Source: Rhizaria sp. SCN 62-66
Taxonomy: Eukaryota
Assembly (NCBI GenBank): GCA_001724265.1
Contig: MEDY01000069.1
Span: 124,001-146,356 of the forward strand
Length of the DNA: 22,356 nt
Direction: 5' to 3'
Shown: positions 1 through 22,356 of the stretch, one piece after another
Layout of the letters: each line of letters starts with the position of its first letter
Numbering within the stretch: position 1 is the first letter of the stretch
Program-made: the position numbers and the translations under genes
The notes under the pieces: generated by a model
Told to the model about the DNA's origin: nothing
Databases searched by the model: none
What the model saw: only the letters and a program-made list of their open reading frames with translations

Positions 1-1240
1 TGAGTGAAAAATGGGAGGAAATAAAGTGTAGAAATGAAACGAGTGTGTCTTGCAAAAATAAAATGTTATATCTCGTCATAACGGTACCGGGGGCCACACA
101 ATGACTCAGTTGCGAACGGCCCCACAAGGAGCCGAACTGAGACCGAGACCGCGACCGAAAAGAAGGCCGCCTGGAGGGTTCGCAAAAATCAACCCAATCT
201 CGAAAAGCGGAAAATCATGCATATCTAAGTCATCATATCGCTATTCTAGTTTTGTTTTCCGGGATAGCGTATTAAACATCTGAGCAAGTTAGGACTCTTG
301 GTTTTTTCATGTGGTAGGCTGCATATGTCATATCCATCTTTGGTGTTCGTCAGGAACGGTTTCGATGCTTACTTGACTTTAGAGCCTCTGTGAGGAGTGT
401 GTAATCAAGCCGAATGGCGTAATTCTTACGGCATCGCCTGTATCAGTGAGTGTTCTCTTGTCAGACGCGGCATCGAATGCTCAGGTGAAGGTTGTGCGCT
501 GCTGTGCTTCTTGGCGCTCAAGGTGGTTGCTCAGTTCACAAGATGCGCCAATCTTCATGTGACCAACCCGAATATCAATTTAAAAAAACTTAGATGGCGC
601 ATGTTTATACAGAATCACGTCGACTTGACATCGGCAAACTTGATGTTTGGCTTGAACATGGCACGATCATCTCTGATGCAGCGTGTGACGTCGTTTCCCA
701 GTCTCAAACGTGATTGTGGTGGCTGCAAGAAATCATGACATTTGTCAAGCATAATAGGATTTAACCGCATTCAACCAAACGTGTAGTATGTATTCAAGTG
801 ACATCAGTAATAAAACGTTTGATATTTATATTCATGCCTTGTTCCTAGCTGACTATGCAAGATAATATAGTCTCCACCACAAACGCGTTTTTAAGTGGTG
901 ACGTTCTCAGTCGACGCGACCCTTTTGGCACAGCGAAGGGTGAGGTTTGAACAGAACTTTTAATTTCAAGAAAACACAGTATCTAATCGCTTAATACGCA
1001 TTAAACTGCTGCAAACAGCTTTTCCAAGTGCGTTTTGGTATAGTTCCTTTTTGTTATTACGATTACAGTGCGATCAATGTTCTCTTCTTGAGCATTTACG
1101 TAGCACCACTTCGCTCACCCTCAGGCGGAAGCTCACCCTCTTTCGCCCAACTCGAACATTCCTTTAGCTCTCGCTTTCTAGCCTTAGTCTTTAGCATCGC
1201 CCTGCCGTTCTTGCTAATCTACCGCTCCCGCATTAAGACA

Positions 1241-2741
1241 ATGCGCTTTGAGCCCGTTTTCTCCGCCTTTGTGGCCGCCTTCGTCGCTGTCACCCTTGCT
1301 GGTGCTGCTGCCCCTGTCTCGGCTGCCTCGCCCGCTGCGCTTGCCGCTCCTGCAAGTCTCGCTGCAAGCGCCGAGCTCGCCACCCAGGCAATGTTCTCCG
1401 ACTTTGTCGGCACACACCGCAAGAGCTACCCGTCGACGCACTTTTTCAAGCGCTACAACACGTACAAGCAAAATCTGGCCATGATCCACGACCACAACGC
1501 CAAGCTTAAGGCCTCCTCCTCAGCCATCGAGGACAACAACAACATGCCCACCGGCATGCTTTCCGGCACCCGCGGCGGTGGCCAGCACCAGCAGCCAAAG
1601 AAAAGCTCGTTCACTCTGCGGATGAACGAGTTCGGCGACCTCACCCCCGAGGAGTTCAAGCAGCGCATGGGCCTGCGCCCCAACCCGCACCGCCTCGCGC
1701 GCGCGCGCGCCGCCGCGGCCGCAAGCCCGCACGGCAACAGCAACAGCGCCAGCGTGCGTCTGTCGTCGTCGCTGTTTGCGGGCGGGCTTGGTCGCCGCGT
1801 GGCCGAGTCGGTCCTCGCTGCCGACGACCTGAGCAAGAGCAAGGACTGGCGCGCCGAGGGCAAAGTCGGGCCGGTCAAGAACCAGGGTCAGTGCGGTTCA
1901 TGGTACGTTACAGCAATATCACTGGCTAACACTCAGATCACCTGAAATATCTTGCATCTTATTTAAAATATTGTGTATTCAAGTGATATCTTTCAATATT
2001 GACGCGAACACTTTGTGACAGCCATGATGCTAACTCTTGTGTGAGTTACACTCCGCCTTGCTTCTTGTGTCCACTTCACTTTATAGCTGGGCGTTCTCTG
2101 CGCTCGCGAGCCTCGAGACGGCCTGGGCGATTAAGACGGCCGCCGAACCCGTGTCCTTGTCTGAGCAGCAGCTCGTCTCGTGCGCGCACACCACGGGCAA
2201 CCACGGCTGCCAGGGCGGACTCATGGAAAGTGCGTTCACATACCTCGTCAACAACGGCGGCGCCTGCAGCAGCGAGGAGTATCCGTACACCTCGGGCCTT
2301 GTCCCGCCCGCCAGTGTCAGTGCCTCCGGCTCTACTGGCTCTGCTACGACTGTGGGCGACGGCCCCAGCGAGCGCGACGGCGCATGCCGGCCCTGCACCG
2401 TGGTGGCCAAGCCGCGCGGCTTCACCGCCCTGCCCGAGAACGACGAGGCCGCGCTCATGCGCGCAGTCGACCGCGGCGTTGTCTCGGTCGCAGTCCACGC
2501 GGGCAACCCCAAGTTCCAGTTCGCCGGCGAGGGCGTGTTCGGAGATGAGGACTGTGGCACTGAACTTGACCACGGTATGGCCGTCGTCGGCTACGGCACC
2601 GAGGGCGGCGAGCCCTACTGGCTCGTGCGCCAGTCCTGGGGCGACAAGTGGGGTGACAAGGGCTACATCAAGATGAAGCGCGGCGTCGGCGCCACGGGCA
2701 TCTGCGGCATCGCGATGATGGCCAGCACCGTCGAGGTATAA
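1241..2741 (+). CDS. Papain-family (C1A, cathepsin L-like) cysteine protease preproenzyme, 438 aa; exons 1241-1902 and 2087-2741
   Basis: Hydrophobic signal-like N-terminus (MRFEPVFSAFVAAFVAVTLAGAAA). I29 prodomain with ERFNIN-like RYNTYKQNLAMIHDHN and GNFD-like MNEFGDLTPEEF. Mature domain [24 protein letters not shown], restored by splicing 1903-2086 (TG|C = catalytic Cys), then LSEQQLVSC, GCQGG, LDHGMAVVGYG (His), YWLVRQSWGDKWGDKGY, GICGI. Spliced length 1317 nt is divisible by 3. Confidence 0.95.
1903..2086 (+). other. Spliceosomal intron (184 nt, phase 2) in the protease gene
   Basis: GTACGT...TTATAG, AT-rich, branch-like GCTAAC at 2029-2034. Removal rebuilds CGSCWAFS. Confidence 0.95.
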
Positions 2742-3331
2742 AGTGGAGCGAGTTTGAACACGTAACTTGAACATATCCACAAGATACGACAGCAAATAGC
2801 CGAAGTACCGCGCTTGCATGCGCAACCGCGCGAATCTTCGCCGCCATAACTTAGCTTTCACAGAGTACCTAGATCTAACCCCCTTAACCACGCGCATTTA
2901 CCACACACCCACTTAGTAGTATCAATTAAAACAACAAGCACTCGTACGTTACTTGAGTAACATACCCAGCATGCGACAAGAGCTTGCACCTGCACCTTGA
3001 ATCGCCTTTCATTGATGTCACGGAGAAGCTGTAGTGGAAACACAAACTAGCGTGAAAACACTGTCCATGCAGTGTGTATGGTTGTACTTTCTCTCCATGA
3101 AGAGGAGCGCCGTACACTGCCACAGTCTTACTAGCTCTAGTTGCACAACAGCAGACTTCATCACTGAACATCAACTTTGAACACATACCATTCGTAATAC
3201 ACAAAGCACGACTATTCATGAATCTCAAAATGTATTTAAACCGACTTTAACTTTGTATACAATATAACGCTGGCCTTCATTTCAACGCATGCTGTTTTCC
3301 CTTAACTTAGCACTGAAACGAAACACTTCTC

Positions 3332-6300
3332 TCAGCGGAACAGCGTCTTCTTGAGCGCCGAGATGAGCGTGTCCACCGCCTTGCGCTTCAGCTGTGGCGC
3401 GCCAGGCGGCGCCTCCGAAGCCTCCTTGAACTTCTCGAGGATCTTAGCCGCCTTGGCGGGGTTCACGTTCGGGTACTTGTCAACGCGCACGGCCTCCTCC
3501 GCGAACCCCAGAGTGTCTGCAGTGATGACGAGGTCGAGAAACTGGCGCAGCTCCGCAAACGTCTCCTTGAGTGAGGGCACAGGAAATTGCGCGATGAACC
3601 GTTCCAAGATGACGACGTCGCGTGAGAAGTTGTACATGGCCATCTGCGTGAACTTCGGCGCCTGTTGGATGAAGTGCAGCAATGACGCCGACACGTGGCG
3701 ACACGCAGTGTAGTGCACCGAGTCGCGCACCGCGGGCGCGAGGCGCGGGATGGCGCCAAACCACGCGGACAGCGAGTTTGTGAGAGTCGCCACATACGCC
3801 GAAGGCTGCGTCGAAGGCTTGGTCGCAGTCCACTCGAACGTGAACGTGATGGAAAGGATCTTGTCAATCTGCACGTCGAGCAGCTCGAACAGCAGCGACT
3901 CGCAGCGCCCGCGCGTGTGCGCGAACGCAGCGCGTGCTTGTAGCACGTACGTCGACATGGCCGTCGCCGCGCTGCCGGCGCCGCCCGAGGCGGAGGCAGC
4001 GGCAGCAGCGGCCGCGGCGGCGGCGACCACCACGCTGGCGCTGGAGCGCTGCTTGACGACCTTGCCGTCGGCGGCGGCCGCGGCGGCGGCGGCAGCGGCG
4101 GTGGCGCGGTGGATCTCCCCCTGCGCGAACGCCCCCGCGACGCCGGCCTCGACTGTGAGCAGTGTGTGCACGTAAGCCGTGAAGAAGCCACAGGCGTCGC
4201 CGAGGCAGGATGCGTTGAGGATGAGCCGTTCCATCTTGGTGGTGAGTCCGCGGTCGATGCCGGCGTTGAGCAGCGCGTCAATGCGCAGGAGCGCGGCGTC
4301 CAGCGCGCGCCACACCAGCGGGTGCAGACTCGGAGAGAGCCCGGCGGCATAGGAGCAGAGCCCGCTGGCGACGTCCTTGACCAACCGGTGCAGCGTCACG
4401 ATGCCGATCGAGAACGGCATCGGCTGCGCGAACGGCAGTCCGCCCGCGACAGTCAAACCAGAGCCAGACCCAGCGCCAGCGCCAGCCGTCAGAGCAGTGC
4501 TCGCGCCCGCGCCGGCGCCGCCGGCTTTTGCGCCCGCGGCGGTGTTTGCGGGCGGCGGCGGCGCGAGCGCGTATGCCAACACGCCGCGGATGTACTGCTC
4601 GGCGCTGGTGGCCTGGAAACTTTCGCGCTTGTCCTCGTCGATCGCGGTCGCGCTGTCAGCCGAGAAGCGCAGCACCAGGAGCCGCTCGTAGGTCGCAAAG
4701 TTGATCGTGGCAACGTCGAGCAGCGGCGCGGCGGAGAAGCCGTGCCGCTCGGCCGTGCGGGCAAACACTAGGACGGCGTGCTTGACCGCGAGCGCGTCCG
4801 CGGGCGAGGTGATCTGCGGCAGGACCGTCGCCACAAGACCCTTGAGCTTGCTCAGCGCAGTGTCCCACAGCGTCTCGATCATCGTGCGCGTGAGAATGGG
4901 CGCGCCGTTGACCAGAACGGCGTCCTCGACGACGAAAAAGCCGATGATGTCCGAGAAGTACTGCAGATAGGCAAACATGAACTCCTGCGCGGGCATCTGC
5001 GCCGGGAACGAGCCCAGCTGCAGCGCGTGCGCCTGCCGCCGCTCGCTGTACAGCCGGTAGAACGCGGCCTGCTGGTCGAGCGCGGCGTATGTGTGCAGCG
5101 CACGGTGCAGCTCGGCGTACGACACGCCGGCGCGCTCGAACACACTGAGCTCGGCGCCGTTGCTGTCTGTGCCGGCAGCGCTCGCGCTAGCGCTGGAGCT
5201 GGAGCTGGAACTAAGCAAGGCGGGCGCTGCCGGGTCCCCAGCGGCCGCGGCGGCGGCGGCGGCGGTGAGCGCCTTGCTGCGCTGGACCGCGGGCGCGGTG
5301 GACTCGGCCGTGTCAGCTAACACGGCGAGGCCCTTGAGCGGCGGCGGCGGTGCGAAGAGCTCGTCCTCAACCAGCCGGCCGATGTCGCCAAGTCCGACGT
5401 TGGGGCCCGAGGGCAGCGGTCCCGAGAGCGAGGAGGACAGCGACGCGACGCGGATGCCAGTCAGCCCGGCGAGCTTGTGCGCGCGGAGACGGCGGAGCGT
5501 GAAATCCTCGATGCGCATCTCGCGGTCCATCTTGGCCAGCGCGAGCGCGCCGACAACGCGGGAACGCGACTTGGTGTACGACAGCCAGGCGAGGAACTCG
5601 GCACGCGTCACGTCGGTGATCAGAGTCGTCAGGCGCGGGATCTGGGCTGAGAGCAGGGTGTGGAATTCAAAGTCGCTGAACTGCGGCAGTAAATCCTCCT
5701 GAATACAAAAATCAAAGCACAACAAAAAATTAAACGGATGTTAGAAAATTAAGATAATGGTAAATGTGTTTCAATCCACATCAAAAATAAAATAAAAATA
5801 CAAGCTGTTAAAGTTAGATTCAGTGTGAAACGTACCTGAAGAGTGCGGAGGGCCTTGATAGCGGAGAAGAATTTCTTGCTCCCGATGTGGTCAATGGCCT
5901 TCGAAAGCATGTCAAACACGCGCACGCATGCGGAGATGACGTGGAGCGTGATGCCGATGTTGTGCCGCACGAGCCGGTGATGCAGTGCATCCTCCGCGCT
6001 CTCGACCAAGTCAGCGCCAGTGTCCTGCACAGTCGAGTTGAGCGTGTCCACGACGGACCGCAGCGCAGACAGGTCCTCGCGCACCGTGAGCAGGCTCTCA
6101 ACCGTCGTTAGCACTTCGTCGCAGTGCTCGCCGCTGGTGCGGATGATGTCCTCCTCGCGGAGAGCGACGGAGCGCTCGAGATCGGCCTCGTAGGTGTCCT
6201 TCCAGCCGCGGTCGTAAATGGCCTTGATGGCGGGCGCGAGCTGCGCGTTCTCGGTCAGAGACGTCAACAGCGAGCGCGAGTCGTCCTGCGCGGCAGCGCG

Positions 6301-6444
6301 GCTCGACGCCACGGCGGCCTGTTGACGCGCGGCGCCCTTGGCGGTGGACGACGCCGATGGGGAGCCGAAAGGGGCTGCACCCGAGGCGGGCGCGGGGGAC
6401 GCCCAGCCTGCAGAGGCAGACGCGCCGCCGGCCGAGCGGCTCAT
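3332..6444 (-). CDS. SEC15: Exocyst complex component Sec15/EXOC6-like, 991 aa; exons 6444-5836 and 5698-3332
   Basis: N-terminal LAPAIKAIYD...REEDIIRTSGEH...VESLLTVR coiled-coil region, KKFFSAIKALRTLQ|EDLLPQ across the junction, EFLAWL...SRVVGALA, LHRALHTY...FYRLYSERRQ, YFSDIIGFFVVED, LWDTALSKL, FAQPMPFS, and C-terminal ACRHVS...DVVILERF...FAELRQFLDL...KYPNVNP...ILEK. These match remembered Sec15 blocks in order. Confidence 0.9.
5699..5835 (-). other. Spliceosomal intron (137 nt, phase 0) in SEC15
   Basis: Minus strand reads CAG|GTACGT...TTCTAAC...T-rich tract...TATTCAG|GAG. It joins the two long ORFs in frame. Confidence 0.93.
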
Positions 6445-7057
6445 GTGTCGTAGCAACGGTAAATACCGAGGGTTGCGGTGGAACGGACTGAGAGAGGGTT
6501 GGAAAGCTTCAGTGGTGGGATAAACGGGGGGATCTGGTGAGCAAGTCGTTAAGCTGCACTGTGAGGTCGGCCGAGTTTGTTCAAGGGATATCGACATCAA
6601 GCAGTGTTTGTTATCAAGTGCAAATATAGTATCGTATCTTTTCGTCGTCATGAGTTAATATATTAGAATCCTAGATGAATTGACGTTGAAATTGTTTCAG
6701 AAAATGCTTGAATCTGGTTGGTTTTTGGTGTGTCTGGTGGTGGCATGCACCTCTCTGCGCGTTCGCAAAAAATCGGTGGTCACTGTGCTGTGGGCGGCCG
6801 GGACGGGAAGGGAAAAATGCGGCTGCGCCAAGTGGACATATCTCGATGGGTAATCGTACAATACTTATGCATCAGGCGAAACTGTGTTTATTTGCTTATG
6901 AACTAGTATTGATTAAGATGATATCACGATACGGGTCGGTGACGCCCTGCTTCTAACCTGTTCAGTAACACTCAACCCTGTCATTCTTGGTGCTCACTTC
7001 GCGTTCGCTTTTCCACCTGACACGCTTTTCCGTTGCCGCATTTAGTCGTTGCCCACG
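6445..7057. promoter_or_regulatory. Putative bidirectional promoter region between head-to-head SEC15 and NAT10 (613 bp)
   Basis: Divergent start codons at 6444 (-) and 7058 (+), pyrimidine-rich leaders facing each gene, and a central GC-richer island near 6740-6830. Inferred from geometry only. Confidence 0.6.
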
Positions 7058-10000
7058 ATGGTCAAGAAGAAGATTGACTCTCGTATCCGCACGCTGATCG
7101 AGAACGGCGTCGCCCTGCGCCACCGCTCCCTGTTCGTCGTCGTCGGTGACCGTGGCCGCGACCAGGTTGTCAACCTCCACTACATGCTCTCCAAGGCGCG
7201 CGTCCGCTCCCGTCCTAGCGTGCTCTGGTGCTACAAGACCGAACTCGGTTTTGACAGTGATCGCAAGCGCCGCGCAGAGAAGCTCCGCAAGGCCGTCGCT
7301 CGCGGCACGCGTCAGATCGACGAAGAGAACCCCTTCGAGGTGTTCCTCGGCGGCACGGACATTCGCTACACATACTACAAGGAGACGGACCAGGTGCTCG
7401 GCCAGACCTTCGGCATGTGCGTGCTGCAGGACTTCCAGTCAATTACGCCCAACATCCTCGCCCGCACGATCGAGACGGTCGAGGGCGGTGGCGTGGTCGT
7501 GTTGCTGATCAAGACCATCTCGTCCCTGCGCCAGCTCTACACCATGACCATGGACGTCCACAGCCGCTACCGCACGGAAAACCGCGAGCAGATTGTCGGC
7601 CGCTTCAACGAGCGCTTCATGCTGTCCCTGGCCATGTGCCGCGCGTGCATCGTGGTGGATGACGAGCTCAACGTGCTGCCCATCTCGGCCCACGTGCGCG
7701 ACCTGCAGAAGATCACCGTGGTCAACACCAGCGCCAACAAGAGCGGCAACGGCCTCGGCGACGACAACTTCGAGGACGATCACGTGCTCTCTGAGAAGGA
7801 GCTTGAGCTCAAGGACCTCAAGCACGCGCTGCACGACACGCTGCCCGTGGGCCCGCTCGTTGGCCTCACACGCACTCTGGACCAGGCCAAGGGCCTGCTC
7901 ACCTTCGCCGAGGCCATCGCGGAGAAGTCGCTCAAGGCCACCGTCGCGCTCATCGCCGCGCGCGGCCGCGGCAAGTCCGCTGCGCTCGGTATTTCCCTCG
8001 CCTGTGCCGTCGCGTCGGGCTACTCGAACATTTTCGTCACGGCGCCGACGCCTGAGAACCTCAAGACGCTGTTCGAGATGGCCGTGGCGGGCTTCAAGGC
8101 GCTGGGCTACACCGAGCACGCCGACTTCGAGGTCGTCCAGTCGACGAACCCGAAGCTCAACAACGCCGTGGTGCGCATCAACATCTTCCGCTCGCATCGC
8201 CAGACGATCCAGTACATCAACCCCGAGGACCACCAGCGTCTGTCGCAGGCCGAGCTGCTGGTCATCGACGAGGCCGCCGCGATCCCGCTTCCCATCGTTC
8301 AGCGCCTCATCGGTCCCTACCTCGTTTTTCTCAGCTCCACTGTCAACGGCTACGAAGGCACGGGCCGCGCGCTGTCGCTCAAGCTGCTCAAGCAGCTCCG
8401 CGAGCAGACCGCCGCCGCCGTGTACACGGCCTACAACAGCACCAACAAGCACGTCAAGGACGCCATCGCGGCCGCCAACGCCTCCACCAACGCCACCGCA
8501 GGCTCCTCCGTCTCGAGCAACAACGCCGTCGCGGCCAACCTGCGTGGCCGCACGCTCCGCGAAGTGACTCTGAACGAGCCGATCCGTTACGCCGAGGGCG
8601 ACGTCGTCGAGAAGTGGCTCAACGAGCTCCTGTGTCTCGACTGCGCCAGCCACGTGCCAAAGCTTACGCGCGCCGTCGGCGGCGGCGTGCCGCACCCGTC
8701 ACTGTGCCAGCTGTACTACGTCGACCGCGACACGCTCTTCTCGCACCACAAGGCGTCCGAGGCGTTCCTGCAGCGCATGATGGCGCTCTACGTTTCGTCG
8801 CACTACAAGAACTCGCCCAATGACCTGCAGATCATGTCCGACGCACCGGGCCACCACCTCTTCGTGCTGCTGGGTCCCGTGTCGGAGACGACGTCGCTGC
8901 CCGACCTGCTCTGCGTCGTGCAGGTCTGCCTCGAAGGCGCCATCACGCGCACCAACTACGTCGCGCAGTCGATCAACGGCATCAACCCGGCCGGCGACCT
9001 TATCCCCTGGTGCGTGTCGCAGCAGTTCCAGTCGCCCGAGTTCGCGGGCCTGTCTGGCGCGCGCATCGTGCGCATCGCGGTGCACCCGGAGCTCCAGAAG
9101 ATGGGCTACGGCTCCCGTGCCGTGCAGCTGCTGACCGACTACTACGAGGAGAAGTTCACTTCGCTTAACGAGAACAGCGACAGCGACAATGATGACGAGG
9201 ACGAGGACGACGGCCACGAGAACGGTGGCATCAAGGCCAAGGGCAAGGGCAGCGTCCTCTCCGACGCCCAGCTCGACGCCCAGACCAAGGCCTCTGGCTC
9301 TTCGCTCATGTCCGAGACGCTGGCCCCGCGCAAGCAGCTGCCGCCGCTGCTGTCTGAGCTCTCCGACCGCAAGCCCGAGCCGCTGCACTGGGTGGGCGTG
9401 TCGTTCGGCCTGACGCACGAGCTGCTGCGCTTCTTCCGCCGCCGCGCCTTCGTGCCGCTCTATGTGCGCCCCACGGCCAACGACGTCACGGGCGAGCATA
9501 CGTGCGTCATGGTGCGCGCTCAAGACAGCCGCGCCGCCACGCTGCTCGCCGCCGAGAAGGGCATCGCGCACGGCCCCGCGGCCGCCGCGCTCGCGACAAA
9601 CTCGGCCGTCGCAGCGCTGCGCAAGTCGGCCGGCGCCGACCGCGCGGGCCACGGCGGCGTGGGCGCCAACGCGCCGCTTTGGCTGCAGTCGTATGCGACC
9701 GACTTCCGCAAGCGCTTTACGGGGCTGCTGGGGTACGAGTTCCGCAAGCTACCCGTGCCGCTGGGTGTAGCTGTGCTGCAGGACCCATCGACGCAGGAGC
9801 AGGAGGAGGCCACGCGCCGCATCGCCGCCGGCCCCGCCATCACGGTCGGCGGCGACGGCAACGACGATGATGAGGACGACGACGGCAACGGCGGCGGCAA
9901 GAGCGGTGACGACGACGGCGCGTCGCTGTCTCTGCTCGGCGCGCCGCTGACGATGACCGAGATGAGTCTGCTGATCAGCGACTTCGACGTGCACCGCCTC

Positions 10001-10744
10001 GAGACGTACGCCAAGAACCTCGTCGACCACCACCTCATCCTGGACCTGCTGCCCGCGCTGGCCAAGCTCTACTTCATGGGCCGTGCGCACGTCATGCTCT
10101 CGCAGACACAGGCGTCGATCCTGCTCGGCATCGGGCTGCAGTACAAGCACTTGCCCGAGATCGAGGGCGAGATCGGTGTCGGTTGCACGCAGCTCATGGC
10201 GCTCTTCAACAAGGCGCTGCGCCGCTACGCCGCATACCTGCGACAGATCGGCGAAAGCGCCATCGGCGAGCAGCTCCGCGCCAAGGCCGGCGCGGGCGCC
10301 GCGGCCGCCGTGGCCGCGCTGGGCCGCATGCAGTCAGCCGCAGCGAACAACGCCGACACCTCGTCCACGGGGCTCAAGAAGGAGCTGCTGACTGCGGGCG
10401 CCGAGATGCAGAAGCAGATCAAGACGAAGCAGCACAAGCTGCTCGAGTCGCTGCACCTCGAGTCGTACGCCATCGCCGGCTCCGACGCCGACTGGGAGGC
10501 TAACGCCGCCGCGCTCGCCAAGAGCGCCGTCACGGGCGGCACGGTCGCAATCAAGTCCGACGCGTCCAAGCACGAGCGCCACGCGCAGCTGCGCGCCAGC
10601 GGCACGCCCGCCGAGCGCAAGAAGATCGCGGAGCTGACGCGCGAGGAAGAGAAGAAGCGCGGCAAGCGCGCGGGCTCGCTTGCCCTTGGTGCCGGCGGCA
10701 CCTTCGTGTCTAAGAAGGCGCGCAACAAGGGCAGCGACGCATGA
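7058..10744 (+). CDS. NAT10: RNA cytidine acetyltransferase NAT10/Kre33 (18S rRNA and tRNA ac4C), 1228 aa, intronless
   Basis: Starts MVKKKIDSRIRTLIENGV...HRSLFVVVGD. Contains RPSVLWCYK, LGQTFGMCVLQDF, helicase Walker A AARGRGKSAALG, LLVIDEAAAIPLP, STVNGYEGTGR, SHYKNSPNDLQ, GDLIPW, GNAT acetyl-CoA motif RIAVHPELQKMGYGSRA, TGEHTCVM and a basic C-terminus. Confidence 0.98.
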   Translation: MVKKKIDSRIRTLIENGVALRHRSLFVVVGDRGRDQVVNLHYMLSKARVRSRPSVLWCYKTELGFDSDRKRRAEKLRKAVARGTRQIDEENPFEVFLGGTDIRYTYYKETDQVLGQTFGMCVLQDFQSITPNILARTIETVEGGGVVVLLIKTISSLRQLYTMTMDVHSRYRTENREQIVGRFNERFMLSLAMCRACIVVDDELNVLPISAHVRDLQKITVVNTSANKSGNGLGDDNFEDDHVLSEKELELKDLKHALHDTLPVGPLVGLTRTLDQAKGLLTFAEAIAEKSLKATVALIAARGRGKSAALGISLACAVASGYSNIFVTAPTPENLKTLFEMAVAGFKALGYTEHADFEVVQSTNPKLNNAVVRINIFRSHRQTIQYINPEDHQRLSQAELLVIDEAAAIPLPIVQRLIGPYLVFLSSTVNGYEGTGRALSLKLLKQLREQTAAAVYTAYNSTNKHVKDAIAAANASTNATAGSSVSSNNAVAANLRGRTLREVTLNEPIRYAEGDVVEKWLNELLCLDCASHVPKLTRAVGGGVPHPSLCQLYYVDRDTLFSHHKASEAFLQRMMALYVSSHYKNSPNDLQIMSDAPGHHLFVLLGPVSETTSLPDLLCVVQVCLEGAITRTNYVAQSINGINPAGDLIPWCVSQQFQSPEFAGLSGARIVRIAVHPELQKMGYGSRAVQLLTDYYEEKFTSLNENSDSDNDDEDEDDGHENGGIKAKGKGSVLSDAQLDAQTKASGSSLMSETLAPRKQLPPLLSELSDRKPEPLHWVGVSFGLTHELLRFFRRRAFVPLYVRPTANDVTGEHTCVMVRAQDSRAATLLAAEKGIAHGPAAAALATNSAVAALRKSAGADRAGHGGVGANAPLWLQSYATDFRKRFTGLLGYEFRKLPVPLGVAVLQDPSTQEQEEATRRIAAGPAITVGGDGNDDDEDDDGNGGGKSGDDDGASLSLLGAPLTMTEMSLLISDFDVHRLETYAKNLVDHHLILDLLPALAKLYFMGRAHVMLSQTQASILLGIGLQYKHLPEIEGEIGVGCTQLMALFNKALRRYAAYLRQIGESAIGEQLRAKAGAGAAAAVAALGRMQSAAANNADTSSTGLKKELLTAGAEMQKQIKTKQHKLLESLHLESYAIAGSDADWEANAAALAKSAVTGGTVAIKSDASKHERHAQLRASGTPAERKKIAELTREEEKKRGKRAGSLALGAGGTFVSKKARNKGSDA

Positions 10745-10900
10745 GCTCTTTTATTCCACCGACCAGCGAGAAATCTCAGACTCTGAAGCACTGGACAGGC
10801 CAGAACACGCGCATATGTTTGCGAATGCTTTATAGATCACACCCAAAACAATAACAAATATGATATACAAAGCCCCTTAATTATCCAACAGTAAAGCATT

Positions 10901-10926
10901 ATGTTTCGTATGCATGTTTCGTATGT
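10901..10926. repeat. 13-nt tandem duplication ATGTTTCGTATGC / ATGTTTCGTATGT
   Basis: Two adjacent copies, 12/13 identical, in the convergent NAT10-SEC12 spacer. Confidence 0.8.
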
Positions 10927-11102
10927 ATTCCTAAATGGAAAAGCTACAACAGATGAACAACATCATAGAATTTCTAAATGTGGATCATACTAGACAAGAA
11001 TCTATAAACAACTCAAATAAAACTAGACAATGCTGAATAAATTACGACCCATCGATGTCTTTTAATGAACAGCAAGTGGGTGGGTCATTGTTCATCCGAC
11101 CA

Positions 11103-13823
11103 TTAAAAGCCGCCTGTGGCCGAGTCGCCCGCGTCCTCACCCAAATGCACGCTGAAGTGCTGCACCAGGAGCGCGAGGAACACAACCAGCAGCAGATTGG
11201 CTGCGAACAGCAGAAACTGTGAGCGTACGCAGCAGCGCCACACGGGGCAGCACAGCACGGCGTCGCACACGCACGACGCGACGCCCTTAGCGCAGCACCC
11301 AGCTGCCTTCTCGGGCCGCACGGGCACCATGACGATGCCGCGCGAGGCCGAGACGGCGAGCAGCACGCGCGACGACGGGTCGAACGCCATCCCCGTGCAC
11401 GGCAGGCCGAAGAAACAGCGCTCCATGCGCGCCACGTGCGACAGAGGCGGCAGACCGGCGACGGACTTACGGAACTCGGCGTCCAGTCCCTGCGACGCCA
11501 GCGCGGCCGCGCGCGCCGCCGCGGGGGCGGGCCCCGTGAGCACGTAGAGCGACTTGAGCGTTGCCACTGCAATGAACTGGCCGTTAGGCGACACAACGGT
11601 CGAGATAGCGTTGTCGTCGCTCGAGATAAGCATCTCCGACGACAGACGGATCCCGCGTGCGCGGCCGCCGTTGGGCAGCTTGGCGCCCGCAGCGGCATGC
11701 GCGGCAGCTGCGGCGGGCGTCTTGCCGGGCGGCCCCGCGGCAAACTGCGGCGGCAGCGCGGGCGCGTCGTACAGCGAGTGCGGCACGATGTACCGGCTCA
11801 GGTAGCTGGGCCCGTTCTGGCGGTGCTTCTGCGTACGCCGCTGGTTGCTCAGCACCAGCAGCACGTCCGCCTTGACCTTCGCAGCCGCAGCGGCCGCAGC
11901 AGCGGGGTCAGCGTTGGGTGCAGCGGGCGGCACCCAGTACACCGCAGAGCGCAGCTCCATGCCTTCCTCGGCCGTAAACACCGCGATGGGCAACAGCGTC
12001 TCGGGGTCGCAGCCGCGGAACGCAGCCTCGAGCGACGCCGACGCCGCCGCGGGAGCAGCAGAAGAAAAAGCAGAAGCGCCGCTGCTCTTGCTCTCAGGCG
12101 CGTCGCCGGCCTTCGGCTTGTTCGCGGCTGCGCTATGACCCGTCGCGGCGTTGAACTTGTCCGCACGCCCTGCGCCGTCCAAGTAGTCGACAGGGATGCG
12201 GGCGCCAGTGCTGCGGACCTCCTCGACGGTGGGCGCGCGCCAGAAGCGCACCGCGTCCTCGGGGTCGCGCTCGCACGTGGTGAGCAGCGCGCGGCCGCAG
12301 GGCGACCAGTGCAGCGTCTTGACCGGCGTGGCGTGGATCGCGGCGGGCAGAAACAGTGGGGACACGAACGGCAGCGGCGGCGCGGGCGCAGGCGAGTAAG
12401 GCGACACGGCCAGAGGGTTCAGCCGCGGGGTGAAGGCGACAAGAGCGGAGAAGTTGGAGCGCGTGCCGTTGCTGTTGTTGAAGCCTGCACGAGCGGCGGC
12501 GTTGCTGGGGACAAGCTTGCCCCCGTTGTTGTGGCGCGCGGGCGTCTGCGGCACCGAGCCTGGCACCACGCGCGCGTTGCCCGCGAGCGTTTTGAGCGCC
12601 ACAGGCGCGGCGTTGCTCCCGTCGCCTTCGCCGTTGCCGGCATCGGAGCCTGGGGAAGCGAGCGCGCCCGCACTGCTGGTGTTGCTGTTGTTCTGACCAG
12701 GCGTCATCGTAGGGACAACTGCGGTGTAAAGCAGGTCCTCGTCGTCCATGAGGAACACGCGCACAACGCCGTCCTGGCCGCCGGTGGCCAGCAGCCGGCC
12801 GTCAGGCGACCACACGGCGCATGACTGCACGCCCTGGCGTGCGGCGAAGTCGGAGCGGAAAGCGAAACGCTTCAGTGGACGCTTGCGGCCCACGGCGCCG
12901 CCAACAGCAGAGCCCGGGGACGCCATGCCAGCGCCGGCCGGGGAAGCGCCAGCGTAGGACGCGGACGAGGACGAAGATGAGGAAGGGGAGAGAGCGGGAA
13001 ACGATGACGACGGCGATGCGAGACGCGAGCGCGCGGAGCCTAAGCCGCCCGCAAACCGCTGCGGACCGATCGGACTCGAAAATGCACTAGTCGCAGCGGC
13101 AGCAGAGTGAGCAGCGGAGTCAGAGGCAGCCGCGCCGTCGGTATCCTTGGGCTTGAAGGGCGGGAGCGAGGTGGAGCATACGGAGCCGCCACCGCGGGAC
13201 TCGAGGATGACGGTGCACACGCCCGCGCTGACCGCCATTAGCGGAGCGCCCGTGGGGGCCGCGCCGTCGGCCGAGTCCGTCGCCGAGGCAGAGGCAGAGG
13301 CAGAAGCAGAAGCGGAAGCGGCGGAGAGAGTAGCGAGCTTGGGGCCGTAGCGCGGGGTCGAGTGCCCGGAAGCGCGGCCAGCGCCGGTGGCGGCGCCACC
13401 AGAGGAAGGGAGCAGCGGGGCCGGAAACAGGTAATTGTGCGGGGTGACGGAGAGCGAGAGCACCATCTCGTCGTCGGTGGACACCTCGCCGACGGCCTGC
13501 AGGTAAGGCGTCTGCGGAATGGTCGCAGTGCCGGCCGCCACGTCGTCAGGGGGGATCAACGCCTCGAAAGGCAGGTTCGCGTCAACAGCCTCGCCGTCGA
13601 TCATGCGGCAGGCGACGATGGCGCTGCGCACGCCCATGCCGCGGGAGCCGCCGCCACCGCCGATGAAGGCCGTGCCGTCCGCGTCCCAGTGGCAGCAAAA
13701 GAGCGGGAAGCCGATGTCGGAGGAGCGCGACTCGGCCTCGTCGATGCCGCGGTAGTGGTAGAACTCGTATGGCTTGCCCTCGGGAAACGTCGGGGTGCGA
13801 CGCTTGCGCTCGGTGACAGACAT
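11103..13823 (-). CDS. SEC12: Sec12/PREB-like WD40 guanine-nucleotide exchange factor for Sar1, 906 aa, C-terminal membrane anchor
   Basis: N-terminal GFPLF...FIGGGGGSRGMGVRSAI resembles the Sec12/PREB glycine-rich K-loop. WD40 segments QSCAVWSPDGRLLATGGQDGVVRVF, HATPVKTLHWSPCGRALLT, ISTVVSPNGQFIAVAT and CTGMAFDP. Single hydrophobic helix FLLFAANLLLVVFLALLV near the C-terminus. No internal AT-rich intron seen. Confidence 0.82.
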   Translation of the reverse strand: MSVTERKRRTPTFPEGKPYEFYHYRGIDEAESRSSDIGFPLFCCHWDADGTAFIGGGGGSRGMGVRSAIVACRMIDGEAVDANLPFEALIPPDDVAAGTATIPQTPYLQAVGEVSTDDEMVLSLSVTPHNYLFPAPLLPSSGGAATGAGRASGHSTPRYGPKLATLSAASASASASASASATDSADGAAPTGAPLMAVSAGVCTVILESRGGGSVCSTSLPPFKPKDTDGAAASDSAAHSAAAATSAFSSPIGPQRFAGGLGSARSRLASPSSSFPALSPSSSSSSSASYAGASPAGAGMASPGSAVGGAVGRKRPLKRFAFRSDFAARQGVQSCAVWSPDGRLLATGGQDGVVRVFLMDDEDLLYTAVVPTMTPGQNNSNTSSAGALASPGSDAGNGEGDGSNAAPVALKTLAGNARVVPGSVPQTPARHNNGGKLVPSNAAARAGFNNSNGTRSNFSALVAFTPRLNPLAVSPYSPAPAPPLPFVSPLFLPAAIHATPVKTLHWSPCGRALLTTCERDPEDAVRFWRAPTVEEVRSTGARIPVDYLDGAGRADKFNAATGHSAAANKPKAGDAPESKSSGASAFSSAAPAAASASLEAAFRGCDPETLLPIAVFTAEEGMELRSAVYWVPPAAPNADPAAAAAAAAKVKADVLLVLSNQRRTQKHRQNGPSYLSRYIVPHSLYDAPALPPQFAAGPPGKTPAAAAAHAAAGAKLPNGGRARGIRLSSEMLISSDDNAISTVVSPNGQFIAVATLKSLYVLTGPAPAAARAAALASQGLDAEFRKSVAGLPPLSHVARMERCFFGLPCTGMAFDPSSRVLLAVSASRGIVMVPVRPEKAAGCCAKGVASCVCDAVLCCPVWRCCVRSQFLLFAANLLLVVFLALLVQHFSVHLGEDAGDSATGGF
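13282..13323 (-). repeat. Degenerate 6-nt coding repeat encoding an (AS)n tract in SEC12
   Basis: + strand GCCGAG GCAGAG GCAGAG GCAGAA GCAGAA GCGGAA GCG; translates on the minus strand as ASASASASASASA. Confidence 0.8.
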
Positions 13824-14758
13824 CGCAAAAGGGCTAGAGGGAACGCCGCTGGGAGAAGGAACGAACGAGGGTGGGCTAACGGTACGACAAGCGAGAGGGG
13901 ACAGTGGAAGTAACGAGGAAGTCTACAAGCAAGAACAAGAGGTGGTGTAGAGTGCGTGCGTGAGACAGGTAATGGCAATGATTTTTAGTCCTCTACGCTC
14001 GTCACATGTGTCGAGAGTGCAATAGCGAAGTGGCAGCAAGCTTGATATGGAGGAGCGTCGGCGAGACTATGCCTCCTCTCAAGCCTCCACTTAACGACAG
14101 ATCCCCTGCCCACATCAGCTCGTCGTGGACAATACATGTTTACAAAGCGGCACAACGCAACGTGTTGTACTCTGACAGTTCATAGAATCACTATTCATTC
14201 ACGCAACTTCGAATGTGCAAGCGTCCACGTCAGCGGGCCTTGTTCCTCGACTTCATTGTCATTGATCCGCCGCGACCGCGAAAACCCGGAATTTTTAGGA
14301 ACACTCGTGGATGGACTGGCCGAGATGTGGTGACATTGAGAAATTGTCGAGTGTATCACGCATCTATCGTCAATCCGCCATCTAAGTGCTTGGCTGGTGT
14401 TGTGCAGTGCTGTTGTCTATGTTCTGTAAATTGTTAAATCTGTGCTACCGGTGTGCTTGCGTGCTAGACATCAAAGAGCTCACTCTCTTCCGTCTTCTGG
14501 CCTCTGTGTGACGTTGTTCGTACACGGACCACCGCTTGCTTCTCTGAAACAGACCTTTACTTTTGCACACAGAGCAGTCTTAATATCATTGTTTGATACA
14601 TAGTCTTGCTTTGAGTCCTGGTTATTCCTGATAAAAGTACAAAAAGGCTCTTTGTCGCCGCTCTACATCGTCCCAAGCGAGCTGCTGCTGATCCACACTC
14701 CACACCCGCAACTGGTCGTTTCTTCGCGCTATCGCGTTTCACACACAACCCGCCGCCA
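13824..14758. promoter_or_regulatory. Putative bidirectional promoter region between head-to-head SEC12 and the TBP-like gene (935 bp)
   Basis: Divergent ATGs at 13823 (-) and 14759 (+), pyrimidine-rich leaders on each side, and a central CG-rich island near 14220-14330. Inferred from geometry only. Confidence 0.55.
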
Positions 14759-16110
14759 ATGAGTGACTCAGAGTCCGAGTGGGAGGACGACCCCAATGAG
14801 GTCTGCACGGCCCCCATCGCCGTCAAGTCAGAGCTCACACCCTCATCCAACTCGTGTGCTGCTGATGCGTCCTTGGTCAAGACCGAGGCCCCGATCGAGG
14901 CCGCGCTGTCTAACACTGACCGGTGCAAGCTGGCAGTCAAGTCGCGGCGCGAGTATCTGTGCCAACTTGACGGGTACGAGAAAGAGATCCTTGCTGCGCT
15001 GAAACGCGAAATGAACGTACGTCTCTAGGATTATCAAACAATAGGCTTGGTTTCTCTTTCGACTTTCGAAAAGAGACGACTCGAATGGTACAATACTTTC
15101 AATCAGCGACTGTTGTGTTGATGAGATATCTTTTACTGTATATCAAGAACGCTTACTCACCAATTTCTCGTCATACGCAACTCTTTGCTTGAATCGCTTT
15201 CTCTCTGCTTCCACACACAGATCACCGCGTCGATCGCGGCCATGTCTTCGCAGTTCAACCTGGGCGGCAACATCGACCTGGACAAGCTCGTCGCCTTCGC
15301 GCCCAACGCCGAAATTGACAAGAAGCGTCGTCCTAACGTGCACATCCGCCTCCGGAACCCGCACTGCTCGGCGCAGGTCAACCCCGGTGGCTTCGTGTCG
15401 ATCCTCGGCGGCCGTTCGCGCTCCGAGATGTACAACGCGTCGCGCCTCGTCGCCGAGATGGTCGTGCGCTCCCGGGCGTTTGAGCGCGCAACGGTTAAGG
15501 ACTTTAAGATTAACAACATTGTCATGTCGTGCAAGACCAGGCTCAAGCTGCGGCTCGACGAGGTCGAGCGCGAGCTGCTGCGCCAGCGCATCGATGCGCA
15601 TTCCGACATCACCGTGTTCCCGTGCGTGCGCGTGAAGCTCGAGTACCCGCGCAAGCACTCGAGCAAGATCTTCTCCACGGGCGCGTTCATCATCATGGGT
15701 CTGACGCATATCGCCGATAGCGTCGTGTCGATGAAGGAGCTGTACGAGCTCATCCTACGGCTGATGCCGCACACTGAGATGCGCGCTGAAGCGGACGAAG
15801 GAGGGGCTGGGGCATCGGTACGTATTGTGGGGCTGTTGAACTTGAGCTGTGTCGCATTTTCGCAATTGTTATCAACAAAGCTGGAACCGTAGGAAATCAT
15901 TCTACATGAACACACATTTGTGAAATATGCTGAGAATTTGTTGTATGAATGTATGTTGATTTTGTGTGCATCATCAAACTGTTTAGCTCACCTGCATTGT
16001 GTCCCGTCTTTCCTCTGCTTAATGCTCGCTTGCTGGTTTTCTAGGGGGATGATGATGCCAATATTGCCCCCGAGGACGATTATGACGAATTGATGCACCC
16101 TGAGCTATGA
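14759..16110 (+). CDS. Divergent TATA-binding-protein family factor (TBP-like/TRF), 306 aa; exons 14759-15016, 15221-15817, 16045-16110
   Basis: Exon 2 aligns nearly gap-free with the two-repeat TBP core: LGGNIDL~LGCRLDL, NAEIDKKR~NAEYNPKR, IRLRNP~MRIREP, GGRS~GAKS, ASR, DFKINNIVMSC~DFKIQNIVGSC, LRL~IRL, VFPC~LFPG, IFSTG~IFVSG, LYELI~IYPVL. Both introns are GTACGT...AG and phase 0. The last exon gives an acidic tail GDDDANIAPEDDYDELMHPEL* and is the least certain part. Confidence 0.88.
15017..15220 (+). other. Intron 1 of the TBP-like gene (204 nt, phase 0)
   Basis: AAC|GTACGT...pyrimidine tract...CACACAG|ATC. AT-rich, with an in-frame stop if retained. Confidence 0.88.
15818..16044 (+). other. 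Intron 2 of the TBP-like gene (227 nt, phase 0)
   Basis: TCG|GTACGT...GCTCAC (15986-15991)...TTTTCTAG|GGG. GC content drops abruptly at 15818. Confidence 0.75.
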
Positions 16111-16263
16111 GACTAATTGAGCTGAGTGCCTGACCCCTGAGGAAGCGTGTACTTTCAACAAATGTTGTCTCAAAAGTGAGAACAGACAACTCTGTCACAC
16201 AATACGTCAACCTAACGTCTTACAGCACTGAACCTAAACAGTAGAAATAGCAACTTTGAACGA

Positions 16264-16311
16264 TGTGGCACTTTACGCCACAGACTGTGGCACTTTATGT
16301 CACGGACTGTG
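16264..16311 (+). repeat. Tandem 22-nt repeat (2 copies plus a 4-nt remnant), each unit a hairpin
   Basis: TGTGGCACTTTACGCCACAGAC (16264-16285) and TGTGGCACTTTATGTCACGGAC (16286-16307), 19/22 identical, followed by TGTG. Confidence 0.85.
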
Positions 16312-16856
16312 CCCGATAATTTTATTACGGGTTGACATGCAAAGCGTGTCAATTCCAGCTTTAATACACAACACAAACTTCTGATCGTAACAATGTGTCA
16401 CGTGTGTTTTACATCTACACACTGTATATGTTAAAGTTGAAAAGTGCGACGCAATGAGTTGGGGATAAACGTACATTCACGTCAAACAATCGGGACACGC
16501 ATTATACGCACCCGAGTTTAATGTCTTGCTTGTGGTATCGACCTATATGTGAAAGTTGAGTGGTGGCTGGTGAGACAAACGAACTTGTGGTGGAACGAAA
16601 AGACGTGGGATTGACGATACAAAAACATGTCATAACGTCCACTCCCGTCGTCATACCGTGACATGGGTGTTTGGAGGGATTGAAATACGTCGTTTATACT
16701 AGCCTTTCTTTTAATATATTCTGAATTTGCGTGTGTCTCGTTCTACGTAGCTTTTCCTTCAGGCGCTTCCTCCCTGTTCAAATCCCAGAAGTTCGGTCTC
16801 CCGTCTTGCCGTCGACACGCTCTTCCTCGAGCCAACGCTGCTCTCAGCGTAGTCTC

Positions 16857-19800
16857 ATGTCGGCTCCATCGATTTCTGGCGCCGAATCTCTTAGTCGTAC
16901 GTCACTCCTCTCCCTGTCTCCTTGCAGTCATCTGCCGACGTAAGTCTGACCTCTCGTCTCTTACTCGAACCGCCTTTCATCTGCTGGCACTCTGAAATCT
17001 GTTGTGGTATACCGTGTAGGTCGCATTTTTGGTGACGATGAGACCCAGAACCCGTTCCGCAGCCCGTTACTTGCGACCGGCGCTGGACCCGCCCCCGTGG
17101 CCCCCTCGCCCTCGGTCCACCACCACCAGCAGCAACAACAGATCCAGCAAGCTCAGCAACAGCAGCAACAGCCTGGCGATGCGGCGCAGCAGGGCTACGC
17201 TCGCCCCGACGGCGTCGGGCTGAGTTTTGACGGCATGGCGACCCCTTCCGTGCCCGCCTCGGTGGTCGACACGGGCGGCCTGCCTTTCTTGACGCGCTCC
17301 CCAGACCAGGTACGGACAACAAAGCGGAGACTCCTCGATATAATCGAGTGCGTTCAACAATATTCATTTGTACATCTGAATCAGCGTATCATTTCTTTTA
17401 TTCAGGTATGTTGTGAGAAATCTAGAATGTCTTATCTCTGAAACATTCACATCTGTGCCGTAACCCTTCTCTTGACTGGATAGGAACTTTCCGCATTCAG
17501 CTCAGCTTTCGGTCTTGCCCTCTCACCTCCCGGCGCTGCCTCACCGGTGTCCACCGCGTCTCCTGTTGATACTGCGAGCAGTAGCACTAGCGTCAGCCTT
17601 GGCGGTGGCACTGGCGCTGCGTCTGGCGCTGGCGCCATCACCGCTGGCCACCCCAGTCTCGCGCTTGCTCCGGCCAACACATACGCCACAGCTGATGGCG
17701 CGGCGTCTGCAAAGCAACAAGGCGCCACAACCCCAATCGTGACGCGCTCGGCCCCAACCTCGCTTCCCCTTGCTCTCGATAGCGCCAGCACCAACGCTGC
17801 CACCGCCAAGCCTCCGCTCGTGCGCCTGCACTGGCTGCCTGCCGTGGACAAGAAGCGCCTCCGTTCCGCCCGCGCCGGCGCGAGTCTCGAGAAGGACAAG
17901 CCCGCCCGCCGCGCGCCGCAGCCGCAGCCGGCGCCGGCTGTCTTGAAGGGCGGCGCGTTCACGGCGGTCGACGTGGAGGAAGCCAAGGCCGACCCGTGGT
18001 CGGTGCTCGCGAGTACTGTCATCGCGAACGACACCAATGCTGCGAACGTCAACGCAGGAGGCGTTACTGGTGCTGATGTCTGTGCTGTTGGTGGTGCTGC
18101 TGGTGGTGAGACTGTGCTCGACGTCACCGGCACGTACCGCCAGCAAGACGACAGTGACCAGGGCGAAGACCACGCCTCCACCGTCGCCGACGACAATCCA
18201 GCTGGTGAGAATGATAAAGACGACGATGACGACGACGGGGACGATAACAGTGATCTGTCGTCGTCTTCCCGCGACCGTCTTAGACGCCGCCGCGGCGTTC
18301 GGTCCCACCGTAGCGCCAGCGGCAGCGGTGGCGCCCACGAAGCGTACGGCGCGACCGCGATCGCCCGCGGCGGCGCGGACGGGTTCGGCTTCACCTCGGC
18401 GATGGCCCGCAAGGCCGCTGCGTCCGGCGCCGCGACGGCCCGCGCGTCAGCAAAGCTCGAGCCGCTGTGGCAGAAGGAGGACCTGAGTGACTTTATCGCG
18501 TCGCTGCCGCCGCACCGCCGCGGGCCCGCCGTGGCGGCTGTTGTGGGAGCCTTCGCGGCGCCCGAGCTGGCAGCGGCGGCGCTGGAGCGCGACGCCGTGG
18601 AGCGTGAGCGTGCGCGCCGGGAGGAAAAGGCCGAGGCGGAGGCAGAGGCGATGCGGGCGGCGGCCACGGCGGCGGCGGCGGCGACCGCGACCGGCGAAGA
18701 CGAGGAGGGCGCGAACGGGTACGGGCTCGACAAGCGCGTGCAGGAGGAGGAGAAGGCGCGAGAGGCGGACCGCGAACGCAAGGCCGGCAGCATGTTCCGG
18801 ATGCTAAAGGAAGCAGGGCCGGAGATTGCGTACATTGCCCCTGGCTTGACTTTCCTCGCTGTTGCCACTGTCTGTAACCTTGCGGTGCCCAAGTTGCTCG
18901 GCGACTTTATCGACCGGCTCAGTGGAGCTCCTGGTACGTTTGTGATGATTTTTCACGTTGTCGTAAGCTTAGAATCAACATGACCGATGATTAAAAGCTG
19001 AAAACACCTCTTCAACTGCATCTCACTTCTTTCAACTCACCATTGCTCCTGTTATTGCTCTTTTCTAGGCACGATTACCCAGTCTGGCGCAAACCAGATA
19101 ATTTACATCATGCTCGTGGTGATGTCCGTGATGACCGTATGCAACTTCCTGTGGATGTTTTTTCTCTGGGTGGCCGGTGACCGCATCGTGGCCCGGCTCC
19201 GCAAACAGCTCTTCCAGTGCATTCTCATCCGCGAAGTCGCTTTTTTCGACGCGCACCGCACTGGCGAGCTGATCTCGCGTCTCTCGGGTGACGTCGTCGT
19301 TGTGAACACTGCGCTGACGACTGAGGTCGCCGAACTGGTCCAGCGCTCAGTCATCGTCTTCGGCGGACTCGCGTACATGTGTTATCTGGCCTGGGACCTG
19401 ACCCTCATCGCGCTCGGCGTCGCACCCGTCATCGGTCTCGTCGGCTCGCGGCTGGCGCGGTTCTTCCACTCTCTCGCGCGTCAGTCAAATGACGAGTTGG
19501 CCCGCGCCACCACCGTCGCCGAAGAGGCCATCAGCTGCCACCGCACGGTGCGCTCCTTCTCGCAGGAGCCGCTGATGTGCGCACGCTACGACCGCCACTG
19601 CGACGTCGCGTTCCAATACGCGCGCAAGCTCAAGATCGCCAAGGCCGGCCAGCGCGCGTTCGTCTACTACGCGGGCTCCATCGGCATTGGCTTCCTGCTT
19701 TGGTACGGCGCGACCAAGGTCATTAAGGGGGACATGAGCGCCGGTGAGCTGCTCACGTTCACCTTCTACGGCCTGCAGCTCGGCGAGAAGACGGGCCAGA

Positions 19801-21646
19801 TGATGGACAACTGGGGCATCCTCAAGGCCGCGACGGGCGCGTCTGCGCGTGTGTTCGAGCTCATTGACGACGGCGTCGCGCAAGGTCGCGTGCACCGCAG
19901 GCCGCGCGGTGTGGTTCTCAAAAAAGACGCCGAGGCGTATGTGCGCGCTCATTACCCGCAGGTTGCGGCCGAGATCGACACGCTCGTGGAGCAGAATAAG
20001 CTGCAGCTGCAGTCGGCGGCGGAGAGCGCGCACAGCATCTCGTTGTCGCCGTCGGGCCCGCTGTCGCGCGCGCAATCACTGGCGGGCAAGAAGCATAGCA
20101 ACGCGACGGACGACAACAATTACAGTCTGCTGGGCGACGATAGCAAGGTCGACCAGCGCGGCGGCTACATGCGCAGTCAGAACGACGACGTCAAGCACGA
20201 CACGCTGCCCGAGGGCATCTTCGGCAACGCCAACGAGCCGTACCCCGTCTCCGGCGCCGCGACCGCGAGTGCTCTGGCAGCTGAGGCGCTGCGCAACTCG
20301 CTCAGCAGCAACACATTCACGAGTCGCGCCGGTAGCGTCAGCGGGAGCGTGAGCTCCAGCGGCCGCAGCGGCAGTGGCGGCGCGACGGCGGCTGCGCGCG
20401 CGCTACAATTGCGCGCCGACACGGCCCCCTGGCTGCGGTTCCCGTTGCAGTTCCACGACGTGCACTTTGCGTACCCGACACGGCTTAACAAAACGGTCCT
20501 CAAGGGCCTCTCGCTCACCCTCGAGCCCGGACAGGTGACCGCGCTCGTCGGCACTTCTGGCGGCGGCAAGAGCACGATCGTCGCGCTGATCGAGCGGTTC
20601 TATGAGCCGCTGCGAGGCTCGGTCACCTGGGGCGGCGTGCCCATTGAGTGTCTCGACATGGCGTGGTGGCACCGGCAGGTACGGCGATAGAATTTCCATT
20701 CATTTCTTCGATTTTCTCTTTTCTTATGACTTCGTATGCATGTAATGCCTGTCATCTTATATCGTTGACGTCACTGGGATGCTCACTCATGCCTTGTTGG
20801 AACTTGTATTTTCTTCGCTTAGGTCGGTTTTGTGGGGCAGGAACCCGTGCTGTTTTGCACTACAATTCGCGAGAACATTCTTTTCGGCGTGCTTGGCAAG
20901 GGTGACGGCAAAGTCTACACACAGGTACGTTGATCTATTCCTTTGAACAAAACGTTACTACATCATCTCTCTAAAGTTCATCATTGTCTTCATTGGCTGT
21001 TCACTGATCTATGGCTCACTGCAAAGTTTTCTCGCTTGTTATTGTATTTTGATTATTTTAGGCGGATGTGGAGCGCGTAGCCCGTCTGGCGAACGCGCAC
21101 GACTTCATCTCGGCCTGGCCCCGTGGCTACGACACGATCGTCGGCGAGCGCGGTGCGCAGATCTCCGGCGGCCAGAAGCAGCGCATCGCGATCGCGCGCG
21201 CCATGCTCATGGACCCGCCGATCCTGCTGCTCGACGAGGCGACGTCAGCGCTCGACACCGAGTCGGAGCTGCTCGTGCAGCTGGCGCTCGAGCGGCTGAT
21301 GAAGGGTCGCACCACGCTCATGATCGCGCATAGGCTGTCGACTGTGCGCAACGCCGACGTCGTCGTCGTCGTCGCCGGTGGCGTCGTCGCCGAGAAGGGC
21401 AGCCACGAGGAGTTGATGCAGAAGGGCGGCGTCTACGCCAAGCTGGTGTCGCCGCAGCTCAGCGGCGGCGAGCGCGAGGCAGCGCAGGCGGCGGTCAAGA
21501 AGGCCGCTGCGGCTGTGGGCGCTGGCGCTGGCGCTGCTCAGGTTGAGGAGATTGAGGATGGCAATGGCGGTGACTTTGGTAAAGCGGCTGCGCAGACTAT
21601 AGGTCACAAGGGCAAGGGCAAGTCGAAGGGGGTCAAGACGAAGTAA
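16857..21646 (+). CDS. ABC transporter subfamily B half transporter (TAP/ABCB9/ABCB10/Mdl1-like TMD-NBD), about 1358 aa; exons 16857-16896, 17020-17309, 17484-18933, 19069-20678, 20823-20924, 21062-21646
   Basis: TMD motifs [53 protein letters not shown]...[11 protein letters not shown] and [14 protein letters not shown] motifs [11 protein letters not shown], Walker [11 protein letters not shown]-loop VGQEPVLF, signature [13 protein letters not shown], Walker [13 protein letters not shown] and H-loop IAHRLST. Five GTACG...TAG introns give a 4077-nt open spliced frame. The start codon and first 40-nt exon are the least certain part. Confidence 0.92.
16897..17019 (+). other. ABCB intron 1 (123 nt, phase 1)
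   Basis: GTACGT...GTGTAG. C|GT joins the ATG at 16857 in frame to the next exon. Confidence 0.6.
17118..17171 (+). repeat. CAC/CAG/CAA triplet tract encoding [18 protein letters not shown] in the ABCB N-terminal extension
   Basis: Seen directly in exon 2. Confidence 0.85.
17310..17483 (+). other. ABCB intron 2 (174 nt, phase 0)
   Basis: CAG|GTACGG...GGATAG|GAA. The downstream AGs at 17500 and 17505 would break the frame. Confidence 0.75.
18934..19068 (+). other. ABCB intron 3 (135 nt, phase 1)
   Basis: G|GTACGT...ACTCAC (19035-19040)...TTTTCTAG|GC. Joins TM1 to TM2 in frame. Confidence 0.92.
20679..20822 (+). other. ABCB intron 4 (144 nt, phase 0)
   Basis: CAG|GTACGG...GCTCAC (20781-20786)...CTTAG|GTC. 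Restores [11 protein letters not shown]. Confidence 0.95.
20925..21061 (+). other. ABCB intron 5 (137 nt, phase 0)
   Basis: CAG|GTACGT...GCTCAC (21014-21019)...TTTTAG|GCG. Restores [19 protein letters not shown]. Confidence 0.95.
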
Positions 21647-22113
21647 AAGTAGACAGTTTACAACAGCAGTAGTATGTGCACTTGTGTAGTGCTCAGGAAC
21701 ACCAGTGTTGCTCAAAGTAAGTATCGTTGATTATGAACTAACCTACGATGAAAGAAATACAAACGAGAACCAAATTATGTTTGACTTGGTCATAGATGTA
21801 AACAATAAGCTTAATATGATTTTATTGTTAAGTGTTTGATGAATGTGCGGGTTTAGGTATCTTGTAAAGAGTTGACAGGCGCAAACCAGTGTTCGTATTG
21901 CCGACAGCAGCACAACGTTAATGTGTACGACTATTCATCGCAAGTATGAGCAGTCATGGATGACGTTGCGCGTGTTGATGGGCGTGAGACTAACTAAAGT
22001 AACGACTATTGTGTCATAAGACCTCGATGGTTCGAGCGCGGGACGCGAGAAATTACTCGTGACTCATGCTATATAGTTTCATTAAGAAAGAGAGATAGAG
22101 AAACGCACACAAC

Positions 22114-22356
22114 TTAGTCGAGGGCAGCCTTCTTACCGTTGCCGTTGGCACGGTTCTTGCGGTTGAGGATGGACTGGCGGGAGCCGTTCATGTAGAGGTC
22201 GGTGACGACGACGTTGGAGGTGTGGATGGGGACTTGGACAGCGGTGCCGTTGTTCTTGTCGGTGGTGAGGCCCTCGAGGTGGATGCAGTACTTCTTGCGG
22301 TAGACGCCGATAACCTTGAGGTCCTTGCCGTTCTTCTTGGACTTGTTGCCACGGAC
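22114..22356 (-). CDS. RPL26: 60S ribosomal protein L26 (uL24), 3' part only; the 5' end lies outside the window
   Basis: Manual minus-strand translation from 22356: VRGNKSKKNGKDLKVIGVYRKKYCIHLEGLTTDKNNGTAVQVPIHTSNVVVTDLYMNGSRQSILNRKNRANGNGKKAALD*. It matches the RPL26 pattern VRG...KV..VYRKKY.I.IE....K.NG..V.V.IH.S.V. Codon usage is strongly biased to C-ending codons. Confidence 0.95.
   Translation of the reverse strand, partial: VRGNKSKKNGKDLKVIGVYRKKYCIHLEGLTTDKNNGTAVQVPIHTSNVVVTDLYMNGSRQSILNRKNRANGNGKKAALD

Follow-up and report, generated by a model that had tools for sequence, protein, structure and literature searches.

An intact gene for a divergent TBP-related factor from an environmental eukaryote, with a putatively altered mode of promoter recognition

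Transcription in eukaryotes is universally nucleated by TBP, whose relatives TRF1, TRF2, TRF3, TRF4 and TLF represent the textbook alternative initiation systems. The TBP core is reported to be about 80% conserved between yeast and mammals (PMC3142196). Several of its relatives depart from it at the four phenylalanines of the DNA-binding surface. In the account of Duttke et al. (2014, PMC4180970) the TBP-family protein of Trypanosoma brucei, TRF4, which is given as the only member of the family in its organism, lacks precisely the first two of these residues, while dinoflagellate TLF has lost all four. The same source describes metazoan TRF2/TBPL1 as a faster-evolving TBP paralogue with three of the four altered and the last alone kept, and places its origin in the common ancestor of bilaterians. 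The Giardia TBP, which is without the key phenylalanines, is reported to prefer single-stranded DNA (PMC12209930). Loss of the first phenylalanine pair alone is hence a pattern already known, namely from TRF4. The gene described here encodes a protein with this same pattern, combined with several features that set it and its environmental relatives apart from the other TBP-family proteins compared.

The window, by which we mean the whole stretch of 22,356 nucleotides that was analysed, contains an intact and native gene of three exons, with a 306-aa protein as its product:

14759..15016, + strand: exon 1, 86 codons, by translation
15017..15220, + strand: intron 1, 204 nt, GTACGT..CAG, phase 0, 40% GC, the exons being at about 60%
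15085..15089, + strand: alternative 5' splice site, with an ATG at 15085-15087 and a GT directly after it at 15088, from one contig of run X7
15221..15817, + strand: exon 2, 199 codons, the complete TBP core, by translation, Pfam, AF2 and Foldseek
15818..16044, + strand: intron 2, 227 nt, GTACGT..TAG, phase 0, 40% GC
16045..16110, + strand: exon 3, 21 codons and the stop, encoding an acidic-aromatic tail (..PEDDYDELMHPEL)

Excision of intron 1 joins ..LKREMN to ITASIAAMSS.. and gives a gapless match to the uninterrupted ORF of the closest relative (L001/P0155). Retention of intron 2 would stop the frame at 15892, whereas its removal carries the frame into a conserved C-terminal motif. Next to this junction the alignment with L001 has a gap of 4 residues. 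Once both introns are removed, the frame can be aligned with the intronless relative from one end to the other. The exons have a GC3 of 0.76-0.86, similar to the 0.82-0.91 of the neighbouring genes, which are found on both strands. NG86 estimates of dN/dS against L001 are 0.29/0.80 (about 0.36) for the core, 0.25 for the N-terminal part and 0.18 for the C-terminal part, values that point to constraint even though, with 65% amino-acid identity and a GC3 of 0.8, saturation of dS is probable. The contention of the original prediction that the open frame is not that of a pseudogene is accordingly upheld by three open exons, consensus splice sites, native GC3, AT-richer introns and a dN/dS below 1. 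The gene call present in the database (P0004, 216 aa) begins within exon 2 and reads on into intron 2, which indicates that this existing prediction is wrong.

The product of exon 1 begins with an acidic-aromatic N-terminus (MSDSESEWEDD), after which come a linker of low complexity and, at about 14915-15016, a helix-forming segment. It matched no Pfam family and gave 0 matches in a phmmer search of the PDB with E-values up to 10, and it can be aligned to the N-terminal parts of the relatives P0155, P0005, P0007, P0009, P0010, P0012 and P0013. Acidic-aromatic tails like that encoded by exon 3 (EEDDFTLEHPE, EEDDFTMEHIEM and EDEDYTLEHVV) also terminate P0005, P0155, P0007 and P0161.

Six contigs from three RNA-type runs fall on the exons or the 5' UTR, one of them spliced, and one of the three runs, X7, is flagged as probably DNA though counted among the RNA-type runs. 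Exon 1 and the 5' UTR are covered by contigs at 14702-14852 and 14840-14990, and exon 2 by those at 15220-15372, 15280-15545, 15426-15576 and 15485-15683, the last of these from a polyA library. The spliced contig comes from X7 (218 nt, depth 3.2) and connects 15022-15087 with 15221, the 133 nt left out having GT..AG ends, in a single observation. None of the contigs spans the 15016|15221 junction, intron 2 or exon 3. The splicing implied by the original prediction is thus borne out in part: the acceptor 15220|15221 is seen and part of the gene is present in RNA-type libraries, but the sole junction observed uses the donor at 15088 and not that at 15017 required for the full-length protein. 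Since the ATG at 15085-15087 is in frame with exon 2, a short isoform consisting of this Met, exon 2 and exon 3 is possible.

Exon 2 matches the Pfam TBP family PF00352 in two stretches (E = 2.1e-22, with 79.2 bits where the cut-off is 22.9), with repeat 1 at about 15224-15469 and repeat 2 at about 15497-15763, and it recovers 35 TBP sequences from the PDB (best E = 1.8e-11). An AF2 model of the exon has a mean pLDDT of 93.3 and the strand-helix order of the TBP saddle, and Foldseek superimposes this modelled core on 1cdw_A with a TM of 0.91 and an rmsd of 1.7 A, the 180 superposed columns being 27% identical. Across eukaryotic TBP chains the TM ranges from 0.85 to 0.91, with identities to the solved TBP cores of 25-28%, far from the conservation typical of canonical TBP. 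A search of the ESM Atlas with the core returned generic TBP clusters only. Two stretches matching PF00352 are also present in the relatives P0155, P0005 and P0009, and one in P0013. The Pfam match and the modelled structure show a complete two-repeat TBP saddle and membership of the protein in the TBP superfamily.

To read the DNA-contact residues in yeast numbering we relied on the agreement of three alignments, namely a phmmer alignment to the human TBP core 1nvp_A, a MAFFT alignment with canonical TBPs and an hmmalign alignment of 159 TBP-family proteins:

15239-15241, + strand: N69 position, Ala, three alignments
15329-15331, + strand: F99 position, Arg, three alignments
15380-15382, + strand: F116 position, Asn, three alignments
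15392-15394, + strand: K120-equivalent, Phe, a family-specific aromatic adjoining the lost F116
15515-15517, + strand: N159, kept as Asn, three alignments
15617-15619, + strand: F190, kept as Phe, three alignments
15665-15673, + strand: Lys-Ile-Phe, with Lys at the L205 position and F207 kept (codon 15671-15673), by the alignments
15695-15697, + strand: T215 position, Met, by alignment

The four phenylalanine sites are therefore occupied by R, N, F and F and the two asparagine sites by A and N. The protein was originally predicted to be asymmetric, with a first repeat that had lost both phenylalanines and the asparagine and a second that kept all three, and the residues and codons on which this rested proved right in both repeats. 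The asymmetry itself holds with two qualifications, as the Ala at N69 is limited to the window protein and P0155, and the edge of repeat 1 still bears one aromatic residue, that at the K120-equivalent. From the hairpin register this Phe would lie on the concave side opposite position 116, where it could act as a displaced wedge, so that the kinking of DNA at one end alone, as given in the original prediction, stays conjectural. The second lobe is also changed by the L205K and T215M replacements.

When set beside canonical TBP (human 1CDW/1NVP, yeast 1YTB), the protein shares the saddle, the Asn, Val, Pro and both Phe of lobe 2, and an N-terminal stirrup of the form NAE..K/R-K/R. It differs in lobe 1, where Arg, Asn, Gln, Ser, Ser, Leu and Ala stand at F99, F116, L114, V71, V122, T124 and N69, and further in the Phe at the K120-equivalent, in L205K and T215M, in an extra helix preceding the core and in the acidic-aromatic termini. 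These differences are for the most part properties of a family. We recovered about a dozen relatives, all environmental eukaryote sequences, with core identities among them of 52-67%, and compared 12 family rows (9 of them distinct) with 130 other TBP-family rows. Arg occupies the F99 position in 12/12 family rows, while the others have Phe in 96 and Arg in 11. At F116 the family has N in 6, T in 5 and Q in 1, against Phe in 104 of the 130. The K120-equivalent, four residues past F116, is aromatic throughout the family (F 6, Y 6) and in 0/130 of the others (K 108, R 10). The same uniformity is seen for Lys at L205 (12/12; Leu in 81/130 others) and Met at T215 (12/12; Thr in 95/130 others), and lobe 1 of the clade further shows polar residues at F116, L114, V122 and V71. 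In lobe 2, F207, N159 and V161 are each retained in all 12 rows, and F190 is Phe in 7 of them (patterns RNFF and RQFF) and Leu in the RTLF rows. The N69 position is more variable: among the 9 distinct rows it is Ala in the two proteins named above, Ser in 5, Asn in 1 and a gap in 1, and the fragment P0010 likewise has Asn. At the E188-equivalent, in the stirrup on the TFIIB side, 8 of the 9 distinct rows have an acidic residue, the window protein being the exception.

The helix preceding the core is long and common to the clade, and in P0155 it is modelled at residues 83-116 with block-mean pLDDT values of 78-96. A Foldseek search with the full-length P0155 model returned TBP cores only and no match for the helix. 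Predicted complexes of this helix (70-118) with the core (119-300) gave 0.50, 0.01 and 0.01 in three runs made without controls, a spread that points neither towards nor away from a contact. These comparisons show that the clade has a private signature, comprising R99, an aromatic residue at the K120-equivalent, L205K, T215M, the pre-core helix and the acidic-aromatic termini. In the literature searched we met with no TBP relative described as having this signature, though the supplementary alignment of Duttke 2014 and the RefMSA of Ravarani 2020 could contain members.

To understand the affinities of these proteins we placed them in phylogenetic trees with other TBP-family members. In the first tree the family comprised 12 of 142 rows (SH-aLRT 100, stem 1.47), and in a more careful tree 9 of 100 rows (support 100/100, stem 1.48), where it was set apart both from a clade of 14 rows (100/96) and from a clade of 7 rows containing the TLF of Crypthecodinium cohnii (P0132; 100/94). 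The 14-row clade has the patterns NWHF, QWNF and R[YW]SH, and on the strength of these and of the account of Duttke et al., rather than of source names, we take it to be TRF2-type. The family, with its RNFF pattern in the window protein, lies outside it. Two long branches with the FFFF pattern, which is found in 90 of the 142 tree rows, form the sister group of the family in the careful tree, and this placement is likely a result of long-branch attraction. The loss of the first pair with retention of the second recurs in three unrelated proteins of the compared set outside the family. Judged from these alignments and trees, the clade appears to be a small, so far unnamed branch of TBP-related factors, known from environmental eukaryote sequences alone. 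The original prediction of a lineage-specific paralogue is supported in its first part, the clade being distinct, lineage-restricted and outside the TRF2-like group, with the paralogue itself still putative. The clade's separateness from the TLF-containing clade is less firm, since an AU test did not reject a union of the two (delta lnL 0.52, p 0.51), the group having been defined after the tree had been inspected. A pattern search for related loci, made from a 5-row alignment, gave 254 matches, of which 1 encodes a relative (L001). On viral contigs there were 14 pattern matches, of which none encodes a relative, and there is hence no sign of a giant-virus origin.

On balance, we favour the explanation that the protein is a lineage-specific TBP-related factor which sits on DNA as a saddle and works alongside an ordinary TBP, with altered and non-canonical promoter recognition, either for a part of the promoters or for one polymerase. 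The protein would still occupy the minor groove, with the second lobe, by virtue of its retained Asn, Val, Pro and both Phe, kinking the upstream end of the site. Through the acidic E188 site of most of the relatives, this lobe could, like TBP, bring in a partner of the TFIIB type. In the window copy the stirrup reads DITVFPC, with Thr at the E188-equivalent and Asp at the E186-equivalent, so that this contact is less well supported for it than for the relatives. In the first lobe an aromatic and a basic residue appear to have been swapped across the edge of the sheet (F-F-K to R-N/Q/T-F/Y), turning this surface polar. It may consequently read the downstream half of the site differently, for example by means of an Arg inserted into the groove and a wedge that has shifted by one or two strands. 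The outcome would be a non-canonical promoter complex, probably less bent or differently phased, and the factor would most likely act at some promoters, or with one polymerase, next to ordinary TBP. The clade would then constitute a further natural experiment, in which lobe 2 remains TBP-like while lobe 1 has undergone a conserved, non-random redesign. If its members bind DNA, they would reveal to what extent the machinery for kinking TATA can move rather than vanish, and what promoter element results.

That the protein is a paralogue is suggested by a comparison with a neighbouring gene. The product of the neighbouring NAT10 gene reaches 1067 bits against human NAT10 and shares 58-64% identity with its counterparts in named fungi, animals, plants and oomycetes, implying that the organism is not a long-branch taxon. 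Given such ordinary conservation, the 25-28% identity of the TBP relative to TBP cores leads us to infer a paralogue rather than the sole TBP. A reading that keeps the promoter function, and which we regard as a minor contender, is that of an old and separate branch of the TBP family, in which the swap in lobe 1 (F-F-K to R-N-F/Y) shifts the kink or lets an Arg read a narrow groove. Such a protein would act through a core-promoter element and a pathway of initiation of its own, and would possibly be the main TBP of its lineage. It is comparably improbable that the protein is the only TBP-family member of its organism and serves every nuclear polymerase as a general factor, the genome being devoid of canonical TATA boxes, as reported for TRF4 and C. 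cohnii TLF. The window has 1 match to TATAWAWR (expected 0.47), upstream of none of the genes read, which would agree with such a genome were the 22.4-kb window not too small to judge TATA use. The ordinary conservation of NAT10 speaks against a sole TBP, as do the ordinary introns and gene structure. Moreover, the family cores are 52-67% identical where NAT10-like proteins from apparently similar sources are 69-82% (82, 71, 70 and 69), and a core less conserved than NAT10, the reverse of what is usual, fits a fast-evolving paralogue.

It is unlikely, though conceivable, that this TBP-fold protein has ceased to be a promoter saddle and now either titrates partners of the TFIIA or TFIIB type, as a decoy or regulator, or binds nucleic acid that is single-stranded or unusual. 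Every position in lobe 1 that we take to be a hydrophobic groove contact has been replaced by a polar or charged residue, the single-stranded preference reported for the Giardia protein offers a parallel, and the conserved acidic-aromatic termini could, speculatively, be built-in DNA mimics. Lobe 2, however, retains its Asn, Val, both Phe and Pro, and the changes of the concave face are conserved rather than random, an argument that a ligand surface has been maintained. The AF2 models, furthermore, have no confident docking of the termini, with residues 1-76 and the tail of P0155 at a pLDDT below 50.

The possibility that the family is a divergent part of the dinoflagellate/alveolate TLF clade or of kinetoplastid TRF4, and not separate, appears very slight. 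The AU result given above leaves room for a union with the TLF clade, and both groups are divergent protist TBP relatives with altered phenylalanines. Against this, the best tree separates the two with full support for each, the C. cohnii protein reads HRYT in place of RNFF, and the N-terminal helix and termini are specific to the family. Kinetoplastid gene arrays differ from a mixed-strand layout, and the gene described here has spliceosomal introns and neighbours on both strands. The family aromatic, helix and tails are found in none of the 130 non-family rows, a set of TBP-family proteins other than named TRF4 sequences. With TRF4 the family does share the direction of phenylalanine loss, the first pair being lost and the second kept, as reported for the trypanosomatid protein (PMC4180970). 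Finally, a decaying duplicate or annotation artefact, for which one could cite the database call running from exon 2 into intron 2 and the observed junction at donor 15088 that would truncate the long ORF, can practically be dismissed in view of the open frames in three exons with consensus splice sites, the end-to-end match to intronless L001, the dN/dS below 1, the invariant family residues and the fold predicted at high confidence. The gene belongs to a microbial eukaryote of wastewater-type metagenomes, and the clade flags a eukaryotic lineage that recurs in them and whose housekeeping proteins are without a close named relative.

The predicted TBP-like locus proved to be a real gene encoding a TBP saddle, with a conserved, clade-specific redesign concentrated in the first repeat (lobe 1). 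The surrounding DNA is eukaryotic in character: exons are rich in GC, introns and spacers richer in AT. The gene is read as three exons:

14759-15016, plus strand: exon 1, 86 codons
15221-15817, plus strand: exon 2, 199 codons
16045-16110, plus strand: exon 3, 21 codons plus stop

Each of the two phase-0 introns opens with GTACGT and closes with an AG preceded by a pyrimidine-rich tract; their GC content is 40%, compared with 50-62% in the three exons. The joined frame of 306 residues, with a single terminal stop, can be aligned over its full length to P0155, the protein of an unbroken ORF on L001, a 1446-bp metagenome contig; this alignment passes the first junction ungapped and has a 4-residue gap next to the second. 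Intron 1 falls exactly at the boundary between a helix preceding the core and the core itself. The only record for 14759-16110 in the public protein collection is P0004, a prokaryote-style call of 216 aa lacking the N-terminal helix and the C-terminal tail; because its start is a Met inside exon 2 and its frame continues into intron 2, it is a mis-call of this gene.

Exon 2 alone encodes the whole TBP core: it matches Pfam PF00352 in two stretches (E 2.1e-22) and 35 distinct TBP sequences in the PDB (best 1.8e-11), and its AF2 model (mean pLDDT 93.3) superimposes on TBP-DNA complexes with TM 0.85-0.91, rmsd 1.5-2.1 A and 25-28% identity. The original prediction held that the first repeat had lost both TATA-intercalating Phe and the conserved Asn, and that the second had kept them. 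Three alignments (phmmer to the human TBP core, MAFFT with canonical TBPs, and hmmalign of 159 TBP-family proteins) agree on every residue claimed, and the codon coordinates originally assigned to the four Phe positions were exact (yeast TBP numbering):

15239-15241, plus strand: N69 position, Ala
15329-15331, plus strand: F99 position, Arg
15380-15382, plus strand: F116 position, Asn
15515-15517, plus strand: N159, Asn kept
15617-15619, plus strand: F190, Phe kept
15671-15673, plus strand: F207, Phe kept

Among the window protein and its close relatives (the family), Ala at the N69 position is confined to the window protein and P0155; the other distinct rows have Ser (5), Asn (1) or a gap (1), and the fragment P0010 has Asn.

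To define the signature of the family we compared its 9 distinct full-length rows with 90 rows having Phe at F99, F116, F190 and F207 (FFFF), and all 12 family rows with 130 other TBP-family rows. The DNA-contact positions used are those of the yeast and human TBP-TATA structures.

Signature positions in the 12 family rows and the 130 other rows.
F99: family Arg 12/12; others Phe 96/130, Arg 11/130
F116: family N 6, Q 1, T 5; others Phe 104/130
L114: family Q or G; others Leu 95/130
V71: family S or M; others Val 94/130
V122: family S or T; others Val 83/130
T124: family L or M; others Thr 83/130
K120-equivalent (four residues after F116): family F 6, Y 6; others K 108, R 10, no aromatic (n=130)

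Given the counts at F99, F116 and the K120-equivalent, F-F-K at the outer edge of lobe 1 has been replaced by R-(N/Q/T)-(F/Y), so that an aromatic and a basic residue have in effect swapped places. As hairpin length and strand register are unchanged, the new aromatic would face the concave side opposite position 116. In the second repeat (lobe 2) N159, V161 and F207 are kept in 12/12 family rows, and the F190 position is Phe in rows of the RNFF and RQFF types and Leu in those of the RTLF type (named after the residues at the four Phe positions). Changes in this lobe include L205 to Lys, T215 to Met and V213 to Ile (each 12/12) and A, V or S at the K211-equivalent; at the E188-equivalent 8 of the 9 distinct rows have an acidic residue, and the window's own copy has Thr.

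Outside the core, family members share an acidic-aromatic N-terminus (MSD.E[WF]E..), a variable low-complexity linker and an acidic-aromatic C-terminal tail, both termini being modelled as disordered. A conserved segment, Y..LD..E..AL..L..E, forms in the P0155 model a 34-residue helix (83-116, block-mean pLDDT 78-96) that leads straight into the first core strand. The exon 1 product matched no Pfam family and no PDB sequence.

When 1.84 billion cluster representatives were searched exhaustively with HMMER, 337 proteins were recovered at E<=1e-3 and only 13 at E<=1e-10, with a sharp step between a handful of close matches and ordinary TBPs. Together with a word-indexed search, cluster look-ups and a profile search (8 proteins at E<=1e-5 among 8000 scored candidates), this delineated a family comprising the window protein, P0005, P0006/P0155, P0007/P0156, P0161, P0009, P0012, P0013/P0158-P0160 and the fragments P0008, P0010 and P0125. 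They derive from JGI/IMG, ENA, Logan and one NCBI contig, and the sole product names they carry are the generic JGI ones 'TATA-box binding protein' and 'hypothetical protein'. No member from a named organism was found in this collection, which includes EukProt, MMETSP and UniRef entries; this absence is informative, not proof, and the RTLF-type subfamily is poorly surveyed, since the profile search missed P0012 and P0013. Members of that subfamily (P0012, P0013, P0158-P0160) have, within repeat 2, 100 to 150 extra residues rich in Asn, Thr and Gln; this insert separates the F190 region, with its Leu, from the last strands. A search of viral contigs found no relatives. Of 13 runs listed from 7 coded studies on bioreactor, wastewater, activated-sludge and fuel-cell metagenomes, 11 contain the stretch itself, and one of these runs may be the contig's own source.

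We propose that the window protein would still bind the DNA minor groove, with lobe 2 acting as in TBP in producing the upstream kink and contacting a TFIIB-type factor, and lobe 1 probably reading DNA differently, resulting in non-canonical specificity and geometry. Of the earlier view of a lineage-specific, non-TATA factor, the real gene and the distinct clade are borne out, while altered promoter recognition is a prediction. A rival reading is that this protein is the sole TBP of its organism. The genes on both strands around it are ordinary housekeeping genes, coding for a cathepsin-L-like protease, Sec15, NAT10, a WD40 protein and an ABC transporter. The NAT10 gene lies as follows:

7058-10741, plus strand: NAT10/Kre33, one exon of 1228 codons; the protein has a long C-terminal extension of low complexity

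This protein scores 1067 bits against human NAT10 and is 82, 71, 70 and 69% identical to metagenome proteins and 58-64% to those of named organisms, with matches alike across chytrids, Mucoromycota, fishes, plants and oomycetes. Such values point to a eukaryote that evolves normally and has no close relative among sequenced, named organisms. Given that NAT10 is ordinary but the window protein is only 25-28% identical to TBP, a coexisting canonical TBP is the most likely of the DNA-binding readings, and we regard it as quite probable. A role away from promoters is a further rival to the proposed minor-groove-binding factor with altered promoter recognition. TATAWAWR matches the 22.4-kb window once (823-830, minus strand) versus 0.47 expected, and no match precedes any gene read here on that gene's own strand, these genes being too few for a firm statement.

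Another alternative is membership in a known group of TBP-related factors, TLF or TRF4. From the 159 aligned proteins, rows with less than 80% of match columns filled were removed, as were P0004, P0006 (a truncated call of P0155), P0011 (a tandem-duplicated canonical TBP) and P0014 (854 aa, 12 stretches); 142 rows were left. In a quick tree of these the 12 family rows form one clade (SH-aLRT 100, stem 1.47). A careful tree of 100 rows, comprising all non-FFFF rows and FFFF rows thinned to <70% identity, with identical rows removed, unites the 9 distinct family rows with 100/100 and a stem length of 1.48; its bootstrap had not converged completely (correlation 0.982). Two further clades in this tree exclude the family: one of 14 rows (100/96), whose patterns are NWHF, QWNF and R[YW]SH, and one of 7 rows (100/94) containing the Crypthecodinium cohnii TBP-like protein, so named by its sources. 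From its sequences we take the 14-row clade to be TRF2/TBPL1-type, also because three of the four Phe are altered in TRF2 according to Duttke et al. 2014 (PMC4180970), which also records loss of the first two Phe in T. brucei and of all four in C. cohnii, and TBP paralogues in several protist lineages. The careful tree draws two long FFFF branches together as sister to the family, a grouping that we read as long-branch attraction. Thus, this tree separates the family from the TRF2-type clade and, tentatively, from the TLF clade, but an AU test does not reject joining the family with the latter (delta lnL 0.52, p 0.51; group chosen after seeing the tree).

As for TRF4, loss of the first Phe pair has already been described for it. 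A first pair without Phe combined with two Phe in the second occurs in 10 of the 142 rows, namely 7 of the family and 3 unrelated proteins (P0025, P0096, P0105); the reverse pattern occurs in 0/142, in a set biased towards the best matches to the window query. Since T. brucei and the three unrelated proteins show it too, this direction of loss is recurrent, and it is the Arg, the relocated aromatic and the other signature residues that are private to the clade. TBP relatives with altered Phe are already known; a clade with the Arg/aromatic swap, the pre-core helix and the acidic-aromatic termini appears undescribed in the literature searched, supplementary files aside.

That the gene is a pseudogene is the weakest reading and was rightly discounted at the outset, given the open spliced frame, a GC3 (0.76 in exon 1, 0.86 in exon 2) similar to that of neighbouring genes (0.82-0.91), and dN below a probably saturated dS against L001 (65% core identity; NG86 dN/dS: core 0.286/0.80, N-terminal part 0.55/2.2, C-terminal part 0.53/2.9). 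Among four runs compared, X2 has one DNA-like contig over the whole stretch, and the RNA-type X7, X8 and X10 have 6 short contigs; one of these links part of intron 1 to exon 2, and the others cover either the 5' UTR with exon 1 or exon 2. The spliced record 4 of X7 (depth 3.2), covering 15022-15087, confirms the expected acceptor, 15220|15221, but uses a donor at 15088, not 15017; X7 and X8 are flagged as probably DNA, yet a GT..AG deletion is hard to explain without cDNA. The full-length junction, 15016|15221, is thus a prediction supported by homology, not RNA. An ATG (15085-15087) directly precedes the donor GT at 15088, in frame with exon 2, and in the 15087-15221 splice form the long ORF would stop at 15028; this donor may therefore give rise to a short isoform that lacks the 86 N-terminal residues, or to an unproductive splice variant. 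Further downstream, a 499-codon open frame (17484-18983, plus strand) with Ala/Ser/Asp runs and no Pfam match directly precedes the ABC-transporter exons (19002-21646, plus strand), and may be a long N-terminal extension of the transporter or a separate gene.
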